DNA from: Escherichia coli
GTDB lineage: Bacteria; Pseudomonadota; Gammaproteobacteria; Enterobacterales; Enterobacteriaceae
Length of the DNA stretch: 64,000 nucleotides
NCBI RefSeq assembly: GCF_003334355.1
Contig: NZ_QOWP01000020.1
Reading direction: 5' to 3' (one strand)
The notes beneath the pieces are model-generated. The model saw only the letters and a list, made by a program, of their open reading frames with translations, searched no databases and was not told the origin of the DNA. Positions 1 to 64,000 of this stretch are shown here, in pieces. How positions within the stretch are numbered: position 1 is the stretch's first letter; each line of letters starts with the position of its first letter. The position numbers and the translations under genes are program-made.

Positions 1-46
1 AAGTTTGCCCCCAATTTGCCCCATTTAGTACCAGAGAACTGAAATA

Positions 47-982
47 ATGCAAGAAAATCAACAAATTACAAAGAAAGAACAATACAACCTGAACAAATTA
101 CAAAAACGTCTGCGTCGTAACGTGGGCGAAGCCATTGCTGACTTCAATATGATTGAAGAAGGCGATCGCATCATGGTTTGCCTCTCCGGGGGTAAAGACA
201 GCTATACCATGCTGGAGATTCTGCGCAATTTGCAGCAAAGCGCGCCAATCAATTTTTCGCTGGTGGCTGTTAACCTCGATCAAAAGCAACCGGGCTTCCC
301 GGAACACGTTCTGCCCGAGTATCTTGAAAAGCTGGGCGTTGAGTACAAGATTGTTGAAGAGAATACTTACGGTATCGTGAAAGAGAAGATTCCAGAGGGC
401 AAAACCACTTGCTCACTGTGTTCTCGCCTTCGTCGCGGTATCCTTTATCGTACCGCAACGGAACTGGGGGCGACGAAGATCGCGTTGGGTCACCATCGTG
501 ACGATATCCTGCAAACGTTGTTCTTAAATATGTTCTACGGCGGTAAGATGAAAGGTATGCCTCCGAAACTGATGAGCGATGATGGCAAACATATCGTTAT
601 TCGTCCGCTGGCCTACTGCCGCGAGAAAGATATTCAGCGATTTGCCGATGCAAAAGCGTTCCCGATTATTCCGTGCAACCTGTGCGGTTCACAGCCTAAC
701 CTGCAACGTCAGGTGATTGCTGACATGTTGCGTGACTGGGATAAACGTTATCCAGGGCGTATCGAGACGATGTTCAGCGCGATGCAGAATGTGGTGCCGT
801 CGCATCTGTGCGATACCAACCTGTTCGATTTCAAAGGCATCACCCACGGTTCTGAAGTGGTTAACGGGGGTGATCTGGCGTTTGATCGCGAAGAGATCCC
901 ACTACAACCGGCGGGCTGGCAGCCAGAAGAAGATGAAAATCAGTTGGATGAGTTACGGCTGAATGTGGTTGAAGTGAAATAA
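47..982 (+). CDS. ttcA: tRNA 2-thiocytidine(32) synthetase TtcA
   Basis: 311-aa ORF with PP-loop SGGKDS motif and CxxC cysteines; translation matches E. coli TtcA as I recall it. Confidence 0.93.
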
Positions 983-990
983 CCAGGATA

Positions 991-1064
991 GCGCCCGATG
1001 CGCAAGCGTATCGGGCTACTCTTATGGAGGCCGGATAAGACGCGGCCAGCGTCGCATCCGGCAA
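991..1064. repeat. REP-like palindromic units in the ttcA-dbpA intergenic region
   Basis: GC-rich imperfect palindromes (cgcccgatgcgcaagcgtatcgggc; gccggataagacgcggccagcgtcgcatccggc) of the REP type, between convergent genes. Confidence 0.6.
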
Positions 1065-1110
1065 TCCCGAATAAGATGTTTACTCTTGCACCCGGCAATT
1101 CAACATTTCA

Positions 1111-2484
1111 TTATTTTAATAACCGCACCCGGCACGTTTTTCCTTTAATCTTCCCGCCCTGTAACTGTTTCCATGCTTTATGAGCAACAGCCTGACGGAC
1201 CGCGACATAGACATGCGCCGGATGCACGGCGATTTTGCCAATATCTGCGCCATCAAGCCCGATATCTCCTGTCAGTGCACCTAATACATCACCCGGGCGC
1301 ATTTTGGCTTTTTTCCCGCCATCGATACACAACGTTGCCATTTCTGCTTCCAGCGTCGCAATGGAACTATTAGCTGGCGGCGTTTGCCAGTTAAGTTTTA
1401 TCTGCAACATGTCAGAAATGATATTGGCCCGCTGTGCTTCTTCCGGAGCACAGAAACTGATCGCCAGACCGCTATTTCCTGCACGAGCTGTACGACCGAT
1501 GCGATGTACATGAACTTCAGGGTCCCACGCCAGCTCAAAGTTCACCACCAGCTCAAGCGATTTAATATCCAGACCACGCGCAGCAACATCAGTCGCGACC
1601 AGTACACGGGCGCTACCGTTAGCAAAACGTACCAGGGTCTGATCGCGATCGCGTTGCTCCAAATCGCCGTGTAATGACAATGCACTTTGCCCTACTTCAT
1701 TCAGCGCGTCGCAGACAGCCTGGCAATCTTTTTTGGTATTGCAAAACACCACGCAAGAGGATGGCTGATGCAAGCTTAATAACCGTTGCAACAGAGGAAT
1801 TTTGCCTTTGCTGGATGTCTCATAAAATTGTTGTTCAATGGGTGGCAAAGCATCTGTTGAGTCAATTTCAATCGCCAAAGGATCGCGTTGCACTCGTCCG
1901 CTGATTGCAGCGATGGCTTCCGGCCAGGTTGCCGAAAACAGAAGCGTCTGTCGAGATGCAGGCGCAAAACGGATGACATCATCAATGGCATCGCTAAATC
2001 CCATATCCAGCATGCGGTCGGCCTCATCCATCACCAGCGTATTCAACGCATCCAGTGATACCGTGCCTTTTTGCAGGTGATCCAGCAAACGCCCCGGCGT
2101 TGCCACGATAATATGCGGCGCATGTTGCAACGAATCACGCTGCATACCGAACGGTTGACCACCGCACAACGTCAAAATTTTGGTATTTGGCAGAAAACGC
2201 GCCAGCCGACGCAATTCACCTGCCACCTGATCCGCCAGTTCACGCGTAGGACACAGCACTAAAGCCTGGGTTTGAAATAGCGACGCATCAATTTGCTGTA
2301 ACAAGCCGAGGCCAAAAGCCGCCGTTTTGCCGCTGCCGGTTTTCGCCTGCACGCGAACATCTTTTCCGGCAAGGATCGCCGGAAGCGCGGCGGCCTGCAC
2401 CGGCGTCATGGTTAAATAACCCAACTCATTAAGGTTCGTGAGTTGGGCGGGAGGCAAAACATTCAGGGTAGAAAAAGCGGTCAC
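1111..2484 (-). CDS. dbpA: ATP-dependent DEAD-box RNA helicase DbpA
   Basis: 457-aa ORF with helicase motifs (AKTGSGKT, DEAD, SAT, HRIGRTAR); matches E. coli DbpA. Confidence 0.95.
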   Translation of the reverse strand: MTAFSTLNVLPPAQLTNLNELGYLTMTPVQAAALPAILAGKDVRVQAKTGSGKTAAFGLGLLQQIDASLFQTQALVLCPTRELADQVAGELRRLARFLPNTKILTLCGGQPFGMQRDSLQHAPHIIVATPGRLLDHLQKGTVSLDALNTLVMDEADRMLDMGFSDAIDDVIRFAPASRQTLLFSATWPEAIAAISGRVQRDPLAIEIDSTDALPPIEQQFYETSSKGKIPLLQRLLSLHQPSSCVVFCNTKKDCQAVCDALNEVGQSALSLHGDLEQRDRDQTLVRFANGSARVLVATDVAARGLDIKSLELVVNFELAWDPEVHVHRIGRTARAGNSGLAISFCAPEEAQRANIISDMLQIKLNWQTPPANSSIATLEAEMATLCIDGGKKAKMRPGDVLGALTGDIGLDGADIGKIAVHPAHVYVAVRQAVAHKAWKQLQGGKIKGKTCRVRLLK

Positions 2485-2513
2485 AATCTATTCTCGTGGT
2501 CATCGACGCAAAG

Positions 2514-2687
2514 TTAGCAGGCGCGTATCCTCGCAGATCTACGCTCACGATGCGACAATTTAATCGGTTCTTCATCGGGTGGTGGGTCAGGCATGGGTTG
2601 CGGGCGAGGGATCGGATCGGGCACTGGAACAGGATCGCCAGGAATCGGTTCAGGGACAGGAATTTGCAAATAAATAAGTGTCGTCAT
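2514..2687 (-). CDS. candidate small proline-rich protein (57 aa) upstream of dbpA
   Basis: My own translation of the minus strand: ATG at 2687 preceded by agaggg Shine-Dalgarno, giving MTTLIYLQIPVPEPIPGDPVPVPDPIPRPQPMPDPPPDEEPIKLSHRERRSARIRAC, stop at 2514-2516. Below the 60-aa cut-off of the ORF track. Confidence 0.4.
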   Translation of the reverse strand: MTTLIYLQIPVPEPIPGDPVPVPDPIPRPQPMPDPPPDEEPIKLSHRERRSARIRAC

Positions 2688-2961
2688 ATTTCCCTCTGGT
2701 CATTGGGTGGACTCTTAAAGGGTAGACGCTGATAAATAACAGGCAAAAAAAAGCCGACTCATCAAAGTCGGCGTCGTACGAATCAATTGTGCTATGCAGT
2801 AATTCAAAAAAGGAAGTAAGACAATATGGAGCGCAACGCCCATCGCTTGACGTTGCATTCACCTGCAAGAGAGATATTGCCCTGAATGGGTAGAGAGTTT
2901 ATTGACTTCGCTCAAACTTTGCGGCGTTTTTGTATACAGACAGCCGGAAAAATTGCTTTTG

Positions 2962-3966
<1,005 letters not shown>

Positions 3967-4199
3967 TTATTTTGTAGTCTAGCCTTCTGGCCCTGTTACG
4001 CAACATCTCATCACCCCATTACCCTGAAATGATTAATAAAATTCTGTCTAAATTGAATACAAAAAGCAAAATGCTTTTCCGTATACAAACCGTGTGAAGT
4101 GTTAAATAGCGTCTATCATTATCAGAATTATCTGATCATATGACGTGGCTTTTTTGCGATCGGATAGCAACAAAAATTGATAAAAATAACGGGATCTCA

Positions 4200-5432
4200 A
4201 TGATTACGCACAACTTCAATACCCTGGACTTACTCACCAGTCCTGTCTGGATCGTTTCGCCCTTTGAGGAACAGTTAATTTATGCCAATAGCGCGGCGAA
4301 ACTGTTGATGCAAGACCTCACGTTTAGTCAGCTACGAACCGGACCCTATTCCGTCTCCTCACAAAAAGAACTGCCGAAATACCTCTCCGATCTGCAAAAC
4401 CAACACGATATTATCGAAATCCTCACTGTTCAGCGTAAAGAAGAGGAAACAGCATTGAGCTGTCGGCTTGTTTTGCGAAAGCTGACAGAAACAGAACCGG
4501 TGATTATTTTCGAAGGTATCGAAGCGCCGGCAACGCTGGGTTTAAAAGCCAGTCGCTCGGCAAATTATCAGCGCAAAAAACAAGGTTTTTATGCGCGCTT
4601 TTTTCTGACTAACTCTGCACCAATGTTGTTGATTGACCCGTCACGAGATGGACAAATCGTCGATGCTAACCTCGCCGCGCTCAATTTCTATGGTTATAAC
4701 CATGAAACGATGTGCCAGAAACATACCTGGGAAATAAATATGCTCGGGCGTCGCGTCATGCCTATCATGCATGAAATCTCGCATTTACCCGGTGGTCATA
4801 AACCTTTGAATTTTGTTCATAAACTGGCGGATGGTTCGACTGGTCATGTGCAGACCTATGCCGGACCGATTGAAATTTATGGCGACAAGCTCATGTTATG
4901 TATTGTGCATGATATTACTGAGCAAAAACGGCTGGAGGAGCAGCTGGAACATGCTGCTCACCATGACGCGATGACCGGATTACTGAATCGGCGACAGTTT
5001 TATCACATTACGGAACCAGGCCAAATGCAGCATCTCGCCATCGCTCAGGATTACAGCTTGTTGCTCATCGACACCGATCGTTTTAAACACATTAACGATC
5101 TCTATGGGCATTCTAAAGGTGATGAGGTGTTATGCGCCCTCGCCCGCACCCTCGAAAGTTGCGCTCGCAAAGGCGATTTGGTGTTTCGTTGGGGAGGCGA
5201 AGAGTTTGTCTTATTGCTACCAAGAACCCCACTGGATACCGCGCTTTCGCTGGCTGAAACTATCCGCGTAAGCGTGGCAAAAGTGAGTATTTCGGGCTTA
5301 CCACGCTTTACCGTCAGCATTGGTGTGGCGCATCACGAAGGAAATGAAAGCATCGATGAACTGTTTAAACGCGTTGATGATGCTTTGTATCGGGCGAAAA
5401 ATGATGGACGCAACCGCGTGCTGGCGGCATAA
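4200..5432 (+). CDS. dgcM: diguanylate cyclase DgcM (PAS-GGDEF)
   Basis: ORF 4140..5432; likely start is the ATG at 4200 (MITHNFNTLDL...); GGEEF motif present (RWGGEEFVLLL). Confidence 0.9.
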   Translation: MITHNFNTLDLLTSPVWIVSPFEEQLIYANSAAKLLMQDLTFSQLRTGPYSVSSQKELPKYLSDLQNQHDIIEILTVQRKEEETALSCRLVLRKLTETEPVIIFEGIEAPATLGLKASRSANYQRKKQGFYARFFLTNSAPMLLIDPSRDGQIVDANLAALNFYGYNHETMCQKHTWEINMLGRRVMPIMHEISHLPGGHKPLNFVHKLADGSTGHVQTYAGPIEIYGDKLMLCIVHDITEQKRLEEQLEHAAHHDAMTGLLNRRQFYHITEPGQMQHLAIAQDYSLLLIDTDRFKHINDLYGHSKGDEVLCALARTLESCARKGDLVFRWGGEEFVLLLPRTPLDTALSLAETIRVSVAKVSISGLPRFTVSIGVAHHEGNESIDELFKRVDDALYRAKNDGRNRVLAA

Positions 5433-5452
5433 GCCGCGGATGCGTCTCGAGA

Positions 5453-6016
5453 TCAACGACTGCGCTTAGCGTGGCGCTCCCAGTTTTCTTGCTTCGCCTG
5501 CGCCGTTTTACGTAGTGCGACGTAACACGCCCCGCTGCCGCCATGATGCGGTAGCGCGGTGCAATATGCCTGAACATCATCAAATTCGGTCAGCCAGCGC
5601 GCCACATAGCTGCGGACAATATTGGCATGCGATTTATCATCCCGCCCTTTACCATGAATAATCAGCACGTTACGCAAACCATCCGCCAGGGCTTGTTGAA
5701 TAAAACTGAACACCATTTTGCGGCACTCTTCCACCGGCTGGCGCAAAAGATTCAGGCTCGCCTGTTGCGGATATTTACCACTGCGCAGCTTATCCAGCAC
5801 CCCATGTTGCAACCCTTCCCGCCGAAACTCCAGCGGCTGACTTAGTGGGATGATGTCGAGAAATCCGGTGGTGAGGAAATTATCAAGCTGCAGCGTGTCG
5901 ATACGCTGCGGCGCACGTTGGTTACGCGTTGGATGCCAGTGGACATCGGTAGCACGTTTCAGCGGCTGGACATCTTCCATGGCGTCAAGAAACAGCGATT
6001 TGTCGTCAAGGTTCAT
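5453..6016 (-). CDS. smrA: Smr-domain DNA endonuclease SmrA
   Basis: 187-aa ORF with C-terminal Smr domain (LIIHGKGR...); matches E. coli SmrA/YdaL. Confidence 0.88.
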   Translation of the reverse strand: MNLDDKSLFLDAMEDVQPLKRATDVHWHPTRNQRAPQRIDTLQLDNFLTTGFLDIIPLSQPLEFRREGLQHGVLDKLRSGKYPQQASLNLLRQPVEECRKMVFSFIQQALADGLRNVLIIHGKGRDDKSHANIVRSYVARWLTEFDDVQAYCTALPHHGGSGACYVALRKTAQAKQENWERHAKRSR

Positions 6017-6179
6017 GTTACATCCTCCCGCAATTAAGAGCGCGATATGATAACCAGACCGGGTCGGTCCAACAACGTATTACCCAAATTTCCAGTAATA
6101 AGTTCCAAATATTGCCGATATTTTAAGCAAAATACTTATGCATGATTATTCATTCACGATATTAATAATGTAACTTATA

Positions 6180-6337
6180 TTTTCGTGAAATCTGTCACTG
6201 AAGAAAATTGGCAACTAAAGGTTAAAACCGTTATAACACAGTCACCGGCGCAGAGGAGACAATGCCGGATTTAAGACGCGGATGCACTGCTGTGTGTACT
6301 GTAGAGTCTGGCGGATGTCGACAGACTCTATTTTTTT
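6180..6337 (+). ncRNA. isrA: candidate small RNA (IsrA-like) ending at an intrinsic terminator
   Basis: Plus-strand hairpin tagagtctggcggatgtcgacagactcta (6302-6330) followed by ttttttt, with no plus-strand CDS upstream. I recall a small RNA (IsrA/IS061) in the abgR-ydaL spacer of K-12. The 5' end is a guess. Confidence 0.35.
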
Positions 6338-6345
6338 ATGCAGTT

Positions 6346-7254
6346 TTAACTTTGCAGATAGCCGCATTCTCGCCGGAATTGCGTGATTAATGACGCGGTC
6401 AGTGGTGTCTGGCGACTATCACGCCGCTGAATCAAATAATAGGCCGCTTTCGGTAAAATTTCGCTAACCGGCAACATCACCAGCCCCTGTCCGTGCAAGG
6501 GATCGCAGCCCATTTCTTCAGGCAGTATGCTGAGAAAATCGCTTTTTGCCACCAGACTGATACAGGCTGAGAACGTCTCGCAGACTACACCGACCTGTGG
6601 CGTTTGCGCCTGATCGTCAAGCAATTCACTCAACTGTTTGTAGTAACTGCCGTGTGGCGTCGGCATTGTCCAGCTGTAATCCAGTAACTGTTTGATCGAA
6701 CGGGCACCAATGGCGGGGTGTCCCGGGCGGCAAAAGATCGCGAATTGCTTTTCCAGTAATTTCTCAAAAGTAAATTCGTGGTCGTACGGTCCCTGATAAT
6801 AGGTATTGATGGTGAAATCCAATTCTCCCTGACGCAATTCATTAATCATCGACACCAGTTGCCCTTCCATAATGCGTACTTTTACCTGCGGATGCTGCTG
6901 ATGAAAACGAGATATGACAGCTGGCATCAGACTGCGGGAAATACTGGCCCCCATGCCGATATTAATCTGCCCTGCCAGTTGCCCTTGTCGTTGGCGAATA
7001 TCCTCTTGGGCTGCGCGCAGCTCTTCAAGAATAAGACTGGCGTGCTGATAAAAACTTTCACCGGCATCAGTTAACGTCACGCCTTTACTACGGCGAAAAA
7101 AGAGTTGCGCCGCTAACCCTTCTTCCAGCTCCTGAATAGATTTACTCAGTGCCGGTTGCGACATATTCAACATTCGGCTCGCTCCGCGAATGCTGCCCTG
7201 ACGAGCCACTTCAACAAAAGCCCGAATTTGATGAATTTTTACCTGAAAAGCCAT
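6346..7254 (-). CDS. abgR: LysR-family transcriptional regulator AbgR
   Basis: 302-aa ORF with N-terminal LysR HTH; divergent from abgA. Confidence 0.92.
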   Translation of the reverse strand: MAFQVKIHQIRAFVEVARQGSIRGASRMLNMSQPALSKSIQELEEGLAAQLFFRRSKGVTLTDAGESFYQHASLILEELRAAQEDIRQRQGQLAGQINIGMGASISRSLMPAVISRFHQQHPQVKVRIMEGQLVSMINELRQGELDFTINTYYQGPYDHEFTFEKLLEKQFAIFCRPGHPAIGARSIKQLLDYSWTMPTPHGSYYKQLSELLDDQAQTPQVGVVCETFSACISLVAKSDFLSILPEEMGCDPLHGQGLVMLPVSEILPKAAYYLIQRRDSRQTPLTASLITQFRRECGYLQS

Positions 7255-7429
7255 GACGCCACCGATAACCGTTATTTATCAGACCAAAGAAACTGGCATC
7301 TACTTTAATGCAGATGATTGTGTCAGGGTAATTTATGAACGGTTAAAACTGTGAAAAATCAGTTAGTGATAAGTAAAAACTATCGCTACGTGAACCGGGT
7401 CACACTTTTTACTGATGACGGGAAAGGTT

Positions 7430-8740
7430 ATGGAGTCTTTGAATCAATTTGTTAATTCGCTTGCCCCAAAATTATCGCACTGGCGACGTGATTTTCATCA
7501 CTATGCAGAGTCTGGCTGGGTGGAATTCCGCACTGCCACCCTTGTTGCGGAAGAATTGCAGCAGCTCGGCTATTCACTGGCGCTGGGCCGCGAAGTAGTT
7601 AATGAAAGTAGCCGGATGGGACTACCTGATGAACTCACTCTACAACGCGAATTCGAGCGCGCTCGTCAACAGGGTGCGCTAGCACAATGGATTGCGGTTT
7701 TTGAAGGTGGTTTCACGGGTATCGTCGCCACCCTGGATACCGGTCGCCCCGGTCCGGTGATGGCTTTCCGTGTCGATATGGACGCGCTGGATCTCAGTGA
7801 AGAGCAGGATGTCAGCCATCGCCCCTACCGCGACGGTTTTGCGTCATGTAACGCCGGAATGATGCATGCCTGTGGTCATGATGGACATACCGCCATTGGG
7901 CTTGGGCTGGCGCATACCCTTAAACAATTCGAGTCCGGACTACATGGCGTCATCAAACTGATTTTTCAGCCTGCAGAGGAAGGTACGCGTGGCGCGCGGG
8001 CGATGGTCGATGCAGGTGTCGTAGATGATGTTGATTATTTTACTGCCGTGCACATTGGCACTGGCGTACCTGCGGGCACCGTGGTGTGCGGCAGTGATAA
8101 TTTTATGGCAACCACCAAATTTGACGCGCACTTCACCGGTACCGCCGCTCACGCAGGCGCAAAACCAGAAGACGGTCACAATGCCTTGTTGGCGGCAGCA
8201 CAAGCCACTCTTGCACTGCATGCAATCGCCCCGCACAGCGAAGGAGCTTCCAGAGTAAACGTGGGCGTTATGCAGGCAGGAAGCGGTCGTAACGTTGTTC
8301 CTGCCTCGGCGTTGCTGAAAGTGGAAACACGCGGGGCCAGCGACGTCATTAATCAATATGTTTTTGACCGTGCACAACAAGCGATTCAGGGCGCAGCAAC
8401 CATGTATGGTGTCGGCGTTGAAACTCGTCTGATGGGTGCAGCTACCGCCAGTTCTCCTTCGCCGCAATGGGTCGCATGGTTGCAAAGTCAGGCGGCTCAG
8501 GTCGCGGGGGTCAATCAGGCCATTGAACGTGTTGAAGCGCCTGCGGGTTCCGAAGATGCCACATTAATGATGGCCCGCGTGCAGCAACATCAAGGGCAAG
8601 CCTCCTACGTGGTGTTTGGCACACAGCTGGCGGCAGGTCATCACAACGAAAAATTCGATTTTGACGAGCAGGTTCTCGCTATTGCCGTCGAAACGCTGGC
8701 GCGCACCGCGCTCAATTTTCCCTGGACGCGAGGTATCTGA
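7430..8740 (+). CDS. abgA: p-aminobenzoyl-glutamate hydrolase subunit A (M20 peptidase)
   Basis: ORF 7415..8740; likely start ATG at 7430 (MESLNQF...) after ggaaagg RBS; M20 amidohydrolase family. Confidence 0.92.
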   Translation: MESLNQFVNSLAPKLSHWRRDFHHYAESGWVEFRTATLVAEELQQLGYSLALGREVVNESSRMGLPDELTLQREFERARQQGALAQWIAVFEGGFTGIVATLDTGRPGPVMAFRVDMDALDLSEEQDVSHRPYRDGFASCNAGMMHACGHDGHTAIGLGLAHTLKQFESGLHGVIKLIFQPAEEGTRGARAMVDAGVVDDVDYFTAVHIGTGVPAGTVVCGSDNFMATTKFDAHFTGTAAHAGAKPEDGHNALLAAAQATLALHAIAPHSEGASRVNVGVMQAGSGRNVVPASALLKVETRGASDVINQYVFDRAQQAIQGAATMYGVGVETRLMGAATASSPSPQWVAWLQSQAAQVAGVNQAIERVEAPAGSEDATLMMARVQQHQGQASYVVFGTQLAAGHHNEKFDFDEQVLAIAVETLARTALNFPWTRGI

Positions 8741-10185
8741 TGCAGGAAATCTATCGTTTTATCGACGATGCGATTGAAGCCGATCGCCAACGTTATACCG
8801 ATATTGCCGATCAAATCTGGGATCATCCAGAAACACGTTTTGAAGAGTTCTGGTCAGCGGAGCATCTGGCTTCGGCGCTGGAATCTGCAGGCTTCACCGT
8901 TACCCGCAACGTAGGCAATATCCCAAATGCCTTTATTGCTTCGTTTGGTCAAGGCAAACCGGTTATCGCCCTGCTGGGAGAATATGACGCCCTGGCAGGT
9001 TTAAGTCAGCAAGCTGGTTGCGCGCAACCTATATCCGCGACGCCCGGTGAAAATGGTCACGGTTGCGGACACAATTTGCTGGGAACCGCCGCCTTTGCCG
9101 CTGCAATAGCCGTCAAGAAATGGCTGGAACAATATGGGCAAGGCGGCACAGTGCGCTTTTATGGTTGTCCTGGCGAAGAAGGCGGCTCGGGTAAAACGTT
9201 CATGGTCCGCGAGGGGGTATTTGATGATGTGGATGCGGCACTCACCTGGCACCCGGAAGCCTTTGCCGGCATGTTCAATACCCGCACGCTGGCAAACATT
9301 CAGGCATCATGGCGCTTTAAAGGGATCGCAGCACATGCCGCGAATTCCCCTCATTTGGGACGCAGCGCCCTTGATGCCGTAACGTTGATGACCACTGGCA
9401 CCAACTTCCTCAACGAACATATTATTGAAAAAGCGCGCGTACACTATGCCATCACAAATAGCGGCGGGATCTCACCCAACGTGGTCCAGGCGCAGGCAGA
9501 AGTGCTTTATCTTATCCGCGCCCCCGAAATGACCGACGTGCAGCATATTTATGATCGGGTCGCCAAAATCGCCGAAGGTGCGGCATTGATGACCGAAACC
9601 ACGGTTGAATGCCGCTTCGACAAAGCCTGTTCCAGTTATCTCCCGAATCGCACCTTAGAAAATGCCATGTACCGAGCCCTATCCCATTTTGGTACCCCGG
9701 AATGGAACTCCGAAGAACTGGCTTTTGCGAAACAAATTCAGGCTACGCTCACCTCCAACGATCGGCAAAACAGTCTGAATAATATCGCCGCAACCGGTGG
9801 CGAAAACGGCAAGGTTTTTGCACTACGTCATCGTGAAACGGTACTGGCGAATGAAGTCGCTCCATATGCCGCCACCGATAACGTGCTTGCAGCATCGACA
9901 GATGTCGGCGACGTCAGTTGGAAACTGCCTGTTGCCCAGTGTTTCAGCCCCTGTTTTGCCGTCGGTACACCGCTACATACGTGGCAACTGGTTAGCCAGG
10001 GGCGAACATCTATTGCTCATAAAGGAATGCTGCTCGCGGCGAAAACTATGGCTGCAACCACAGTCAATCTCTTCATTGATTCAGGGCTATTGCAAGAATG
10101 CCAACAAGAGCATCAGCAAGTTACGGACACGCAACCGTATCACTGCCCTATCCCGAAAAACGTGACACCGTCACCTTTAAAATAA
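8740..10185 (+). CDS. abgB: p-aminobenzoyl-glutamate hydrolase subunit B (M20 peptidase)
   Basis: 481-aa ORF; start overlaps the abgA stop (ATGA coupling); M20 family. Confidence 0.92.
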   Translation: MQEIYRFIDDAIEADRQRYTDIADQIWDHPETRFEEFWSAEHLASALESAGFTVTRNVGNIPNAFIASFGQGKPVIALLGEYDALAGLSQQAGCAQPISATPGENGHGCGHNLLGTAAFAAAIAVKKWLEQYGQGGTVRFYGCPGEEGGSGKTFMVREGVFDDVDAALTWHPEAFAGMFNTRTLANIQASWRFKGIAAHAANSPHLGRSALDAVTLMTTGTNFLNEHIIEKARVHYAITNSGGISPNVVQAQAEVLYLIRAPEMTDVQHIYDRVAKIAEGAALMTETTVECRFDKACSSYLPNRTLENAMYRALSHFGTPEWNSEELAFAKQIQATLTSNDRQNSLNNIAATGGENGKVFALRHRETVLANEVAPYAATDNVLAASTDVGDVSWKLPVAQCFSPCFAVGTPLHTWQLVSQGRTSIAHKGMLLAAKTMAATTVNLFIDSGLLQECQQEHQQVTDTQPYHCPIPKNVTPSPLK

Positions 10186-10218
10186 CAACAACGCAAACAC
10201 AACAACCGAGGAATGTCC

Positions 10219-11745
10219 ATGAGTATGTCATCCATACCGTCATCCTCCCAATCCGGGAAGCTCTATGGCTGGGTCGAAAGAATTGGTAACAAGGTTCCCC
10301 ATCCTTTTTTGCTCTTTATCTATTTGATTATCGTACTCATGGTGACGACGGCAATTTTGTCGGCCTTTGGCGTCAGTGCGAAAAACCCGACCGATGGTAC
10401 GCCGGTCGTGGTGAAAAACCTGCTCAGTGTGGAAGGATTACACTGGTTTTTACCCAATGTTATTAAAAACTTTAGCGGTTTTGCCCCACTTGGCGCGATC
10501 CTGGCGCTGGTTTTAGGTGCCGGTCTGGCGGAGCGCGTCGGCTTACTGCCAGCGCTAATGGTTAAAATGGCATCGCATGTTAATGCCCGCTACGCCAGTT
10601 ATATGGTGCTGTTTATTGCTTTTTTCAGCCACATTTCTTCCGATGCGGCGTTAGTGATCATGCCACCGATGGGTGCGCTGATTTTTCTGGCGGTGGGCAG
10701 ACATCCAGTTGCAGGTTTACTGGCCGCCATTGCAGGCGTAGGTTGCGGCTTTACGGCTAATTTACTGATTGTCACAACCGACGTGTTGCTGTCGGGGATC
10801 AGCACGGAAGCGGCGGCTGCGTTCAATCCGCAAATGCACGTCAGTGTAATTGATAACTGGTATTTTATGGCCAGCTCCGTAGTCGTACTGACGATTGTTG
10901 GCGGCCTGATAACCGACAAAATCATCGAACCACGGTTAGGTCAATGGCAGGGAAACAGCGATGAGAAACTGCAGACATTGACCGAAAGTCAGCGTTTTGG
11001 TTTACGCATAGCAGGTGTCGTATCGCTACTTTTTATTGCTGCGATTGCGCTGATGGTGATCCCGGAAAACGGGATATTGCGCGATCCGATTAATCACACC
11101 GTGATGCCATCACCCTTTATTAAAGGTATCGTGCCACTGATCATTCTTTTTTTCTTTGTGGTCTCGCTGGCTTATGGCATCGCTACTCGCACAATTCGAC
11201 GTCAGGCGGATTTACCGCATTTAATGATTGAACCGATGAAAGAGATGGCGGGATTTATCGTGATGGTTTTTCCCCTCGCCCAGTTTGTCGCCATGTTTAA
11301 CTGGAGCAACATGGGGAAATTCATCGCCGTGGGGCTGACCGATATACTGGAAAGTTCAGGGCTTAGCGGCATCCCGGCGTTTGTCGGTCTGGCGTTGCTT
11401 TCCTCTTTCTTATGCATGTTTATCGCCAGCGGTTCCGCAATCTGGTCGATTCTGGCCCCCATTTTCGTACCAATGTTTATGCTACTTGGCTTTCACCCGG
11501 CATTTGCGCAAATCCTCTTTCGTATTGCCGACTCATCCGTATTGCCTTTAGCGCCAGTATCTCCTTTTGTTCCACTGTTTCTTGGATTCCTGCAACGCTA
11601 CAAACCAGACGCGAAACTGGGTACTTACTATTCGTTAGTCTTGCCCTATCCACTTATCTTTTTGGTGGTATGGCTGCTGATGTTGCTGGCGTGGTATCTT
11701 GTCGGTCTGCCGATAGGTCCGGGTATTTACCCACGTTTGTCTTAA
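10219..11745 (+). CDS. abgT: p-aminobenzoyl-glutamate transporter AbgT
   Basis: Polytopic membrane protein of the AbgT family; start chosen at the second ATG (MSMSSIPSS...). Confidence 0.92.
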
Positions 11746-11755
11746 GAGAGAACGG

Positions 11756-12271
11756 ATGCTGAGATTACTTGAAGAAAAAATTGCCACGCCACTGGGTCCA
11801 CTGTGGGTGATTTGCGATGAGCAATTTCGCCTGCGGGCGGTTGAATGGGAAGAGTACAGCGAACGCATGGTGCAGCTGCTGGACATCCATTATCGCAAAG
11901 AAGGCTATGAGCGCATTTCTGCCACCAATCCAGGCGGTTTAAGCGACAAGCTTCGTGAATATTTTGCCGGTAATCTTAGCATTATTGATACGCTTCCCAC
12001 TGCTACGGGGGGGACGCCATTTCAGCGCGAAGTCTGGAAAACACTACGCACTATCCCCTGCGGGCAGGTAATGCATTACGGCCAACTGGCTGAGCAATTG
12101 GGCCGTCCTGGCGCGGCGCGTGCCGTTGGTGCGGCAAACGGATCGAATCCCATCAGCATCGTCGTACCTTGCCATCGGGTTATTGGCCGAAACGGCACCA
12201 TGACCGGATATGCAGGCGGAGTTCAGCGAAAAGAGTGGTTATTGCGCCATGAAGGTTATCTTTTGCTGTAA
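11756..12271 (+). CDS. ogt: O6-alkylguanine-DNA alkyltransferase Ogt
   Basis: 171-aa ORF with active-site PCHRV motif. Confidence 0.94.
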
Positions 12272-12432
12272 ACATTAAACAATTTGTGCCAGCTTGTTCA
12301 CACTTTTATGTAAAGTTACCCTTAGCAACTTAAGGGTTTTCAAATAGATAGACATATATTTACATCTAATATCGGAATTCTCTGCTGTTAAGGTTTGCTT
12401 AGGCTTACTTGCTCCCTAAAAAGATGTTAAAA

Positions 12433-12446
12433 TTGACAAATATCAA
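12433..12446. promoter_or_regulatory. FNR-box-like palindrome in the fnr promoter region
   Basis: ttgacaaatatcaa is close to the FNR consensus TTGAT-N4-ATCAA, about 20-30 nt upstream of the fnr start; consistent with known fnr autoregulation. Confidence 0.6.
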
Positions 12447-12465
12447 TTACGGCTTGAGCAGACCT

Positions 12466-13218
12466 ATGATCCCGGAAAAGCGAATTATACGGCGCATTCA
12501 GTCTGGCGGTTGTGCTATCCATTGCCAGGATTGCAGCATCAGCCAGCTTTGCATCCCGTTCACACTCAACGAACATGAGCTTGATCAGCTTGATAATATC
12601 ATTGAGCGGAAGAAGCCTATTCAGAAAGGCCAGACGCTGTTTAAGGCTGGTGATGAACTTAAATCGCTTTATGCCATCCGCTCCGGTACGATTAAAAGTT
12701 ATACCATCACTGAGCAAGGCGACGAGCAAATCACTGGTTTCCATTTAGCAGGCGACCTGGTGGGATTTGACGCCATCGGCAGCGGCCATCACCCGAGCTT
12801 CGCGCAGGCGCTGGAAACCTCGATGGTATGTGAAATCCCGTTCGAAACGCTGGACGATTTGTCCGGTAAAATGCCGAATCTGCGTCAGCAGATGATGCGT
12901 CTGATGAGCGGTGAAATCAAAGGCGATCAGGACATGATCCTGCTGTTGTCGAAGAAAAATGCCGAGGAACGTCTGGCTGCATTCATCTACAACCTGTCCC
13001 GTCGTTTTGCCCAACGCGGCTTCTCCCCTCGTGAATTCCGCCTGACGATGACTCGTGGCGATATCGGTAACTATCTGGGCCTGACGGTAGAAACCATCAG
13101 CCGTCTGCTGGGTCGCTTCCAGAAAAGCGGCATGCTGGCAGTCAAAGGTAAATACATCACCATCGAAAATAACGATGCGCTGGCCCAGCTTGCTGGTCAT
13201 ACGCGTAACGTTGCCTGA
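12466..13218 (+). CDS. fnr: fumarate/nitrate reduction global regulator FNR
   Basis: ORF 12409..13218; true start ATG at 12466 ([29 protein letters not shown]...), 250 aa; N-terminal Cys cluster plus CRP-type HTH. Confidence 0.96.
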
Positions 13219-13369
13219 TTTTTCCGCATAACTCACTATCCTTCTGTCATATCATTAAATTTTTCTGATTTATTGATCTGGCAGAAGGTTCATCACTGTT
13301 TCATTCACCAGATATGGGTTAATCTTTTAATTACAAACTGCGTTGACAGTTGTTGTAAGGAGACCCTGT

Positions 13370-14320
13370 ATGGCTATGTATCAGAACATGCTCGTTGTTA
13401 TCGATCCTAACCAGGACGACCAACCAGCATTGCGGCGAGCTGTTTATTTACATCAACGGATTGGTGGCAAAATTAAAGCCTTTTTGCCGATCTATGACTT
13501 CTCATACGAAATGACCACCCTGCTCTCCCCGGACGAACGTACCGCTATGCGTCAGGGCGTCATCAGCCAGCGTACAGCCTGGATCCACGAGCAGGCAAAA
13601 TATTATCTCAATGCTGGCGTTCCCATTGAAATTAAAGTGGTCTGGCATAACCGTCCTTTCGAAGCCATCATTCAGGAAGTGATCAGCGGCGGGCACGATT
13701 TGGTGCTAAAAATGGCGCACCAACATGACCGTCTGGAAGCGGTGATTTTTACGCCAACGGACTGGCATCTGTTACGCAAATGCCCAAGCCCGGTGTGGAT
13801 GGTGAAAGACCAGCCGTGGCCGGAAGGAGGTAAGGCGCTGGTGGCGGTGAATCTCGCCAGTGAAGAGCCGTATCATAATGCGCTCAATGAAAAACTGGTC
13901 AAAGAGACGATCGAACTGGCAGAACAAGTCAACCATACCGAAGTTCATCTGGTTGGCGCTTACCCAGTAACGCCAATTAATATCGCGATTGAACTGCCGG
14001 AATTTGATCCGAGCGTTTATAACGATGCCATTCGTGGGCAACATTTGCTGGCAATGAAAGCCCTGCGGCAGAAATTCGGCATTAATGAAAACATGACGCA
14101 CGTAGAAAAAGGTCTGCCAGAAGAGGTGATTCCTGATTTGGCGGAGCACTTACAGGCGGGGATTGTGGTTCTGGGCACGGTAGGACGCACCGGTATTTCA
14201 GCAGCATTCCTCGGCAACACGGCGGAACAGGTGATTGATCATCTTCGCTGCGACCTGCTGGTCATTAAACCTGACCAGTATCAGACACCCGTTGAACTGG
14301 ATGACGAAGAAGACGATTAA
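13370..14320 (+). CDS. uspE: tandem universal stress protein UspE
   Basis: ORF 13343..14320; likely start ATG at 13370 ([13 protein letters not shown]...), 316 aa; two Usp domains. Confidence 0.93.
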
Positions 14321-14340
14321 CGACTCTTCAATAACTGACA

Positions 14341-14367
14341 AGGCCCGAGTTATCGGGCCTATTTTTT
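14341..14367 (+). terminator. intrinsic terminator after uspE
   Basis: Hairpin aggcccgagttatcgggcct followed by attttttac. Confidence 0.7.
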
Positions 14368-14369
14368 AC

Positions 14370-14627
14370 TTACTGCTCTTCGCCGCCAAGGAAATAAATT
14401 CCCAACGGGATTGCCAGCAACACAGTAAAGACCAGGCTATAAACAAAAATCATCGATGACTGAATCACATACATTGATGTCGTCCACTCAGACAGCGGAA
14501 TATTGTACTGTTCTATAACGCCGCCGATGGTCGCGCGAGTCACAACCGACGCCGCAATAATGAAAACCGCCAACAAACCAAAGAGAAATTTCTTCCCTTT
14601 CGCTGACTTCAGTTTCGCCATAATCAT
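14370..14627 (-). CDS. ynaJ: small inner-membrane protein YnaJ
   Basis: 85-aa ORF with two predicted transmembrane segments. Confidence 0.8.
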   Translation of the reverse strand: MIMAKLKSAKGKKFLFGLLAVFIIAASVVTRATIGGVIEQYNIPLSEWTTSMYVIQSSMIFVYSLVFTVLLAIPLGIYFLGGEEQ

Positions 14628-14870
14628 GATGTAATCCTTGTGCAGACAAATTTCTTGTTACCTAAACGTAACAATACCATGACATTTCACCGTTGTCTGC
14701 TCTGAAAACCTCACCTCTTAGCTGGATTTACAATCAACGCATTGATTAGTTAGCTAATGTTGCTACTTCCTTCCCTGACTATTGATGATCTGAATGAATT
14801 GTCGCGGTAAAATAGCCCCGCCAGGGGTTTCCGGCATGACGACAATTATCTGGAGGAGCCTGATAAAACA

Positions 14871-15902
14871 ATGATCGCTGAACTGTTTACAAATAATGCG
14901 CTTAATCTGGTCATTATTTTCGGTAGCTGCGCAGCATTGATTCTGATGAGCTTTTGGTTTCGCCGTGGAAATCGTAAAAGAAAAGGATTTTTATTCCATG
15001 CGGTGCAATTTTTAATCTACACCATAATTATCAGTGCTGTTGGTAGCATTATTAATTATGTTATAGAAAACTATAAACTCAAATTTATCACTCCAGGCGT
15101 TATCGATTTTATCTGTACGTCCCTGATTGCGGTTATTCTGACGATTAAGCTATTTCTGCTGATTAATCAGTTTGAAAAACAGCAGATTAAAAAAGGTCGC
15201 GATATCACCAGTGCGCGGATTATGTCGCGTATCATCAAAATCACCATTATTGTGGTGCTTGTTCTGCTTTATGGCGAACATTTCGGCATGAGCCTTTCTG
15301 GCTTGCTGACCTTTGGTGGTATTGGTGGTCTGGCTGTCGGTATGGCCGGTAAAGATATTCTGAGTAACTTCTTTTCCGGGATTATGCTCTATTTCGACCG
15401 TCCTTTCAGTATTGGCGACTGGATCCGTTCACCGGACAGAAATATCGAAGGTACAGTAGCGGAAATTGGCTGGCGAATTACCAAAATTACGACCTTTGAT
15501 AATCGTCCATTGTACGTACCGAACTCGCTGTTTTCGTCGATCAGCGTAGAAAACCCAGGACGAATGACCAACCGCCGCATTACCACGACCATTGGTTTAC
15601 GTTATGAGGATGCGGCAAAAGTGGGCGTTATTGTCGAAGCTGTACGTGAGATGCTGAAAAATCACCCGGCCATCGACCAGCGACAAACCTTACTGGTTTA
15701 TTTCAACCAGTTTGCTGACTCTTCATTGAATATTATGGTTTATTGCTTTACCAAAACCACGGTATGGGCTGAATGGCTTGCTGCACAGCAAGACGTTTAT
15801 TTGAAGATTATCGATATTGTACAGTCACACGGCGCGGACTTTGCCTTCCCCAGCCAGACGCTGTATATGGATAACATTACACCGCCGGAACAGGGTCGCT
15901 AA
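14871..15902 (+). CDS. ynaI: MscS-family mechanosensitive channel YnaI
   Basis: 343-aa ORF; N-terminal transmembrane helices plus MscS beta-domain; good RBS (ggaggag). Confidence 0.92.
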
Positions 15903-15952
15903 ATCAGACATCACTGGCGTTATGCACAAGGGTAACGCCAGTTCCCATCACA

Positions 15953-17566
15953 TCAATGCTTCACAATATACATAGTCCGACTGTACGCCACATCTTCAGG
16001 ATTATTAATGGGATAACCTTTCAGCCACGGCTTGATTAATCGTCCATTGGTATATTGATAAATTGGTGCAATCGGTGCTTGCTCCATGAGGATTTTTTCT
16101 GCCGCGTTGTAATCGGCATTACGCGCTTTAACGGTATTTTCCGTCGATGCCTGGGCCAGAACTTTGTCATATGCCGGATTGTTAAAGCGTGAAATATTTC
16201 CTGAATGCGTTGACGTTAATAATGTCAGGAAAGTGGAGGGTTCATTATAATCCCCCACCCACGAGGCGCGGATAACATCAAAATTGCCGGTGTTACGGCT
16301 ATCGATATAGGTTTTCCATTCCTGATTTTGCAATTTAACATCTACGCCAAGGTTCTTTTTCCACATCGATGCTACAGCAATCGCAATTTTTTGATGGTTT
16401 TCTGAAGTGTTATACAAAAGCGTCAGCTTCAGCGGTTTTTGCGGACCATAACCAGCTGCGCTCAACAAAGTTTTTGCCTGCGCATTCAGTTCTTCCTGAC
16501 TCATTTGTTCAAACGGCGAAGGTTCCGGCGTAAATCCCGCGGTAACATCTGGTGTAAAATGCCACGCTGGCTTTTCGCCCGTCCCTAATACTTTTTCGGT
16601 CATCAGGCGGCGATCTATCGTCATACTTAATGCCAGACGAACGCGCTGATCTGCCGTCGGCCCTTTTTGCGTGTTAAACGCATAATAATAGGTCCCGAGC
16701 TGCGGCGGCGTATAAACCTGCCCCGGAATATCCTTCAACAGCTTCTGATACATATTTTTCGGGAAGGATTCGGTGATATCAATATCCCCCGCGAGGTAAC
16801 GCTTAGTGGCTGCGGATTCCTGATTAATTGGCAGGAAGGTCACTTTTTGCAGTACCGTTTTGGCGTTATCCCAATAATGGGTATTCGGTACCACGACCAG
16901 TTTTTCATTGACTACGCGCTCTTTAAGAACATAAGCGCCATTGCCGATCAGATTTCCGGGTTTCGTCCACTCTTTACCGCTTTCTACGTTGGCTTTTTGC
17001 ACCGGGAAGAAGGCAAAGTTAGCGGTTAAATTCACAAACCACGGCAACGGTTTATCAAGCTGAATTTTCAAAGTATGGGCATCAACTGCGGTGACGCCAA
17101 GCTGGTCAGGCGTAGCTTTACCATCAATAATCGCCTGTGCGTTGTTGATTCCCGCCAGCGCGGCAAACCATGCAAATGGCGACAATGTTTTTGGGTCCAC
17201 CAGACGTTGCCAGCTGTAGACAAAATCTTGCGCCGTTACCGGTGTGCCATCCGCCCATTTTGCGTTATCGCGCAGGGTAAAAGTCCAGATACGGTTGTCA
17301 TTACTTTTCCACTGAGTCGCAACGCCGGGGACAATCTCCCCTTTTTCGTTCTGATTCACCAGACCTTCAAACAGATCGCGAATGACCTGAATCTCTGGCA
17401 GGCCCACGGCTTTAGCGGGATCCAGCGACGCAGGCTCATCTTTAATGTGGCGCACCAGCTCCTGCTTCTCTGCCAGTACTGTGCCGCTCGGAACTTCTGC
17501 AGCATACGAAAGAGAAATGCTGCTGACCAACAGCGCACAACACGTGACTGAAACAGAGTGCTTCAT
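15953..17566 (-). CDS. mppA: periplasmic murein tripeptide-binding protein MppA (OppA paralog)
   Basis: ORF 15953..17587; likely start at 17566 (MKHSVSVTCCALLVSS...), 537 aa; signal peptide; SBP family 5. Confidence 0.93.
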   Translation of the reverse strand: MKHSVSVTCCALLVSSISLSYAAEVPSGTVLAEKQELVRHIKDEPASLDPAKAVGLPEIQVIRDLFEGLVNQNEKGEIVPGVATQWKSNDNRIWTFTLRDNAKWADGTPVTAQDFVYSWQRLVDPKTLSPFAWFAALAGINNAQAIIDGKATPDQLGVTAVDAHTLKIQLDKPLPWFVNLTANFAFFPVQKANVESGKEWTKPGNLIGNGAYVLKERVVNEKLVVVPNTHYWDNAKTVLQKVTFLPINQESAATKRYLAGDIDITESFPKNMYQKLLKDIPGQVYTPPQLGTYYYAFNTQKGPTADQRVRLALSMTIDRRLMTEKVLGTGEKPAWHFTPDVTAGFTPEPSPFEQMSQEELNAQAKTLLSAAGYGPQKPLKLTLLYNTSENHQKIAIAVASMWKKNLGVDVKLQNQEWKTYIDSRNTGNFDVIRASWVGDYNEPSTFLTLLTSTHSGNISRFNNPAYDKVLAQASTENTVKARNADYNAAEKILMEQAPIAPIYQYTNGRLIKPWLKGYPINNPEDVAYSRTMYIVKH

Positions 17567-17902
17567 AAGTTTCCCTCTAACCGACATTAAAATTGATGCG
17601 TAATTATTTGTTTCGCCTTAAAGAAATGCAAACAACTTCCATCAAAAAAGTGACAAAGGAAGCATCAAATGTTTTAAGTATCAATATATCAAATCAGATT
17701 TAGTGTAAATAATAGTCTCCAAAATGCGGTAAAGCACATAGAACTCCGAACACTACGTTCGGGCTTCGCACGTTCAAACCCGTTTTCGGTATCATAATCA
17801 GCATCTGTCGCCATTGTACGAAGAATAAAAAATGACCAAAACGTTGAAAGGAACTGAGAATACGTTAAGAGAAGAATTAAATTAATGTATCAGCAAGTAG
17901 TG

Positions 17903-18802
17903 CTAAACAGCACCTTTATACTTCAGCCTATCTATAAATAATGAGAATGCCGAGCCAGCATGTCGACGGTGTGGATAGTACAGGTGATAACCGGGTAAAT
18001 CTGGTGTGAATTTATCCAAAACACGTATCAGTTTTTTTTCTTTAATAGCCCGCTCAACCTGATCATAAGGTAGATACGCCAATCCATGCCCATCAATTGC
18101 AGCATCAATGATCAGGTCTATCGTATTCAGTAAAAGCTGACCTTCCATGCGAACACGAACTTCACGTCCACCGCGTATTAATCTCCAGCGATTTGCTGTA
18201 CCCGATGTGGGAAGATACAAATTAATTGCCTGATGATCTATTAATTGTGACACTGACGTTGGAACACTTCGGCGAGAAAAATAATCCGGTGAGCCAACAA
18301 TAGCCATTGGTATATCTGGCCCGATTCGAATGGCGATCATATCTTTATCCATCTCCCCACCCAGACGGACGCCTGCATCAAAACGTTCAGAAACGACATC
18401 GGTCAAACCATAATCAATGGTGAGCTGAATATCAATTTCAGGATGCGATTTCAGGAATGTGCGCATTGCTGGTAACAATATCGTTTTTGCTGCATGTTCT
18501 ACAGTAGTAATACGTATTGTCCCGGATGGGCGGTTCTGCAGATCGCTCAGGGATGCCATGGCTGAATCTATGTCATGCAACATAGGGCCAAGAACAGACA
18601 AAAGATGCTCGCCCGCTTCAGTTGGAACAACGCTGCGCGTGGTTCGCGTCAGAAGCCGCAATCCCAATCGTTCTTCTATACGACGCACTATCTGGCTTAA
18701 AGCTGACTGCGCCATGCTCAGGCGGGCTGCTGCACGAGTGAAGCTACGCTCCTCTGCAACGACGACAAACGCCATCAGATCAGCGATTTCTTCACGCTTC
18801 AT
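17903..18802 (-). CDS. pgrR: LysR-family regulator PgrR (YcjZ)
   Basis: 299-aa ORF with N-terminal LysR HTH. Confidence 0.88.
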   Translation of the reverse strand: MKREEIADLMAFVVVAEERSFTRAAARLSMAQSALSQIVRRIEERLGLRLLTRTTRSVVPTEAGEHLLSVLGPMLHDIDSAMASLSDLQNRPSGTIRITTVEHAAKTILLPAMRTFLKSHPEIDIQLTIDYGLTDVVSERFDAGVRLGGEMDKDMIAIRIGPDIPMAIVGSPDYFSRRSVPTSVSQLIDHQAINLYLPTSGTANRWRLIRGGREVRVRMEGQLLLNTIDLIIDAAIDGHGLAYLPYDQVERAIKEKKLIRVLDKFTPDLPGYHLYYPHRRHAGSAFSLFIDRLKYKGAV

Positions 18803-18939
18803 TCAGTATCTCCATGCAATCTATTAATCATTTAAATGATAGGTCTAATCATGATTTTGGGTCTAATCAACTTAATGATCAATATCTATAGTGATATCAC
18901 CAACCGTTAAAACGAACCGACAACTCCATGAGGAACGGA

Positions 18940-19860
18940 ATGATGAATAATAAAGTCAGCTTCACTAACAGCAATAATCCAACCATCTCTTTGTCTGCAG
19001 TGATCTATTTCCCTCCAAAATTTGATGAAACCCGTCAGTATCAGGCAATTGTGTTATCTCACCCAGGTGGGGGCGTTAAAGAACAAACGGCCGGAACCTA
19101 TGCCAAAAAACTGGCGGAAAAGGGATTTGTCACTATTGCTTATGACGCATCTTATCAAGGTGAAAGTGGCGGCGAGCCGCGTCAGTTAGAAAACCCATAC
19201 ATTCGTACTGAAGACATCAGTGCCGTGATTGATTACCTGACAACGCTTTCTTATGTCGACAATACCCGAATTGGTGCGATGGGAATTTGTGCCGGTGCAG
19301 GATATACAGCCAATGCTGCAATTCAGGATCGCCGCATCAAGGCCATCGGTACCGTTAGTGCGGTCAATATTGGTTCGATATTCCGTAATGGTTGGGAAAA
19401 CAATGTGAAATCTATTGATGCCCTGCCATACGTTGAAGCGGGTTCAAACGCCAGAACCAGCGATATTAGCAGCGGAGAATACGCCATTATGCCACTGGCA
19501 CCAATGAAGGAGTCCGATGCGCCGAACGAAGAACTGCGTCAGGCCTGGGAGTATTACCACACCCCTCGCGCGCAGTATCCAACAGCACCGGGTTACGCTA
19601 CTTTGCGCAGCCTTAACCAGATTATTACCTATGATGCTTACCATATGGCGGAAGTGTACCTGACTCAGCCGACGCAGATTGTGGCGGGCAGCCAGGCAGG
19701 GAGCAAATGGATGAGTGACGACCTGTACGATCGAGCATCAAGCCAGGATAAACGCTATCACATTGTTGAAGGCGCAAACCATATGGATCTTTATGACGGC
19801 AAAGCCTATGTGGCTGAAGCAATTTCAGTATTAGCTCCGTTCTTTGAGGAAACTCTGTAA
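18940..19860 (+). CDS. ycjY: alpha/beta hydrolase YcjY
   Basis: ORF 18928..19860; alpha/beta hydrolase fold with GXCXG-type nucleophile elbow; the start at 18940 is a choice. Confidence 0.85.
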   Translation: MMNNKVSFTNSNNPTISLSAVIYFPPKFDETRQYQAIVLSHPGGGVKEQTAGTYAKKLAEKGFVTIAYDASYQGESGGEPRQLENPYIRTEDISAVIDYLTTLSYVDNTRIGAMGICAGAGYTANAAIQDRRIKAIGTVSAVNIGSIFRNGWENNVKSIDALPYVEAGSNARTSDISSGEYAIMPLAPMKESDAPNEELRQAWEYYHTPRAQYPTAPGYATLRSLNQIITYDAYHMAEVYLTQPTQIVAGSQAGSKWMSDDLYDRASSQDKRYHIVEGANHMDLYDGKAYVAEAISVLAPFFEETL

Positions 19861-19930
19861 TGAAACATATTCAAATCCGCAATAGTGATATGGCCTGGCA
19901 TATTGCTGCCAATAATCTGGGATAATTTTC

Positions 19931-20113
19931 ATGAAAAATGTACTGATTCTTGGTGCTGGCGGTCAGATAGCCCGCCATGTGATTAATCAACTGGCAGATA
20001 AGCAAACCATTAAACAAACTTTATTTGCCCGTCAGCCAGCAAAAATCCACAAACCCTATCCAACTAATAAAATGCAAACAACTTCCGGCAAAAAAGTGAT
20101 ACAAGATCGATGA
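19931..20113 (+). pseudogene. ymjC: remnant of an NAD(P)-binding oxidoreductase (ymjC-like fragment)
   Basis: 60-aa ORF MKNVLILGAGGQIARHV... is only the Rossmann N-terminus of an NmrA/SDR-like protein and is then truncated. Confidence 0.55.
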
Positions 20114-20194
20114 CATAGCGTTGAAGAAAAGGATTTGATAATCCGCAAAATTTGCACAACACTGCCTGTAATACTTCCTGAACCAGAGACGATC

Positions 20195-20897
20195 ATGACC
20201 GTAACCCGCCCACGCGCCGAACGCGGCGCATTTCCGCCCGGAACAGAACATTACGGACGTTCATTATTGGGCGCGCCGTTAATCTGGTTTCCTGCCCCTG
20301 CAGCCAGCCGCGAAAGTGGTTTGATTCTGGCTGGCACTCACGGTGATGAAAACTCTTCGGTCGTCACGCTCTCCTGTGCTCTGCGGACGTTGACACCTTC
20401 TTTGCGCCGTCATCATGTGGTGCTGTGTGTGAATCCTGACGGCTGCCAGTTGGGGTTACGGGCCAATGCTAATGGTGTGGATTTAAACAGAAACTTTCCG
20501 GCGGCGAACTGGAAGGAAGGTGAAACCGTTTATCGCTGGAACAGCGCCGCTGAAGAACGCGATGTCGTATTACTGACAGGTGACAAACCTGGCTCCGAAC
20601 CTGAAACCCAGGCGCTGTGCCAGCTTATACACCGCATTCAACCTGCCTGGGTGGTCTCATTCCACGATCCACTGGCCTGTATTGAAGATCCCAGACACAG
20701 CGAATTAGGCGAATGGCTGGCTCAGGCGTTTGAATTGCCTCTGGTAACCAGCGTCGGTTATGAAACGCCTGGCTCTTTCGGCAGTTGGTGTGCAGATCTG
20801 AACTTGCATTGCATCACCGCAGAGTTTCCGCCCATCTCCTCCGACGAAGCCAGCGAAAAATATCTCTTTGCGATGGCAAACTTGCTGCGCTGGCATC

Positions 20898-20923
<26 letters not shown>
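20195..20923 (+). CDS. mpaA: murein peptide amidase A (gamma-D-Glu-mDAP amidase)
   Basis: ORF 20135..20923; likely start ATG at 20195 (MTVTRPRAERG...), 242 aa; M14 carboxypeptidase-like. Confidence 0.9.
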
Positions 20924-21905
<982 letters not shown>

Positions 21906-21981
21906 ATAGCGTTTGCTGTGTTATTGACAGTTAGCATAAACTAGGTGTGACGTTAACTATATGTAAACAGGAAAGATAATC

Positions 21982-22488
21982 ATGTCACAAACCGTTCATT
22001 TCCAGGGCAACCCGGTTACAGTCGCCAATTCCATCCCGCAGGCGGGTAGCAAAGCGCAGACTTTTACTCTCGTGGCAAAAGATCTGTCTGACGTCACCCT
22101 CGGTCAGTTTGCGGGTAAACGCAAAGTGCTGAACATTTTCCCGAGTATTGATACCGGTGTTTGCGCCGCATCAGTACGTAAGTTTAACCAACTGGCAACC
22201 GAGATCGACAACACCGTTGTGCTGTGTATCTCTGCCGATCTGCCGTTCGCCCAGTCTCGTTTCTGCGGCGCAGAAGGTCTGAACAACGTTATCACCCTCT
22301 CCACTTTCCGTAACGCTGAATTTCTGCAAGCCTACGGTGTGGCAATTGCTGATGGCCCACTGAAAGGTCTGGCAGCGCGTGCCGTTGTGGTTATTGACGA
22401 AAATGACAATGTGATTTTCAGCCAGCTGGTGGATGAAATCACCACCGAGCCGGATTACGAAGCAGCTCTGGCTGTACTGAAAGCATAA
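21982..22488 (+). CDS. tpx: thiol peroxidase Tpx
   Basis: 168-aa ORF; matches E. coli Tpx. Confidence 0.96.
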
Positions 22489-22493
22489 TTTAA

Positions 22494-22525
22494 TATGCCT
22501 GATGGTGTTGCACCATCAGGCATAT
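22494..22525. terminator. hairpin between convergent tpx and tyrR
   Basis: Perfect inverted repeat atatgcctgatggtg/caccatcaggcatat; flanking U-tracts are weak. Confidence 0.5.
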
Positions 22526-22531
22526 TCGCGC

Positions 22532-24073
22532 TTACTCTTCGTTCTTCTTCTGACTCAGACCATATTCCCGCAACTTATTGGCAATCGCGGTATGTGAAAC
22601 GCCGAGACGTTTTGCCAGTTTGCGCGTGCTGGGATAATTGCGATAAAGCTGGGTTAATACCGAGCGTTCAAAACGGCTGGTGATTTCGTCCAGCGAACCT
22701 TCCATCGCATCTTCGCCCACGGCTACCGTTGCGGCGTCATAATCCGGCAACAAAATATCCTGTGGACGCAGCTCATAACCGTCCAGTTGTGTCAGTGCGC
22801 GATAGATAGCGTTCTTTAACTGCCGCACATTTCCCGGCCACGCATAACGCGTAAGTACAGTATTCAGGTCAGCGGCCAGTTTCGGACGCGGCACGCCCTG
22901 CTCGTCGGCAAAGCGGGCGACGAACAGCTCAGTTAACGGCATGATGTCCTGCGGACAGTCACGTAGCGGTGGCAGATTGAGCGTCAACACGTTCAGACGA
23001 TAATAGAGATCTTCACGGAACATGCCTTTTTGCACCAGTTCGACCAGATTCTTCTGCGTAGCGCAAATCACCCGCACATCGACATGCACCTCATGGTCTT
23101 CGCCAACCCGACGGAAAGTGCCATCATTAAGGAAACGCAGTAATTTCGCCTGCATCCGTGGTGACATTTCCCCTATTTCATCCAACAGCACCGAACCACC
23201 GTTCGCCTGCTCAAAGAATCCTTTCTTCCCTTCCGGAGCATGACCAAACAGTTCACTCTCGACCGCATCTTCCGGTATAGACGCACAGTTCAGCGCCAGG
23301 TAAGGTTTGCCCGCTCTGGGGCTTGCCTGATGGCAGGCGTAGGCAAAGAGATCTTTACCTGTACCTGTGTCACCCGTAATCAGCAGCGGCGCGCTTAGCA
23401 TCGCCAGTTTCTGCGCCTGTTCGACAACATGCTTCATTTTCGGGCTGACGGCGACAATTTGACTGAAGGCGCTGACGTCCTGGGCGGCGACATTTTGCAA
23501 CTGGCGGCCCATACGAATCGTTGATCGCAACATCACCACCGCACCGGTCAGGACGTGTTGATCATTTTCATCCTGAAGATAAACAGGCGTAATCTCCATC
23601 AGGAAATTCTGCCCATTAATAACGACATGCTCGTTATGCGAATCTTGCGGTTCGCTTTCCAGCCAACGTAAAAAATTAAAGCCGTTAATCAATTGTGCGG
23701 CGGTATGGTTGCGCAGGCGATCCAATTTTTGCCCAAAAAGCTGACAGCTCGCCGGGTTCGCCATATCCACTTTGCTTTTCATATCGACAGAGAGCACAGG
23801 TTCAGGCAACGCCTCCAGTAACGCGCTCAACGCCAGATGCTCACGTTCGGAAGGCATCCACGGGACAGTACGCACATCGGTAACACCCGCAATACGGCGT
23901 ATTTCGGCCATCAGACTGCTGAAACTCTCAAACTCCAGTTCAGCAAAATTGAGGTAGATTCGCCCAATGGGATCAATCTCAATACCGCGTAAATCAATGC
24001 CTCTTAGCACGAGTAGATCGAGTAATTCGCGGGTCAGACCGAGTCGGTCTTCACAAAAGACTTCCAGACGCAT
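22532..24073 (-). CDS. tyrR: sigma-54-type transcriptional regulator TyrR
   Basis: ORF 22532..24100; true start at 24073 (MRLEVFCEDRLGL...), 513 aa; AAA+ domain and C-terminal HTH. Confidence 0.96.
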   Translation of the reverse strand: MRLEVFCEDRLGLTRELLDLLVLRGIDLRGIEIDPIGRIYLNFAELEFESFSSLMAEIRRIAGVTDVRTVPWMPSEREHLALSALLEALPEPVLSVDMKSKVDMANPASCQLFGQKLDRLRNHTAAQLINGFNFLRWLESEPQDSHNEHVVINGQNFLMEITPVYLQDENDQHVLTGAVVMLRSTIRMGRQLQNVAAQDVSAFSQIVAVSPKMKHVVEQAQKLAMLSAPLLITGDTGTGKDLFAYACHQASPRAGKPYLALNCASIPEDAVESELFGHAPEGKKGFFEQANGGSVLLDEIGEMSPRMQAKLLRFLNDGTFRRVGEDHEVHVDVRVICATQKNLVELVQKGMFREDLYYRLNVLTLNLPPLRDCPQDIMPLTELFVARFADEQGVPRPKLAADLNTVLTRYAWPGNVRQLKNAIYRALTQLDGYELRPQDILLPDYDAATVAVGEDAMEGSLDEITSRFERSVLTQLYRNYPSTRKLAKRLGVSHTAIANKLREYGLSQKKNEE

Positions 24074-24143
24074 GGGAACCTTCACCTGAAAAAAGAACAA
24101 TTAATATGATGATATGACACTATTTGGATAGCAGGAAGGTTTC

Positions 24144-24161
24144 TGTCAACAATCATTGACA
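24144..24161. promoter_or_regulatory. candidate TyrR box upstream of tyrR
   Basis: Palindrome tgtcaacaatcattgaca resembles the TyrR-box consensus TGTAAA-N6-TTTACA, about 70-90 nt upstream of the tyrR start. Confidence 0.4.
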
Positions 24162-24220
24162 CAAAGACGGAAAAACGGGCACTTCGGCGTAAAGATATCC
24201 GGTCAGCACCCGATATTGCA

Positions 24221-25282
24221 TTATTTTTCGCTGGGCGTTTTGCCTTTTTGCAGCGTTTCTTTCACCTGACCGATAAGCTGACGACGGAAATCCCCGAGGC
24301 GAGGTTTGTCATCGTCAATCCACGGCAGCGGGCGGCAAAGCTCCATAGCTTTAATCCCGAGTCGTGCCGTCAGAAGTCCTGCACCAATCCCCTGAGCTGC
24401 GCGGGTAGACAAACGAGCAGCGAGATCTTGCGACATCCAGTCCATCCCCACTTCGCGCACCAGTTCGCTGGCTCCGGCAAAAGCGATATTCAGCAATACC
24501 AGCTTAAACAGACGCAAACGGCTGTAATACCCCAGTTCAATGCCATACAGCGTGGCGATGCGATTAATTAAACGCAGATTGCGCCAGGCGATAAACGCCA
24601 TATCGACCAACGCCAGCGGGCTGACCGCAATCATCAACGTTGATTCCGCCGCCGAACGGCTGATTTCGCGCCGCGCCTGGGCATCTAAAACTGGCTGGAC
24701 CAAATGCGCATACAGGCTGACCACTTCACGGTCGTTTTGCGTTTCATGGATTGAGGCATACCAGCGTTGCAGCGCCGGATGCGACTGATCAATACCCGCC
24801 TGCTGCGCCAGTTTTTCGCAAAATGCGCGGCCTTTGCCCGTGCCGTGGCTATGCAATAAATCACGCGCTTCGTCGCGTTCATGGGCGCGCTGTCGCAAGC
24901 GCCATAAGCGCCGCCACTCTGTTACCACAGAACCTACGCCAGCGCCGATAATCAATGCCCCAGCGGCACATCCACCCAGCGCCACCCAGTCCTGGGTTTG
25001 CCAGGCATTCATTGTCCACTGTACACCCTGCCCGACAACGCTTGCGCCAAACAGAGCCAGCCCGCCCATCACCATTTTGCGCCACAGGCTGCGTTTCGGA
25101 CGTAACGCTGCGTCCATTACCGCTTCGACTTGCCCCTCTTCTTCCTGCGCTTCGTCGAGCGTGGCCGGGGCAAAATTTTGCGCCTGATTTTCGTCAAAGG
25201 TCTGCTGCGCCCTGAATTTAGGATTCTGATCGACCTCCAGAGGACCGTCGAAATCAATACGTGGTTTTAACGGTTCGGTCAT
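24221..25282 (-). CDS. ycjF: inner-membrane protein YcjF (DUF697/UPF0283)
   Basis: 353-aa ORF with central transmembrane helices; its start overlaps the ycjX stop. Confidence 0.88.
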
Positions 25283-26676
25283 CGCAATTTATCTCCTATT
25301 AAAAATTCCAGCGCAGCATCAAGACGAATATGCGGTAGTGGTTTGTCGACATCCATCACCTGCGGACGAAATGCCTCAAACTGGAAGCCTTGCTTATCCC
25401 AGAACGCCTGACCAGGCAAACGTGCGGGAACTTCGCCAGGATAAACAGTGAGCGGTGCGCCATCGCTAAGTCGATTACCACGCAGCGCCGGGATTTTCTC
25501 ACCGTTAACATCAATAATGCCGCTGGTGGTCGCCTGAACTGACGCCAGCCCCAGGCAGTCCATGCTGATCCCTTCGAACGCCGCATTTTGCCAGGCATCC
25601 TGAATCAGTTGTTGCAGTAATGAAACCATATTAGCGTGCTGATCGATGGTCACATGGTCCGCTTTAGTGGCAGCAAACAATAGCTTATCGATAACCGGCG
25701 AAAACAAACGCCGGAACAGGGTACGCTGCCCGTAGTGAAAACTTTGCATCAGCTGCGTCAGTGCCAGACGCATATCATTAAATGCCTGTGGCCCACTGTT
25801 GAGAGGTTGCAGGCAATCCACCAGCACAATCTGGCGGTCAAAGCGCAGAAAATGATTCTTATAGAACCCCTTCACCACCTTCTCGCAGTAATAATTAAAG
25901 CGCTCGCGCAGCATTCCGGCATTGGTATGCTTATCGGCCTGCGCCAGTTTGGACTCGCCCCAGGTATCGACATCCGGCCACGGGAAGAATTGCAGCGCGG
26001 GCGCACCTGCCATATCTCCCGGCAAGACAAAGCGCCCAGGCTGAATAAAGTGCAGCCCCTGCTGTTTACAGTGGTGGAGATAATCGGTCCACGCGGCGGC
26101 AATGTCCGCCAGCCGGTTTTCGTCGGCAGGCGCTAGCGGGTCCAGCCCTTCGCTCATCATTCGCCATTTCGCCGACCATTCTCCGCGCTGACCATTGAGT
26201 AAGCCCGTCATCTGGCGCGACCAGCTTAAATAGTCCTGCGCCAGCATCGGCAGGTCGAGCAACCATTCGCCGGGATAATCCACAATTTCCAGATACAGCG
26301 TGGAGGTATCCTTAAAGTGGCGTAGCAGCGAATCATTCGATTTAAAACGTAGCGCCAGGCGGATTTCACTGACGCCGCGCGTTGGCGTTGGCCAGGCGGG
26401 TGGATCGCCATATAACTGCGCCAGCCCTTCGTCATAGGTGAAGCGCGGAATGCCAAAGTCACGCTGGGGAATGCGTTTCACGCCCAGCAGGCGCTCTTCA
26501 CGCACCGCACTTAACAGCGGCAAACGTGCTCCGGCGTGAATATTAAGCAATTGATTAACCATCGCGGTGATAAACGCTGTTTTGCCGCTGCGGCTAAGTC
26601 CGGTTACAGCGAGGCGCAGATGTCTGTCGACACCCCGATTCACCAGCGCATTGAGTTCATTTTTAAGTCGCTTCAT
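25279..26676 (-). CDS. ycjX: P-loop NTPase YcjX (DUF463)
   Basis: 465-aa ORF with Walker A motif GLSRSGKT. Confidence 0.88.
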
Positions 26677-26831
26677 TGCTGTCCTGTGCTGCTCTGAAGA
26701 CCAGAAAAAAAATCATTCGTAAGGATATGAATGTGGGGGCCAGGCCATTGATTATCAACTGCCCGTGTTGTCATCGACCGGCGAACTCCATAAGATGTGC
26801 AGCATTCACGTTCGGACGGAGTTCCTGACCT

Positions 26832-27830
26832 ATGTCCCCTACTATTTATGATATTGCCAGGGTTGCAGGCGTATCAAAATCCACCGTATCACGCGTGCTG
26901 AATAAGCAAACTAATATCTCCCCGGAAGCGCGCGAAAAAGTGTTACGGGCCATTGAAGAATTACAGTATCAGCCAAACAAGCTGGCCCGCGCACTGACCT
27001 CTTCGGGTTTTGATGCCATTATGGTGATTTCTACCCGTTCGACCAAAACTACGGCGGGTAATCCGTTTTTCTCTGAAGTTTTGCATGCCATCACCGCCAA
27101 AGCTGAAGAAGAAGGTTTCGACGTGATATTACAAACGTCGCACAATCCGGCAGAAGATCTGCAAAAATGCGAAAGCAAAATTAAGCAGAAAATGATTAAA
27201 GGCATTATTATGCTCAGTTCGCCAGCGGATGAGTCATTTTTTGCCCAACTCGATAAATATGATATTCCGGTGGTGGTGATTGGCAAAGTTGAAGGTCAAT
27301 ATGCCCATGTTTATTCTGTCGATACCGATAATTTTGGCGACAGCATTGCGTTGACCGATGCATTAATTGAAAGTGGGCATCAAAATATTGCCTGCCTGCA
27401 TGCTCCGCTTGATGTCCATGTTTCGGTTGATCGCGTTAATGGTTATAAGCAGAGCCTGGCTGCGCATAATATTGCAGTGCGTGATGAATGGATTGTTGAT
27501 GGCGGTTATACCCATGAAATTGCATTAAAAGCAGCACGGCAATTATTAAGCCAGTCACCGTTGCCTGAGGCGGTGTTTGCCACTGACAGCCTGAAATTAA
27601 TGAGCATTTATCGTGCGGCAGCAGAGAAAAATATTGCTATTCCGCAGCAGTTAGCGGTGGTGGGTTATAGCAATGAAACGCTGTCATTTATTTTAACGCC
27701 TGCACCGGGCGGCATCGATGTTCCGACGCAGGAGTTAGGTCAACAAAGCTGCGAGTTATTATTCAGCTTAATTTCTGGAAAACCGTCACCACAGAATATT
27801 ACCGTTGCCACGCATATGACGCTGAAATAA
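26832..27830 (+). CDS. ycjW: LacI-family transcriptional repressor YcjW
   Basis: 332-aa ORF; N-terminal HTH ([20 protein letters not shown]) plus periplasmic-binding-protein-like sugar domain. Confidence 0.9.
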
Positions 27831-27855
27831 ATACCAGCTACCTTGCCTGAATGCC

Positions 27856-27927
27856 AGATGCGATGCTAGCGCATCTTATCCGGCCTACATTTATAGATCG
27901 GATAAAGTACTCGCGCCGCATCCGGCA
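27856..27927. repeat. REP-like palindromic units (ycjW-ompG spacer)
   Basis: gatgcgatgctagcgcatcttatccggcctac and gcgccgcatccggca are close to the REP consensus. Confidence 0.65.
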
Positions 27928-27940
27928 ATTTAGCCCATTA

Positions 27941-28846
27941 TCAGAACGAGTAATTTACGCCGACACCTGCATAATGGAATTTATCACTGTCGCCTTCGTC
28001 GTGATCCTGCCACTCAAACGCGTATTCCAGCGAAACGGAAAGTCCGTTCTGGAAATCATAACCGTAAAATAAACCTACACGGTTAAAATCATGGCCTTCA
28101 CGTTCAATATCATCCTGCCAGTCCCAGTTACTCCAGCGATCCAGCCCAATGCGCGTATACGGCGTCACCGAGTGGTTGCCGAGCGTCAGCGGCAAATAGG
28201 CGCGAATTTCTTGCGTGGAAAACTCACCGTTATTGCGGCTGTCGTCCATATTGAAGCCGCGCTCGAGATAATAGTTCACTCGCAAGGCAACCGTTTCGTT
28301 GAAGGTATATTGCAGACCTGTTTCCGTTTCGACACGGGTATCAGCGTAACCGGTAGTGTTCAGATCGTTGGCAAATTTATACATCGACAACCAACCGTTG
28401 AAACGTAAATCGTCAGTCAGTTTCACATCCCAGTCTGGCGCGATTTTCCAGCGCTGCATATTCGCCGTGTCTTTACCCGGTTCATCAACGTAGTGATAAC
28501 CATAATTACGGAAACCGCCGGTCAGGCCGAAACTGAAATCATCGTTTTCGAGGAACTGATAATGCACCTCCAGCTCCGGGCGATCAAACCACGTTCCACG
28601 TTTACCCGCGCTATAATCTACCGGCCCTTCCTGATAATAGGCCAGAGCAATTCTCCACGGCCCGTTGGCGGCATTAAAATAGACTGAAGGCTCCGCCAGC
28701 CCATCCATATCTTCGCCATAACCCTCGACGTTTTCTATTTCGTACATCGCGCCGATATTAAAGTGCCAGTCGTTCCTTTCCTCGGCCTGTGCGCAGGCCA
28801 TTCCCGCACACATCACCAGTGCGGTACAGGGTAATAACTTTTTCAT
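27941..28846 (-). CDS. ompG: outer-membrane porin OmpG
   Basis: 301-aa ORF with signal peptide and C-terminal aromatic residue; matches OmpG. Confidence 0.94.
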   Translation of the reverse strand: MKKLLPCTALVMCAGMACAQAEERNDWHFNIGAMYEIENVEGYGEDMDGLAEPSVYFNAANGPWRIALAYYQEGPVDYSAGKRGTWFDRPELEVHYQFLENDDFSFGLTGGFRNYGYHYVDEPGKDTANMQRWKIAPDWDVKLTDDLRFNGWLSMYKFANDLNTTGYADTRVETETGLQYTFNETVALRVNYYLERGFNMDDSRNNGEFSTQEIRAYLPLTLGNHSVTPYTRIGLDRWSNWDWQDDIEREGHDFNRVGLFYGYDFQNGLSVSLEYAFEWQDHDEGDSDKFHYAGVGVNYSF

Positions 28847-28890
28847 TATTGTTCCTTGTATTATCCTGGGGGAATGTCTTCCCCCTGTAT

Positions 28891-29973
28891 TTAGCGAATT
28901 GCTATTTCCGTTTCTGCATCAAAGAAATGACATTTCGTCATATCAAAATGAATAGTGATATTTTCTCCTGCATGATAATCATTTAACGCACCAGCACGGA
29001 CCACTAACTCGTGCCCCCCAACCGTGGTGTAGAGCATAAATTCCGCACCGGTTAATTCTGCCACGCTAATTTTGGCGGAAATGTTATTTTCCTCTTGCGC
29101 GTCCGGATGAATATCTTCCGGTCGTATTCCCATCACGATGGGCTTATGCAAACTTTCCTGTGTTTTCAGAACCGCTAATTTCTCTTCGGGAATGGTTAAT
29201 TTAAGCGTTTCCGTAACGAATTTATCGCCATCGATCGTGCCGCGAATAAAATTCATCGCTGGTGATCCAATAAATCCGGAAACAAACATATTCGCGGGTT
29301 GGTTATAAACGGTTTTCGGCGCACCTACTTGCTGAACAATCCCGTCTTTCATAATCACAATCCGCGTCGCCATGGTCATCGCTTCGGTCTGATCGTGGGT
29401 CACGTAGATCATGGTGGTGTTCAGTTTCTGATGCAGCTTGCTGATCTCTGCGCGCATTTGCACGCGCAGCTTGGCATCAAGGTTAGAGAGCGGTTCATCC
29501 ATTAAAAACACGCCCGCTTCGCGTACAATCGCCCGCCCAAGCGCCACTCGCTGACGTTGCCCGCCGGAAAGCGCCCCCGGCTTACGTTTCAGGTACTCAC
29601 GCAGGCCGAGAATTTGCGCCGCCCAGTTCACCCGCTCATCAATCACCTCTTTGGCGATTTTTTGCATCTTCAGACCAAACGCCATGTTGTCGTAAACCGT
29701 CATATGCGGATACAACGCGTAGTTCTGGAACACCATCGCTATATTGCGTGCTTTGGCTGGAACGTCATTCATTCGTTTGCCGTCGATCAACAGATCGCCG
29801 CCGCTGATCTCCTCAAGCCCGGCAATCATGCGCAGGGTGGTCGACTTACCGCAGCCCGACGGGCCGACAAACACGATGAACTCTTTATCGGCAATTTCCA
29901 GGTTGAAGTCCTTCACCACATGCACCTGGTTATCGTAGATTTTTTGAATATGTTGTAACGAAAGCTGAGCCAT
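28891..29973 (-). CDS. ycjV: ABC transporter ATP-binding protein YcjV (MalK-like), intact
   Basis: 360-aa ORF with Walker A GPSGCGKST, signature LSGGQRQR, Walker B and a MalK-type C-terminal domain. Confidence 0.9.
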   Translation of the reverse strand: MAQLSLQHIQKIYDNQVHVVKDFNLEIADKEFIVFVGPSGCGKSTTLRMIAGLEEISGGDLLIDGKRMNDVPAKARNIAMVFQNYALYPHMTVYDNMAFGLKMQKIAKEVIDERVNWAAQILGLREYLKRKPGALSGGQRQRVALGRAIVREAGVFLMDEPLSNLDAKLRVQMRAEISKLHQKLNTTMIYVTHDQTEAMTMATRIVIMKDGIVQQVGAPKTVYNQPANMFVSGFIGSPAMNFIRGTIDGDKFVTETLKLTIPEEKLAVLKTQESLHKPIVMGIRPEDIHPDAQEENNISAKISVAELTGAEFMLYTTVGGHELVVRAGALNDYHAGENITIHFDMTKCHFFDAETEIAIR

Positions 29974-29986
29974 GTTGATTCCTTTG

Positions 29987-30646
29987 CTATACGTTTTGCC
30001 AGAAGGCCGATAACCGCGGCCAGGTGAGTGATTCCGTTGAAGGCAACAGTAATTGCGCCCCGGTTAAGCCCGCGCCGATCCCCACCGAGCGCATACCGCT
30101 GGCGTTAATGGCGTCAATGCCCGCCTGCGCATCTTCAATGCCGATACATGCCTGCGGCGGCACGCCCAGCCCTGCACAGGCGGCGAGAAAGATTTCCGGG
30201 TCCGGTTTCGAGTTTTTAAGTTGGGAAGCATCCGCGCAGAAGGTGAAAAACTCGCGCAGCTCCAGCGCCGCTAAAATCGTCGGCGCATTCAGGGAGACAG
30301 AAGCCAGCCCAACCGAGATCTGCTGTGCACGGAGATCTGCCAGCAAAGAGCGAATGCCGGGTAGAACAGCGTTGACCGTCAACTCGCGTAGTGAGTGGAC
30401 ATAGAGCAGATTTTTGCGATACGCCAGTTGCGCCCTCTCCTGCGAGTTAAAGTCGCCCTCTTTGCCCCCGTGTTGCAGAATGCGCCGCAGAGACTCATCG
30501 CGGCTGATCCCTTTTAGGGATTCGTTAAACTGCGCATCAATGCTGATGCCAATTTCAGCGGCAATCTGCTGCCACGCCTGGAAATGCAGATGCGCGGTAT
30601 CGGTGATTACACCATCCAGATCGAAAATTACCCCTTGCAGTTTCAT
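29987..30646 (-). CDS. ycjU: beta-phosphoglucomutase YcjU
   Basis: 219-aa HAD-superfamily ORF with DLDGV motif. Confidence 0.92.
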
Positions 30647-32910
30647 TCATCCTCCTGATGTTTGGTAGCGGTCCCATTGAAGGGCAAAATAAAATCACCC
30701 AAACAGAAAACAGATTCTTCAGCCACGGTTATAAGCTGACCGTTCAAACGCAGTGAAACGGGCGCAGAAGTTCGAATCGCAATACGCTGCGCGTCAAGAG
30801 TGACCTGTAATTCGCAGCCCTGCCAGAACAGAGGGAAAGACAACTGTTGCCACTGCTCAGGTAACGCCGGATTGAGATGCAATTCACCGTCACGCACGCT
30901 CACCCCGGCAAAACCCTGAATCGCCCCCAGCCAGATAGCGCCAGTTGCGGCAGCATGGATACCATCATCACAACTATGCGGATCAGCACCAAGATCGATT
31001 TCAGTCCCCTCGCGCCAGAACTGATAACTTTGGGTCAGCAGGCCACAGCGTGCGGCAACAATGCCGTGGATTGCTTTACTTAATGACGAGTCGTGAATAG
31101 TGCGCGGTTCATAAAATTGCAGATTGGCAAGACACGATGCCGCTGAGAACTGCTCCGGCAGCATGTAATTGAGCATCACCACATCAGCTTGTTTGAGGAT
31201 CTGCATCTCGTTCACTTCTGCGCGTGAATAATCCAGCAGTATGGTTTGCTTCCCCGCCGCCGCTTTGTATTTCGCCAGATTAATCGCCGGCTTAGCCATA
31301 AACGAATCATCCTGCGGCAAAACGCCGTCGGGCTGAATTTCTGGCATCCATAGCTCTTTGAGGAACATTTCGGCGCGATGGATAAACGCATCGTCGCTAC
31401 AGCCGAACTGGCGGGCAATATTCAGCGCCTGTTGAACGTTGTAGCGGGCCATATAGCTGGTGTATGCATTATTATTGACATGTTCGGTATATTCGTCTGG
31501 CCCAATAACATCATGAATTTCCAGACGATCGTTAACTCTTACCGCGCGGCTAATCCAGAACTTTGCCGTCTCCAGAAGTAGCGCCATGCCTTCATGCGCA
31601 ATGAAACTTTCATCCCCCGTGGTCTGCCAGTATTGAATAACCGCCCAGGCGATATCGGCCACCAGATGATGTTCCGCCTGCGCCGAGGCCACTTTTTGCC
31701 GCAGCCCGGTGCGAATGTTAATGGCGGCAAATTCCGGCGTCTCTTCTTCGCCGCTGCGCGCGCTTTCCCACGGAAATAGCGCGCCCTGCCAGCCGTTGCG
31801 TCGCGCTTTCTCCTGCGCGCCTGGCAAGTTGTGCCAGCGATAACGCAGTAAACTTCGGGCAACCGTCGGATCGCTAAACAGATGAAACGGTAACAAAAAT
31901 ACTTCTGTATCCCAGAAAACGTGGCCTTTGTAGCCTTCGCCGGTTAAGCCTTTTGCCGCAATGCTGCTGCGCTCGTCGTGGGCAGGCGTCATGATGCGCA
32001 GATGATAAAGCGCATAATCTAACGCTTGCTGATCGTGCGCTTCGCCGCCATTTACCGTGATACGACGTTTCTGCCACCATTGACGCCAGTTTTCTGTTGA
32101 TGCTGCAAGAAGTTGGTCGTAACTCTGCTGCGCGCACATTTCAAGCTGGCGAAGCGACGCGCTGCCCCACTCGTCTAAAGCAGCTTGCCTGTCATCCCGC
32201 CAGTCGATCCACACCAGTTTTTGCAACGTCATTGTCTCGCCTGCATGAAGCTGCGCACTGGTATGTTGCAGTAAACGGCGCTCTTTGGCGGTATAGCATT
32301 GCTGCACATCACCGCTCACCTTACAGCAACAGCTGATGGCCACATCACTGCGTCCATCCTGGGTGGTGTAGCTCCCCTGCATCAGATGCTGACCAAACAC
32401 CCGCACCTGGGTTTCGTCGAGATGTTGGCGACCGTGATTGGTTTGCGTGGCGTCAATGCCTGTTGAAATCAGCACTGACGCGTCGGCGTCCAGTGGCGTA
32501 ATAGTGATTTCCAGCGCAATGAGCGGCAGTTGGTCTGCCGAAACAAAGCGACGGCTGGCGATGGTGTAACCTGAGCCGTTGCTGGTACGCCAGACAACAT
32601 TGCGGCGTAATTCGCCACTGGCAAAGTCAAGCTCACGCTGCCAGGCTTCGTGGGATAACGAGAAAACCTCACCATTTATGGCAATCTCCATCCCCACGAC
32701 ATCAGGCAGGTTCACCAGTTCGTTGATTTCACCTTTTCCCGCCCGATGATACAGCCCCGCCAGATACATCCCTCGCGTCTGGCGCGTGTAATCTTCTTCA
32801 TGGCTGGCGCGAAGCCCAAGATAGCCGTTCCCCTGCGCCATCAGCGATGCATACTTGTTCAGGGTATGCTGGCTGAAATGGGGTTCTGATAACGTTACTG
32901 GCCTGGTCAT
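30643..32910 (-). CDS. ycjT: kojibiose phosphorylase YcjT (GH65)
   Basis: 755-aa GH65-family ORF; start overlaps the ycjS stop. Confidence 0.9.
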
Positions 32911-33962
32911 AATTCCACACGCGTCCCTGTTTCTGCGGATTGATACAACGCCGCCACCAGTTGCTGGATGATGTACCCCTGCTCGGCGTCGGCTATCATC
33001 ACGGGCTTGCCCTGTACGTGATTGATAAAGGCTTCCATGCTGCGCAAATGGCGGTTGTCGTCTGCCATTTCCCGTTGCATCAGCGTCATTAATTCACCGT
33101 TGTTATCGGTGTAGATATGTGCTGGAAACAGCGTCGCACCAGCTTTATCACCACAAAAGCTGACGTTCATAATCGACTGTTCGCGGATGTTGAGTGCAAA
33201 TGACGTTTCCAGCCACAGAATGCCGCCGTTATGAAATTCAATGGTGCCAAACAGCGAATCTTCGACGCTGTAAGTTGCCGGATCCCACTCACCAAATTGA
33301 CCACAGCTCTTTTGCGTGCCGATCTTTTGAAAGCTATGCGCATTCACGCTTTTCACCGCCGGAAAGCCCAGCACATACATCGCAGCATCCAGCATATGAA
33401 TGCCGATGTCGATCAGCGGGCCACCACCCTGCAGTTCTTTATTGGTAAAGACACCCCAGCCGGGAACGCCGCAGCGACGCAGGGCGCGGGCGGTGGTAAC
33501 GTAAATCTCTCCCAAAACGCCGTTGGTCACCTGTTCACGCAGCTGTTGCGTATCGAGCGCAAAACGATGGTGAAAGTCGTAGGCCAGCACCTTGCCCAGT
33601 TTGCGCGCGGTATCGCACATTTCCCGCGCCTGTTCTGGCGTCATGGCGGGCGGTTTTTCGCACATCACATGGCAGCCCGCTTCCAGTGCCATCAGGGTAT
33701 GTTCGTAATGAAAACGGTTAGGTGAGCAGACGCTAACCACATCAGGTTTCACCGCCAGCAGCATGGCCTGCGGATCGTCCCACACGGATGCATTCCCGTA
33801 TTTTTCTGCCAGCGCCTGCGCCTGGGAAAGGCGGCTGTCACAGACAGCCACCAGTTCCAGATCGTTGCGGGTGCAGTAGTACGAAGCATGAACCTTATCC
33901 GCCACCTGGCCTGCGCCTATTATCGCGACCCGCAGCGGAGAGCTTGTCATTGCACTTTTCAC
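32907..33962 (-). CDS. ycjS: Gfo/Idh/MocA-family NAD-dependent sugar dehydrogenase YcjS
   Basis: 351-aa ORF with Rossmann motif IIGAGQ. Confidence 0.9.
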   Translation of the reverse strand: MKSAMTSSPLRVAIIGAGQVADKVHASYYCTRNDLELVAVCDSRLSQAQALAEKYGNASVWDDPQAMLLAVKPDVVSVCSPNRFHYEHTLMALEAGCHVMCEKPPAMTPEQAREMCDTARKLGKVLAYDFHHRFALDTQQLREQVTNGVLGEIYVTTARALRRCGVPGWGVFTNKELQGGGPLIDIGIHMLDAAMYVLGFPAVKSVNAHSFQKIGTQKSCGQFGEWDPATYSVEDSLFGTIEFHNGGILWLETSFALNIREQSIMNVSFCGDKAGATLFPAHIYTDNNGELMTLMQREMADDNRHLRSMEAFINHVQGKPVMIADAEQGYIIQQLVAALYQSAETGTRVEL

Positions 33963-33971
33963 AAAGACCTC

Positions 33972-34769
33972 TTAGCAGGTACGCAACCAGGCCAACGAAT
34001 CACGGTACGCCTGGGCAGGATCTTCCGCCCGGATACGCCCTTCGTACACTACATAGCCCTGATAGTTATCCGCGCGCAGCTGTTCAAACAGCGCGTGGAA
34101 ATCCAGGGTGCCGCTGCCCGGCTGGTAGCGATGGTTATCCGCAATATGCACATGACCGAGCAGGTCGCGGTTGTCATGCAGCGCCTGCGCCAGGTTATCT
34201 TCTTCGATATTCATGTGATAGAAATCGCCGATAATCTGTACATGTTTAAGATCGTTTTCGACGATGTAACGGCGGGCATCGGCGAGGGTGTTGATCATAT
34301 GATCCTGATAGCGGTTTAACGGTTCGAGATACACCACGGTTCCGGTACGCGCGGCGACCTGTTCCAGTACGCGCAGGGAATCACTCACCATTTTGCGGTC
34401 GCCGTCCAGGCTACGCGGCGAGGTCATCGGCGGTAAGCGGAAGGTAAACATGCCCCACGCAGCCGGAACGACGATGCCTTTACCGCCCACTTCTGCCAGC
34501 GCTTCGAGAATGCGCTCGATCTGCTTTAAGCCATTAAGACGACGCTCTTCGATAAAGTCGCCAATCCATCCGTCATAGCCACCGCAGGCGGTGGTCACCG
34601 GTAAACCGGTTTCTTTGATCGCCGCTTTGACTTCTTCGATGTTGTTAACCAGCAGTTTGCCGTCAATCTCAAAACCATCGAAGTCCATCTCTTTGATATA
34701 ACGAAATTTCTCCAGAATGTTTTCCGGAAAGAACGCCTGATTCTGTGTGCCGATTTTCATTTTTTTCAT
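33972..34769 (-). CDS. ycjR: sugar-phosphate isomerase/epimerase (TIM-barrel) YcjR
   Basis: 265-aa ORF, xylose-isomerase-like TIM-barrel family; the true start may be 3 codons downstream (MKIGTQ...). Confidence 0.88.
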   Translation of the reverse strand: MKKMKIGTQNQAFFPENILEKFRYIKEMDFDGFEIDGKLLVNNIEEVKAAIKETGLPVTTACGGYDGWIGDFIEERRLNGLKQIERILEALAEVGGKGIVVPAAWGMFTFRLPPMTSPRSLDGDRKMVSDSLRVLEQVAARTGTVVYLEPLNRYQDHMINTLADARRYIVENDLKHVQIIGDFYHMNIEEDNLAQALHDNRDLLGHVHIADNHRYQPGSGTLDFHALFEQLRADNYQGYVVYEGRIRAEDPAQAYRDSLAWLRTC

Positions 34770-34778
34770 TCCTTTGAA

Positions 34779-35831
34779 TTAAAACGTAACGCCCATTTTG
34801 ATGCTCTGTTCCGGATGCTGGTCGACATACTGCATATAGCTTTCCGGGCTATTGGCAAAGGTCACCACCGGGTCGATTAAATCTTCGCAATTGAGATAAC
34901 CGTTCATCAGCAGTTCCCAACAGGTTTCTTCAATACGCTTGCGGCTCCAGCGCGGATAATCCGGGTTCGGTTCGCTGCACGCGCGAGAGAAGACAATTTT
35001 GGCGTTATTGAAATGCGCTTCGCGTCCGAGGTTAAAACCTTCGGCAAACGGCTTGGCAAACGCGACATAGGAGATGGTGCCGCCATAAGCCAGACCGCGG
35101 AGCGCCGATTGCAGCGCGTCGGCGTAGCCGCTGGTTTCGATAATCACATCGGCACCCTGCTTGCCGGTCAGCGTTTTGATCTCTTTACCTACATCAGTGC
35201 CGATGGGGTTAAGGCAGAAATCCGCGCCGTGGCGACGGGCAATATCACAGCGATGGGCGATAGGATCGACGCCAATCACCACAGAAGCGCCAGCGCGTTT
35301 AGCCAGTTGGATGGCAATTTGACCGATTGCGCCAAGCCCTACCACCACCACAAAATCCCCTACGCGCACGTTGGCATCGCGCACGCCGCTCATGGCAAAC
35401 TGCGCCGGGTCGTAGCAGACGGCGTTTTTCCAGGAGCTGCCTTGCGGCATTTTGCGCAGCTTGTAGTTATTCACTGCGTTAATGATGACCGTCTCGGAGA
35501 GCGGGCCGTAGCCGCATACGCTGTCGCCCACCGCGTAGTCGGTAACGTCGCTGCCGCACTCGATAATGTCGCCAACCACCATGTTGCCAAGCTGGAATTT
35601 GCCAAACTCAATGCCGCGCGGCGCATCTGCCGGACGCGGAGTGAACATCTGCCATTCGCCGTTAAAGTCTTCATCAATAAACGGGCTGGCGGCGCGGAAG
35701 TCGACCACTTCCGTTCCGTGTTTCGGTGCGCCGAAACGCACGCGGATCTTCACTTCATTAGCTAAAATCGCCCGATCTTCATACTCAACCAGCGCAGCAA
35801 CACGCGGTGCTGTGGCTACTAACTTTTTCAT
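34779..35831 (-). CDS. ycjQ: zinc-dependent alcohol/sugar dehydrogenase YcjQ
   Basis: 350-aa MDR-family ORF with GxGxxG motif (VVGLGAIG). Confidence 0.9.
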   Translation of the reverse strand: MKKLVATAPRVAALVEYEDRAILANEVKIRVRFGAPKHGTEVVDFRAASPFIDEDFNGEWQMFTPRPADAPRGIEFGKFQLGNMVVGDIIECGSDVTDYAVGDSVCGYGPLSETVIINAVNNYKLRKMPQGSSWKNAVCYDPAQFAMSGVRDANVRVGDFVVVVGLGAIGQIAIQLAKRAGASVVIGVDPIAHRCDIARRHGADFCLNPIGTDVGKEIKTLTGKQGADVIIETSGYADALQSALRGLAYGGTISYVAFAKPFAEGFNLGREAHFNNAKIVFSRACSEPNPDYPRWSRKRIEETCWELLMNGYLNCEDLIDPVVTFANSPESYMQYVDQHPEQSIKMGVTF

Positions 35832-35861
35832 TTAAAACTCCTTGTAAAGAAACTGGCCGCT

Positions 35862-36704
35862 TTAGCCCTTCACGCCACCGGCGGTCAAACCACTCTTAAT
35901 AAAACGTTCCGAAAGCGCATACATAATCACCACCGGCAATGCGGTCACCAGTGAGGCCGCCATCATCCGTCCCCAGATGTAATCTGGCGTACTGAACAGC
36001 GCGTTCAGGCCCACCGGTAAGGTGAAATTGCTGGCGCTGGAGAGGAAAATCGACGCAAACAGATAGTCGTTCCACGCCACCATAAAGCAGTAGACGAACA
36101 CGGATATCAGCCCGGACATCGCCAACGGCACGGTGATGCGGAAGATAATTTGCAGACGGTTGAGGCCATCCATCATCGCCGCTTCTTCGATCTCATCGGG
36201 GATGGTGTCGAAGTAGCTTTTCAGCATAAACACGGCGGTGGGCAGAGTTTGCGTCACCATGGTGATGATCAGCGCCATCTCAGTGTCGTAAATGCCAAGC
36301 GCGGTGATGATTTTGAAAAGCGGCACCACCAGCAAAATGCCAGAGAACATATACACCGTGTAAAAGCTGGCGTTGATGGTCATCCGACCTTTAAAGCGCA
36401 GGCGGGAAAGCGCGTAAGCCCCAAGAATGCCGAGGAATACCGCCACCACGGATGAAACCACAGACACCACCAGACTGTTACGGAAGTAGTCGACAAACGG
36501 GAAAATCATCGGGTTAAAAATGTCGACGTAATGCTCCAGCGTCCACTGCTGCGGCAGCAGCGTAGGATGCAGTGAGATCGCCTCTTTCGCGCCCTTGAAC
36601 GAGGTCATCAGCATCACAAAAAATGGAAACAGCGTGATGATGAGAAACAGCGCCAGCCCGCAGTAAAAACCGATGCGACTGAGTGTGCGTTTATTTGTTG
36701 CCAT
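35862..36704 (-). CDS. ycjP: ABC sugar transporter permease YcjP
   Basis: 280-aa ORF; MalG-like permease. Confidence 0.9.
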   Translation of the reverse strand: MATNKRTLSRIGFYCGLALFLIITLFPFFVMLMTSFKGAKEAISLHPTLLPQQWTLEHYVDIFNPMIFPFVDYFRNSLVVSVVSSVVAVFLGILGAYALSRLRFKGRMTINASFYTVYMFSGILLVVPLFKIITALGIYDTEMALIITMVTQTLPTAVFMLKSYFDTIPDEIEEAAMMDGLNRLQIIFRITVPLAMSGLISVFVYCFMVAWNDYLFASIFLSSASNFTLPVGLNALFSTPDYIWGRMMAASLVTALPVVIMYALSERFIKSGLTAGGVKG

Positions 36705-37572
36705 TGAGGTTCACCCGTTTCCTGGTCAGCAGAATGACAGCGAAAATAATGATGAAGAGCACCACCGAGATCGCCGCCGCTTTTCCTAAATCATTAAAGG
36801 CAAAGGCGGTTTTGTAGAGATATACACCGAGAATATCGACCTTGGTCGTCAGCAAATAAACATCCGCGAACATGTAGAACATCCAGATGGTGCGCAGTGT
36901 CACCACCGTCGCCAGGACCGGCATAATTGCGGGCAGCGTGACGATACGAAACCGTTGCCAGGCATTAGCGCCATCCATCTCTGCCGCTTCGTACAGCGAT
37001 TTGTCGATGGTCTGCAAAATCGCCAGAAACGAGATAAAGGCATACGGGAAGTAGCGCCAGATGGCGAACAGCACCACCAGCACAAAGCTACTGCCCGGAT
37101 TATCGAACCACAGCGGTGCCTGCTCATAGAGATGCAGAAGATCGACGCCGAGGTAGTTAACAATGCCGTAGCCGTTGTTGAACATGTATTTCCAGGCGAA
37201 CACCAGCGAAATGGACGGCGTTACGTAGGAGAGGATCACCAGCGAACGCGCGGTTTTGCGCAGGCGGAACTCGCGGTTGAAAAACATCGCCACCGCCAGC
37301 CCGAGCACGGTGCTGCCCGCCACCACCAGCGCGGTATACCAGACCGTCATCCACAGCGAATGCCAGAAGCCGGGATCGGAGAGGATACGCACATAGTTGC
37401 TCACCCCAACAAACGTTGACTCGATGTTGGGATTGAGCGGCAGACGTAAAAAACTGATTTCGATATTCGACACCATCGGCCACGCCACCAGACCGCCCAG
37501 CAGTAATAAGCTGGGCGCGAGAAGCAGCAGCGCAAAGGGCATATCGGAACGACCTGAAAAAAGTCTGTTCAT
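36691..37572 (-). CDS. ycjO: ABC sugar transporter permease YcjO
   Basis: 293-aa ORF; MalF-like permease. Confidence 0.9.
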   Translation of the reverse strand: MNRLFSGRSDMPFALLLLAPSLLLLGGLVAWPMVSNIEISFLRLPLNPNIESTFVGVSNYVRILSDPGFWHSLWMTVWYTALVVAGSTVLGLAVAMFFNREFRLRKTARSLVILSYVTPSISLVFAWKYMFNNGYGIVNYLGVDLLHLYEQAPLWFDNPGSSFVLVVLFAIWRYFPYAFISFLAILQTIDKSLYEAAEMDGANAWQRFRIVTLPAIMPVLATVVTLRTIWMFYMFADVYLLTTKVDILGVYLYKTAFAFNDLGKAAAISVVLFIIIFAVILLTRKRVNLNGNK

Positions 37573-37592
37573 TGCGGATTCCTGTCCTGGGT

Positions 37593-38885
37593 TTAGTGCT
37601 GTTCGATCAGTTCATCCAGTTTTTTCTGGCTCGCTTGCAGCGTAGTAGAGAGATCGGCTTTACCCACGGTGACGTTATGCACCATTGAACTCACCACGCC
37701 AGAACCCGTCACATCACCCATGCGGGTAAAGTTTTTATCCCCTACTGCGCCAAAAACCTGAATATTTGGCAGTTCACCGATTAGCTGATTCGGTAGTTCA
37801 CCCAGCGCCTTAATAACGTCGTTGTCTTTCCAGGTGGCGGTAGTCACCACCGCTTTATTCACCGGCAGCGCAGCACCTGGCGACATCATCACCCAGTCGG
37901 CAATGTTGTCTGCCTGCTCCATAAAGGTGACAAATTTTTCTGCTGCTTCCGTCTCTTCGGTCTTTTGCCCGGCGGTAATGGTCAGCGAGGTCAACATGCC
38001 GTAGACCGCAGAGTTTTTCTCGGTTGGCACCACGAAACCGACGTTTTTCGGGTCGCCTTCTTTAATCACAGCCGGAAGGATATAGGTGGAGTAAATCGCC
38101 ATCGGCGCGGTGCCGTTCATAAAGGCGTCTTTCACTTCCATGATGTCGTTAGAACCCGGCATAGTGTTGGCAGCAAGGTCGCGGTAATAGGTCAGTGCCT
38201 GCATCATCTCTGGTGTATCAAGGGTGATTTTGCCTTCGGCGTTAAAGACGTTAGCCTGGTTGGATAACGCAAACTGGGAGAAGGATTGTTCCGTCAACAC
38301 GCTTTCTGCTGTAGGCAGCGCAATGCCGTATTTTTTATTCGCCGGGTCATTCAGTTTCTGTGCAACGTCCAGCAGCTGTTGCCAGTTTTTCGGCTCCTCA
38401 AGCCCCGCTTTTGCCAGCACATCTTTGCGATACCAGATACCGCCAATCCAGGCGCTGACAGGAACACCGGTCCATGCGCTACCATCTTCGGTACGCACAA
38501 TACGCAGTACGCCATCGTAAAACGCGCCTTCACCAACGTTGCTGATGACTGTGGCAACCGCTTTGCGATCGATAAGCTGCTCTTTGTCCATCACTTTGGC
38601 GTAGTCATGGCTGGTTTCGATCACTTCCGGCAGCGAACCGCTACGTGAAAGAGTAATGACTTTAGTGTTATAGGCATCTTCTTCCACGGGCACTTGCTTA
38701 ACGGTGATGCCAGGGTTTTCTTTTTCAAAACGGGCAATCAATTTACTGATAACGGCCTGGCGCTCCTGCTCCACCGAAGAATGCATAAATTCGATGGATA
38801 CATTCGTTTTATTTTCTTCTTTACAGCCTGAAATCAGGGCGCATGAAACCAGTGCTGATAACAGCACGATTTTTGATTTAATCAT
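37593..38885 (-). CDS. ycjN: periplasmic sugar-binding protein YcjN
   Basis: 430-aa ORF with signal peptide / lipobox-like N-terminus; SBP family 1. Confidence 0.9.
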   Translation of the reverse strand: MIKSKIVLLSALVSCALISGCKEENKTNVSIEFMHSSVEQERQAVISKLIARFEKENPGITVKQVPVEEDAYNTKVITLSRSGSLPEVIETSHDYAKVMDKEQLIDRKAVATVISNVGEGAFYDGVLRIVRTEDGSAWTGVPVSAWIGGIWYRKDVLAKAGLEEPKNWQQLLDVAQKLNDPANKKYGIALPTAESVLTEQSFSQFALSNQANVFNAEGKITLDTPEMMQALTYYRDLAANTMPGSNDIMEVKDAFMNGTAPMAIYSTYILPAVIKEGDPKNVGFVVPTEKNSAVYGMLTSLTITAGQKTEETEAAEKFVTFMEQADNIADWVMMSPGAALPVNKAVVTTATWKDNDVIKALGELPNQLIGELPNIQVFGAVGDKNFTRMGDVTGSGVVSSMVHNVTVGKADLSTTLQASQKKLDELIEQH

Positions 38886-38898
38886 GAGATGTTCCTTT

Positions 38899-40578
38899 TT
38901 ATTTAATCCACATAACCTGCCAGGGGCGCAGCGTTATTTCATTACCCAATATATCAACTTCACTAATCAGATCCCGACCATGCAGATTAGTAATATTTAC
39001 ATGCTGAATATTTTTACTGACATTAAACAATCCAGTCAGACAATTACCATCAGCGTTACTTCTTTGAATACGCATTACGGATGAATTAATCGTATCAATG
39101 GTAAAATTATTATCCGGATGAAACTCGTTATGGCTGCGACGAAGTGTAATTAAACGCGACAACTCATGATATACCGCATGCCTTAATGTAGCTTCATCGT
39201 TCAGTTCTCGGGTTATCTCTTTACTGTGATATTTTTTACGGTTAATCGCACGGTTATATCCGAGTTTTTCGACACCTGCGTAATCATTACGCGAGCCAAG
39301 AATACTTTGAATATATATCGCTGGCACACCGGGGAAACTTAACAAAATCGCATGGGCAAGGATAAACCTGGCGCAACGTTCTTCATCGCTACTCTCACGG
39401 CGGCTTAACGCATCCATATAGGTCACATTTATTTCATACGGACTGCGTGTACCGTCGGGATTATTTTTCCAGTTTACTAATGCACCTTCCTGCTGTAACG
39501 CCTCGACCAGCTCTAATATTTCGCTTTCAGGCAACAAGCCCCGTAGCGGGTTTAGCCCGATGCCATCGTGAGAGGCGAGGAAGTTAAACCAGGTGGTGTT
39601 GCTGGAAGGTAGTGTCAGGTTTTGCGCCCACGCACAAAGCGCCTCAACGTTCTGTTTTTGCACCGCATGCAGCACCAGTGGCGGCAGCGAGAACTGGTAC
39701 ACCATATGTGCTTCGTCATCGCCTGCGCCAAAGTAAGCAATGTTGTCTTTATGCGGAACATTGGTCTCGGTAATGATCACTGTACCTGGCGCAACGTTAT
39801 CAATAATCGACCGTAACAGTTTGATAATCAGATGTGTTTTTTCCAGATGGATGCAGCTTGTTCCCGGCTCTTTCCACATAAAGCCAACGGCATCCAGGCG
39901 GACATACTCAGCACCTTTCGCAAAGTAACAGAGTAAAACATCCACCATCGCCAGCAACACTTCAGGGCTACGGTAATTCAGGTCAATTTGATCGTCACTA
40001 AAGGTGGTCCATAAATGGCGCGTTGAATGATCGCGCATCTGGAATGGCGTTAATAACGGTAACGCACGCGGGCGAGTGACGGCGCTGAGATCGGTTTGCG
40101 GGTCAACGGCAATAAAAAAATCTTCAAAACCTGGATGCTGTTGTAAATAGTTTTTAAACCATTCACTTTTTGCCGACATATGGTTGCAGACAAAATCAAA
40201 CATTAAATGACTGCATTCACCGAGTTGCTGAATATCCTGCCACTCCCCCGCTTCACTGGCGACCTGATGATAATCAATTACCGAAAAGCCATCATCAGAT
40301 GACCATGGATAAAACGGCAACAAATGAACATGTGAAAAAATGCTTTGCAGCCATTGATGGTAAAACTGATTAAATGTGGGTAATGGTTTTAAATCATTGC
40401 TGTGAAATTGATCGGCATAGGTAATTAACACGACATCACTTTCATCCCAGTGTTTTTTACGTCGCTGTGTAATTAATCGTTTCGCACTCTCAAGACGCGT
40501 TACAAGTTTCTGTAAATGAGTTGCGGTAAATGTTCCACCGTAGATTTCGTCCAGGTAATCCGTAATTTTCTGTTTCAT
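38899..40578 (-). CDS. ycjM: glucosylglycerate phosphorylase YcjM (GH13_18)
   Basis: ORF 38899..40605; likely start at 40578 (MKQKITDYLDEIYG...), 559 aa; sucrose-phosphorylase-like GH13. Confidence 0.9.
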   Translation of the reverse strand: MKQKITDYLDEIYGGTFTATHLQKLVTRLESAKRLITQRRKKHWDESDVVLITYADQFHSNDLKPLPTFNQFYHQWLQSIFSHVHLLPFYPWSSDDGFSVIDYHQVASEAGEWQDIQQLGECSHLMFDFVCNHMSAKSEWFKNYLQQHPGFEDFFIAVDPQTDLSAVTRPRALPLLTPFQMRDHSTRHLWTTFSDDQIDLNYRSPEVLLAMVDVLLCYFAKGAEYVRLDAVGFMWKEPGTSCIHLEKTHLIIKLLRSIIDNVAPGTVIITETNVPHKDNIAYFGAGDDEAHMVYQFSLPPLVLHAVQKQNVEALCAWAQNLTLPSSNTTWFNFLASHDGIGLNPLRGLLPESEILELVEALQQEGALVNWKNNPDGTRSPYEINVTYMDALSRRESSDEERCARFILAHAILLSFPGVPAIYIQSILGSRNDYAGVEKLGYNRAINRKKYHSKEITRELNDEATLRHAVYHELSRLITLRRSHNEFHPDNNFTIDTINSSVMRIQRSNADGNCLTGLFNVSKNIQHVNITNLHGRDLISEVDILGNEITLRPWQVMWIK

Positions 40579-40748
40579 GTTGCCTTTCCGTGGTAGCGGT
40601 CCCATGAAACGAGAGACTACTCCGCAGAAAATAAACTGTCAATTGAGCACAAGGGTTTTAGTCACGCAGGAAATCATTTTTTACCAGGGAAAAAGCGTAT
40701 TTGTGAGCTGACGCAAATAATCTATGGGGATGTAAATAAGGTGTGACA

Positions 40749-40778
40749 GAAAAAAAAACGGCGCATAAGCGCCGCTCA
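40749..40778 (-). terminator. intrinsic terminator of the psp operon (after pspE)
   Basis: On the minus strand, hairpin agcggcgcttatgcgccgt followed by a U9 tract. Confidence 0.8.
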
Positions 40779-40790
40779 TGGTGAATTCTT

Positions 40791-41105
40791 TTAACCTTTG
40801 ACCTTCGGCATTGCGATGTCTTTCAGGCCACCGGCGTTCTCAACGTGGGTATATCCCATCTCGCTAAGGATCTCTTTTGCTTGCCCTGACTGGCGTCCGG
40901 CATTGCAATACACTTTCACGGTGTCGTTTTTATCCGGAACGGCGGTGGCAATGCGCTCTTTCACTTCCTTCAGGGGAATATTGATGGCCCCCTGAACGTG
41001 CTCTTGCTGATACTGCTCTGGAACACGAACATCGATCCAGTGTTCAGCGGCGAAAACGGGCAGTGAAAACACCAGTGCCAGAGCAAGTAAGCCTTTTTTA
41101 AACAT
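40791..41105 (-). CDS. pspE: periplasmic rhodanese PspE
   Basis: 104-aa ORF with signal peptide and rhodanese active-site Cys (YCNAGRQS). Confidence 0.94.
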   Translation of the reverse strand: MFKKGLLALALVFSLPVFAAEHWIDVRVPEQYQQEHVQGAINIPLKEVKERIATAVPDKNDTVKVYCNAGRQSGQAKEILSEMGYTHVENAGGLKDIAMPKVKG

Positions 41106-41179
41106 GTAAGCGTCCTTCTATGGATGAAAATTGCCATCCATTATACGCCTGAGATTTAACAATTTTTGCGAAACTCCCC

Positions 41180-41401
41180 TCACCTTTTATAACGCTGTGC
41201 CAGTTTATTAGTAGCCCGACTTAACAGCGGTTCCAGCGCCACAGCCAGCAACATTTTCAGCGGTCGGCGAGCAACTGATTTTATCGCCCAGCCCGCCACA
41301 CCCGCCGGGCCATAGCGCAGTGCGGTAAGAAGTACCAGCTTGCCTGCTAATTTGAAACCAGGCTTTACCTTTTGCCCGGCCTGTTGCCAGCGAGTATTCA
41401 T
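41180..41401 (-). CDS. pspD: phage shock protein D
   Basis: ORF 41180..41413; likely start at 41401 ([10 protein letters not shown]...), 73 aa. Confidence 0.9.
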
Positions 41402-41409
41402 AACTTTCC

Positions 41410-41769
41410 TCACAGTTGACGGAAACGGCTACGTAACGTGAAAGTATCGGAAGTGACATAACGTTCCATCTCGCGTAAACGCGTTTCACTTGCCGCCAGT
41501 TCACGGTCGACTTCATCCAGCAATTCGCTGCTGGAAGGTAGCTGCTCACCAAAGGCCATGTTGTCCGGCATTGGATCAAGCGCAAATGACAAAATGATGT
41601 AAGCAACCAGGGTAAACAGCGCCAGACCGAAGAAAATCGACAGCACCACCAGGATACGCACCAGTTTTACCGGTACATCAAAATAGTTGGCAATCCCGGC
41701 GCAGACGCCGCGGACCATGCCCTGCTGTGGAATACGCCATAATTTTTTATTGAGATTAATGCCCGCCAT
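41410..41769 (-). CDS. pspC: phage shock protein C
   Basis: 119-aa ORF with one transmembrane helix; PspC domain. Confidence 0.94.
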
Positions 41770-41993
41770 TAGCGATCCCTCCAGTTCGGATGTTCTGCAT
41801 CAAGAATAGATTCCAGCGCCTGAATACGTTCGCGCATCCGTTTTGCTTCATCAGCCAGTTGCGCTAATCGCTGCTGCTCACTTTGCGACAATTCACTGCG
41901 ACCAGAACGATTGCTGTAATGCAGCCATAACCAGATCGGTAAAACAAACAGCACAAAAATGGTTAACGGAATAGCCAGAAATAACGCGCTCAT
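41769..41993 (-). CDS. pspB: phage shock protein B
   Basis: 74-aa ORF with N-terminal transmembrane helix; overlaps the pspC start. Confidence 0.94.
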   Translation of the reverse strand: MSALFLAIPLTIFVLFVLPIWLWLHYSNRSGRSELSQSEQQRLAQLADEAKRMRERIQALESILDAEHPNWRDR

Positions 41994-42046
41994 AAGTACT
42001 CCTTAGACGATGAGCGGCGGCGCGTTCGGACGCCGCCTGGATGTTA

Positions 42047-42787
<741 letters not shown>

Positions 42788-42881
42788 TTATCTTTTTGAT
42801 TTATAAAGATCTGATTGAAGAATCAACAGCAACATGCCAGGATGAGTTAGCGAATTACACTAACAAGTGGCGAATTTCATC

Positions 42882-43859
42882 ATGGCAGAATACAAAGATA
42901 ATTTACTTGGTGAGGCGAACAGCTTTCTCGAAGTGCTGGAACAGGTTTCGCATCTCGCACCGCTGGACAAACCGGTGCTCATCATCGGCGAACGCGGCAC
43001 CGGTAAAGAGCTGATTGCCAGCCGCCTGCATTATCTCTCCTCCCGTTGGCAAGGGCCGTTTATTTCCCTTAACTGCGCGGCGTTAAATGAAAATCTGCTG
43101 GATTCCGAACTGTTTGGTCACGAAGCGGGGGCGTTTACCGGTGCGCAAAAACGTCATCCAGGGAGATTTGAACGTGCCGACGGCGGTACGCTATTTCTTG
43201 ATGAACTCGCTACGGCACCGATGATGGTGCAGGAGAAATTATTGCGCGTGATTGAGTACGGTGAACTGGAGCGCGTTGGCGGCAGCCAGCCATTGCAGGT
43301 GAATGTGCGGTTGGTATGCGCGACGAATGCCGATCTCCCGGCGATGGTCAATGAAGGCACTTTTCGCGCTGACCTGCTCGACCGACTGGCTTTTGATGTT
43401 GTACAACTGCCACCACTGCGCGAGCGCGAAAGCGACATAATGTTGATGGCAGAACACTTTGCCATCCAGATGTGTCGGGAAATCAAGCTGCCTCTGTTCC
43501 CGGGGTTTACGGAGCGCGCCAGAGAAACATTGCTGAATTATCGTTGGCCGGGAAATATTCGTGAATTGAAAAACGTGGTGGAACGTTCAGTGTATCGCCA
43601 CGGCACCAGCGATTATCCGCTTGATGACATCATTATTGATCCCTTTAAACGGCGTCCGCCTGAAGACGCTATCGCCGTTTCAGAAACCACCTCGCTTCCA
43701 ACACTGCCGCTGGATTTACGTGAGTTTCAGATGCAGCAGGAAAAAGAGTTGCTGCAACTCAGTTTGCAACAAGGGAAATATAACCAGAAGCGCGCGGCTG
43801 AATTACTGGGGTTAACTTATCATCAGTTCCGCGCGTTGTTGAAAAAGCACCAGATTTAG
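42882..43859 (+). CDS. pspF: sigma-54 activator PspF
   Basis: ORF 42867..43859; likely start at 42882 (MAEYKDNLLGE...), 325 aa; AAA+ with GAFTGA motif and C-terminal HTH. Confidence 0.95.
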   Translation: MAEYKDNLLGEANSFLEVLEQVSHLAPLDKPVLIIGERGTGKELIASRLHYLSSRWQGPFISLNCAALNENLLDSELFGHEAGAFTGAQKRHPGRFERADGGTLFLDELATAPMMVQEKLLRVIEYGELERVGGSQPLQVNVRLVCATNADLPAMVNEGTFRADLLDRLAFDVVQLPPLRERESDIMLMAEHFAIQMCREIKLPLFPGFTERARETLLNYRWPGNIRELKNVVERSVYRHGTSDYPLDDIIIDPFKRRPPEDAIAVSETTSLPTLPLDLREFQMQQEKELLQLSLQQGKYNQKRAAELLGLTYHQFRALLKKHQI

Positions 43860-43880
43860 CGAAGTTGAGCAATACAACTT

Positions 43881-43958
43881 GCCGGATGCGGCGTGAATGC
43901 TTTATTCGGCATACATAATCAATACGTCGTTTGCAGGCCTGATAAGCGCAGCGCATCA
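43881..43958. repeat. REP-like palindromic units (pspF-puuE spacer)
   Basis: gccggatgcggcgtgaatgctttattcggc and aggcctgataagcgcagcgcatca. Confidence 0.6.
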
Positions 43959-43978
43959 TACATTATTGCGTTGGGCTA

Positions 43979-45244
43979 TTAATCGCTCAGCGCATCCTGC
44001 AAAATTTTCATTGCCGCATCGAATTGCGCATCCGGGATGGTCAGCGGATACAGGAAGCGAATCACGTTGCCGTATGCGCCACAGGTCAGCAGGAGCAGCC
44101 CCTGCGCCAGCGCGCGTTGCTGGATTTTCTGTGCAATCGCCGCTGACGGCTCGCCCGTTTGCGGATCGTTAAACTCTACCGCAATCATCGACCCCAGGCC
44201 GCGTACCGCAGCAATGGCCGGAACGCTTTCTTTGGCATCAATCAACGTGTTTTTGAGACGCTGGCCCAGTTGATTCGCGCGTTCGCAGAGTGATTCTTTG
44301 TCGATAATATTGAGCACCGCGTGCGCGGCAGCCACCGCCAGCGGGTTACCGGCGTAGGTGCCGCCAAGCCCGCCCGGCGCGGGTGCGTCCATAATATTCG
44401 CGTTACCGACCACGCCCGAAAGCGGCATCCCGCCCGCGAGGCTTTTCGCCATCGTCATTAAATCCGGCTTATCGGCGTAATGATCCATGGCAAACAGCTT
44501 ACCGGTACGCGCAAAGCCGCTTTGCACTTCATCAGCAATCATCACAATACCGTGCTCGTCGCACAGGCGGCGAATAGCGGCAACCAGCTCTTTTGGCGCA
44601 ACGTTGAAACCGCCCTCGCCCTGCACCGGTTCGAAAATAATCGCCGCCACCTGCTTCGCTTCGATGTCTGATTTAAACAAGCGTTCGATGGCGTCGAGGG
44701 AGTCCTGTGTTGAAATGCCGTGTAAATCTGACGGATAAGGTACGTGATACACCGAACCAGGGAACGGGCCGAAGCCGATTTTGTACGGCGCAACTTTTCC
44801 GGTCAGCGCCATGGTCATATACGTACGACCGTGAAAGCCGCCGCTAAACGCAATCACGCCAGGGCGTCCGGTATGGGCGCGAGCAATTTTCACCGCGTTT
44901 TCCACCGCTTCCGCACCGGTGGTGAAGAACGCGGTTTTGGCCTGCCCGCTCACCGGGGCAAGGGCGTTGATTTTCTCCGCCAGGGTGACGTAGCTTTCAT
45001 ACGGCACAATCTGATACGCGGTGTGGGTAAACTGTTGCAGTTGCTGCTCCACCGCCGCGACCAGATCAGGGTGGCGATGTCCGGTATTCAGCACCGCAAT
45101 GCCTGCGGCGAAATCGATGTACTCGTTGCCCTCAACATCCTTCAGCGTGGCGTTTTCAGCCGACTGGGCGAAGAAGTTACACATCACGCCAACCCCGCGC
45201 GGAGTGGCAGAAAGACGACGCTGATGGAATTCATTGTTGCTCAT
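43979..45244 (-). CDS. puuE: 4-aminobutyrate aminotransferase PuuE
   Basis: 421-aa class-III PLP aminotransferase. Confidence 0.94.
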   Translation of the reverse strand: MSNNEFHQRRLSATPRGVGVMCNFFAQSAENATLKDVEGNEYIDFAAGIAVLNTGHRHPDLVAAVEQQLQQFTHTAYQIVPYESYVTLAEKINALAPVSGQAKTAFFTTGAEAVENAVKIARAHTGRPGVIAFSGGFHGRTYMTMALTGKVAPYKIGFGPFPGSVYHVPYPSDLHGISTQDSLDAIERLFKSDIEAKQVAAIIFEPVQGEGGFNVAPKELVAAIRRLCDEHGIVMIADEVQSGFARTGKLFAMDHYADKPDLMTMAKSLAGGMPLSGVVGNANIMDAPAPGGLGGTYAGNPLAVAAAHAVLNIIDKESLCERANQLGQRLKNTLIDAKESVPAIAAVRGLGSMIAVEFNDPQTGEPSAAIAQKIQQRALAQGLLLLTCGAYGNVIRFLYPLTIPDAQFDAAMKILQDALSD

Positions 45245-45281
45245 GTTTCACACCTTTTGACTCTTCACGGTTAATCGGAAA

Positions 45282-46562
45282 TTAAACGCCCAGACGATCG
45301 CGCAGGCTGTAATACGCCGCGCCCATCGCGGTAAACGGCACACGCAGCGTGCGCCCGCCGGGGAACGGGTAATGCGGCAGATTGGCGAAGGCATCGAAAC
45401 GTTCGGCGTCGCCGCGCAGCAGTTCGGCAATCAAACGTCCGGCTAGATGAGTACAGGTCACGCCGTGGCCGCTGTAGCCCTGCATGTAATAGATGTTGGT
45501 ATCGAGGCGACCAAACTGCGGCATACGCGACAGGGTCAGCAGGAAGTTGCCCGTCCAGCGGTAATCAATTTTCACGCCCTTCAGCTGCGGGAAGGTTTTC
45601 AGCAGTTTCGGCACCACAAGGCGCTCAACGTCATCCGGGTCGCGCGCGCCGTAGACCACGCCGCCGCCGTACAGCAGGCGGTTGTCGGCGGTAAGACGGT
45701 AGTAATCAAGCAGATAGTTACAGTCTTCCACACAGTAGTTTTTCGGGATCAGCGAACGGGCTAAATCTTCCGACAGCCGTTCGGTGGTGATCACCTGCGT
45801 GCCGCACGGCATGCTGCGTTTCGCCAGTTCCGGCTCTACTTTATCGCCCAGATACGCATTCCCGGCGACAATCACATACTTCGCCGTCACCTGACCTTTG
45901 GCAGTTCGCACAACGGCTGGCGTGGTGTGCTGGATCTGCGTCACGGCAGAAAGTTCATACACGCGCCCGCCGTTGAGGCGGATGGCGTCCGCTTCGCCAA
46001 TGGCGAGGTTTAGCGGATGAATATGCCCACCGCTGTGATCCAGCAGCGCACCAGTGTAGCGATCGCTGGCGACCTCGCGGCGAATAGCGTTGGCGTCCAG
46101 CAGCTCCAGCTGATTATTGCCGTAGCGTTCCCAGTTCTCTTTCTGCTCTTCGAGTGTGGCGAGTTGTTTATCATTCATCGCCACAAACAGACCGCCGGGA
46201 CGATAGTCGCAGTCAATCTGATAACGTTTGATACGTTCGCGGATGATCTCGCCACCCTCGAACATCATGCTGCCGAGCATACGGGCGGTGTCCATGCCGT
46301 AGTTTTTTTCGATCACGTCGATGTCGCGGCTGTAGGAGTTCACAAGCTGCCCGCCATTGCGTCCGCTTGCGCCGAAGCCGATGCGTGAGGCTTCAAGAAC
46401 CACCACGTCAAAGCCCGCTTCCGCCAGATGCAGCGCGGAAGAGAGCCCGGTATAGCCGCCGCCGACCACGCAAACGTCGCAGGAAATCGACTCATTCAGC
46501 GTGTCGAATGGCGCGTATTTATTCGCACTGGCGGCGTAGTAACTGCTGGTATGTTCGGTCAT
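45282..46562 (-). CDS. puuB: gamma-glutamylputrescine oxidase PuuB
   Basis: 426-aa ORF with FAD-binding GxGxxG (VVGGGYTG). Confidence 0.94.
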   Translation of the reverse strand: MTEHTSSYYAASANKYAPFDTLNESISCDVCVVGGGYTGLSSALHLAEAGFDVVVLEASRIGFGASGRNGGQLVNSYSRDIDVIEKNYGMDTARMLGSMMFEGGEIIRERIKRYQIDCDYRPGGLFVAMNDKQLATLEEQKENWERYGNNQLELLDANAIRREVASDRYTGALLDHSGGHIHPLNLAIGEADAIRLNGGRVYELSAVTQIQHTTPAVVRTAKGQVTAKYVIVAGNAYLGDKVEPELAKRSMPCGTQVITTERLSEDLARSLIPKNYCVEDCNYLLDYYRLTADNRLLYGGGVVYGARDPDDVERLVVPKLLKTFPQLKGVKIDYRWTGNFLLTLSRMPQFGRLDTNIYYMQGYSGHGVTCTHLAGRLIAELLRGDAERFDAFANLPHYPFPGGRTLRVPFTAMGAAYYSLRDRLGV

Positions 46563-46563
46563 T

Positions 46564-48051
46564 TCAGGCCTCCAGGCTTATCCAGATGGTTTTCAGTTCG
46601 GTGAATTTTTCAAGGGCATGCAGGGATTTGTCGCGACCGTTGCCGCTCTGCTTATAGCCGCCAAACGGCACGGTCATATCGCCGTCGTTGTAGTTATTGA
46701 CGAAGACGGAACCAGCCTTCAGGCGGCGGCTCATGCGGTGCGCGCGGGAGAGGTCGCGCGTCCATACCGCCGCGCCAAGGCCGTACTGGCTGTCGTTGGC
46801 AAGCTGTAGCGCCTGTTCTTCTGATGTGAAACGCGTGACCACCAGCACCGGACCGAAAATCTCTTCGCGGCTTAAGGACGCATTCGGGTCTACATCCACA
46901 AAGATGGTCGGGCCGATGGCGGCAGCCAGCTCAGCGTTACGACCATCCAGCAGCAGTTGCCCTTTGCTTTCGCCTTCCCGAATAAAGCTATGGACCGAGT
47001 CGGCGTGGGCGCAGTCGATTAAGGTGCCCATGGTGGTTGCGGGATCAAGTGGATGGCCCGGCTGCCAGTTTTGCGCCTACTGTTTTAACAGGGCTAAGAA
47101 TTCATCGGCGATGCTCTCTTCCAGCAACAAACGCGTTCCGGCGATGCACACCTGGCCCTGGTTGTAGAAGATGCCTGCGGCGGTGGCGCTTGCCGCTTTT
47201 TACAGATCCGGACAATCGGCGAAAACGAGGTTGGCGCTTTTGCCGCCCGCTTCCAGCCAGACGCGTTTCATGTTGCTGTCGCCCGCATCTTTCAGCAGCT
47301 GTTTCCCGGTACGGGTTGAACCGGTAAAGGCAATGGCGTCGATATCGTTATGACGCGACAGCGCCTGCCCCGCTTCATGACCAAAACCCGTCACCACGTT
47401 CAACACACCATCCGGCAAGCCTGCTTCTTTCGCCAGCCCCGCGAGACGAATCGCACTGAGCGGTGATTTTTCAGACGGTTTTAGAATCACGCTGTTTCCC
47501 GCCGCCAGCGCCGGGCCGAGTTTCCAGCAAGTCAGCAACAGCGGGAAGTTCCACGGCACGATGGCGGCAATCACGCCGACCGGTTCACGCACGATCATCG
47601 CCAGCTCATGGCTACTGGTGGTCGCCACTTCGCCATACACTTTGTCGATCGCTTCGGCGTACCAGCGAATGGCGCGCGCCGCGCCGGGAATATCATCACG
47701 CAGACTGTGACGAATCGGTTTGCCGGTGTCGAGAGTTTCCAGCAGTGCCAGCTCTTCGGCGTGGGCTTCCATTAAATCGGCGAGTTTATTCAGTACCGCT
47801 TTACGTTTAGCCGGAGAAGAGAGTGACCAGTCGCCGCGTTCAAATACGCCGCGTGCTGCGCTCACCGCACGGTCGATATCGACGCTCTTGCCGCGGGCAA
47901 TTTTCGCCAGCGGTGCCTGGGTGACCGGATCAACGGTTTCAAAGGTTTCATTTTCCGCCGCAGCAGTATATTCACCGTTAATAAATAAGCGGTTTTCAAT
48001 GGCGAGACTTAACGCTTTATCCTGCCAGTAAGCCAGATGATGAAAATTCAT
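46564..48051 (-). pseudogene. puuC: gamma-glutamyl-gamma-aminobutyraldehyde dehydrogenase PuuC with two in-frame stop codons
   Basis: Aldehyde-dehydrogenase reading frame runs from the ATG at 48051 to 46564 in a single frame but contains TAA (47200-47202) after ...FADCPDL and TAG (47077-47079) after ...LALLKQ. Sequence between and after the stops remains ALDH-like (KAASATAAGIFYNQGQVCIAGTR...; AQNWQPGHPLDPATTMGTL...). Confidence 0.8.
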
Positions 48052-48325
48052 TATGACTCCTGTTTCACGTCTATCAGATATATGCAGTTTGTGAACGTCA
48101 GGGCGCAGAGATCCCCGGGCCGTATGCCCGTTTATTTCTGGCGACATTCTTTATATACACTTCATCCTTCAAGCCGCCTCTGCCTTGGCTGCGTTCGCTC
48201 CCCCGAATCACTTACCTGAGTAAGCTCATCGGGATTCGCTCACTTGCCGCCTTGATGCAACTTGAATGATTTTGTGTATAGATTGCCGGGCGCATTGCGC
48301 TTACCCGGCTTACAGAACAAAAAGA

Positions 48326-48883
48326 TTAAAACGTGGTGGGCGTATGGGCGCTGATAATTCGGCAAATACCTGCCGACGTATTACTGAAACTGTGCGGGAT
48401 GCCGGTATTAATGGCATAACTTTGCCCCGCGACGAGGTGGTAATCCTGACCATTAATCGTCAGAACAATTTCACCTTCCAGTACTGTGCCTATTTCCTCA
48501 CCCTGATGCTTAATTCTTTCCCCAGTGGTTGTGCCCGGCTGGTACGTTTCAAAGATCATCGCCAGCGTGCGATTCGGGTTACCGTTATGAACCAGCTTCA
48601 TTGACACACCCTGACTGCCCATCTCAATTAAGTCGTCCTGATTAATGACGACCTGCGGCTCATCAGGTTTTTCCGGCTCGGAAAAGAATTCCGAGAGTGA
48701 CAGACCATACACCTTCAGCAGCTTTTGCAGCGTACTGATGGCAGGGCTGACTTTATCTTGTTCTATCGTACTGATAGCACTGTGAGTCAGCCCGGAGAGT
48801 TCGGCGGCACGACGTTGTGAAAGCCCCTGCTGCTGGCGGATTTCCGACAAGCGTTTTCCTGGCGCCAGTCCCTCATCACTCAT
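48326..48883 (-). CDS. puuR: HTH-type repressor PuuR (XRE HTH plus cupin)
   Basis: 185-aa ORF; N-terminal HTH (LSQRRAAELSGLTHSAISTIE) and C-terminal cupin. Confidence 0.94.
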   Translation of the reverse strand: MSDEGLAPGKRLSEIRQQQGLSQRRAAELSGLTHSAISTIEQDKVSPAISTLQKLLKVYGLSLSEFFSEPEKPDEPQVVINQDDLIEMGSQGVSMKLVHNGNPNRTLAMIFETYQPGTTTGERIKHQGEEIGTVLEGEIVLTINGQDYHLVAGQSYAINTGIPHSFSNTSAGICRIISAHTPTTF

Positions 48884-48909
48884 ATTTGCATTTCCTTAAA
48901 CTGTAGTGG

Positions 48910-49674
48910 TCAGAGTCGCTGTTTTTCAGCGATATGGTGCTGACAAGCGGTGATAAAGCCCTCGAACAATATACGCGAAAGCGCGTACTCGCTACTGTTC
49001 CATTCCGGGTGCCACTGTACGCCCAGCGCAAAAGGATGATTGATGACGCTAACCGCCTCAACTAAGCCATCCGGCGAGCGAGCTTCAACACGCAACCGTG
49101 GGCTAACGACCTTCGCCCCTTGTCCATGCAGAGAGTTTACCCAAAAGTTGCTACATTCAGGTAACAACGCAGACAGTAATCCCCCCTCTTCAACCTGAAC
49201 TTCATGCGACGGTGCATATTGCTGTTCCACCGGCAGTTCGGGATCTTCCCGATGTTCCAGCAATTCAGGCTGTTCGCACAGCTTGCGATGCAACGAACCA
49301 CCGGTTGCCACCACCAGTTCCTGTAAACCCCGGCAGATGGCGAAAATGGGGATGCGCCTTTCGAGTGCGGCATTAATTAACGCCATGCTCAGAAGATCAC
49401 GCCCGGGATCGGCGTCAGGCTCATCGCCGTTTTCACCATATAGGTGCGGCTGCACATTGCTGGGACTACCAGGAAGATAAATGCCATCGAGTTTCGGCAA
49501 AAGTTGTTCAAGTAATGACGGTTCCGCCAGCGCATGTGGTAACGCAATTGGCAAGCCGCCTGCGTGGATGATGGCATTCAGGTACTTTTCTTGCAGAGTC
49601 TGGGTCGCATGACCCTTAAGCCTGTTCCTGCACATTACGACACCGATAACCGGATTGTTCATTATATTTTCCAT
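48910..49674 (-). CDS. puuD: gamma-glutamyl-GABA hydrolase PuuD
   Basis: ORF 48910..49686; likely start at 49674 (MENIMNNPVIGVV...), 254 aa; class-I glutamine amidotransferase-like. Confidence 0.93.
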   Translation of the reverse strand: MENIMNNPVIGVVMCRNRLKGHATQTLQEKYLNAIIHAGGLPIALPHALAEPSLLEQLLPKLDGIYLPGSPSNVQPHLYGENGDEPDADPGRDLLSMALINAALERRIPIFAICRGLQELVVATGGSLHRKLCEQPELLEHREDPELPVEQQYAPSHEVQVEEGGLLSALLPECSNFWVNSLHGQGAKVVSPRLRVEARSPDGLVEAVSVINHPFALGVQWHPEWNSSEYALSRILFEGFITACQHHIAEKQRL

Positions 49675-49885
49675 GCTCAATCTCACAAAGTGGACTAAAT
49701 TATCGCCATTACTGCGCTTTAAATGACCTTTATGTTCAATATTTTTTCAATCTAGCAGTGGGTTTTCATTTTTGCAAACTCAATTTAACATTTGACAAAC
49801 ATTTAGTTTGCATACAGATTCGAATGGTGGTCATTATATTTTACGCTTTGATAACGAGCGGAAAACAAACCAAAGGCGAAGAATC

Positions 49886-51303
49886 ATGGAAACCAATATC
49901 GTTGAAGTAGAGAACTTTGTTCAGCAGTCAGAAGAGAGGCGGGGTAGCGCCTTTACGCAGGAAGTGAAACGCTACCTGGAGCGCTACCCGAATACGCAAT
50001 ATGTTGATGTTTTACTTACCGATTTAAATGGTTGCTTCCGTGGAAAGCGTATTCCTGTTTCAAGCCTGAAGAAGCTCGAGAAAGGGTGTTATTCCCGGCC
50101 TCGGTATTTGCAATGGATATTCTGGGCAACGTAGTAGAAGAAGCAGGTCTGGGTCAGGAAATGGGCGAGCCGGATCGTACCTGTGTTCCTGTTCTCGGTT
50201 CCTTAACTCCTTCTGCCGCCGATCCAGAGTTTATCGGTCAGATGCTCCTGACCATGGTCGATGAAGATGGCGCTCCCTTTGACGTTGAGCCGCGGAACGT
50301 TCTTAACCGCCTGTGGCAGCAGCTGCGCCAGCGCGGATTGTTCCCGGTCGTAGCGGTAGAGCTGGAGTTCTATTTACTGGATCGCCAGCGCGACGCTGAA
50401 GGGTATCTGCAACCGCCCTGCGCGCCTGGCACCGATGACCGCAATACACAAAGCCAGGTTTACTCCGTTGATAACCTCAACCACTTCGCCGACGTGCTCA
50501 ATGATATTGATGAACTGGCGCAGTTACAGCTGATTCCGGCAGATGGCGCGGTCGCTGAGGCCTCGCCGGGTCAGTTTGAAATCAACCTTTACCATACTGA
50601 TAACGTGCTGGAAGCCTGCGATGATGCGCTGGCACTAAAACGCCTGGTGCGTCTGATGGCAGAAAAGCATAAGATGCACGCCACTTTTATGGCGAAGCCG
50701 TATGAAGAGCACGCGGGCAGCGGAATGCATATCCATATCAGTATGCAAAATAATCGTGGCGAGAACGTGCTTTCTGACGCGGAAGGCGAAGATTCGCCGC
50801 TGCTGAAAAAGATGCTCGCCGGGATGATTGACCTGATGCCGTCGTCGATGGCGTTGCTGGCACCAAACGTGAACTCGTATCGCCGCTTCCAGCCGGGAAT
50901 GTATGTGCCGACGCAGGCGTCGTGGGGCCATAACAACCGCACCGTCGCCCTGCGTATTCCGTGCGGCGACCGTCATAATCACCGCGTGGAATATCGCGTG
51001 GCGGGTGCCGATGCCAACCCATATCTGGTGATGGCAGCGATTTTTGCCGGTATTTTGCATGGCCTTGATAACGAGCTGCCGTTGCAGGAAGAAGTCGAAG
51101 GCAACGGGCTGGAACAGGAAGGCTTACCCTTTCCGATTCGCCAGAGCGATGCCCTGGGTGAGTTTATCGAGAATGATCACCTGCGCCGCTATTTAGGCGA
51201 ACGCTTCTGCCATGTCTATCACGCCTGTAAAAATGATGAGCTGTTGCAGTTTGAGCGCCTCATCACAGAAACAGAAATTGAGTGGATGTTGAAAAACGCG
51301 TAA
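49886..51303 (+). pseudogene. puuA: glutamate-putrescine ligase PuuA disrupted by a 1-bp deletion
   Basis: N-terminus METNIVEVENF...LEKGCY is in one frame and stops at 50132-50134. The glutamine-synthetase-like remainder (FPASVFAMDILGN... to MLKNA) is in the -1 frame (ORF 50032..51303). The junction is at tgttat-t-cccggcc (about 50090-50094), where one T appears to be missing. Confidence 0.8.
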
Positions 51304-51605
51304 TACCCCTTGCGGGGTTGTTTCATCGGCCTGAGCGGAGCCAGGACTGACATTTGCTGGTAATCCAGACATTTCCCGGATGTCGCGTTATGGAGCGCGG
51401 GCGGCAACGGGCTTCCGTTAACGATTAAGACTGTGACGAGGAAATGAGATGATGCCGATGATTAAATCCCCGCATGGCGAGGGAGGCTGCGTATGCGCCC
51501 CTCCTGCTACTGACTGGACTCCGCCCCCTTTGCTTCCCTTGCTAAACAGGTTTGATTTCAGGTCGACACGACCGCAAACCTTATTACGCAGGGGAGGCAG
51601 CAATT

Positions 51606-52991
51606 ATGGCTATTAATTCACCACTGAATATTGCTGCGCAACCCGGCAAAACCCGTCTGCGAAAATCACTGAAATTGTGGCAGGTGGTGATGATGGGTCT
51701 GGCCTATCTCACGCCGATGACCGTATTTGATACTTTTGGTATTGTCTCCGGCATTAGCGACGGTCACGTTCCGGCGTCCTATTTGCTGGCGCTGGCGGGT
51801 GTGCTGTTTACCGCTATCAGCTACGGCAAACTGGTTCGCCAGTTTCCGGAGGCCGGTTCGGCCTATACCTACGCGCAAAAGTCGATTAACCCGCACGTCG
51901 GATTTATGGTCGGCTGGTCATCGCTGCTGGATTATCTCTTTTTGCCGATGATTAACGTCTTGTTGGCGAAAATCTATCTCTCCGCCCTCTTCCCGGAAGT
52001 GCCGCCGTGGGTGTGGGTGGTAACCTTCGTCGCCATTTTAACCGCCGCGAATCTGAAGAGCGTCAACCTGGTCGCTAACTTCAATACCCTGTTTGTACTG
52101 GTGCAAATCTCCATCATGGTGGTGTTTATCTTCCTGGTAGTTCAGGGACTGCATAAAGGAGAAGGCGTTGGCACCGTCTGGTCACTTCAGCCGTTTATCA
52201 GCGAGAACGCGCACCTGATCCCGATTATTACCGGGGCGACGATTGTCTGTTTCTCCTTCCTCGGTTTCGATGCGGTGACCACGCTTTCGGAAGAGACGCC
52301 GGACGCCGCACGCGTGATCCCGAAAGCCATCTTCCTGACGGCGGTCTACGGTGGCGTTATCTTTATCGCGGCGTCGTTCTTTATGCAGCTGTTCTTTCCC
52401 GATATCAGCCGCTTTAAAGATCCGGATGCCGCACTGCCTGAAATTGCGCTGTACGTCGGCGGCAAGCTCTTCCAGTCGATTTTCCTCTGCACCACGTTTG
52501 TGAACACGTTAGCCTCTGGCCTGGCTTCACATGCCAGCGTGTCGCGTCTGCTGTATGTGATGGGGCGTGACAATGTGTTTCCGGAGCGCGTGTTTGGCTA
52601 TGTGCACCCAAAATGGCGGACTCCGGCACTCAACGTCATTATGGTCGGGATTGTCGCGTTGTCGGCGCTGTTCTTCGATTTAGTTACCGCCACAGCGTTA
52701 ATTAACTTCGGTGCTCTGGTGGCGTTTACCTTCGTGAATCTGTCGGTGTTTAATCATTTCTGGCGGCGTAAAGGAATGAATAAAAGCTGGAAGGATCACT
52801 TCCACTATTTGCTGATGCCGCTGGTTGGCGCGCTGACGGTGGGTGTGCTGTGGGTTAACCTCGAGTCAACGTCACTGACACTCGGTCTGGTATGGGCTTC
52901 GTTAGGCGGCGCATATTTATGGTATCTGATCCGCCGCTATCGCAAAGTGCCGTTGTATGATGGTGACAGAACGCCGGTGAGTGAAACGTAA
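51606..52991 (+). CDS. puuP: putrescine importer PuuP (APC family)
   Basis: ORF 51552..52991; start ATG at 51606 after gggagg RBS ([12 protein letters not shown]...); 12-TM amino-acid/polyamine permease. Confidence 0.94.
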
Positions 52992-53124
52992 TAGTCGGAT
53001 GCGCGGCGCATTATCCTGCCTGAGGGTAACGCGCCGCGCCATTAACTATAAAAAGATGTATGACCCGGATCACGAGTGCTATCATCCGCCCTTATGCTTA
53101 GCGCATTAACCCCAGGGGCAAATA

Positions 53125-53370
53125 ATGAACCACGATATCCCGCTAAAATATTTTGATATTGCCGATGAGTACGCGACCGAATGCGCAGAGCCTGTCGCAG
53201 AGGCTGAACGCACACCGCTGGCCCACTACTTCCAGTTACTGCTCACCCGTTTGATGAACAATGAAGAGATCAGCGAAGAAGCCCAACATGAAATGGCTGC
53301 TGAAGCGGGGATTAATCCCGTACGCATTGATGAGATCGCAGAGTTTTTGAATCAATGGGGTAATGAGTAA
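53125..53370 (+). CDS. ymjA: small acidic protein YmjA (DUF2543)
   Basis: 81-aa ORF; matches YmjA. Confidence 0.85.
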
Positions 53371-53682
53371 TGATTTAATTGCAGACGATCGGTCAGTATC
53401 GTTGTCCGGATAAAGCGTTCACGCCGCATCTGGCTAACAATGACACGCACTGCAGCGTGCTTTAATGGGTTTCTCACGATCGTACCGCTCTGCTCCTCGC
53501 TAAGTTGTTCTGTGAGTTATAGTTATAGAGAAATCACGGGTACGAATGTTGAACAGATGGCGACGTCACCTGTTCAACGACCAACCACACGGCCCTCATT
53601 ACGACCCCTGAACACAAACGGTAATGGCAAATGTCATTAAATATTAGTAAGATAGCCTCTTTACATAAAATCCCTTAATATT

Positions 53683-55326
53683 ATGCGCCAGGTATTATCG
53701 TCTCTTTTGGTGATTGCTGGACTTGTGAGTGGTCAGGCAATCGCCGCGCCTGAATCTCCCCCGCATGCTGATATCCGCGACAGCGGTTTTGTCTATTGCG
53801 TCAGCGGGCAAGTCAACACCTTTAACCCATCCAAAGCGAGCAGTGGGTTAATTGTCGATACCCTTGCCGCCCAGTTTTATGATCGACTGCTGGATGTCGA
53901 TCCCTATACCTATCGCCTGATGCCGGAACTTGCCGAAAGCTGGGAAGTACTCGACAACGGCGCGACCTATCGCTTCCACCTGCGTCGCGATGTTCCGTTT
54001 CAAAAAACCGACTGGTTTACTCCCACTCGTAAAATGAATGCCGACGATGTGGTGTTTACCTTCCAGCGAATTTTTGACCGCAACAACCCGTGGCATAACG
54101 TCAACGGCAGCAACTTCCCCTACTTCGACAGCCTGCAATTTGCCGATAACGTGAAAAGCGTCCGCAAACTGGATAATCATACCGTTGAGTTCCGACTCGC
54201 CCAGCCGGATGCTTCTTTTTTGTGGCACCTCGCAACCCATTATGCTTCGGTCATGTCGGCAGAATATGCCCGGAAGTTAGAGAAAGAAGATCGCCAGGAG
54301 CAACTCGACCGTCAACCGGTCGGCACCGGTCCGTATCAGTTGTCGGAATACCGCGCCGGGCAATTTATTCGCCTACAACGTCATGATGACTTCTGGCGCG
54401 GTAAACCGTTAATGCCGCAGGTAGTGGTGGATTTAGGCTCCGGCGGCACCGGACGTCTGTCGAAACTCCTGACCGGGGAATGTGACGTTCTGGCCTGGCC
54501 TGCTGCCAGCCAGCTATCCATTTTGCGTGACGACCCGCGCTTGCGTTTAACGCTGCGTCCTGGGATGAACGTCGCCTATCTGGCATTTAACACCGCCAAA
54601 CCGCCGCTAAATAATCCCGCTGTCCGCCATGCACTGGCACTGGCGATTAATAACCAGCGCCTGATGCAATCCATCTATTATGGTACGGCTGAAACGGCGG
54701 CCTCTATTTTACCGCGCGCCTCGTGGGCCTATGACAACGAGGCTAAAATTACTGAATACAATCCGGCGAAATCGCGCGAACAGTTGAAGGCGTTGGGGCT
54801 GGAAAACTTAACGCTGAAACTGTGGGTGCCCACACGTTCGCAGGCGTGGAACCCCAGTCCACTGAAAACTGCCGAACTGATTCAGGCGGATATGGCGCAG
54901 GTTGGCGTAAAAGTGGTGATTGTGCCGGTAGAAGGTCGCTTTCAGGAGGCGCGGTTGATGGATATGAGCCATGATCTGACGTTATCCGGTTGGGCGACGG
55001 ACAGTAACGACCCGGACAGTTTCTTCCGTCCTTTACTGAGCTGCGCGGCAATTCATTCACAGACCAACCTCGCCCACTGGTGCGATCCGAAATTCGACAG
55101 CGTGTTGCGTAAGGCGCTCTCCTCGCAGCAGCTGGCGGCGCGTATTGAAGCCTATGACGAAGCGCAGAGTATTCTGGCGCAGGAATTGCCCATTTTGCCG
55201 CTGGCGTCGTCATTGCGTTTGCAGGCCTATCGGTACGATATCAAAGGTCTGGTACTTAGCCCGTTTGGTAACGCCTCCTTTGCTGGGGTGTATCGCGAGA
55301 AACAGGATGAGGTGAAAAAACCATGA
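53683..55326 (+). CDS. sapA: periplasmic binding protein SapA
   Basis: 547-aa ORF with signal peptide; SBP family 5. Confidence 0.94.
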
Positions 55327-56288
55327 TTATCTTCACCTTACGCCGCATTTTGTTATTGATTGTCACCTTGTTCCTGCTGACCTTCGTTGGCTTCAGCTTG
55401 AGCTATTTCACCCCTCATGCGCCGTTACAAGGCGCGTCACTGTGGAATGCCTGGGTGTTCTGGTTTAACGGCCTGATCCACTGGGATTTTGGTGTTTCCA
55501 GCATTAACGGTCAACCGATTGCCGAACAGTTAAAAGAGGTCTTCCCGGCGACGATGGAACTGTGCATCCTCGCCTTCGGTTTTGCGCTGATTGTTGGCAT
55601 CCCCGTGGGGATGATTGCCGGGATTACGCGCCATAAGTGGCAGGATAACTTGATCAACGCCATCGCCTTACTGGGCTTTTCAATCCCGGTGTTCTGGCTG
55701 GCGCTTCTGTTGACGCTGTTTTGTTCACTCACGCTAGGTTGGTTGCCCGTTTCAGGGCGTTTCGATCTGCTCTACGAAGTGAAACCGATTACCGGTTTTG
55801 CGTTGATTGATGCCTGGCTTTCGGACTCACCATGGCGGGATGAAATGATCATGAGCGCAATCCGCCATATGATATTGCCCGTGATCACCCTGTCGGTTGC
55901 GCCAACAACTGAAGTGATCCGCCTGATGCGTATCAGCACTATCGAAGTGTATGACCAGAACTATGTAAAAGCGGCGGCGACCCGCGGTTTGTCGCGCTTT
56001 ACTATTTTGCGTCGCCACGTTCTGCATAACGCGTTACCGCCGGTTATTCCTCGCCTGGGCTTACAGTTTTCCACCATGCTGACGCTGGCGATGATCACCG
56101 AAATGGTTTTTAGCTGGCCGGGTTTAGGGCGCTGGTTAATTAACGCCATCCGCCAGCAGGATTACGCAGCCATTTCCGCCGGAGTGATGGTGTGTGGCTC
56201 ACTGGTCATTATTGTTAACGTGATTTCTGATATTTTGGGTGCCATGGCTAACCCTCTGAAACATAAGGAATGGTATGCCTTACGATAG
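55323..56288 (+). CDS. sapB: ABC permease SapB
   Basis: 321-aa permease; overlaps the sapA stop. Confidence 0.94.
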
Positions 56289-57165
56289 CGTATACAGCGA
56301 AAAGCGCCCGCCGGGCACGCTGCGTACCGCCTGGCGCAAATTTTATAGTGACGCCTCTGCGATGGTCGGCCTGTACGGCTGCGCGGGGCTGGCTGTACTG
56401 TGTATTTTTGGCGGCTGGTTTGCGCCTTACGGCATCGACCAGCAATTTCTCGGTTATCAATTATTGCCGCCGTCATGGTCGCGCTATGGCGAAGTTTCTT
56501 TCTTCCTGGGGACTGACGACCTCGGACGCGATGTTTTAAGCCGTTTACTGAGCGGAGCTGCGCCAACCGTGGGTGGCGCATTTGTGGTGACGCTTGCCGC
56601 GACGATCTGTGGCCTGGTACTGGGCACCTTCGCCGGGGCGACACACGGCCTCCGCTCAGCGGTGCTTAACCATATTCTGGATACCTTACTGGCGATCCCT
56701 TCGCTGCTGTTGGCAATTATCGTTGTAGCGTTTGCCGGACCGAGTTTGTCCCACGCTATGTTTGCTGTCTGGCTGGCATTGCTGCCGCGTATGGTACGTT
56801 CGATTTACAGCATGGTGCATGACGAACTGGAAAAAGAGTACGTTATCGCCGCCCGTCTGGATGGCGCATCAACGCTGAATATTCTCTGGTTTGCTGTGAT
56901 GCCAAACATCACCGCCGGGCTGGTCACCGAGATCACCCGCGCACTGTCGATGGCAATTCTCGATATCGCCGCGCTGGGCTTTCTCGATCTCGGCGCACAA
57001 CTCCCCTCGCCTGAATGGGGAGCGATGCTCGGTGATGCGCTGGAACTGATTTATGTCGCCCCGTGGACTGTCATGCTGCCAGGTGCGGCAATTATGATTA
57101 GCGTGTTGTTGGTTAACCTCCTTGGCGATGGCGTTCGTCGTGCGATTATTGCGGGGGTGGAATAA
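56275..57165 (+). CDS. sapC: ABC permease SapC
   Basis: 296-aa permease. Confidence 0.94.
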
Positions 57166-58157
57166 TGCCATTACTCGATATTCGTAACCTGACCATTGAA
57201 TTTAAAACCGGTGATGAGTGGGTTAAAGCCGTCGACCGGGTAAGTATGACCTTAACCGAAGGTGAAATCCGCGGTCTTGTTGGTGAATCCGGTTCCGGCA
57301 AGAGTTTGATTGCGAAAGCGATTTGTGGGGTGAATAAAGATAACTGGCGTGTTACTGCTGACCGTATGCGTTTTGATGATATCGATTTGCTGCGTCTCTC
57401 CGCACGCGAACGGCGCAAACTGGTTGGCCATAACGTGTCGATGATTTTCCAGGAACCGCAGTCGTGTCTTGACCCTTCAGAACGTGTGGGTCGCCAGTTG
57501 ATGCAAAACATCCCAGCCTGGACCTATAAAGGCCGTTGGTGGCAGCGTTTTGGCTGGCGCAAACGCCGTGCCATTGAACTGCTGCACCGCGTGGGGATTA
57601 AAGATCACAAAGATGCGATGCGCAGTTTTCCCTATGAGTTGACCGAAGGTGAATGTCAGAAAGTGATGATAGCCATTGCACTGGCGAATCAACCGCGTCT
57701 GCTGATTGCTGACGAACCGACCAACTCAATGGAGCCAACAACCCAGGCGCAAATCTTTCGCCTGCTGACGCGTCTCAACCAAAACAGCAATACCACTATT
57801 TTGCTTATCAGCCATGACTTACAAATGCTTAGCCAATGGGCGGATAAAATTAACGTGCTTTACTGCGGTCAAACAGTGGAAACCGCGCCGAGTAAGGAGT
57901 TGGTGACGATGCCACATCATCCTTATACCCAGGCGCTGATCCGCGCGATACCAGACTTCGGCAGCGCGATGCCGCATAAAAGTCGCCTCAATACGCTACC
58001 CGGCGCTATCCCACTGCTGGAACAGTTACCGATTGGTTGTCGTCTGGGGCCACGTTGCCCGTATGCACAACGAGAATGCATTGTGACGCCACGTTTGACG
58101 GGGGCGAAAAATCATCTCTATGCCTGTCATTTCCCGCTGAACATGGAGAAAGAGTGA
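57165..58157 (+). CDS. sapD: ABC ATPase SapD
   Basis: 330-aa ORF with Walker A GESGSGKS. Confidence 0.94.
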
Positions 58158-58158
58158 G

Positions 58159-58965
58159 ATGATCGAAACGCTGCTTGAAGTGCGTAATTTAAGTAAAACG
58201 TTCCGCTACCGGACCGGCTGGTTTCGTCGTCAGACCGTAGAAGCGGTAAAACCCTTGAGCTTTACGCTACGTGAAGGCCAGACACTGGCGATTATTGGCG
58301 AGAATGGTTCGGGTAAATCCACGCTGGCAAAAATGCTGGCGGGAATGATAGAGCCTACCAGCGGCGAGTTATTGATTGACGATCATCCGCTGCATTTTGG
58401 CGATTATTCCTTCCGCAGTCAGCGTATTCGCATGATTTTTCAGGATCCTTCGACCTCGTTGAATCCCCGTCAACGTATCTCGCAAATTCTGGATTTTCCA
58501 TTGCGTCTGAACACCGACCTGGAACCGGAACAGCGTCGCAAACAGATTATTGAAACGATGCGTATGGTTGGGCTGCTACCGGATCACGTCAGTTACTATC
58601 CGCATATGTTGGCACCCGGGCAAAAACAGCGTCTGGGTCTGGCGCGCGCGCTGATATTGCGCCCAAAAGTCATTATTGCCGATGAAGCCCTCGCTTCACT
58701 GGATATGTCGATGCGTTCGCAGTTGATTAATCTGATGCTGGAATTACAGGAAAAACAGGGCATTTCGTATATTTATGTTACCCAGCATATCGGAATGATG
58801 AAGCACATTAGCGACCAGGTGCTGGTGATGCATCAGGGCGAGGTTGTCGAGCGAGGCAGCACCGCGGATGTGCTGGCATCGCCGCTGCATGAACTCACCA
58901 AACGGCTGATTGCCGGTCATTTTGGCGAGGCATTGACGGCGGATGCGTGGCGTAAAGATCGCTAA
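58159..58965 (+). CDS. sapF: ABC ATPase SapF
   Basis: 268-aa ORF with Walker A GENGSGKST. Confidence 0.94.
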   Translation: MIETLLEVRNLSKTFRYRTGWFRRQTVEAVKPLSFTLREGQTLAIIGENGSGKSTLAKMLAGMIEPTSGELLIDDHPLHFGDYSFRSQRIRMIFQDPSTSLNPRQRISQILDFPLRLNTDLEPEQRRKQIIETMRMVGLLPDHVSYYPHMLAPGQKQRLGLARALILRPKVIIADEALASLDMSMRSQLINLMLELQEKQGISYIYVTQHIGMMKHISDQVLVMHQGEVVERGSTADVLASPLHELTKRLIAGHFGEALTADAWRKDR

Positions 58966-59032
58966 TTTTCTGAATCCTCCTTCCAGATTATTCACCTCAT
59001 TCTGACAAAAGATTAAATCTTGTCAGAATGAG

Positions 59033-59479
59033 GTGATAGATAAAATTAAATCAAATGCGCGTGATTTAAGACGCAATCTCACTTTGCAGGAACGAAAGCT
59101 CTGGCGATATCTTCGCAGCCGACGTTTTAGTGATTTCAAATTTCGCCGTCAACATCCAGTGGGGAGCTACATTCTCGATTTTGCTTGCTGCTCGGCGCGT
59201 GTAGTCGTTGAGCTGGATGGTGGGCAGCATGATTTAGCAGTTGCCTATGATTCCAGGCGCACTAGCTGGCTTGAGTCGCAGGGCTGGACCGTGCTGCGTT
59301 TCTGGAATAACGAGATTGATTGTAATGAGGAGACGGTGCTGGAGAATATTCGGCAAGGTCTGAACCGTCCCAGCCATCGCCATGAAAGGGTTAGGGGCTG
59401 TATGAGCCTGTTTGTTGCTGGGGTAACAATATTTGCACAATACGGTCCCCTCGCCCCTCTGGGGAGAGGGTTAGGGTGA
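59033..59479 (+). CDS. ycjD: DUF559 endonuclease-like domain protein (YcjD-like)
   Basis: ORF with a Vsr/DUF559-like core (...VVELDGGQHD...). The 148-aa reading frame continues into the GC-rich repeat at 59440-59500, so the C-terminus is probably extended relative to K-12 YcjD (about 117 aa by my recollection). Confidence 0.7.
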   Translation: MIDKIKSNARDLRRNLTLQERKLWRYLRSRRFSDFKFRRQHPVGSYILDFACCSARVVVELDGGQHDLAVAYDSRRTSWLESQGWTVLRFWNNEIDCNEETVLENIRQGLNRPSHRHERVRGCMSLFVAGVTIFAQYGPLAPLGRGLG

Positions 59480-59512
59480 GGGGAAAAGCGCCCCCCCCTG
59501 CCGCAGCCTGCT
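59441..59512. repeat. GC-rich repetitive element (boxC-like) upstream of fabI
   Basis: ggtcccctcgcccctctggggagagggttagggtgaggggaaaagcgcccccccctgccg is an imperfect palindrome of the kind described as boxC in the envM/fabI region. Confidence 0.5.
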
Positions 59513-59648
59513 CCGGTCGGACCTGGCAACTATAGCTACTCACAGCCAGGTTGATTATAATAACCGTTTATCTGTTCGTACTGTTTACTAAAACGACGAA
59601 TCGCCTGATTTTCAGGCACAACAAGCATCAACAATAAGGATTAAAGCT

Positions 59649-60437
59649 ATGGGTTTTCTTTCCGGTAAGCGCATTCTGGTAACCGGTGTTGCCAGCAAAC
59701 TATCCATCGCCTACGGTATCGCTCAGGCGATGCACCGCGAAGGAGCTGAACTGGCATTCACCTACCAGAACGACAAACTGAAAGGCCGCGTAGAAGAATT
59801 TGCCGCTCAATTGGGTTCTGACATCGTTCTGCAGTGCGATGTTGCAGAAGATGCCAGCATCGACACCATGTTCGCTGAACTGGGGAAAGTTTGGCCGAAA
59901 TTTGACGGTTTCGTACACTCTATTGGTTTTGCACCTGGCGATCAGCTGGATGGTGATTATGTTAACGCCGTTACCCGTGAAGGCTTCAAAATTGCCCACG
60001 ACATCAGCTCCTACAGCTTCGTTGCAATGGCAAAAGCTTGCCGCTCCATGCTGAATCCGGGTTCTGCCCTGCTGACCCTTTCCTACCTTGGCGCTGAGCG
60101 CGCTATCCCGAACTACAACGTTATGGGTCTGGCAAAAGCGTCTCTGGAAGCGAACGTGCGCTATATGGCGAACGCGATGGGTCCGGAAGGTGTGCGTGTT
60201 AACGCCATCTCTGCTGGTCCGATCCGTACTCTGGCGGCTTCCGGTATCAAAGACTTCCGCAAAATGCTGGCTCATTGCGAAGCCGTTACCCCGATTCGCC
60301 GTACCGTTACTATTGAAGATGTGGGTAACTCTGCGGCATTCCTGTGCTCCGATCTCTCTGCCGGTATCTCCGGTGAAGTAGTCCACGTTGACGGCGGTTT
60401 CAGCATCGCTGCAATGAACGAACTCGAACTGAAATAA
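59649..60437 (+). CDS. fabI: enoyl-ACP reductase FabI
   Basis: 262-aa ORF; matches E. coli FabI. Confidence 0.97.
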
Positions 60438-60456
60438 TCGTTCTGTTAGTAAAGAT

Positions 60457-60483
60457 GGGCGGCGTTCTGCCGCCCGTTATCTC
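60457..60483 (+). terminator. intrinsic terminator after fabI
   Basis: Hairpin gggcggcgttctgccgccc followed by a T-rich stretch. Confidence 0.7.
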
Positions 60484-60580
60484 TGTTATACCTTTCTGAT
60501 ATTTGTTATCGCCGATCCGTCTTTCTCCCCTTCCCGCCTTGCGTCAGGATAACGATTTCCTTTACGACCAAGGAGCGCCC

Positions 60581-61708
60581 ATGGAACAACGCCACATCAC
60601 CGGCAAAAGCCACTGGTATCATGAAACGCAATCCAGTACTGCGGAGTATGACGTTCTGCCTCTGGTCCCGGAAGCCGCAAAGGTCAGCGATCCCTTTCTG
60701 CTCGACGTGATCCTTGATGAAGAAACGCTGGCTCCCTTCCTTTCATGGCTGGTCCCTGCGCGCGTTCTTGCAGTGGAATTGTTCCCTGACCAGCTTACCG
60801 TGACCCGTTCACAGACCTTCACCGCTTATGAACGCTTGTCTACGGCCCTGACGGTTGCTCAGGTTTGCGGCGTCCAGCGGTTATGTAACTACTATTCGGC
60901 GCGACTTACGCCGCTCCCCGGGCCTGATTCCTCCAGGGAAAGCAATCATAGGTTGGCACAAATCACGCAATATGCCCGCCAACTGGCTAGCTCGCCTTCT
61001 ATTATCGACAACCGATCGCGCCAGCATCTGAATGACGTCGGTCTTACTGCCTGGGACTGTGTGATCATTAACCAAATCATTGGTTTTATTGGCTTTCAGG
61101 CGCGGACCATTGCGACATTTCAGGCTTATCTCGGGCACCCGGTACGCTGGTTACCCGGTCTGGAAATACAAAACTACGCCGACGCGTCACTGTTTGCTGA
61201 TGAATCAATACGCTGGCGAAGCAGCTATGAGGTGGAAAAACTACCTGAAGAGTACACAAAAAGTTCAACTGCAGAACTTTGCCAACTGGCCGAAACACTC
61301 TCTCTCCACCCTATTTCACTTTCCCTTCTCGAAAGGTTGTTAAACAGTACACGGGTTAATACACAGCCGGATAATAAGCTTGCGGCGTTGTTATGCGCGC
61401 GGATAAATGGCAGTCCTGCTTGTTTTGCCGCCTGTATGGATTCATCAAATGAATATAAAAAAATCAGCGCTCTTGTGCGCAAGGGCGAAAATGAAATTAA
61501 CCAATGGGCTGACCGTCATTCTGTTGAGCACGCTACCGTTCAGGCGATACAATGGCTGACCCGAGCACCCGATCGCTTTAGCGCCGCCCAGTTCAGCCCT
61601 TTACTCGAACACGAAAAATCATCAACGCAGATTATTAATCTGCTGGTATGGAGCGGGCTGTGTGGCTGGATAAATCGCTTAAAAATCGCGTTGGGTGAGA
61701 CATATTAA
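60581..61708 (+). CDS. yciW: YciW (AhpD/CMD-like oxidoreductase family)
   Basis: ORF 60503..61708; likely start at 60581 (MEQRHITGK...) after aggagcg RBS; 375 aa. Confidence 0.88.
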
Positions 61709-61775
61709 CCTTGCCGCGTCAGACAGATTCGCGTAAAACTGTCAGCCGCTCTAATGGCCACCAAAATAGACAATT

Positions 61776-63710
61776 ATGTTTCAGGACAACCCGCTGCTAG
61801 CGCAGCTTAAACAGCAACTGCATTCCCAGACGCCACGCGCTGAAGGGGTGGTAAAAGCCACAGAAAAAGGCTTTGGCTTCCTGGAAGTCGACGCGCAAAA
61901 AAGTTATTTCATTCCGCCGCCGCAGATGAAAAAAGTCATGCATGGCGACCGAATTATCGCGGTGATCCACAGTGAAAAAGAACGTGAATCCGCAGAGCCA
62001 GAAGAACTGGTTGAACCGTTCCTGACTCGTTTCGTGGGTAAGGTTCAGGGCAAAAATGACCGTCTGGCCATCGTTCCTGATCATCCACTCTTAAAAGACG
62101 CCATTCCTTGCCGCGCAGCCCGTGGCCTGAACCACGAGTTTAAAGAAGGCGACTGGGCGGTTGCCGAAATGCGCCGTCATCCGCTGAAAGGCGATCGTTC
62201 TTTCTATGCAGAACTGACACAATACATCACTTTTGGTGACGATCACTTTGTACCGTGGTGGGTTACCCTTGCACGCCATAATCTGGAAAAAGAAGCACCA
62301 GACGGCGTCGCTACCGAAATGCTCGATGAAGGTCTGGTTCGTGAAGATCTGACCGCGCTGGATTTTGTCACCATCGACAGTGCCAGCACAGAAGATATGG
62401 ATGACGCCCTTTTCGCTAAGGCGTTGCCGGATGACAAACTTCAGCTGATTGTGGCGATTGCCGATCCAACCGCGTGGATTGCTGAAGGCAGCAAGCTGGA
62501 CAAAGCCGCGAAAATTCGCGCATTCACCAACTATCTGCCTGGCTTCAACATCCCTATGCTGCCTCGCGAGCTTTCTGACGATCTCTGCTCACTGCGCGCC
62601 AATGAAGTCCGCCCGGTACTGGCATGCCGCATGACGCTCTCCGCTGATGGCACCATTGAAGATAATATCGAATTCTTTGCCGCCACCATCGAATCCAAAG
62701 CAAAGCTGGTGTATGACCAGGTTTCTGACTGGCTGGAAAATACCGGTGACTGGCAGCCTGAAAGTGAAGCAATTGCCGAACAAGTCCGTTTGCTAGCGCA
62801 AATTTGCCAACGCCGCGGCGAGTGGCGTCATAACCACGCACTGGTGTTTAAAGATCGCCCGGATTACCGCTTTATTCTCGGTGAAAAAGGTGAAGTGCTG
62901 GATATCGTCGCCGAGCCTCGTCGCATTGCCAACCGTATCGTCGAAGAAGCGATGATTGCCGCTAACATTTGTGCGGCCCGCGTACTGCGCGATAAGCTCG
63001 GTTTTGGCATCTATAACGTGCATATGGGCTTTGATCCGGCGAATGCCGACGCGCTGGCAGCGTTGCTGAAAACGCACGGTCTGCATGTCGATGCCGAAGA
63101 AGTGCTCACGCTGGACGGTTTCTGCAAACTGCGTCGTGAACTGGATGCGCAACCAACTGGTTTCCTCGACAGCCGCATTCGTCGCTTCCAGTCATTTGCT
63201 GAAATTAGCACTGAACCCGGTCCTCACTTTGGCCTCGGTCTGGAAGCATACGCCACCTGGACATCGCCGATCCGTAAATATGGCGACATGATCAACCACC
63301 GTCTGCTGAAAGCGGTTATCAAAGGCGAAACTGCGACGCGTCCACAGGATGAGATCACTGTCCAAATGGCCGAGCGTCGCCGTCTCAATCGGATGGCAGA
63401 ACGTGATGTTGGTGACTGGTTATACGCACGCTTCCTGAAAGACAAAGCCGGGACCGACACCCGTTTCGCGGCGGAAATTGTCGATATCAGCCGTGGCGGC
63501 ATGCGTGTTCGTTTGGTTGATAACGGCGCTATCGCCTTTATTCCTGCACCTTTCTTACACGCTGTGCGCGATGAAATGGTTTGCAGCCAGGAAAACGGCA
63601 CCGTACAAATTAAAGGTGAAACGGTTTATAAAGTAACTGACGTTATTGACGTCACCATTGCCGAAGTCCGCATGGAAACCCGCAGCATTATTGCGCGCCC
63701 GGTCGCGTAA
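61776..63710 (+). CDS. rnb: exoribonuclease II
   Basis: 644-aa ORF with RNB domain and C-terminal S1 domain; matches RNase II. Confidence 0.97.
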
Positions 63711-63720
63711 TCTCCTTTCA

Positions 63721-63752
63721 CGGCCCATTCCTTATGAATGGGCCGTTTATTT
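63721..63752 (+). terminator. intrinsic terminator after rnb
   Basis: Hairpin cggcccattccttatgaatgggccg followed by tttattt. Confidence 0.8.
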
Positions 63753-63820
63753 CCCCGCTCTACCTTCATCATATCCCGGCAGTTTTTTAACTGACTTTCG
63801 TTTGAAAACTGGCGTTTTTC

Positions 63821-64000
63821 GGTGATGCTGCCAACTTACTGATTTAGTGTATGATGGTGTTTTTGAGGTGCTCCAGTGGCTTCTGTTTCTATCAGCTGTC
63901 CCTCCTGTTCAGCTACTGACGGGGTGGTGCGTAACGGCAAAAGCACTGCCGGACATCAGCGCTATCTCTGCTCTCACTGCCGTAAAACATGGCAACTGCA
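63821..64000 (+). mobile_element. IS1 insertion sequence, left end, truncated by the window edge
   Basis: ggtgatgctgccaacttactgatttagtgtatgatggtgtttttgaggtgctccagtggcttctgtttctatcagc... matches my recollection of the IS1 left terminal inverted repeat and the beginning of insA. Confidence 0.9.
63876..64000 (+). CDS. insA: IS1 InsA (partial, 5' part only)
   Basis: GTG start then [40 protein letters not shown]..., the InsA N-terminal zinc-finger region; the ORF continues beyond the window. Confidence 0.85.

Follow-up and report, generated by a model that had tools for sequence, protein, structure and literature searches.

The first 96 bases of the DNA analysed here, a 64,000-nucleotide stretch of an Escherichia coli contig (NCBI RefSeq assembly GCF_003334355.1, contig NZ_QOWP01000020.1; hereafter referred to as the window), very probably represent the attL of a lambdoid prophage of the Rac type integrated at this site, as judged by nucleotide sequence comparison with occupied and unoccupied sites. 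A Rac attL within ttcA has been described before (Liu 2015; Kasho 2021) and belongs to textbook K-12 biology; our only addition to it, a small one, is the conserved architecture of the TTTGCCCC repeats.

The attachment site at the left end of the window

An ATG at position 47 opens a 311-aa open reading frame (ORF) on the plus strand (47..982), which corresponds to the lysogen-type allele of ttcA, encoding tRNA 2-thiocytidine(32) synthetase (RefSeq WP_001157407.1). The TtcA sequence scored 513.9 bits against NCBIfam NF007972, above the curated whole-protein cut-off of 272 bits. Bases 1–3000 of the window are identical to those of strain H1, where RefSeq places ttcA on the same bases, and they differ from K-12 MG1655 by a single mismatch, at position 914. 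The coordinates and the ttcA assignment given in a preliminary description of this DNA, according to which the window starts 46 bp upstream of the gene, were thus correct, as confirmed by the ORF, the NF007972 match and the H1 annotation. Downstream of ttcA the gene order is dbpA, ynaL, zntB, dgcM, smrA and the abg operon, as in E. coli.

To locate the junction, we compared four sequences in one alignment: the window, the intR/ttcA junction of K-12, the far end of K-12 Rac beside uspF (ttcC′), and the uspF–ttcA region of strain WCHEC020031, which lacks a prophage. A 26-bp sequence, AAGAAAGAACAATACAACCTGAACAA, at positions 71–96 on the plus strand (ttcA codons 9–17) had the same bases in the attL of the window and of K-12, in K-12 attR and in the empty attB. 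The part that follows it on the right is host ttcA, in which the window and K-12 attL agreed with the empty site; on the left side of the 26-bp sequence, the window matched K-12 attL and neither the empty site nor K-12 attR. From this pattern, positions 71–96 are therefore assigned as the att core, that is, the crossover region, and positions 1–70 (plus strand) as the prophage-derived, integrase-proximal (P′) arm of a Rac-type attL, which is 100% identical to the attL of K-12 and H1 and absent from the empty site of WCHEC020031. In phage Rac-SA53 (KU052037), the attP annotation covers the position of the core, the sequence of which differs there at 3 bases. Within the window, the core is present as a single copy, and it did not occur in any of 100 shuffles; a search across the window for a second copy, representing an attR or a tandem element, found none with up to 3 mismatches allowed.

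The alignment also showed that the ttcA start codon and codons 1–8 (MQENQQIT), at 47–70 on the plus strand, are phage-borne and act as a surrogate for those of the host. An IHF consensus, AATCAACAAATTA (WATCAANNNNTTR), was read from the sequence beside the core, at 56–68 on the same strand; in K-12, GeF-seq has shown that IHF binds to this consensus in the Rac attL, close to the start codon of ttcA (Kasho 2021, PMC8407004). MQENQQIT differs at four residues from MSQNQEIS, the N-terminus found at the empty site and in K-12 ttcC′. Liu 2015 (PMC4632033) described this four-residue change in TtcA, together with two classes of N-terminus, with and without a rac-like prophage. Compared with the K-12 Rac attL of that study (Sci Rep 5:16074), positions 1–96 of the window are identical base for base, with the same core, the same MQENQQIT and the same IHF consensus.

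In K-12, H1 and KFu022, in all of which intR is intact, the stop codon of intR lies 5 nt upstream of the base equivalent to window position 1; the window therefore begins within the prophage and not beside it. The same proximity of intR bears out the view of the preliminary description that the window lies at the Rac/ttcA site, since the locus is the Rac integration site. Its wording that Rac is adjacent to ttcA was right as to location and needs correction as to structure: Rac is integrated into ttcA codons 9–17, and it is the prophage that provides the ribosome-binding region and the first eight codons, start codon included. Nor does the element begin just outside the window, as had been supposed, because the end of the prophage is the att core at 71–96 and bases 1–70 are prophage DNA.

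The mechanism that we propose for the formation of this junction is as follows. IntR, a recombinase of the tyrosine family that has an arm-binding domain at its N-terminus, acts together with IHF to join attP to the 26-bp core attB in ttcA, with attL (the left end of the window) and attR (ttcC′) as the recombination products. The order of elements serving this reaction in the window would be tandem TTTGCCCC repeats, IHF site and core. The phage arm next to intR brings a replacement ribosome-binding region, a start codon and the first eight codons, and by virtue of this surrogate 5′ end ttcA is left intact after integration, with four N-terminal substitutions, while the native 5′ end of ttcA is kept as ttcC′ at the other end of the prophage. 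In K-12, XisR drives excision, which restores the MSQNQEIS allele (Liu 2015, PMC4632033).

Occupied, unoccupied and decayed sites among E. coli genomes

We determined how often each allele occurs in 5,426 complete E. coli genomes. The 46-bp arm was present in 2,713 of the 5,426 (1,752 at ≥99% identity, 959 at 95–99% and 2 at 90–95%), and the unoccupied uspF–spacer–ttcA junction was contiguous in 2,489. Approximately 200 genomes had neither the arm nor the unoccupied junction, presumably because of other arm types or rearrangements. When the empty-junction query was matched to lysogens, the matches ended precisely at the last base of the core, which corresponds to attR. With a query made up of the arm and the final 600 nt of intR, 2,919 genomes gave a match of any kind; full-length intR plus the arm was covered to at least 80% in 1,832 genomes. 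Evenly spaced rows sampled from the results of the intR-plus-arm queries reached the last base of the arm under an integrase annotation in 60 of 60 and in 40 of 40 cases, the weakest of them covering 192 nt. Because all of the sampled arms were contiguous with an integrase, presence of the arm predicts an integrase gene, or a fragment of one, directly upstream.

Given that the unoccupied state was found in 2,489 of the 5,426 genomes, the window might be thought to run into the uspF–ttcA spacer of a site in which a prophage was never present. In the empty site of WCHEC020031, uspF is followed by a 175-bp spacer and ttcA, and alignment of this region with the window is possible only from base ~54 onwards. 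At an unoccupied attB, the uspF terminator and the 175-bp spacer are continuous with a native MSQNQEIS ttcA, whereas bases 1–53 of the window could not be aligned with the spacer and its N-terminal codons are of the lysogen type. An unoccupied site is thus refuted by the window itself, and we give it practically no weight. The preliminary description had stated that nothing in the first 46 bp allowed the presence of an element to be recognized, and had considered that a conserved core gene might continue upstream. The first statement proved mistaken, because the 46-bp arm and MQENQQIT constitute a lysogen-type allele absent from unoccupied sites; the second, which would concern uspF, is excluded by the failure of bases 1–53 to match the uspF–ttcA spacer. 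As a rule for annotation, the 46 bases preceding ttcA and the first eight TtcA codons suffice to reveal a Rac-type element or its scar at this site, even at the end of a contig.

We also considered whether the 46-bp allele could be the ancestral host sequence. This was rejected: the other allele survives in K-12 as ttcC′, where Rac ends on the far side, and a free phage and viral contigs have the 46-bp arm linked to the far arm in an attP.

None of the 5,426 complete genomes was identical to the window. The nearest was that of PSS-12, with 12 SNPs in 37.5 kb and an identity of 99.9% over 39–64 kb of the window, as compared with 99.4% for the next best genome. PSS-12 has 27.7 kb of Rac-like DNA between uspF and ttcA, riddled with IS1, IS3, IS1203, IS421 and IS5, and its intR is split by IS5. 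The distance between uspF and ttcA is 27.8 kb in KFu022 and 23.2 kb in K-12, and intR is intact in both strains, as it is in H1; in MLI023K1, a 9.0-kb remnant is left at this place and intR is truncated by IS1. The partner attR (ttcC′) is present in K-12, PSS-12, MLI023K1 and KFu022. On the strength of these relatives, the DNA directly upstream of the window is probably a Rac-type element in the form of a decayed cryptic prophage of ~9–28 kb, the body of which, again judged by the relatives, would differ from K-12 Rac in length and IS content. The suggestion in the preliminary description that an element might sit upstream of the window was right.

Not every arm is preceded by a prophage of this size. 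In phylogroup B2 strains such as 536 and CFT073, the prophage has been deleted and a short scar remains, comprising the arm and a small integrase fragment, and a scar of this kind could conceivably precede the window as well, in which case no real element would be located there. In strain 536, uspF and ttcA are 2.3 kb apart and a 231-bp fragment of the integrase 3′ end adjoins the arm, indicating that the arm can outlive the prophage; approximately 1,050 genomes matched no more than the arm and the final 237 nt of intR, and the close relative MLI023K1 is already reduced to 9 kb. However, the window matches the K-12 type of the 46 bp at 100%, and the scar type departs from it at 2 positions (95.7%). 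In addition, each of the five close relatives examined (H1, K-12, PSS-12, KFu022 and MLI023K1) has Rac-type DNA of 9 kb or more in which xisR/intR or large parts of intR are preserved. A mere scar is accordingly improbable for the source strain, and from the contrast between the two mismatches of the B2 scar arm and the exact K-12 type of the window, a decayed Rac-type cryptic prophage would be expected upstream.

Two other arrangements deserve mention. In 536 (L007, 6958–9284), the 2.3-kb Rac-like scar holds a DUF1627 fragment in addition to the 231-bp integrase fragment, and TtcA has a lysogen-type N-terminus; the B2 scar probably explains the CFT073 “exception” of Liu 2015 (PMC4632033). In SL112 (L052, NZ_CP043486.1, 5880–7025), zntB comes directly after intR, the 46-bp arm and the core, with ttcA and dbpA deleted, and the annotation of zntB has been extended into intR.

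TTTGCCCC repeats in the attachment-site arms

The integrase-proximal arm of the window contains two TTTGCCCC repeats on the plus strand, at 4–11 and at 15–22, the second starting 11 bp after the first. The exact octamer is not enriched across the window as a whole (7 found versus 3.4 expected). A scan of IMG/VR with a degenerate core yielded 40 loci, which, together with the other loci analysed here, provided 17 unique integrase-proximal arms. These arms, belonging to at least five sequence types, aligned to positions 1–96 of the window without any gap. Within the 46 bp, the only blocks conserved among the 17 were TTTGCC(CC) at 4–11 and TGCCCC at 17–22, both falling in the repeats, and bases 27–46 varied among arm types. 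The repeats lie after the intR stop codon, and their conservation is therefore not explained by coding constraint.

The motif recurs on the other side of the core. Three to four copies of TGCCCC, located +106 to +150 from the core and oriented as in the proximal arm, were carried by 22 of 24 unique far arms; the remaining two had fewer repeats, with one or two copies. None of the 24 had TGCCCC on the opposite strand. In K-12 Rac, four further copies of TTTGCCCC lie in the far arm, all with the orientation kept and the last with one mismatch. A true attP, consisting of proximal arm, core and far arm, was intact in five viral contigs (L021, L025, L037, L046 and L047). IntR of H1 contains an N-terminal Arm-DNA-bind_2 domain (4e-26) and a catalytic Phage_integrase domain (2.5e-22). 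Two features of the att site of a lambda-type heterobivalent integrase were observed, namely an integrase with a separate arm-binding domain and a repeated motif that is found on both arms and is distinct from the core.

These observations lead us to regard the TTTGCCCC repeats, with moderate confidence, as candidate IntR arm-type sites, a role that we infer from their placement and conservation. In the literature library searched, nothing relevant was found on mapped IntR arm-type sites or on the TTTGCCCC motif, and the conserved repeats offer concrete, testable candidates for such sites. Alternatively, an accessory protein such as XisR could bind the repeats, or they could be a by-product of the intR end, with XisR binding as the main rival to the IntR arm-type reading. 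XisR shifts a 294-bp attR fragment in EMSA, where its site is unmapped, and TTTGCCCC copies are more numerous in the far arm (3–4) than in the integrase-proximal arm (2). Excisionase sites of the lambda type, however, occupy one arm only, whereas the TTTGCCCC motif is found on both arms in the same orientation, and the arm-binding domain of IntR needs such sites; we consider it rather unlikely, therefore, that the repeats serve something other than IntR.

The inducible Rac-type phages Rac-SA53 (KU052037) and PHB10 (MK524177) share their attP layout with the window arm: the intR stop is followed by two tandem (T)TTGCCCC repeats, a surrogate ttcA start, the core and three far-arm repeats. Rac-SA53 differs in its core (AAGAAAGAGATATAC...) and in its leader, MQENQKNT; in PHB10, the arm has diverged outside the repeats, and the integrase 3′ end and attP region show ~75% DNA identity. 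The arrangement also resembles attP/attL of lambda (Int arm sites P′1–3 and IHF site H′), in which tandem direct repeats and an IHF site lie beside the core on the integrase-adjacent arm, the repeat recurs in the other arm, and the excisionase acts at attR. It differs from lambda in the arm-binding family (Arm-DNA-bind_2 here), in the motif and in the number of proximal sites, of which lambda has three as compared with the two candidates here. Furthermore, unlike that of lambda, the attB at ttcA is located within a coding sequence.

The ttcA leader, its transcription and the rest of the window

Among arm types, the phage-borne leader varies in sequence, and its length and frame are constant. 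In the viral contig IMGVR_UViG_3300011131_000011 (L016; ~100 nt 5′ of the core), the leader is MSQNQEIN, which is nearly the native N-terminus of the host protein; the phage-borne ttcA leaders therefore make up a diverse family of equal length and in frame. The ungapped, in-frame conservation of the leader across arm types suggests that phages have been selected to keep host ttcA working. A comparable situation exists for e14 and phage 21 in icd, where a gene end carried by the phage acts as a surrogate and keeps the target functional with few amino acid changes. Whereas e14 and phage 21 replace the 3′ end of icd, at ttcA it is the 5′ end that is replaced, including the translation start and the promoter-proximal DNA.

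In lysogens, only 51 bp separate intR from ttcA, and this interval lacks a terminator. In consensus scans for a sigma-70 promoter or a terminator in the interval from intR to ttcA, none appeared closer than 900 bp to the start of ttcA. At the empty site, the uspF terminator is present and a consensus scan gave one weak promoter-like match; in lysogens, the native spacer with this terminator and promoter-like site stays at attR, 9–28 kb away. With the native spacer left at attR and no terminator or consensus promoter nearby, ttcA may be transcribed from the prophage, which we put forward as a lead and not as a result. A combined scheme, in which ttcA of lysogens has lost its own promoter and is driven by read-through from xisR–intR, and in which the TTTGCCCC arrays are arm-type sites of an IntR of the Arm-DNA-bind_2 class, is a tentative one that we hold to be possible but doubtful. 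If it were true, prophage regulation (RpoS/XisR) would extend to the s2C32 thiolation of tRNA in half of all E. coli.

The remainder of the window yielded several minor observations. The small RNA genes FnrS (2749–2866, minus strand; 134.8 bits) and McaS (6244–6339, plus strand; 118.4 bits) are in their usual places, with nothing unusual about them. At about position 14750, the window lacks the IS5 that K-12 MG1655 has between ynaJ and ynaI. From this absence it follows that the source strain, despite its identical attL, is not a K-12 derivative.

The gene ycjG, encoding L-Ala-D/L-Glu epimerase (20898–21863, minus strand), contains a premature stop at 21555–21557, corresponding to codon 103 of 321. 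The stop is due to one of the 12 SNPs that distinguish the window from PSS-12, position 21557 being A in the window and G in PSS-12, and ycjG of the source strain is probably a pseudogene. At the right end of the window, an IS1 (63822–64000) begins 112 bp downstream of rnb, with its inverted repeat GGTGATGCTGCCAACTTACTGATTTAGTG at 63822, and continues past the window end; it is 98.9% identical to the IS1 within the Rac remnant of H1.

Follow-up and report, generated by a model that had tools for sequence, protein, structure and literature searches.

The proline-rich ynaL gene upstream of Escherichia coli dbpA: very likely a genuine small-protein gene, with a tail that overlaps the dbpA promoter

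The 57-codon proline-rich reading frame lying directly upstream of dbpA in Escherichia coli is, very likely, ynaL, a genuine small-protein gene that had been annotated before, and not a leader of dbpA. The gene itself is known: the K-12 reference annotation, RefSeq and Pfam all include it, and a paper of 2018 names it. The one useful addition of this analysis is that overlap with the mapped promoter of dbpA explains the conservation of the tail of the gene. In this way, the part of ynaL visible to selection as protein, an acidic polyproline core, is now separated from the tail, which is a by-product of the dbpA promoter. The residual value of the gene lies in its tight linkage to the gene of a ribosome-assembly helicase and to that of an anaerobic sRNA.

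Results

Location and identity of ynaL

The window, i.e., the whole stretch of E. coli DNA analyzed here (64,000 nucleotides of contig NZ_QOWP01000020.1), was scanned for ORFs, and the scan confirms on the minus strand, at 2687..2514, a frame of 57 codons followed by TAA and starting with ATG. Translation of this frame gives a product of 57 aa, MTTLIYLQIPVPEPIPGDPVPVPDPIPRPQPMPDPPPDEEPIKLSHRERRSARIRAC. Its stop ends at 2514 and the GTG of dbpA is at 2484, leaving a gap of 29 nt between the two genes. The features of the locus are as follows.

2514..2687, minus strand: ynaL coding sequence (b4743), from the ORF call, RefSeq annotation, Pfam PF23677 and SPA-tag detection
2692..2697, minus strand: Shine-Dalgarno sequence AGAGGG of ynaL, at -10..-5 from the ATG
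1111..2484, minus strand: dbpA coding sequence with GTG start, the downstream neighbor, encoding a 23S rRNA-specific DEAD-box helicase (ORF scan, annotation)
2749..2866, minus strand: gene of the FnrS sRNA, the upstream neighbor of ynaL (Rfam RF01796, 134.8 bits)
2496..2732, plus strand: antisense ORF of 78 aa that fully overlaps ynaL (ORF scan)

The length of the frame is by itself weak evidence for a gene, since 52 ORFs of at least 40 aa, most of them spurious, occur within the initial 6 kb of the window. The argument that ynaL is no chance frame comes from its conservation: 68 of 80 related species have it immediately upstream of dbpA. As to its identity, both the 57 aa and the fnrS/dbpA setting are identical to those of E. 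coli K-12 YnaL (b4743, PF23677), so that we are dealing with the same gene. It is annotated in MG1655 as b4743 / YP_009518775.1, at 1409308-1409481, between fnrS (b4699) and dbpA (b1343), and in BL21 as WP_001296046.1. The region is matched, with 95–100% identity, in 5393 of 5426 complete E. coli genomes, where the feature under the matches is annotated as ‘ynaL: proline-rich small protein YnaL’. Pfam PF23677 (‘Protein YnaL-like’) aligns with residues 1-57 along the entire model (1-57 of 57; i-Evalue 2.2e-40, score 136.8), and the homologues in relatives across the Enterobacteriaceae are named YnaL as well.

The protein was detected by VanOrsdel et al. (2018) by immunoblot after chromosomal SPA tagging, and the YnaL sequence printed there is identical to the 57 aa of the window (PMC6001520). 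The tag used for this detection was C-terminal and can stabilize a peptide. The authors also report a positive signal for ynaL in a tetracycline ribosome-profiling screen and point out that the gene adjoins dbpA, with which it may form an operon (PMC6001520). This discovery screen is the sole paper naming ynaL found in our search of the literature for its function in E. coli.

A preliminary description of this stretch of DNA had presented the frame exactly as it is found here, i.e., as a 57-codon proline-rich ORF on the minus strand with an agaggg ribosome-binding site, ending about 30 nt before dbpA. It also took the ORF as unlisted, in which it was mistaken, since RefSeq annotates ynaL. Its remark that the Pro-X-Pro region is unusual for E. 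coli small proteins is a fair one, and its suggestion of a genuine small protein is correct, yet already established (b4743, PF23677, SPA-tag immunoblot).

Constraint on the reading frame

The comparative set consisted of the dbpA locus from 80 species-representative genomes of Enterobacteriaceae. The 68 species with ynaL directly upstream of dbpA belong to Escherichia, Citrobacter, Salmonella, Enterobacter, Leclercia, Lelliottia, Klebsiella, Raoultella, Kosakonia, Superficieibacter, Pseudocitrobacter and other genera. The fnrS gene lies directly upstream of ynaL in all of the 67 loci having enough flank, and a GGAGG-type Shine-Dalgarno sequence together with the ATG is kept in 67 of the 68 species. 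The gene is absent from 12 of the 80 genomes. Five of them, forming the Kluyvera group, keep fnrS and the 3′ DNA of ynaL and have lost the proline-rich part, whilst neither fnrS nor ynaL is present in Cedecea, Dryocola, Atlantibacter, Siccibacter and one ‘Enterobacter sp.’.

Individual sequences show other changes. In one E. coli strain, OSUCMP42NDM (NZ_CP087578.1), an IS1 is inserted near codon 7 of ynaL (1788..2653 of its locus sequence). In-frame length variants are also found, such as a deletion of 11 aa in one locus (L004) and a duplication of 10 aa in a Salmonella protein (P0053), which indicates that the X-Pro repeat tract of YnaL expands and contracts.

Variation among the species has the periodicity of a coding sequence, with an entropy of 1.14 at third, 0.21 at first and 0.12 at second codon positions. 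The dN/dS of the ynaL reading frame is 0.086, and that of the other two sense frames and of two of the three antisense frames exceeds 1. The sense frame is open over the span of ynaL in 55 of the 68 species, the other 13 being early-stop forms. Constraint is not uniform along the protein, where two segments and a motif can be told apart upstream of the tail.

2637..2687, minus strand: YnaL codons 1-17, N-terminal, mostly hydrophobic, hypervariable in sequence and length (alignment, per-species N-termini)
2568..2636, minus strand: YnaL codons 18-40, acidic polyproline core DPVPVPDPIPRPQPMPDPPPDEE, constrained at the protein level (dN/dS, AlphaFold)
2574..2588, minus strand: DPPPD, codons 34-38, a potential EF-P-dependent pause motif (sequence)

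The first 15–20 residues drift freely in both sequence and length. The core (23 codons, DPVPxPDPIPRPQPMPDPPPDEE), on the other hand, has over the 68 species a saturated dS of 1.41 and a dN of 0.09, i.e., a dN/dS of 0.065, to be compared with 0.051 for codons 2-101 of dbpA in the same genomes. This saturation of synonymous changes at so low a dN, together with the frame-specificity of dN/dS, shows that the proline-rich core is protein-coding and under strong purifying selection. Conservation at the codon level in related genomes, which the preliminary description had proposed as a check, is thus borne out.

Two other explanations of this pattern have to be considered. One is that the true gene is the antisense ORF of 78 aa and that the low dN/dS merely reflects that frame. 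The ORF does exist in the window, and one antisense frame shares its wobble positions with ynaL and has a dN/dS of 0.113; however, stops interrupt the three antisense frames in all but 24, 12 and 0 of the 68 species, and the Shine-Dalgarno sequence, the ATG, the annotation and the tagging experiment all belong to the minus-strand frame. The antisense ORF is open in the window because the antisense of proline codons (NGG) holds no stops, and the chance of its being the real gene is negligible. The other explanation is that ynaL is a non-functional by-product, kept open only through its proline codons and the DNA signals that overlap it (dbpA promoter, fnrS flank). Conservation of the last third of the gene as DNA and not as protein, lack of constraint on the N-terminus, the IS1 insertion in one E. 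coli strain and the loss in the Kluyvera group would all agree with this. Even so, we regard it as highly improbable, as a by-product does not account for a core dS of 1.41 against a dN of 0.09, for a strong Shine-Dalgarno sequence and ATG in 67 of the 68 species, for the detection of the protein (PMC6001520) or for the occurrence of the ORF in nearly all complete E. coli genomes (5391 of 5426).

The tail of ynaL and the dbpA promoter

Downstream of the core, conservation takes a different form, being confined to two blocks of DNA next to the start of dbpA transcription.

2552..2567, minus strand: Block 1, CCGATTAAATTGTCGC, codons P41-H46, centered at about -41.5 from the dbpA transcription start (DNA-level conservation)
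2520..2540, minus strand: Block 2, AGATCTGCGAGGATACGCGCC, codons R50-A56 and the first base of the Cys57 codon (DNA-level conservation)
2518, minus strand: transcription start of dbpA, a G which is the middle base of the ynaL Cys57 codon, with the 5′ UTR at 2518..2485 (Kim et al. 2012, PMC3415461)

Both blocks are almost invariant among species, block 1 as CCGATTAAAnTGTCGC (2567..2552) and block 2 as AGATCTG[C/A]GAGGATACGCGCC (2540..2520), and they are separated by a spacer variable in sequence and fixed in length. Synonymous differences, with a background of about 0.6, fall to a pS of 0.007 in the SARIRAC codons, and the PIK(L/M)S codons have a pS of 0.073 over the 68 species. Block 2 holds a TG and a -10-like GAGGAT (2532..2527), as well as a GC-rich discriminator.

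Published data place the start of dbpA transcription within the Cys57 codon of ynaL. Table S1 of Kim et al. (2012) lists a single start for dbpA, at NC_000913.2 1407501 (+), with 126 reads and a 5′ UTR of 34 nt, and gives its -50..+1 sequence as ACCGATTAAATTGTCGCATCGTGAGCGTAGATCTGCGAGGATACGCGCCTG, ending in ...GAGGATACGCGCCTG (PMC3415461). Its position in the window, 2518, comes from our own arithmetic on the published position. This start lies 9 nt after the GAGGAT hexamer, from which it is separated by an 8-nt GC-rich discriminator, ACGCGCCT. With the start inside the Cys57 codon, blocks 1 and 2 make up the promoter region of dbpA, and the RSARIRAC tail of YnaL is conserved only because the same DNA doubles as that promoter region.

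The fate of the blocks where the protein changes is in keeping with this. YnaL is cut short in 12 species by a stop codon (TAG, TAA or TGA) right after ...SHR or ...SR, at 57–63 nt before dbpA, and block 2 is unchanged in them; these early stops have arisen more than once. The five Kluyvera-group loci, which have no proline-rich ORF, retain an unchanged block 2 and a nearly unchanged block 1, and in the 100–150 nt or so upstream of their dbpA the Shine-Dalgarno sequence, the ATG and the proline-rich part of ynaL are all absent. The group represents a natural deletion of ynaL with the dbpA signals intact. Genera in which ynaL was never present have, at the same place upstream of dbpA, ATGACC-N17-TAG[A/C][A/C]T with a TG before the hexamer. 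In Dryocola this site (ATGACC-17-TAGAAT with the TG) is flagged as a sigma-70 promoter by the promoter scan, whereas the homologous site of Cedecea is not flagged.

In E. coli itself the elements are far from consensus, the GAGGAT being a poor -10 and the -35-like TTGTCG of block 1 lying 20 bp away from it. A consensus promoter scan of 2300..3100 flagged nothing, so the call of a dbpA promoter rests on the mapped start and on the homology with Dryocola and not on consensus. A distance of 20 bp is unusual for a sigma-70 promoter and may point to an activator site or an UP-like element. Promoters of the rrnB P1 type, with their long GC-rich discriminator, offer a partial parallel: the dbpA promoter has a -10, an 8-nt GC-rich discriminator and a start at the 9th nt, a geometry that would suit the ribosome-assembly factor it serves; its -10 (GAGGAT) is, however, poor and it has no properly spaced -35. 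By this analogy, the long GC-rich discriminator suggests that dbpA may be under growth-rate or stringent control.

Two candidate roles for the conserved DNA were tried and rejected. Pairing of FnrS to block 1 amounts, in a hand check, to about 6 contiguous pairs only, and mimicry of 23S helix 92, the target of DbpA, by a conserved block gave no convincing similarity in a comparison by eye with the rRNA sequence.

The overlap has a practical consequence, namely that mutating or tagging codons 41-57 of ynaL also hits transcription signals of dbpA.

Discussion

Is ynaL a leader peptide of dbpA?

The preliminary description offered, as an alternative to a small protein, a proline-rich stalling leader that regulates dbpA. 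In its most explicit form this would be a leader acting in cis, where a pause at DPPPD alters dbpA expression on transcripts that read through from ynaL, by translational coupling or Rho polarity, and where what is sensed is EF-P, prolyl-tRNA or the performance of the peptidyl-transferase center. Several facts make the idea attractive. D-PPP-D is among the strongest EF-P-dependent motifs, and YnaL has such a conserved PPP/XPPX motif, with the PPP of DPPPD intact in 64 of the 68 species. No terminator separates ynaL from dbpA, which makes read-through transcripts possible, and in 49 of the 68 species the ynaL stop is found 23–30 nt before the start of dbpA. DbpA, in addition, acts on 23S rRNA at the peptidyl-transferase center, and this target makes its pairing with a proline-rich ORF suggestive.

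The proposal nevertheless finds no support in the data, and it is very improbable that ynaL acts as a leader peptide of dbpA, in the first place because the main dbpA transcript starts in its last sense codon (126 reads; PMC3415461). With its start inside Cys57, the main dbpA mRNA lacks the ynaL ORF, which is hence outside the 5′ leader of that transcript, contrary to what is seen in attenuator-type leaders such as mgtL/mgtP or trpL. Depending on the lineage, 14 to 63 nt separate the ynaL stop from dbpA, with the stop falling upstream of the promoter block in 12 species; PPP is replaced in four of the 68 species (by PSP in E. albertii and two Citrobacter species, and by PPQ in one species of the C. 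amalonaticus group); and the Kluyvera group lost the proline-rich ORF with the block upstream of dbpA unchanged. The 23 conserved residues, moreover, comprise D, E, R, Q and I as well as the prolines, and a stable tagged YnaL accumulates in the cell (PMC6001520).

Nor did we find the RNA structures through which such leaders act. There is no terminator or attenuator on the minus strand of 2687..2484, and the fold of 2745..2440 is less stable than that of shuffled controls (z +1.91), with no alternative hairpins. Folding of an 18-species alignment gave, around the conserved blocks, invariant pairs and no covarying ones, and an Rfam search of the ynaL-dbpA region at E<=1 returned no match. A cis-acting stalling leader is consequently quite unlikely, and the small chance that we leave it is owed to the possibility of read-through transcripts and to the D-PPP-D motif.

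Comparison with known regulatory ORFs leads to the same assessment. Attenuation by mgtL and mgtP, the leaders of Salmonella mgtA and mgtCBR, senses EF-P or prolyl-tRNA. Like them, ynaL is short, rich in proline codons and upstream of a gene on the same strand. They, however, sit inside the 5′ leader of the gene they regulate and control alternative stem-loops, whereas the dbpA transcription start comes after ynaL; furthermore, the ynaL region has no alternative structures or terminator, its ORF is three times longer and its protein is detectable. With SecM and the RAPP/RGPP-type arrest peptides ApdA and ApcA (PMC12992588, PMC10987492), ynaL shares the small upstream ORF, conservation at the amino-acid level and consecutive prolines. 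It differs from them in that YnaL contains no RAPP, RGPP or GIRAGP, that its PPP is 20 residues away from the C-terminus and that the hairpin sequestering the ribosome-binding site in arrest-peptide systems is absent. The resemblance of ‘RIRAC’ in the tail to ‘IRAGP’ of SecM was also looked at and rejected, the tail being conserved as DNA and dispensable in 12 of the 68 species.

What kind of protein is YnaL?

The reading best supported by the results is that YnaL is probably a free small protein with an acidic polyproline rod as its functional element. AlphaFold (alignment of 28 sequences) predicts neither helix nor strand, with a pTM of 0.23 and a pLDDT of 90–92 at residues 21-40, and this model describes the core as an extended, non-globular polyproline segment. 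By hand count, the net charge is about -5 for the core and about +5 for the hitch-hiking tail. From these properties we infer that YnaL would act as a free non-globular peptide of extended, polyproline-II-like shape, the acidic core of which would bind a partner. The partner may be ribosome-related or linked to DbpA, which is a guess from the conserved linkage only.

The closest likeness in composition is to the proline-rich spacer of TonB (PF16031 TonB_N; NF008084), which similarly is an acidic (X-Pro)n tract expected to form a polyproline-II rod. YnaL, unlike TonB, has no membrane anchor and no C-terminal domain. Kinship of the two was rejected, the similarity being compositional only: NCBIfam gives 20.8 bits where the cut-off is 315, with the proline-rich stretch alone aligning, and the Pfam E-value is 0.75.

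A functional tie between YnaL and the ribosome, be it by sensing in cis or by binding of the peptide, we consider unlikely. It could take two forms. In cis, the polyproline core may report the performance of EF-P or of the peptidyl-transferase center on fnrS/ynaL transcripts reading through into dbpA, whilst in trans the YnaL peptide may bind immature 50S particles or DbpA itself.

Transcription of ynaL and its surroundings

In the window, zntB lies further upstream of fnrS, and dbpA and ttcA follow downstream of ynaL. The FnrS gene ends in an intrinsic terminator (stem at 2772..2753 followed by a T run), after which there is one candidate promoter for ynaL.

2719..2746, minus strand: TTGCCT-16-TACCCT, candidate ynaL promoter after the FnrS terminator (alignment: fixed spacing, conserved CTACCCT)

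This candidate is weak, as it matches 7 of 12 consensus positions and was not flagged by the scan. The table of Kim et al. (2012) lists no start for ynaL, the fnrS start (41 reads) being the only one upstream of that of dbpA (PMC3415461). Since no separate start is listed, transcripts that read through the FnrS terminator may serve to express ynaL; its mRNA would probably come either from such read-through or from a weak unmapped promoter. If ynaL turned out to have no promoter of its own, fnrS and ynaL would together provide an sRNA and a small protein under the shared control of FNR.

Some minor observations concern the neighboring genes. Codons 13-22 of dbpA (2419..2448, minus strand) could form a 9-bp hairpin, GCCCAACTC/GAGTTGGGT, with compensatory changes of CAA..TTG to CAG..CTG and of ATC..GAT. 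Over 72 distinct sequences, 89.7% of the cells are paired, as against 87.3% in shuffles, with 21 double-change cells and many mismatches, so that on sequence grounds the case for this hairpin in early dbpA is a weak one. Another tiny upstream ORF near ynaL, of 15 codons, is located at 3959..4006 on the minus strand, 13 nt before the start of zntB, and is named ‘protein YnaN’ in RefSeq. At the other end, the window begins 46 nt before the start of ttcA (1..46), at the edge of the intR integration site of BL21, in which the intR integrase follows ttcA (5406..5501 of the BL21 locus sequence).

Follow-up and report, generated by a model that had tools for sequence, protein, structure and literature searches.

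The locus lies within a 64-kb stretch of Escherichia coli DNA that was analysed over its full length (hereafter the window). Two genes, ynaJ and ynaI, stand back-to-back on either side of a non-coding spacer and read away from each other, and the gene order around this spacer is fnr (plus strand), uspE (plus), ynaJ (minus), ynaI (plus), and mppA (minus) (Table 1). Strain MLI023K1 has DNA 100% identical to this region, and its RefSeq annotation confirmed the gene names. A sequence-only reading of the window had given the spacer a size of 240 bp and the limits 14627-14871. The size is approximately right, but these limits take in one base of each start codon, and the true span is the 243 bp shown in Table 1. 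When the spacer of the window was aligned with those of five phylogroup-diverse genomes, the alignment was gap-free over all 243 bp, with a mean column identity of 99%. An Rfam search of positions 13000-16500 with E values up to 1 left the spacer empty, and its sole sub-threshold match was a chance one inside fnr. The small ORFs in the spacer are mechanical ORFs of 21-31 aa with nothing supporting them, and its inverted repeats are short and unremarkable, with no notable repeat among them. At the other end of ynaJ, a GC-rich hairpin with T-runs is present at 14341-14360 between the convergent uspE and ynaJ genes; this hairpin is the ynaJ-uspE bidirectional terminator that served as a model in single-molecule work on RNAP collisions (bioRxiv 10.1101/2022.10.23.513370).

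Table 1 Features of the ynaJ-ynaI region, with coordinates in the window
Feature	Position	Strand	Description	Basis
ynaJ	14370-14627	minus	DUF2534 family protein, 85 aa	ORF and RefSeq annotation of identical DNA
ynaJ-ynaI intergenic spacer	14628-14870		uninterrupted, non-coding, 243 bp	ORF coordinates
Candidate ynaJ core promoter	14669-14699	minus	CAGACA, 17-nt spacer, TGgTATTGT (extended -10)	putative, by eye
Cluster of three adjacent YTAR tetramers	14746-14757		TTAG TTAG CTAA, including the 8-bp palindrome TTAGCTAA	read from sequence
Unoccupied IS5 target	14750-14753		TTAG, single copy	flank overlap of the K-12 alignments; duplicated around IS5F in MG1655
Candidate ynaI -10 hexamer	14808-14813	plus	TAAAAT, without a good -35	putative, by eye
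ynaI	14871-15902	plus	low-conductance mechanosensitive channel, 343 aa	ORF and RefSeq annotation

Inspection of the spacer by eye yielded a candidate core promoter for ynaJ and a candidate -10 hexamer for ynaI. The former scores 8 of 12, one short of the 9 of 12 required by a sigma-70 consensus scan, which returned 0 sites in 14300-15000, against 1.5 expected by chance. Both the candidate ynaJ -10 element and the ynaI TAAAAT are invariant in six strains. The leader RNA before ynaI (14790-14880) folded with a predicted energy of -23.6 kcal/mol (z = -0.85), which is no better than shuffled sequences. The ynaJ gene has been listed as a CRP SELEX target (PMC3105977); a search for TGTGA-N6-TCACA with up to 3 mismatches found no CRP site in the spacer, and the count over the whole window was at chance level. 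The spacer is probably a conserved promoter and leader region shared by the divergent ynaJ and ynaI genes.

We then compared the window with the IS5 element of K-12 MG1655. A blastn search of the MG1655 copy, IS5F, against all 64 kb (word size 11) gave only chance matches of 12-44 nt, with a best E value of 0.06, and within 14001-15515 the sequence closest to the 16-nt IS5 terminal repeat differs from it at 6 positions. No element of the IS5 type, that is, about 1.2 kb with 16-bp terminal inverted repeats and a DDE transposase gene, was found in the spacer or in the 64-kb window. The claim that the spacer contains neither a transposase nor an IS terminal repeat was therefore confirmed, as it is free of IS5 sequence, IS5 terminal repeats, and any other mobile element. 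That a spacer lacks an IS is no statistical signal by itself and becomes meaningful only relative to K-12.

The earlier reading had also placed an IS5 copy at this position in K-12 MG1655, and the annotation of NC_000913.3 bears this out: "insertion sequence:IS5F" occupies 1396044-1397238, with insH4 (b1331), between ynaI (b1330) and ynaJ (b1332). The window is colinear with MG1655 1346867-1411994 over its full length, in reverse orientation and at 98.8-99.75% identity; within the aligned part of the 64 kb, no large structural difference other than the IS5 separates the two. Alignment with the ynaI-ynaJ region of MG1655, which had been proposed as a check, showed that both flanks match and that K-12 has an extra 1195-bp IS5. 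BLAST returned two pieces, window 12000-14753 and 14750-18500, which match the K-12 flanks at 99.7-99.97% identity; a single mismatch occurs in the 3751 bp toward ynaI, and 7 occur in the 2754 bp toward ynaJ. The two pieces overlap by exactly 4 bp, the TTAG at 14750-14753, and K-12 has TTAG on both sides of the 1195-bp insert (1396040-1396043 and 1397239-1397242). The insert is bounded by inverted repeats, GGAAGGTGCGAA, with ends of the form GGAAGGTGCGAA(T/C)AAG, and the K-12 junctions read GATTAGTTAG followed by GGAAGGTGCGAATAAG at one end of the element and CTTGTTCGCACCTTCC followed by TTAGCTAATG at the other. Both alleles also have the adjacent TTAG at 14746-14749, which makes the assignment of the target unambiguous. 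The window thus has the chromosomal site and flanking sequence of the K-12 MG1655 IS5F/insH4 locus but lacks both the 1195-bp IS5 and the second TTAG. Because TTAG occurs there only once, the window contains the unoccupied target site of IS5F. Measured from the target, the ATG of ynaJ is 122 nt away and that of ynaI 117 nt, which places the target at the centre of the divergent upstream region. The consensus of IS5 targets is YTAR, which the TTAG at 14750-14753 fits by inspection; CTAA and CTAG have been cited as IS5 sites (PMC11677980).

To describe the distribution of the two alleles, 5426 complete E. coli genomes were screened with a 160-bp intact-site probe centred on the site and with probes for the two IS5 junctions of K-12. 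The intact site was found in 5057 of the 5426 genomes (approximately 93%), including UTI89 (phylogroup B2) and O157:H7, and the ynaI-side IS5 junction of K-12 was complete in 355. Among these 355, 64 genomes were inspected by name (a natural carrier outside K-12 may thus exist among the others), consisting of all 4 full-length matches of a spread sample and the 60 best matches, and all 64 have K-12 laboratory strain names or K-12-like genome sizes and MG1655 coordinates; MG1655, C600, J53, DH5alpha, DH1, HB101, RR1, NCM3722, and NEB strains are among the carriers. Approximately 11 further genomes lack the intact site for other reasons, FDAARGOS_943 among them. The ynaJ-side junction was complete in 346 genomes, 9 fewer than for the ynaI side; in the 9 extra genomes, IS5 might have rearranged the ynaJ/fnr side, as described for laboratory stocks. 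ME8067 was considered as a strain that had lost the ynaJ-side junction and was ruled out, as its annotation shows ynaI-IS5-ynaJ-uspE-fnr intact. The same allele as in the window was seen in the spacers of the non-K-12 strains MLI023K1, PSS-12, UTI89, and O157:H7 3384, all 243 bp long and at 98-100% identity; the identity to the window is 100% over 901 bp in MLI023K1 and 100.0% over 24.5 kb in PSS-12. Plasmid-labelled records accounted for six matches to the ynaJ-ynaI region; these records could be F-prime-type plasmids or mis-assigned contigs.

The description of the site as empty and ancestral is supported by these counts. Since the site is intact across phylogroups and the occupied state was seen only in K-12 laboratory derivatives (the 64 named), parsimony within E. 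coli alone supports the empty site as the probable ancestral state and the K-12 insertion as the derived one. An outgroup search with an exact 23-mer, using one genome per species, matched no relative within Escherichia; its sole match was a chance one in a coding sequence of an unrelated gammaproteobacterial MAG. The sequence of a single strain would fit the opposite history equally well: if IS5 had once occupied the site as in K-12 and been excised precisely between the flanking 4-bp direct repeats, a single TTAG and exactly the observed sequence would have resulted, and emptiness would be a secondary state. Such precise excision across repeats of 4 bp is, however, rare, and K-12 derivatives are ruled out as the source of the window by 8 SNPs in the 6.5 kb surrounding the site and a divergence of 0.25-0.4% across the 64 kb. 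Moreover, the same empty site is shared by the 5057 genomes across phylogroups, the occupied site being confined, among the 64 carriers named, to K-12 laboratory derivatives, and we saw no clade that has IS5 at the site in all its other members with the window strain nested inside. We therefore consider a secondary loss very improbable.

Another way to obtain an empty site would be an assembly artefact, in which an IS copy present in the organism was dropped or collapsed. This idea has some general plausibility, since IS copies are frequent points of breakage or mis-joining in short-read assemblies. By contrast, the junction in the window is base-for-base the same as in thousands of independent complete genomes, no duplicated TTAG is present, and part of an IS1 copy has been kept at 63821-64000, so IS elements were not systematically removed. 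An artefact is accordingly hardly conceivable here, even less so than excision. These results indicate that the window almost certainly carries the wild-type, never-occupied allele of the chromosomal site at which the K-12 lineage gained IS5F (insH4, b1331). In the ancestral arrangement, a 243-bp upstream region would have been common to the divergent ynaJ and ynaI genes, with IS5-type targets (TTAG TTAG CTAA) at its centre. In the ancestor of the K-12 laboratory strains, IS5 would have transposed into the second TTAG, duplicating it and pushing the upstream regions of ynaJ and ynaI 1.2 kb apart. The source strain of the window, which appears to be phylogroup-A-like and is approximately 99.6-99.75% identical to MG1655 over the 64 kb, would never have received this insertion.

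The spacer of FDAARGOS_943 contains a different insertion, a 912-bp IS5-family element (L003 4079-4990) that is not the K-12 IS5 and lies at TA(G) 14747-14749 in window coordinates. This element has a transposase with a programmed frameshift, terminal repeats GGCTGTGTCCCTTAAT, and a 2-3-bp TA(G) duplication, and it is absent from the window. Its insertion point is in the same spacer as the K-12 IS5 target and 1-3 bp away from it, which means that the cluster at 14746-14757 has been hit by two independent IS insertions within 3 bp of each other. The TTAG-TTAG-CTAA cluster is therefore possibly a recurrent IS target. As for the consequences of the K-12 insertion, the IS5 transposase reads toward ynaJ, and the element is situated approximately 120 bp from both start codons. 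The insertion would leave both candidate core promoters in place, the candidate ynaJ promoter being more than 50 bp from the IS5 target, and would separate each of them from anything upstream of roughly -50 to -65. An effect of the K-12 IS5 on the expression of ynaI or ynaJ may be suspected from this layout of elements. The combined proposal that the cluster is a recurrent landing pad for IS5-family elements and that the K-12 IS5 has changed the expression of ynaI and/or ynaJ is a speculative one, which we regard as rather unlikely. The arrangement is relevant to studies of ynaI and ynaJ regulation because K-12 has a 1.2-kb IS5 approximately 120 bp upstream of both genes and 93% of E. coli genomes do not. 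If IS5 did alter expression, conclusions on the abundance of the YnaI channel drawn from K-12 would not be representative of wild-type E. coli.

The insertion polymorphism of K-12 is already known, and the allele in the window is the common wild-type one. The K-12 element was recorded as "yi52_4" between b1330 and b1332 in a mapping of IS5 (PMC1174868), as "the known IS5 element b1331 to the right of ynaI" (PMC2072959), and as IS5 copy 4 at ynaI/ynaJ in BW25113, from which it was experimentally deleted (PMC11677980). In a W3110 stock (CGSC 7167), the b1331 IS5 and a second IS5 near ogt recombined, deleting ynaJ, uspE, and fnr, and similar fnr deletions were noted in MG1655 CGSC stocks (PMC2072959). 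The IS5 at the ynaI/ynaJ site is thus one of the recombination partners in K-12 stocks with ynaJ-uspE-fnr deletions (PMC2072959). Unlike those stocks, the window has ynaJ, uspE, and fnr intact and no IS5 at this site. The source strain therefore lacks one of the homologous repeats that drive these spontaneous deletions in K-12 stocks (PMC2072959), and the route to fnr loss by IS5 recombination is closed to it.

The sequence-only reading had called the empty site a strain marker and nothing more. This is a fair assessment and, if anything, a generous one, because most E. coli genomes are in the empty state, and this state excludes only K-12 ancestry. The finding confirms that the window does not derive from a K-12 laboratory strain and that it has the normal E. 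coli ynaJ-ynaI arrangement, and it otherwise matters very little. A far more specific strain marker is the IS1 copy near rnb. The final 180 bases of the window (63821-64000) are the left end of this copy (GGTGATGCTGCCAACTTACTGATTTAGTG...), which was inserted immediately past rnb in the direction of pdeR; no IS1 occupies this position in MG1655. The IS1-rnb junction was found at 100% in 1 of the 5426 complete genomes, that of PSS-12 (NZ_AP027697.1, from human faeces, Ecuador).

The comparison with PSS-12 (L012) covers window positions 2500-27000 and about 59400-63800. PSS-12 differs from the window in having IS1203, an IS3-family element of approximately 1.3 kb, which splits yciW; IS1203 is missing from the window, which keeps its colinearity with MG1655 at this point. 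The source strain is therefore closely related to PSS-12 but distinct from that assembly. In the ycjD-fabI region, positions 59329-59367 differ from MG1655 by a small indel or repeat: the aligned pieces share 39 nt on the window side, and approximately 68 nt of K-12 are skipped between them; the sequence just upstream has about 90% identity to MG1655, and ycjD is annotated as truncated in this region of PSS-12. At the other end, the start of the window corresponds to MG1655 1411994, at the 5' end of ttcA; the Rac cryptic prophage is annotated from 1411899 onward, and positions 1-95 of the window fall within its left edge.

Follow-up and report, generated by a model that had tools for sequence, protein, structure and literature searches.

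Does the ycjV gene of a wild Escherichia coli strain encode a working transport ATPase, or is it a relic like the disrupted gene of the K-12 reference annotation? The question is raised by a stretch of 64,000 nucleotides from an E. coli genome (contig NZ_QOWP01000020.1), referred to here as the window. An earlier note, made from its letters alone, had described ycjV in the window as a gene for a complete 360-residue MalK-like ATPase, had stated that K-12 annotates the gene as disrupted and had proposed that this strain may retain a functional ATPase. As set out below, the ycjV gene of the window is very probably an ordinary wild-type allele encoding the ATP-binding subunit of the sugar ABC importer made up of YcjN and YcjO-YcjP. 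The features of the locus are compiled in Table 1.

Table 1. Features of the ycj locus in the window (positions are those of the window; NBD, nucleotide-binding domain).
Feature	Position	Strand	Remarks
ycjW	26832..27830	plus	LacI-family repressor of ycjMNOPQRSTUV-ompG, divergently oriented
ompG	27941..28846	minus	outer-membrane porin, last gene of the operon, 44 nt downstream of ycjV
ycjV CDS	28891..29973	minus	360 aa plus stop, ATG start; equals RefSeq WP_000057985.1
C-terminal regulatory domain of YcjV	28921..29268	minus	Pfam OB_MalK, residues 236-288 (E 6.5e-14), and TOBE_2, residues 282-351 (E 9.8e-10)
ycjV codons 321-360	28894..29013	minus	40 C-terminal residues, end of TOBE_2, lost in K-12
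G6 homopolymer (C6 on the plus strand)	29014..29019	minus	gene nt 955-960, Gly319-Gly320; G5 in K-12
NBD core of YcjV	29488..29913	minus	Pfam ABC_tran, residues 21-162 (E 2.6e-31); contains Walker A, Q-loop, LSGGQ and Walker B
AGGA Shine-Dalgarno of ycjV	29980..29983	minus	6 nt before the ATG; CAAAACGTATAGCAAAGGAATCAAC directly followed by ATG
ycjQ, ycjR, ycjS, ycjT, ycjU	29987..35831	minus	intact enzyme genes of the operon; ycjT, kojibiose phosphorylase; ycjU, beta-phosphoglucomutase
ycjP	35862..36704	minus	permease, intact; presumed partner of YcjV
ycjO	36691..37572	minus	permease, intact; presumed partner of YcjV
ycjN	37593..38885	minus	binding lipoprotein, intact; presumed partner of YcjV
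ycjM	38899..40578	minus	glucosylglycerate phosphorylase, first gene of the operon

Reading frame and domain architecture of YcjV

The DNA of ycjV in the window does not differ from that of the gene annotated as WP_000057985.1 in strain PSS-12. The gene is separated from ycjU by a spacer of 13 nt, in which the AGGA Shine-Dalgarno sequence is located. A scan for promoters and terminators around ycjV returned three promoter-like sites where 3.1 were expected. Within the 44 nt that separate the ycjV stop from the ompG start, we noticed an inverted repeat rich in G+C (GGGGGAATGTCTTCCCCC, 28868-28885). It is not followed by a T-run on the operon strand and might form an mRNA hairpin between the two cistrons.

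The encoded protein contains all canonical motifs of an ABC nucleotide-binding subunit in canonical order. Walker A (GPSGCGKS, residues 37-44), the Q-loop (Q83), the signature LSGGQ (135-139) and Walker B (VFLMDEP, 155-161) are followed by the D-loop (SNLD, 163-166) and the H-loop histidine (H193), the last two lying just downstream of the ABC_tran core. Together with the open reading frame and the C-terminal regulatory domain, these motifs bear out the description of a complete 360-aa MalK-like ATPase. The domain and structure matches of YcjV score far beyond chance.

YcjV is MalK-like in its fold and not a MalK orthologue. With 482.9 bits against a cut-off of 432 it passes the NCBIfam model NF008653 of the UgpC subfamily, residues 1-356 aligning with positions 1-352 of the 357 in the model, and with 429.1 against 568 bits it stays below the cut-off of the MalK equivalog NF008233. 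Its best solved relative is MsmX from Bacillus subtilis (PDB 6yir), with which it shares the architecture of an NBD and a regulatory domain and with which residues 1-360 align end to end (E 1.2e-148). MalK structures (1q12, 2r6g) align over residues 1-353, AlgS structures over nearly the full length and SugC structures over residues 1-318. An OB_MalK and a TOBE domain behind the NBD, a curated cut-off that is passed and structural relatives of full length identify YcjV as a CUT1-type importer ATPase. The gene context agrees with this assignment, as two permeases and a binding protein are intact in the same operon (35862-38885). The position between ycjU (pgmB) and ompG and a difference of one indel and zero substitutions from K-12 establish the gene as the ycjV orthologue.

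There are clear differences from the known relatives as well. MsmX is encoded by an orphan gene and serves several importers, whereas ycjV shares its operon with a single, dedicated pair of permeases, and YcjV lacks the charged residues that have been proposed as the multitask signature of MsmX (PMC7658222). MalK and UgpC of E. coli have the CUT1-type architecture and the motifs in common with YcjV; in contrast to them, ycjV is located at another locus and accompanied by other partner genes.

A single-base difference from K-12

In K-12 MG1655 (NC_000913.3) the interval is annotated as two pseudogenes, ycjV (b1318, 1380821..1381789) and ymjB (b4524, 1381789..1381902), which confirms the statement of the earlier note that the gene is listed as disrupted. 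In K-12 derivatives it is labelled 'frameshifted' by PGAP. Global alignment against NC_000913.3 gave a length of 1083 bp in the window and of 1082 bp in K-12, the run of six G, reduced to five in K-12, being the only difference across the gene. K-12 is therefore not identical and intact over this interval, as the alternative to the earlier note would have had it, but short of one G. The b1318/b4524 pair occupies the same place between ycjU and ompG as in the window and is identical at all aligned bases of its 1082 nt.

Without this G, the frame is left at codon 321 and the last 40 residues of the regulatory domain are lost, and thus K-12 ycjV and ymjB are listed as pseudogenes. The K-12 frame reads G319 G320 T S stop and yields a 322-aa product followed by an out-of-frame remnant, whereas the window encodes a single 360-aa protein. 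Presumably, the truncated K-12 product is without function. The alignment of residues 321-360 of YcjV with residues 326-365 of MsmX, in which the HFFD-ETE motif is conserved, shows that the ancestral frame is that of G6. The surroundings of the gene are closely related in both strains. Between positions 14793-48794 of the window and 1362000-1396000 of K-12, the identity is 99.747% with 85 substitutions over 34 kb, and the missing G is the only gap.

One assembly designated 'K-12 MG1655' (NZ_CP010440.1, ycjV at 3001-4081 of the extracted locus) lacks a further base in a different G-run of the gene (nt 396-400), which reduces ycjV to 1081 bp. This second deletion is probably an assembly error, showing that homopolymer indels in ycjV can be artefacts.

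Intact and broken alleles among E. coli genomes

The gene is present in 5002 of 5426 complete E. coli genomes. To distinguish the two forms, exact matches were counted to an 80-mer probe centred on the G-run and to the corresponding 79-mer of the K-12 G5 form. When intactness was checked in this way against other E. coli genomes, as the earlier note had suggested, the G6 80-mer was found in at least 3918 of 4996 complete ycjV-carrying genomes and the G5 79-mer in 369. The remaining genomes, roughly 700, have a SNP near the G-run; the sampled rows span 80 bases without a gap, so these genomes can be counted as G6. We thus estimate that about 92% of the ycjV carriers possess G6. The exact YcjV protein sequence occurs on at least 1000 contigs. 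An intact ycjV is the species norm, and the lesion in K-12 is a documented defect of a laboratory lineage that was already known.

Judged by strain name, genome size or coordinates, nearly all of the 60 listed G5 genomes are K-12 derivatives, among them MG1655, C600, J53, DH5alpha, DH1, NCM3722, NEB strains and evolved MG1655 lines. The ycjV gene of WG1, which we take to be an early K-12 stock, is also 1082 bp long. The reading that G5 is strictly K-12-specific was rejected in view of two clear non-K-12 carriers among the 60. These are 2014C-3051 (NZ_CP027338.1, 5.6 Mb), with 21 substitutions from K-12, and 08-00022 (NZ_CP013662.1, 5.2 Mb), with five. In both extracted loci (L007 and L008, respectively) ycjV spans positions 589-1670 and is annotated 'frameshifted'. 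G5 in these two genomes reflects either recurrent slippage or a long-read homopolymer error.

A further candidate was BHUCD02 (NZ_CM183444.1), which combines MG1655-like size and coordinates with G6 and might have been a K-12 revertant. It was discarded, as its ycjV differs at 22 positions from both the window and K-12 and its neighbouring genes carry other alleles.

Other ways of losing ycjV were encountered in the same collection. In the food isolate CFIAFB20180511 (NZ_CM143727.1, 2616730-2618589) the gene is split by IS1A and otherwise 100% identical to that of the window. Further disruptions are represented by annotations of an N-terminally truncated 'TOBE domain-containing protein'. Six ycjV/ycjW matches lie on records classed as plasmids. 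They may represent wrongly assigned contigs of the chromosome, or plasmids that carry large pieces of a chromosome.

The ycj operon and its strain background

Genes of the locus were assigned from the annotation of PSS-12, the best-matching genome, and from K-12 product names. The twelve genes (ycjM to ycjV, ompG and ycjW) are intact open reading frames as long as those of K-12, from which their products differ by 0-2 amino acids. Since ycjN, ycjO and ycjP are intact, a binding protein and both permeases are available to YcjV. Over 24.9 kb, the closest match to the window, with 11 mismatches, is PSS-12, a strain obtained in Ecuador from human faeces; E. coli C and its relatives come next. In both PSS-12 and E. 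coli C, ycjV is annotated as intact.

The entire 13.8-kb cluster from ycjW to ycjM (26800-40600) was recovered at a coverage of at least 80% in 4943 of 5426 complete genomes. No match was obtained in 375 and a partial one in about 108 more, so that the cluster is absent or partial in approximately 9%. The ycj locus is near-core, with losses that occurred repeatedly or within certain lineages. Mukherjee et al. 2018 is the primary publication on this cluster.

Outside the operon, at about 19931-20068 of the window (2932-3069 of the extracted locus L004), we noticed a short 'NAD-dependent dehydratase' remnant, for which the annotations of both PSS-12 and E. coli C give an incomplete pseudogene. 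The remnant is flanked by ycjY and mpaA, in the interval that holds the small open reading frames ymjC and ymjD in the K-12 annotation, and appears to be an old gene fragment carried by these strains.

Activity of YcjV and a model of the importer

E. coli YcjV has been purified under the accession WP_000057985.1 and found to be ATPase-active by Leisico et al. 2020 (PMC7658222). There is no sequence difference between that protein and the YcjV of the window, and the proposal that this strain may retain a functional ATPase is thus in line with published biochemistry. The same study reported that YcjV is 64% identical to B. subtilis MsmX and that it could not replace MsmX in B. subtilis (PMC7658222). 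In the literature on YcjV and YcjN, we found no report of YcjV coupled to YcjNOP.

Regulation of the operon has been described in some detail. YcjW represses ycjMNOPQRSTUV-ompG, and kojibiose frees it from DNA in vitro (Luhachack et al. 2019, PMC6599011). Without YcjW the operon is strongly induced (PMC6599011). [quoted passage not shown] In thermal shift tests YcjN did not respond to kojibiose, to maltose or to any further sugar in the set, and no ligand was found (PMC11543891, JBC 2024). The papers on YcjN, the one from JBC 2024 and one from 2025, name YcjV as the ATPase of the transporter and leave the K-12 frameshift unmentioned.

A working model of the importer can be drawn from the genes of the locus. 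The substrate would cross the outer membrane through OmpG and would then be handed over by the lipoprotein YcjN. If YcjV behaves like MalK and MsmX, two copies of it would dock on the coupling helices of YcjO and YcjP. The YcjV dimer would close on two ATP molecules, with Walker A, Walker B and the H-loop of one subunit facing LSGGQ of the other, while the C-terminal OB/TOBE domains would hold the dimer together. Hydrolysis of ATP would finally power transport of the YcjN-delivered substrate through the inner membrane. The model builds on established knowledge of MalFGK2 and MsmX and is consistent with the structure alignments. The pairing of YcjV with YcjNOP is our inference, and the substrate assigned to a YcjNOP-V importer is likewise a presumed one.

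Alternative explanations

The most serious alternative to a wild-type importer subunit holds that ycjV is intact but idle. The operon would then be cryptic, MalK or UgpC could serve YcjOP, and the frameshift in K-12 would be neutral and without phenotype. We regard this as unlikely, although several observations speak for it. Gram-positive homologues, MsmX among them, work with several transporters (PMC7658222), and the YcjNOP transporter has no known growth substrate. In addition, the cluster is absent or partial in some 9% of the complete genomes, and there are independent disruptions of ycjV by IS1 and, on other backgrounds, by slippage in the G-run. Cluster loss and independent disruptions, including IS1 and G5 on two non-K-12 backgrounds, indicate that selection on ycjV is not absolute. 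On the other hand, about nine in ten carriers have kept the full-length frame, in lineages at 95-100% nucleotide identity. In the ycjV allele of 2014C-3051, the one divergent allele that was compared base by base, 19 of the 21 substitutions fall on third codon positions. Moreover, the operon responds to loss of YcjW with strong induction (PMC6599011), and so is under regulation and not dead. Conservation of the frame across lineages and strong inducibility weaken the notion of an idle gene.

Alternatively, the G6 tract might be a phase-variable contingency switch, with slippage alternately enabling and disabling the transporter. One might take the occurrence of the one-G deletion on three haplotypes, namely K-12, 2014C-3051 (21 SNPs) and 08-00022 (5 SNPs), as a hint in this direction. 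However, a tract of six G is short for high-rate slippage, two clear carriers beyond the K-12 laboratory derivatives are few among 60 listed G5 genomes, and both of them could be long-read homopolymer errors. G7 alleles were not seen in the sampled rows of the genome matches. A switch of this kind is very improbable.

Finally, the extra G as a homopolymer error of sequencing or assembly in a strain that is really frameshifted like K-12 can be dismissed as virtually impossible: such indels are a common error class and one 'MG1655' assembly has an additional 1-bp deletion in another ycjV G-run, but thousands of genomes with G6 rule out an error in the window. The identical 80-mer occurs in at least 3918 independent complete genomes, the G6 frame gives a C-terminus that aligns with MsmX to the last residue, and the window, with its 85 substitutions in 34 kb, is not K-12, while PSS-12 and E. 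coli C are annotated as intact.

Consequences for studies of the ycj pathway

As an intact ycjV is common and the defect in K-12 is on record, the finding is correct but ordinary. The intact allele is already present in RefSeq as a common protein and has been studied biochemically, and the annotation of the reference genome records the frameshift of K-12. The K-12 'pseudogene ycjV' routinely serves as a neutral integration site, and resequencing tables carry the entry 'ycjV pseudogene'. Among the papers covered here that name ycjV, none discusses a phenotype of the frameshift, and the mentions are 'pseudogene' labels.

A word of caution is nevertheless in place, as the studies on ycj considered here used K-12 or K-12 sequences, for instance in the tests of MG1655 for growth on kojibiose and in the ligand screen of YcjN. 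The failure to obtain growth or a ligand in work on the ycj pathway may be due to the frameshift in K-12. With more doubt than confidence, we suggest that K-12 is a natural YcjNOP-V null by virtue of the single-G deletion, which would account for the lack of growth on kojibiose even under derepression and for the elusive substrate. If so, strains with the intact allele would import the substrate of the pathway and grow on it, and a K-12 strain with the single G put back would show what it is. The right background for finding the substrate would be a wild-type strain like that of the window or a G-restored K-12.

Substitutions in the repressor YcjW

Compared with K-12, E. coli C and PSS-12, YcjW of the window contains the substitutions T230I (27520) and R312S (27765). 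Polarised on these three genomes, five SNPs in 24.9 kb are private to the window, and two of them are the nonsynonymous changes in ycjW. The best match to the 306-bp segment of ycjW with both SNPs among 5021 complete genomes was 99.3% (two mismatches), and hence neither T230I nor R312S was seen elsewhere on this background. Position 312 differs between lineages, being R, Q or S. At position 230, Thr is found in all three of the other alleles examined, and the aligned residue of CcpA and 5ysz is Gly. A YcjW S258N mutant derepresses the operon (PMC6599011). T230I and R312S could change repression in the strain of the window.

Follow-up and report, generated by a model that had tools for sequence, protein, structure and literature searches.

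Gene organization of the puu locus and two stop codons within puuC

The window analyzed here, i.e., the whole stretch of 64,000 nucleotides of Escherichia coli DNA, harbors a puu gene cluster in the order puuP-ymjE-puuA/puuD-puuR-puuC-puuB-puuE. The puuA side is oriented divergently, and the arrangement is the same as in the corresponding loci of E. coli PSS-12, ATCC 8739, and K-12 (Table 1). The puuC frame on the minus strand is of full length, with 1488 nt that comprise 495 codons and the terminal stop codon. Upon translation, internal stops were confined to codons 284 and 325, 41 codons apart, and neither an indel nor a frameshift was observed. Both stops arose from glutamine codons by a C>T change on the coding strand, at coding positions 850 (CAA>TAA, Q284*) and 973 (CAG>TAG, Q325*). 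Retranslation reproduced exactly the gene coordinates, the positions of the two stops, and the distance between them as given in the original prediction for this locus.

Table 1. Features of the puu locus in the window (coordinates refer to the 64,000-nt stretch)
Feature	Coordinates	Strand	Description	Basis
puuC	46564..48051	-	Probable pseudogene; gamma-glutamyl-gamma-aminobutyraldehyde dehydrogenase	Translation, comparison with ATCC 8739, annotation in PSS-12, NF007352 score
Q284*	47200..47202	-	Nonsense codon CAA>TAA, the older one by parsimony	Translation; comparison with ATCC 8739 and K-12
Q325*	47077..47079	-	Nonsense codon CAG>TAG, the younger one by parsimony, lineage specific	Translation; comparison with ATCC 8739 and K-12
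Cys302	47146..47148	-	Presumed catalytic cysteine codon, motif QVCIAG	Motif position; between the two stops
puuB	45282..46562	-	Open frame with window-specific missense change K150N, immediately downstream of puuC	
puuE	43979..45244	-	Open frame, last gene downstream of puuC	
puuR	48326..48883	-	Repressor gene, intact	
puuD	48910..49674	-	Intact in the window; frameshifted in the sister lineage PSS-12/L007/L009/L012	
puuA	49886..51303	+	Glutamate-putrescine ligase gene, predicted to be inactivated	1-bp deletion TTT>TT at about 50091-50094
puuP	51606..52991	+	Putrescine importer gene, intact	

A megablast search of puuC against 5426 complete E. coli genomes returned best matches of 99.9% identity that are annotated as "aldehyde dehydrogenase PuuC." Close relatives carry intact orthologs at this locus; ATCC 8739 and many others deviate only at the two stop positions, and their genes are annotated as intact puuC. 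The intact puuC of ATCC 8739 (WP_001009112.1) likewise consists of 1488 nt and differs from the copy in the window at exactly two nucleotides, which are those of the two stops. This equal length with zero indels bears out the absence of a frameshift, and the finding of two point mutations on an allele that is otherwise that of ATCC 8739 agrees with the earlier proposal that the lesions are recent. Functional PuuC of K-12 MG1655 (b1300) has the same length and operon position and shows 98.2% nucleotide identity. Its gene carries CAA and CAG at the two codons, and the alignment with K-12 that had been suggested as a check hence reveals glutamine as the residue replaced in both cases.

The NCBIfam equivalog model for PuuC, NF007352, has a curated cutoff of 850 bits. 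The repaired protein, equivalent to the intact ATCC 8739 allele, scores 1112 bits against this model, and the frame is therefore not a chance pattern. Together with the order of the puu genes, this score confirms the predicted assignment to a PuuC-type aldehyde dehydrogenase (ALDH). The close structural neighbors of PuuC include KauB and a gamma-glutamyl-gamma-aminobutyraldehyde dehydrogenase. Both translatable pieces of the interrupted gene fall below the cutoff, with 629 bits for residues 1 to 283 and 337 bits for residues 341 to 495. The DNA is that of puuC, yet a complete PuuC is not among its predicted products.

Without readthrough at the two stops, the longest product of puuC would have 283 residues. 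A stop at codon 284 of 495 takes away 43% of the protein, including Cys302, whereas Glu267 (motif LEAGGKS) lies ahead of this stop and hence inside the translated part. We take Cys302 to be the catalytic nucleophile and Glu267 to be catalytic as well, as is established for the ALDH superfamily. Translation would halt after codon 283, so that the NAD-binding part and Glu267 would be kept and Cys302 and the C-terminal 212 residues lost. Because the truncation falls before the catalytic cysteine, the 283-residue fragment is predicted to have no dehydrogenase activity. The position of the first stop ahead of Cys302 supports the view, already put forward in the original prediction, that puuC is inactivated unless its stops are suppressed.

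Occurrence of the puuC stops in public assemblies

Public assemblies were queried with exact PuuC protein fragments. The Logan contig ERR4578542_44 (63 kb), which is reported in 5 samples that are possibly not independent isolates, was found to be 100% identical to positions 40564 to 54051 of the window (13.5 kb). It contains both puuC stops as well as a deletion in puuA (see below) and encodes an N-terminal fragment of 283 residues and a C-terminal fragment of 155 residues. Q284* is also present in PSS-12 and in four further Logan contigs (L007, L009, L010, and L012). Since ERR4578542_44 carries both stops and PSS-12 and further sequencing runs carry Q284*, a base-calling error is excluded for practical purposes.

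Among the complete genomes, an exact 71-mer spanning Q284* was found in 1 of 5426 (PSS-12); only 1058 genomes gave any match to this 71-mer, since nearby polymorphisms break the megablast seed, and carriers with diverged alleles may have been missed. The corresponding 71-mer for Q325* had an exact match in 0 of 5426. The first lesion thus recurs in a known lineage, as had been asked at the outset, and the second one does not recur in the complete genomes. With this one complete genome and about a dozen public assemblies, the Q284* allele is rare. The double-stop haplotype is absent from the complete RefSeq E. coli genomes and present in assemblies of public read sets. In the literature on puuC pseudogenes in E. 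coli, we found no paper on this allele and only a preprint on Vibrio, which is considered below.

Four other assemblies (L013 to L016, i.e., SRR7947391, SRR18965777, SRR9902641, and GCA_012714125.2) were considered as carriers of Q284* and rejected, as their contigs merely end at codon 283/284 and at least two of them are wild type there. In each of the four, the contig breaks off no more than 2 nt from puuC codon 284 (locus positions 6849 to 6851); L013 and L014 end in wild-type CA, and L015 and L016 stop just short of the codon. They represent other E. coli backgrounds, and puuA is truncated or split in L014 and L015. The shared contig break could reflect a repeat boundary, a second copy of puuC, an insertion, or a mixed sample.

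Comparison with E. coli PSS-12 and order of the mutations

The closest complete genome is that of PSS-12 (NZ_AP027697.1), a human fecal isolate from Ecuador, with 26 substitutions and 2 single-base indels over 64 kb (99.96% identity). Its puuC (AABK13_RS04295) is annotated in RefSeq as a pseudogene with an "internal stop" and shares the Q284* TAA codon with the window, and the two copies differ by 1 nt over 1488 nt. The puuC allele background and the genomic setting are also alike. In contrast to the window, PSS-12 carries neither Q325* nor the puuA frameshift, and it has lesions of its own, namely, a frameshift in puuD, the missense changes I84T in puuB and C228Y in puuE, and an insertion of IS1203 in yciW. 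The first lesion of puuC is already flagged in RefSeq for PSS-12, and the gene is a standard nonsense pseudogene for which no new mechanism is required.

Mutations were polarized by parsimony using ATCC 8739 as the single outgroup. With PSS-12 included in the comparison, Q284* is common to the window and PSS-12, and Q325* is derived in the lineage of the window alone. On this polarization, Q284* is the older mutation, and Q325* arose later, in sequence that was no longer translated. Q325* was probably selectively neutral, and two stops can therefore sit at such a short distance from each other. The original prediction had regarded the close spacing of two nonsense codons as unusual; the spacing itself stands, and the order of events explains it, with Q325* hitting sequence that was already untranslated.

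By this parsimony comparison, an ancestor with a puuC gene of the ATCC 8739 type gained CAA>TAA at codon 284, and this allele persisted in several close lineages. The lineage of the window later gained CAG>TAG at codon 325, the 1-bp deletion in puuA, and K150N in puuB. In the PSS-12-type sister lineage, puuD was frameshifted instead, and puuB and puuE gained missense changes. A further carrier, L010 (SRR13347155), was compared over positions 41200 to 54050 of the window and harbors Q284* on a mosaic background. Near-identity to the window is restricted to about positions 46500 to 50000, and the flanks outside this segment are about 1.5 to 3% diverged. This mosaic suggests a recombinational exchange of the puuD-puuR-puuC segment, and the Q284* allele may have moved by recombination or may predate the clade.

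Additional lesions in the puu cluster and predicted consequences for the pathway

Every gene in the window was compared with the annotations of PSS-12 and ATCC 8739. The puuA gene contains a 1-bp deletion that was absent from the original prediction and is decisive for the pathway being dead. The frame shifts after about codon 69 and reaches a stop at codon 83. The deletion is derived in the lineage of the window, and an identical one is found in the Logan contig L008/L019, in which puuA was called as fragments of 82 and 405 amino acids. As puuA encodes the first enzyme of the gamma-glutamyl putrescine utilization (Puu) pathway, its frameshift would leave no entry into the pathway. No nonsense suppressor repairs a frameshift, and the pathway would therefore be dead even if the puuC stops were suppressed.

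The members of the PSS-12 lineage (L007, L009, L011, and L012) have the puuD frameshift, puuB I84T, and puuE C228Y in common. Private missense changes in puuB, puuE, and puuP occur among them. For the two genes downstream of puuC, premature termination probably lowers the expression of puuB and puuE via polarity or the loss of translational coupling. Coupling between puuC and puuB is likely because the puuC stop codon and the puuB ATG are only 1 nt apart. Putrescine would still be degraded via the separate PatA/PatD aminotransferase route, the genes of which are located outside the window. Both the order of the Puu pathway and this alternative route have been described for E. coli (PMC9397018).

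By megablast, puuC was detected in 4372 of the 5426 complete E. coli genomes, and puuC and puuA were each undetectable in about 1050 (~19%), which indicates that the pathway is dispensable in E. coli. Other broken copies were also found, including a puuA gene interrupted by IS1 (IS1X2) in strain 50EVAW and split puuC genes in several assemblies. Plasmid-borne matches were observed in the complete genomes at six places for puuC and six for puuA, and some genomes have two copies.

Taken together, the comparisons make it very likely that puuC in the window is a genuine, recently formed pseudogene and that the whole Puu pathway is out of action. The gene is best described as an ordinary pseudogene, specific to its lineage, within a catabolic gene cluster that is decaying.

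Other features of the window

A further nonsense codon was found in ycjG, encoding L-Ala-D/L-Glu epimerase (positions 20898 to 21863, minus strand). This change, Q103* (CAG>TAG, stop at 21555 to 21557), is specific to the lineage of the window and is the third C>T change from glutamine to stop in 64 kb. It is also present in the Logan contig ERR4578542_44 (L027) and in SRR3951466 (L028).

At the right end, downstream of rnb, positions 63821 to 64000 hold an IS1 left end (GGTGATGCTGCCAACTTACTG...) that starts at 63821. The alignment with PSS-12 extends through this end of the window, and an IS1A transposase is annotated just after rnb in that genome, whereas the alignment with ATCC 8739 ends at position 63820. 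The yciW gene (positions 60581 to 61708) is intact in the window and is split in PSS-12 by IS1203 (IS3 family) at about position 61215. In the gap between ycjD and fabI (approximately 59329 to 59367), ATCC 8739 has roughly 100 more bases than either the window or PSS-12. An overlapping repeat interrupts the BLAST alignment there, which points to an intergenic repeat that varies in copy number; the PSS-12 annotation lists ycjD as partial. At the left end, the 53 bases that precede ttcA (positions 1 to 53) can be aligned to PSS-12, which has a partial integrase gene and IS5 upstream, and do not align to ATCC 8739, where uspF is located upstream. Judged from these alignments, the left boundary of the window seems to fall at the border of a remnant prophage or integrase.

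Alternative explanations for the puuC lesions

Among the alternatives, the one that fares best concerns only the cause of the loss and is compatible with puuC being a pseudogene. Loss of the Puu pathway might have been advantageous in a gut lineage, and selection might then also have driven the later lesions of puuA in the window and of puuD in the PSS-12 lineage, although we regard this as rather unlikely. An advantage could result from higher intracellular putrescine, leading to more biofilm formation and adhesion, or from avoidance of a reactive aldehyde once puuC was lost. In each of the two sister lineages, a different puu gene was independently hit by a further mutation, a frameshift, which would fit selection; these parallel second hits are, however, compatible with adaptive loss and neutral decay equally. 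Also, 8 of the 28 differences between the window and PSS-12 are located in the 9-kb puu cluster, which makes up 14% of the window, an enrichment that is marginal and was computed post hoc (binomial P = 0.035).

The substitutions in puu genes of the Q284* clade, with 9 missense changes and 1 nonsense change versus 1 synonymous change, point in the same direction. However, the flanking psp genes and ymjA show missense changes only, at the same shallow divergence, and a high ratio is expected everywhere when divergence is very recent. The 10 nonsynonymous changes versus 1 synonymous change are not significantly above the neutral expectation of about 3:1. The ratio of missense to synonymous changes was also considered as proof of relaxed selection and proved uninformative, since the flanks show an equal excess. 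Taken with the second stop, the frameshifts in puuA and puuD, and the clustering of differences, the pattern is in keeping with a loss of constraint after the first lesion but is not strong proof of it.

External support for an advantage comes from a preprint reporting that the loss of Puu genes drove clonal wave replacement in pandemic Vibrio parahaemolyticus and that deletion of puuC in E. coli MG1655 increases biofilm formation and adhesion (10.1101/2024.06.03.596356). Against this explanation, the frameshift in puuD affects a step after PuuC and would thus do nothing against an accumulation of aldehyde, and the Q284* allele has remained rare in the complete genomes and public assemblies. 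A stepwise dismantling of the pathway under selection in a commensal E. coli lineage, in which Q284* spread partly by recombination (as in L010) before knockouts of puuA and puuD were favored separately, would account for these observations with a similarly low probability.

Whatever the cause of its loss, the conclusion that puuC is a pseudogene has to be weighed against the possibility that full-length PuuC is still produced, either by an ochre-type suppressor tRNA reading both UAA and UAG or by recoding. The new TAG codon in ycjG of the same lineage would be more easily tolerated by a suppressor strain. However, zero tRNA genes, and hence no candidate suppressor, were found within the 64-kb window, and ochre suppressors that work efficiently impose a cost and are seldom met in natural isolates. 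Programmed recoding is contradicted by the lack of conservation of the stops, which are glutamine codons in ATCC 8739, K-12, and essentially all other genomes. Furthermore, additional puu lesions are piling up in the sister lineages, as expected for a truly inactive gene, and the frameshift in puuA is beyond suppression. Readthrough of the stops is therefore considered very improbable.

Even less credit can be given to the view that the stops are sequencing or assembly errors in an intact gene. The absence of Q325* from all 5426 complete RefSeq genomes would be in line with an error, but both stops and the puuA deletion recur in an independently assembled contig that is reported in 5 sequencing runs and matches the window without a difference over 13.5 kb. 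Q284* is, in addition, carried by the complete PSS-12 genome and by at least four other runs, and both nonsense changes are substitutions, neither of which is located in a homopolymer.

An equally negligible chance remains for a deliberate or laboratory origin by cytosine base editing or chemical mutagenesis: each of the three nonsense codons in the window goes back to a C>T change in a CAA or CAG codon, the signature left by cytosine deaminase "stop" editing and by G:C>A:T mutagens, but Q284* is shared with a human fecal isolate from Ecuador and with runs lacking Q325*, and G:C>A:T transitions are the commonest spontaneous change and make up only 6 of the 11 lineage-specific substitutions. 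Editing was rejected for lack of a suitable NGG protospacer-adjacent motif (PAM), as no such PAM places the C of Q284* at protospacer positions 1 to 10 and those at Q325* place it only at positions 1, 2, and 9, where base editors do not usually act. Deamination at Dcm hot spots (CCWGG) was likewise rejected as the origin of these nonsense changes, as 0 of the 3 sites are Dcm sites.

Implications and comparison with Puu loss in Vibrio parahaemolyticus

With recent decay as the preferred reading, the puuC locus should be annotated as a pseudogene, and puuA likewise, and metabolic models of the strain should leave out the gamma-glutamyl putrescine pathway. Beyond correct annotation, the finding matters little. 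It provides a small and clean example of a second nonsense codon that apparently gathered neutrally behind a first one, and of sister lineages in which different genes of a single pathway decay in parallel. Should the loss have been selected after all, the locus would be a naturally occurring E. coli equivalent of the adaptive Puu loss proposed for pandemic V. parahaemolyticus and would add to the recent claim that loss of putrescine catabolism leads to better colonization traits.

The two cases have in common a lineage-specific loss of Puu functions in gut-associated gammaproteobacteria. In wave 4 of V. parahaemolyticus, the block VP1775-VP1786 was deleted, and this deletion is accompanied by phenotypes and epidemiological success (10.1101/2024.06.03.596356). 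In contrast, the E. coli locus described here represents decay by point mutations in a rare lineage.

Follow-up and report, generated by a model that had tools for sequence, protein, structure and literature searches.

In the window (the whole stretch of 64,000 nucleotides of Escherichia coli DNA analyzed here), the gene for glutamate-putrescine ligase, puuA, raises the question of whether it has really been lost and, if so, how its loss relates to the other lesions of the putrescine catabolic cluster in which it lies. According to our analysis, puuA is very probably a pseudogene created by an inherited 1-nt deletion in a lineage carrying the puuC Q284* stop, in which relaxed selection was then followed by independent lesions.

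The puuA lesion and its consequence for the protein

From ttcA to rnb, the window is colinear with K-12. Within it, puuA occupies its position in the puuDRCBE/puuAP cluster, which is colinear with K-12 from pspE to ycjD; in both, pspF and puuE-B-C-R-D lie on one strand, and puuA, ymjE, puuP, and sapA lie on the other. The gene is an ortholog of the characterized K-12 PuuA (WP_001296746.1), the first enzyme of the Puu pathway, and 4,372 genomes match it at at least 95% identity with the annotation puuA. The K-12 gene has the same nucleotides except for one T, but in the window the frame is broken and the 472-aa protein is not encoded. The parts of the gene are as follows:

49886-51303, + strand: puuA pseudogene (glutamate-putrescine ligase), K-12 puuA minus one T and otherwise identical
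50092-50093, + strand: lesion site at codons Y69/F70, with TT in place of the TTT of all intact genes
49886-50134, + strand: 5' ORF fragment of 82 aa, consisting of 69 native PuuA residues and 13 out-of-frame residues before a TAG
50092-51303, + strand: 3' part of puuA in the -1 frame, F70-A472 and the stop, with the whole Gln-synt_C and the back half of the N-terminal domain

When read from the ATG at 49886, puuA encodes METN...LEKGCY, followed by the out-of-frame residues SRPRYLQWIFWAT and the TAG stop at 50132-50134. The frame shifts after codon 69 of the 472 codons, which leaves about 400 codons in the -1 frame; the uninterrupted ORF of a functional puuA is broken at codon 70, a disruption of the frame relative to the intact orthologs. 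The open frame at 50032-51303 reads ...FPASVFAMDILGN... and ends in the usual PuuA C-terminus (...EIEWMLKNA*), and the ORF list holds two pieces of puuA, 49808-50134 and 50032-51303.

The letters tgttattcccggcc are located at 50087-50100 of the window. The context of the lesion in K-12 is TGTTATTTCCCGG, and its TTT run is reduced to TT in the window. A base-by-base comparison gave GGGTGTTATTTCCCGG for K-12 MG1655 versus GGGTGTTATTCCCGG for the window, with 0 substitutions within puuA, and BLAST of positions 40700-59367 (18.7 kb) against MG1655 returned one alignment with 90 mismatches and a single 1-nt gap. The earlier note had proposed a 1-nt deletion in the T-run of puuA, with the downstream part in the -1 frame, and both frames and the MG1655 alignment agree with this proposal. 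The reading that it expected of an intact gene, tgttatttcccggcc, is present in the intact puuA genes of K-12 and of the complete genomes, and the nucleotide alignment to intact puuA that it recommended reveals the single missing T and nothing else in the gene.

When the frame is repaired, PuuA contains both the Gln-synt_C and the glutamine synthetase N-terminal domain: Pfam places Gln-synt_C (PF00120) at residues 134-467 (E=2.8e-106) and, as a weak match, Gln-synt_N_2 (PF16952) at residues 37-132 (E=0.0033). The repaired protein also matches PDB glutamine synthetases at 7e-41 over nearly its full length. Codon 70, where the frame breaks, lies inside the N-terminal domain, which is thereby split, and the catalytic domain is cut off from the native start. 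Possible restarts set by gene callers would yield C-terminal fragments of 396 or 405 residues, without the first half of the N-terminal domain. In glutamine synthetases, this domain contributes to the active site of the neighboring subunit; since half of it is missing, neither fragment is expected to be active.

With a frame shift after residue 69, an end 13 codons further on, and no Gln-synt_C reachable from the native start, no glutamate-putrescine ligase would be made, and the gamma-glutamylation route for putrescine catabolism would be closed. From the sequence, we infer the loss of the enzyme activity and of growth on putrescine in the strain, which is predicted to be without the gamma-glutamyl route of putrescine catabolism; the PatA/PatD transaminase route, encoded outside the window, may remain. 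PMC8674398 states, citing Kurihara 2008, that a K-12 puuA deletion mutant is unable to use putrescine as a nitrogen or carbon source; they also report increased extracellular putrescine in K-12 puuA deletion mutants and operon-like behavior of puuA and puuP (PMC8674398). Premature termination in puuA might reduce the expression of puuP by polarity.

Inherited deletion, sequencing error, and recoding

The missing T might stem from erroneous sequencing or assembly of a short homopolymer, with the gene intact in the organism. The change does lie within a homopolymer, and the deletion was absent from all 4,358 complete RefSeq E. coli genomes that matched a 91-base query over the site; all of them have TTT, and the best identity of the query was 98.9%, equal to one gap. 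Taken alone, this absence is compatible with a sequencing error. However, the run is merely 3 nt long, and the same allele occurs in NCBI assemblies that were deposited separately and in Logan assemblies from several sequencing runs. The exact 82-residue product was found on six contigs, including one from the NCBI assembly GCA_014464935.1 and a Logan contig (five samples, represented by ERR4578542). The exact puuA allele of the window is, in fact, already public, since its product stands at NCBI as RCQ21029.1, HAH2851699.1, and HAM4699843.1 under the name "hypothetical protein [Escherichia coli]." The GCA_014464935.1 contig shows 100% identity with the window across 6,249 nt, and the Logan contig carries the puuA deletion along with the window-specific SNPs at 51346 and 47079; the allele is always linked to these two private SNPs.

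The recurrence of the same 82-residue product and of identical DNA, with the linked private SNPs, in independent public assemblies argues decisively against a sequencing error, which we therefore rule out for practical purposes as highly improbable. Where the earlier note looked to resequencing for an extra T, the public assemblies keep the T missing together with the same lineage SNPs, in favor of a real mutation. The reproducibility of the deletion was judged on independent assemblies, which could all come from one clone, and the deletion is apparently a heritable marker of that small clone.

Even less credible is the synthesis of a full-length PuuA from the mutated gene by programmed -1 ribosomal frameshifting or transcriptional slippage. 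The 0 and -1 frames do overlap at 50032-50134, and a -1 shift anywhere in this zone would give a near-native protein. Yet the overlap contains neither an X XXY YYZ heptamer nor a homopolymer of at least 4 nt (none was found in 50030-50134, and the nearest run, TTTT at 50010, lies outside the overlap), which makes recoding very unlikely. A conserved two-frame arrangement was not found either: orthologs exist by the thousands in a single frame (at the site, 4,358 of the 4,358 matched complete genomes), whereas the allele arose recently and occurs in one clone only. On the grounds of the missing slippery site and the unconserved arrangement, we ruled out a programmed frameshift and retained an inherited deletion.

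Relatives of the window and the order of the lesions

The closest complete genome is that of E. coli PSS-12 (NZ_AP027697.1; human feces, Puyo, Ecuador), which is 99.95% identical to the window over 37.7 kb (17 mismatches and 2 single-base gaps); in the first 24 kb, 7 positions are mismatched. A literature search for the origin of the strain found the name PSS-12 in neither the text nor the supplements of a plausible source study. In the RefSeq annotation of PSS-12, puuC is a pseudogene ("internal stop"), puuD is "frameshifted," and puuA is intact. The two strains share the puuC Q284* stop; PSS-12 differs from the window in its intact puuA, the 1-nt deletion in puuD, the lack of Q325*, and an IS1203 copy in yciW. 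With ATCC 8739 (all puu genes intact) and MLI023K1 as outgroups for the derived state, the features and changes of the region are as follows:

43979-45244, - strand: puuE, intact
45282-46562, - strand: puuB, intact ORF with the lineage-specific K150N at 46113, derived in the window lineage only
46564-48051, - strand: puuC pseudogene (aldehyde dehydrogenase) with two nonsense codons
47200-47202, - strand: puuC Q284* (CAA>TAA), derived state common to the window, PSS-12, and other assemblies; the older lesion
47077-47079, - strand: puuC Q325*, derived in the window lineage only and co-inherited with the puuA deletion
48326-48883, - strand: puuR, repressor, intact
48910-49674, - strand: puuD, intact in the window and frameshifted in the sister strain PSS-12
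about 49181-49186: position of the 1-nt deletion in puuD, derived in the PSS-12 lineage only
50092-50093, + strand: 1-nt deletion in puuA, derived in the window lineage only
51606-52991, + strand: puuP, putrescine importer, intact ORF downstream of the broken puuA
about 60581-61708, within the compared stretch 60503-61708: yciW, without the IS1203 insertion that is found in the PSS-12 lineage only

The further claims of the earlier note about the cluster held as well. The puuC gene is also inactivated, by in-frame stops at codons 284 and 325, and puuD, puuR, puuB, puuE, and puuP are complete, full-length ORFs without stops; a comparison with MG1655 revealed no second indel in the puu cluster of the window.

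A look-up of the 283-residue PuuC fragment returned more assemblies of the PSS-12 type (puuD frameshifted, puuA intact), and the window type again. Because Q284* is common to the window and PSS-12, and the puuA and puuD lesions are each confined to one lineage, the most parsimonious order is likely one in which puuC was hit first and different second hits followed in two sister lineages. In a lineage near ATCC 8739 and PSS-12, the Puu pathway would thus have been hit first by puuC Q284*. With the puuC step gone, selection on the other puu genes would have been relaxed and independent further lesions could have accumulated: the puuA frameshift and the second puuC stop in the window lineage, and the puuD frameshift in the PSS-12 lineage. 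PuuC is a fairly unspecific aldehyde dehydrogenase; the pathway was therefore perhaps not fully dead after Q284*, which weakens the relaxed-selection step.

A strict dependence, in which puuA is lost only after puuC, was considered and rejected. A puuA frameshift allele of 155 residues, indexed in 42 blocks of the collection, is accompanied by intact puuC, puuD, puuR, and puuP; the order is therefore not obligatory, and puuA can be the first gene hit.

The Q284* change was also seen outside this group. In SRR13347155 (Logan), the CAA>TAA change at codon 284 of puuC lies on a puuD-puuA-puuP haplotype with about 100 differences from that of the window, and with intact puuA and puuD. This may reflect either recombination inside the cluster or a recurrence of the same nonsense mutation.

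Owing to the number of pseudogenes, a Shigella/EIEC origin of the window was suspected. It was rejected, as there is no IS in the window, the nearest complete relative is a human-fecal E. coli, and NCBI labels the exact 82-residue protein as E. coli.

Two insertion sequences distinguish the PSS-12 genome: IS1203 interrupts yciW, the gene for a CMD-domain protein that is intact in the window (in PSS-12, locus L005 37082-39522), and IS1A lies directly after rnb.

Selection and Puu loss in other lineages

Over 61 kb, the branch leading to the window has accumulated 11 derived mutations: 1 synonymous, 4 missense (ycjW T230I and R312S, pspD A64T, and puuB K150N), 2 nonsense (puuC Q325* and ycjG Q103*), 1 frameshift (puuA), and 3 intergenic. 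Judged by these counts, the mutation spectrum is that of a branch so young that purifying selection has yet to act on it. Changes are modestly enriched in the puu cluster, which makes up 14.7% of the sequence and contains 8 of the 26 lineage-specific mutations (P=0.029). Three of the five inactivating post-ancestral events fall in puu genes (P=0.019), or two of four when the already dead puuC is left out (P=0.06); the events behind these enrichment tests are very few, and the P values are marginal. The enrichment is compatible with relaxed constraint after the loss of puuC and would also allow for positive selection for loss.

Positive selection would make the puuA loss an adaptive second step after the loss of puuC, through one of two routes. 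If PuuA and PuuB still work in a puuC-null cell, ATP and glutamate would be consumed while gamma-glutamyl-gamma-aminobutyraldehyde and H2O2 accumulate, so that a block at the first step, stopping this futile and possibly toxic flux, would be beneficial; or Puu loss would raise putrescine and thereby improve biofilm formation, adhesion, or colonization. If true, the puu cluster would show how a pathway is naturally dismantled in commensal E. coli, in an ordered and selection-driven way. Such selection would agree with the clustering of inactivating hits in the puu genes of two sister lineages (P about 0.02-0.06), with the repeated independent disruption of puuA (the window, S. dysenteriae 1, the 155-aa allele, E412*, and W347*), and with the frequent or lineage-fixed loss of Puu genes and the gain of biofilm and adhesion upon puuC deletion (bioRxiv 10.1101/2024.06.03.596356). 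However, the hit in the sister lineage fell in puuD, downstream of puuC, where it would bring no relief from a toxic intermediate. Moreover, the same short branch carries an unrelated nonsense mutation in ycjG and four missense mutations versus one synonymous, that is, disruptive mutations have not been purged there, and the clone is small, with about six contigs found. Because the sister lineage was hit in puuD and puuA can be lost first, the data give no specific support to an adaptive loss of puuA in the puuC-null background. We therefore regard selection for the loss as unlikely and prefer decay under relaxed constraint.

Loss of the pathway is already known from other lineages. According to a preprint, many bacteria have lost Puu genes or carry them as pseudogenes, and this loss has become fixed in S. 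boydii CC145 and in S. sonnei CC152; the lineages with Puu-gene loss also include V. parahaemolyticus wave 4, puuA-D is absent from E. coli phylogroup B2, and the deletion of puuC in MG1655 leads to more biofilm and adhesion (bioRxiv 10.1101/2024.06.03.596356). In our search, a puuA match was missing from about 1,050 of 5,426 complete E. coli genomes, in line with the report that phylogroup B2 has no puuA-D. The window adds a predicted loss of the Puu route to those of these lineages (B2, S. boydii, S. sonnei, and V. parahaemolyticus), in which deletion or pseudogenization has repeatedly removed putrescine catabolism. Unlike them, the window has a physically complete cluster with point lesions only, in a clone that is small and recent.

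A close parallel to the lesion itself is the puuA of S. dysenteriae type 1 (for example, strain 1617, CP061527.1), where a frameshift in the same few codons leads to the same out-of-frame TAG and a product of 82 aa. That lesion is different and independent and lies 3-4 codons downstream; its product reads ...GCYFPARCLQW... versus ...GCYSRPRYLQW... in the window. The puuC of S. dysenteriae 1 is also split (328+155), and the decay has gone further than in the window, as puuP is cut by IS1. Some of the S. dysenteriae chromosomes CP061527.1, CP026777.1, and CP026878.1 also have a split in puuD or in the 3' part of puuA.

Other broken puuA alleles are not rare. The 90%-identity cluster of the 82-residue product has 387 members, many of which are truncated PuuA N-termini, and two further assemblies carry the independent nonsense mutations E412* and W347* in puuA. 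A 126-aa puuA allele was set aside, since different neighbor genes are broken in different samples and the data are thus probably noisy.

The gene, the pathway, the lesion type, and the recurrent loss of the pathway are all already known, and the puuA of the window is an ordinary pseudogene. It should be flagged as such in annotation, with little significance beyond this. It adds one more data point to the published repeated Puu loss in E. coli and Shigella, and the sister lineages offer a small, clean case of apparent stepwise decay: puuC, and then puuA in one and puuD in the other.

Several minor observations were made in the course of the analysis. The contigs of SRR7947391, SRR18965777, SRR9902641, and GCA_012714125.2 all end at codon 283/284 of puuC with an intact CAA, and two of these four bear puuA E412*/W347*. 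An IS insertion at this codon was considered for the four contig ends and could not be confirmed; many complete genomes have this haplotype in intact form.

Two genes outside the puu cluster stand out on the window branch. The L-Ala-D/L-Glu epimerase gene ycjG (20898-21863, - strand) carries the nonsense mutation Q103* (CAG>TAG) at 21555-21557, which is derived in the window lineage, is absent from PSS-12 and MLI023K1, and represents the third gene knockout among just 11 lineage-specific mutations. The LacI-type regulator gene ycjW (26832-27830) holds 2 of the 11 derived mutations, the lineage-specific missense changes T230I and R312S, at 27520 and 27765.

At the ycjD-fabI junction (59329-59367), the window and PSS-12 are without 106 bp that are found in K-12 and ATCC 8739. 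The junction of this deletion lies within a 39-nt repeated stretch, and the C-terminus of ycjD is exchanged, giving an ORF of 148 aa versus 117 aa in K-12 (incomplete in PSS-12 according to PGAP).

In the wastewater E. coli strains SW071611, SW071619, and SW07163, the puuA region exceeds the query by about 35 bp and its alignment falls into two parts, suggestive of a small duplication or insertion within puuA or close to it. Finally, the search of complete E. coli genomes included plasmid-borne matches, six for puuA and six for puuC.

Follow-up and report, generated by a model that had tools for sequence, protein, structure and literature searches.

An mRNA stabiliser of the ompA type protects its transcript when the stem stands almost at the 5' terminus. 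The hairpin considered here, in the leader of Escherichia coli sapA, resembles the ompA element in being stable, in belonging to the sense strand, in lying near the 5' end of the leader and in having no U-tract, but it lies 13-18 nt in from the 5' end and is not conserved between species. The operators of PuuR and other dimeric helix-turn-helix proteins are built of two-fold half-sites by promoters, and the sapA half-site even contains the TGAACA of the PuuR site; the centres of the sapA half-sites, however, are 22 bp apart, and the site is not conserved, occurs as a single copy and does not contain the AT-rich part of a PuuR site. As in leader-peptide control regions, a short coding-like ORF opens the leader of about 150 nt in Citrobacter, Klebsiella and Lelliottia, whereas E. 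coli has ACG in place of the start codon, a terminator hairpin followed by a U-tract is missing, and the length of the peptide varies (4-28 aa). Quasi-palindromes, finally, are reportedly subject to template switching, which acts as a mutational bias. As at such hot spots, variants of the sapA repeat differ mainly in the completeness of their complementarity (9+4 pairs, 9+4 pairs with a G-C, or a perfect 14 bp) and local polymorphism is raised, although the A53555T variant and the cluster of changes in strain N96 move away from complementarity. The sapA feature is ordinary: it is a polymorphic, E. coli-specific leader hairpin, not a conserved regulator site, and it matters little in itself.

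The window, by which we mean the whole 64,000-nt stretch of E. coli DNA that was analysed, carries puuA, puuP, ymjA and sapABCDF in this neighbourhood; sapABCDF is annotated in K-12 as a putrescine exporter. The spacer between ymjA and sapA is identical to that of E. coli K-12 MG1655, and RefSeq annotates no feature in it. Window position x corresponds to position 1410793 - x of NC_000913.3, complement, which places the repeat at K-12 positions 1357215-1357245. What had been presented as a long leader of 313 bp is a spacer of 312 nt (53371-53682) that is leader only in part. Coordinates of the features are collected in the table.

Features of the ymjA-sapA region (window coordinates)
Feature	Coordinates	Strand	Remarks
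ymjA	53125-53370	+	upstream gene; its promoter also gives ymjA-sapA co-transcripts that carry the repeat
Distal sapA promoter core	53516-53535	+	published starts at 53530 and 53535; block invariant in Escherichia
Relic type-A uORF frame	53542-53640	+	ACG for ATG at 53542; in-frame AUG at 53557; stop TAA at 53638-53640
Left arm, GTTGAACAG	53548-53556	+	codons 3-5 (GTT GAA CAG) in the frame of the relic leader uORF
Spacer of the repeat, ATGGCGACGTCAC	53557-53569	+	13 nt; in-frame AUG at 53557-53559
Right arm, CTGTTCAAC	53570-53578	+	lineage-specific half of the repeat
C-rich, G-poor tract	53579-53620	+	directly 3' of the hairpin; GC skew -0.48 to -0.57
Proximal sapA promoter	53648-53660	+	start at 53660; block conserved in 27/27 type-A loci
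sapA coding sequence	53683-55326	+	first gene of sapABCDF

Published maps of transcription start sites (TSSs) locate the promoters of this region. In the SMRT-Cappable-seq data (Yan 2018, PMC6131387, Supplementary Data 2), sapA and sapABC transcripts start at K-12 position 1357133, that is, at window position 53660. The same study (Yan 2018, PMC6131387) contains a distal sapA start at 1357263 (window 53530), as well as b1295/b1294(/b1293) transcripts, that is, ymjA-sapA(-sapB) co-transcripts, with starts at 1357699/1357701. A further sapA start, at old coordinate 1355282 (window 53535), was supported by 2 reads and defined a 148-nt UTR (Kim 2012, PMC3415461). The 5' UTRs of sapA are thus 23 nt long from the proximal promoter and 148-153 nt long from the distal one. 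The Cappable-seq supplement contained no coordinates within range, a consensus scan found no promoter in the region, and the promoter ATGACA-15-TTTAAT (53440-53466) predicted by Shimada 2014 was left unsupported by both TSS maps. Inspection of the sequence suggests TAAGAT (53648-53653) as the -10-like hexamer of the proximal promoter, and TATAGT (53518-53523) and TATAGA (53524-53529) as those of the distal one. These last two hexamers, 6 nt apart, are created by a tandem GTTATA GTTATA that is absent from Citrobacter and Klebsiella, and each of the distal starts lies 6-7 nt downstream of one of them.

Given the distal starts and the ymjA-sapA co-transcripts, we conclude that the repeat is transcribed. 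It occupies positions +14 to +49 of the mRNA from the distal promoter and the middle of the ymjA read-through mRNA, 82-112 nt ahead of the proximal start; of the three classes of sapA mRNA, only the short proximal one lacks it. The organization of the locus is thereby clarified: sapA is served by two mapped promoters and by read-through from ymjA, and the repeat is found in the long leader only.

An inverted repeat of the form GTTGAACAG-N13-CTGTTCAAC had been claimed upstream of sapA, and it is indeed present in the window, within the sequence ...gtacgaatGTTGAACAGatggcgacgtcacCTGTTCAACgacc...; its arms are perfectly complementary (9/9) and 13 nt apart. The preliminary description had it at 53547-53579, which is one non-complementary base too many on each side (T/G), and about 105 nt from the start of sapA, which is accurate, the distance from the end of the right arm to the sapA ATG (53683) being 105 nt. 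Inward, the repeat can be extended to 15/15 positions with two mismatches. Perfect repeats of at least 9 bp with loops of 3-20 nt occurred at 8 distinct loci in the window, versus 4.5 +/- 2.1 expected from first-order Markov random sequences, and about 1.9% of random 312-nt spacers held one such repeat. A single perfect 9/9 repeat is therefore at about the level of chance, with a marginal excess only. On either side of the hairpin there is also a direct repeat, TACGAATGTTGAACA (53541-53555) and TACGACCCCTGAACA (53600-53614).

The + strand RNA of the repeat was predicted to fold into a hairpin in which 9 bp are followed by an A.C mismatch, a further 4 bp and a loop of GAC, with a free energy of -15.9 kcal/mol (z = -2.96; 1/200 shuffled sequences was as stable). 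In the predicted fold, A53557.C53569 forms the 1x1 mismatch, and the inner stem, UGGC/GUCA, includes a G53560.U53566 pair. A similar fold was predicted for the minus strand, but its z was weaker (-1.95). The same hairpin appeared in both the MFE and the centroid structures of the whole 186-nt leader, and the leader as a whole is not unusually structured (z = -0.86). The E. coli leader retains two AUGs (53546 and 53557), both of which lie inside the stem or abut it. The stem is followed by CGACCAACC and not by a U-tract, and no terminator-like site was found on either strand between 53100 and 53800; an intrinsic terminator, such as that of ymjA, was therefore rejected. The C-rich tract downstream of the stem could be read as rut-like. 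An Rfam scan (E <= 10) gave no match over the repeat. A REP/BIME element, dispersed repeat or mobile element was discarded as well, since megablast placed the sequence at a median of one location per genome. So was a 5' stabiliser of the ompA type: the stem starts 13 nt downstream of the TSS at 53535, or 18 nt downstream of the TSS at 53530, which is too far.

To compare species, one genome of each was scanned, which yielded 80 sapA loci. Only in the three Escherichia loci is ymjA located upstream of sapA. The DNA immediately upstream of sapA falls into two unrelated but internally conserved types, A and B. Type A was found at 27 loci, in Escherichia, most Citrobacter, Klebsiella, Raoultella and one Lelliottia, and type B at 51 loci, in Salmonella, Enterobacter, Kluyvera, Buttiauxella and others, where the pspF stop codon is about 110 nt upstream. 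Both types occur within Citrobacter, and also in genomes named Lelliottia nimipressuralis (locus L025 is of type A, locus L034 of type B). This mosaic distribution suggests that the whole promoter module was replaced or recombined.

Homology of type-A loci to the E. coli spacer extends from about 53495 to the ATG and takes in both promoter blocks and the left arm. The two arms have different histories. The left arm is invariant in Escherichia except for A53555T in one E. coli lineage (also MOD1), and it is homologous to a block conserved in Citrobacter and Klebsiella, ATG AAY nnn GAY CAG. The homologue of the right arm reads CAGTGCGAC in E. whittamii and CAGTGCAAC in Escherichia SCPM-O-B-8794, differing at 2-3 of 9 positions, and the right arm was non-complementary to the left in 21/23 of the non-E. 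coli type-A genomes compared. At homologous positions, 7/9 pairs could form in C. amalonaticus, 6/9 in Lelliottia and 1-5/9, which is the random level, in the other genomes outside Escherichia. This comparison indicates that T53574 and A53576 arose on the branch leading to E. coli. Predicted stability was -6.4 and -7.8 kcal/mol in other Escherichia species, versus -12.0 to -23.3 kcal/mol in E. coli. Among the sequences compared, the repeat is confined to E. coli and one close clade. The idea that other genera conserve a structure at this position was rejected, since fold z-scores there were mostly about -1 and homologous pairing was mostly random. Different small hairpins do occur in these genera: TCGCGA-N8-TCGCGA in many Citrobacter and, nearby, GTTGGT-N6-ACCGAC in Klebsiella.

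The conserved element at this place is a short upstream ORF. Type-A genomes outside Escherichia have an ATG at the column of 53542, which starts an ORF of the form ATG AAY nnn GAY CAR GTn GCG ATG YTG AAY..., whose peptide, MNxDQVAMLN..., is 4-28 aa long. In a Citrobacter-like set, entropies at codon positions 1/2/3 were 0.33/0.56/1.08 over codons 2-7, a substitution pattern that looks coding-like. In Escherichia the column of 53542 is ACG, or GTG in MOD1-EC7003; two Citrobacter show ATA there, and K. spallanzanii TTA. The conservation of the left arm is explained by this ORF, since GTT GAA CAG are its codons 3-5; the right arm lies in a poorly conserved part of the uORF region. The type-A uORF was seen 10-15 nt past the distal promoter at loci L006-L017, L025 and L033-L047. 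We regard the type-A module with its conserved uORF, and not the repeat, as the place to seek regulation of sapABCDF.

Variation within the species was monitored by counting exact 55-mers in 5,426 complete E. coli genomes, of which four haplotypes account for 95%. The K-12 form was present in 1,712 genomes (32%; predicted -15.9 kcal/mol) and a form with T53566C, which changes the G.U pair to G-C, in 1,661 (31%; -18.6 kcal/mol). Addition of C53569T to T53566C, found in 743 genomes (14%), gives perfect 14-bp arms with a 3-nt loop and a predicted -23.3 kcal/mol; T53566C and C53569T thus turn the spacer stepwise into perfect pairing. The remaining haplotype, A53555T + T53566C + C53578T, has a U.U mismatch and a terminal G.U pair (1,045 genomes, 19%; -12.0 kcal/mol). 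The perfect outer stem is kept in about 76% of the 5,426 genomes. Among rare forms, C53561T keeps its pair as a wobble, and in strain N96 a cluster of five base changes breaks two outer pairs. The N96 right arm (locus L085) has become CCTGAACA, the same as the downstream copy of the direct repeat, which hints at a templated mutation or short-patch conversion between the direct repeats.

When pair changes were counted on nine distinct Escherichia haplotypes, none of the 14 pairs had changed on both sides, 4 showed wobble changes only and 6 had departures to an unpaired state; there were no compensatory changes, and shuffle controls were not exceeded. In 11 divergence-spread E. coli spacers, 9/31 positions of the repeat were segregating versus 35/281 in the rest of the spacer (5/31 versus 34/281 without N96). 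Since the repeat is not less polymorphic than its flanks, it appears from these alignments to be under no visibly stronger constraint than the remaining spacer. Both promoter blocks are almost invariant within E. coli and far better conserved than the repeat.

The preliminary description had proposed either the operator of a dimeric regulator or an RNA stem, and these results separate the two. An RNA stem is compatible with them, the repeat being transcribed and the stem surviving a fold of the whole leader; the operator is disfavoured by the lack of further copies and by arms that are not conserved. As an operator, the repeat would be bound by a dimeric or tetrameric transcription factor at two 9-bp half-sites with centres 22 bp, or two helical turns, apart, and the factor would block initiation or elongation at the distal promoter, its site lying at +14 to +49, or would influence the proximal promoter from -97. 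The perfect two-fold symmetry of the K-12 arms (9/9), the position just downstream of the distal start, which is classic for a repressor, and the 31-bp near-palindrome, perfect (14/14) in 14% of genomes, would all suit such a site. The checks that had been proposed included further copies of the half-site and conservation in other sapA promoters. No other exact copy of the half-site was found in the window, and copies with one mismatch were no more frequent than chance would give (18 versus 13.6 +/- 3.6 expected); both arms are kept only in E. coli and one close clade. Since copies and conservation are both lacking, the operator fails by the measure proposed along with it. The composite site, allowing up to 3 mismatches, matched one unrelated place only in the window and is present in one copy per genome; neither the sister Escherichia species nor the other genera that have the homologous promoter module conserve its right arm; in 19% of E. 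coli genomes the two arms carry different mismatches; and the two promoter blocks are the far better conserved elements.

Evidence on particular regulators also speaks against an operator. The consensus of the nearby regulator PuuR, AAAATATAATGAACA, matched the window 6 times versus 2.0 expected, including sites in the puuA-puuD spacer at 49656-49670, 49733-49747 and 49828-49842 (minus strand) with 0, 2 and 1 mismatches. It has at least 6 mismatches at the repeat, which remained unmatched at up to 3 mismatches and whose arms differ from it at 6 and 9 of 15 positions by manual count; a PuuR site was accordingly rejected. The LexA, MetJ, FadR, CytR and PhoP consensus sequences fit in neither orientation nor spacing, a comparison that serves as a lead only. 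A full-text literature search found no report of transcription factor binding for sapA, and no regulator of sapABCDF was found in the literature searched. In the part of the PPTP-seq data available to us, the row of the sapABCDF promoter was flat (about 3.0-3.4 log units across transcription factor knock-downs), and its highest values coincided with highs of the ymjA row. A true operator would have been useful for understanding sapABCDF, but the evidence argues against one, and we consider it unlikely.

The reading that we tentatively prefer, while giving it somewhat less than an even chance, is that of a young, lineage-specific quasi-palindrome in a transcribed leader that acts, if it matters at all, as an RNA stem-loop. 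Several substitutions favour pairing in the + strand RNA: C53561T, C53578T and T/C at 53566 keep a G.U or G-C pair, C53569T makes an A-U pair, and predicted stability increases towards the E. coli haplotypes. Against a functional stem stand the U.U mismatch in the outer stem of 19% of E. coli genomes, the lack of covariation and the mostly unpaired state of homologous positions in the other type-A genera. A close rival, and itself a serious possibility, is that the quasi-palindrome is a neutral by-product with no function in DNA or RNA, arising within an unconstrained, decaying uORF by drift of a weak ancestral complementarity towards a palindrome or by template-switch 'correction'. The near-chance occurrence of a 9/9 repeat in 64 kb, the limitation to E. 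coli and one close clade, the absence of covariation, a density of segregating sites at least as high as in the flanks, and the existence of both a major lineage with a broken stem and the rare N96 allele with its clustered 5-base change are all consistent with neutrality. Changes that lead only towards or away from perfect complementarity are, moreover, said to be the expected signature of template switching. Yet complementarity was gained in one direction through several independent substitutions, reaching 14/14 in 743 genomes, which is improbable under unbiased drift, and the single-base variants of E. coli are biased towards pairing in the sense-strand RNA, in numbers too small for significance. 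The directional gain itself fits either selection or a quasi-palindrome mutational bias.

If the preferred stem-loop reading is correct, the stem would have been built inside the remnant of the leader uORF, whose ATG Escherichia has lost. Its left arm would be old, preserved as conserved uORF codons, and its right arm would have gained complementarity through substitutions on the E. coli branch. The hairpin may then lock up the AUGs at 53546 and 53557 together with the 5' part of the leader, and the long leader would thereby be kept untranslated and compact ahead of the C-rich tract. The effect would be at most a modest one, adjusting the amount of translatable sapABCDF mRNA that arises from distal and read-through transcription. 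A literature search found no data on expression, half-life or 3' ends of the long sapA leader, and in the accessible part of the Term-seq supplement of Adams 2021 neither sapA nor ymjA was listed.

A stronger role for the leader was also considered. The hairpin would belong to an attenuator, Rho-dependent or coupled to translation, in which it would act with the relic uORF and the C-rich tract to decide whether distal and read-through transcripts terminate before sapA. Speaking for such an arrangement are the C-rich, G-poor tract that abuts the hairpin on its 3' side, the conservation of a leader uORF at the corresponding position in other genera, and the length of a leader that precedes a transporter operon. 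No intrinsic terminator is present, however, the start codon of the uORF is missing in E. coli, and the literature contained no report that we could find on Rho, bicyclomycin or 3' ends at sapA. SMRT-Cappable-seq recovers sapABC transcripts in full length from both the distal start and ymjA, and those from the distal start argue against strong termination. We consider an attenuator very improbable. In a variant that we hold to be just as improbable, the type-A module of about 190 nt would be a conserved two-promoter leader whose uORF acts as a translation-coupled sensor for the putrescine exporter; in E. coli, with ACG put in place of the uORF start, the hairpin would have evolved as a substitute switch, possibly a polyamine-responsive one. 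Polyamines stimulate translation from poor initiation signals. Were this the case, the inverted repeat would be the visible part of a rewired attenuator.

Several other elements were observed near sapA. A near-palindrome, TAATGGCAAATGTCATTA (53622-53639), spans -38 to -21 relative to the proximal sapA start, forms a hairpin in the fold of the leader and is almost invariant in Escherichia and in the Citrobacter type-A modules. Because it is conserved and overlaps the -35 region, it is a better candidate for a sapA operator than the repeat originally reported. After ymjA, at about 53400-53435, there is a single degenerate REP-like element, GTTGTCCGGATAAAGCGTTCACGCCGCATCTGGC, which is unannotated in the K-12 RefSeq record and absent from Escherichia sp. 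MOD1-EC7003, where the spacer is 226 nt long; a weak Rfam match to naRNA4 at 53404-53471 (22 bits, below gathering) reflects this degenerate REP. The annotation of E. coli 2014C-3655 (locus L082) gives sapA as a pseudogene with a frameshift. In Enterobacter, Lelliottia, Leclercia and their relatives, type-B promoters contain an inverted repeat of their own, GCACTTAC-N24/25-GTAAGTGC, at -80 to -40 from sapA (loci L021, L022, L024, L027, L029, L034, L037, L048, L049, L054, L059, L062 and L074); its arms are conserved and its spacer is variable, and the right arm overlaps a conserved GTGCGATACACTT block.
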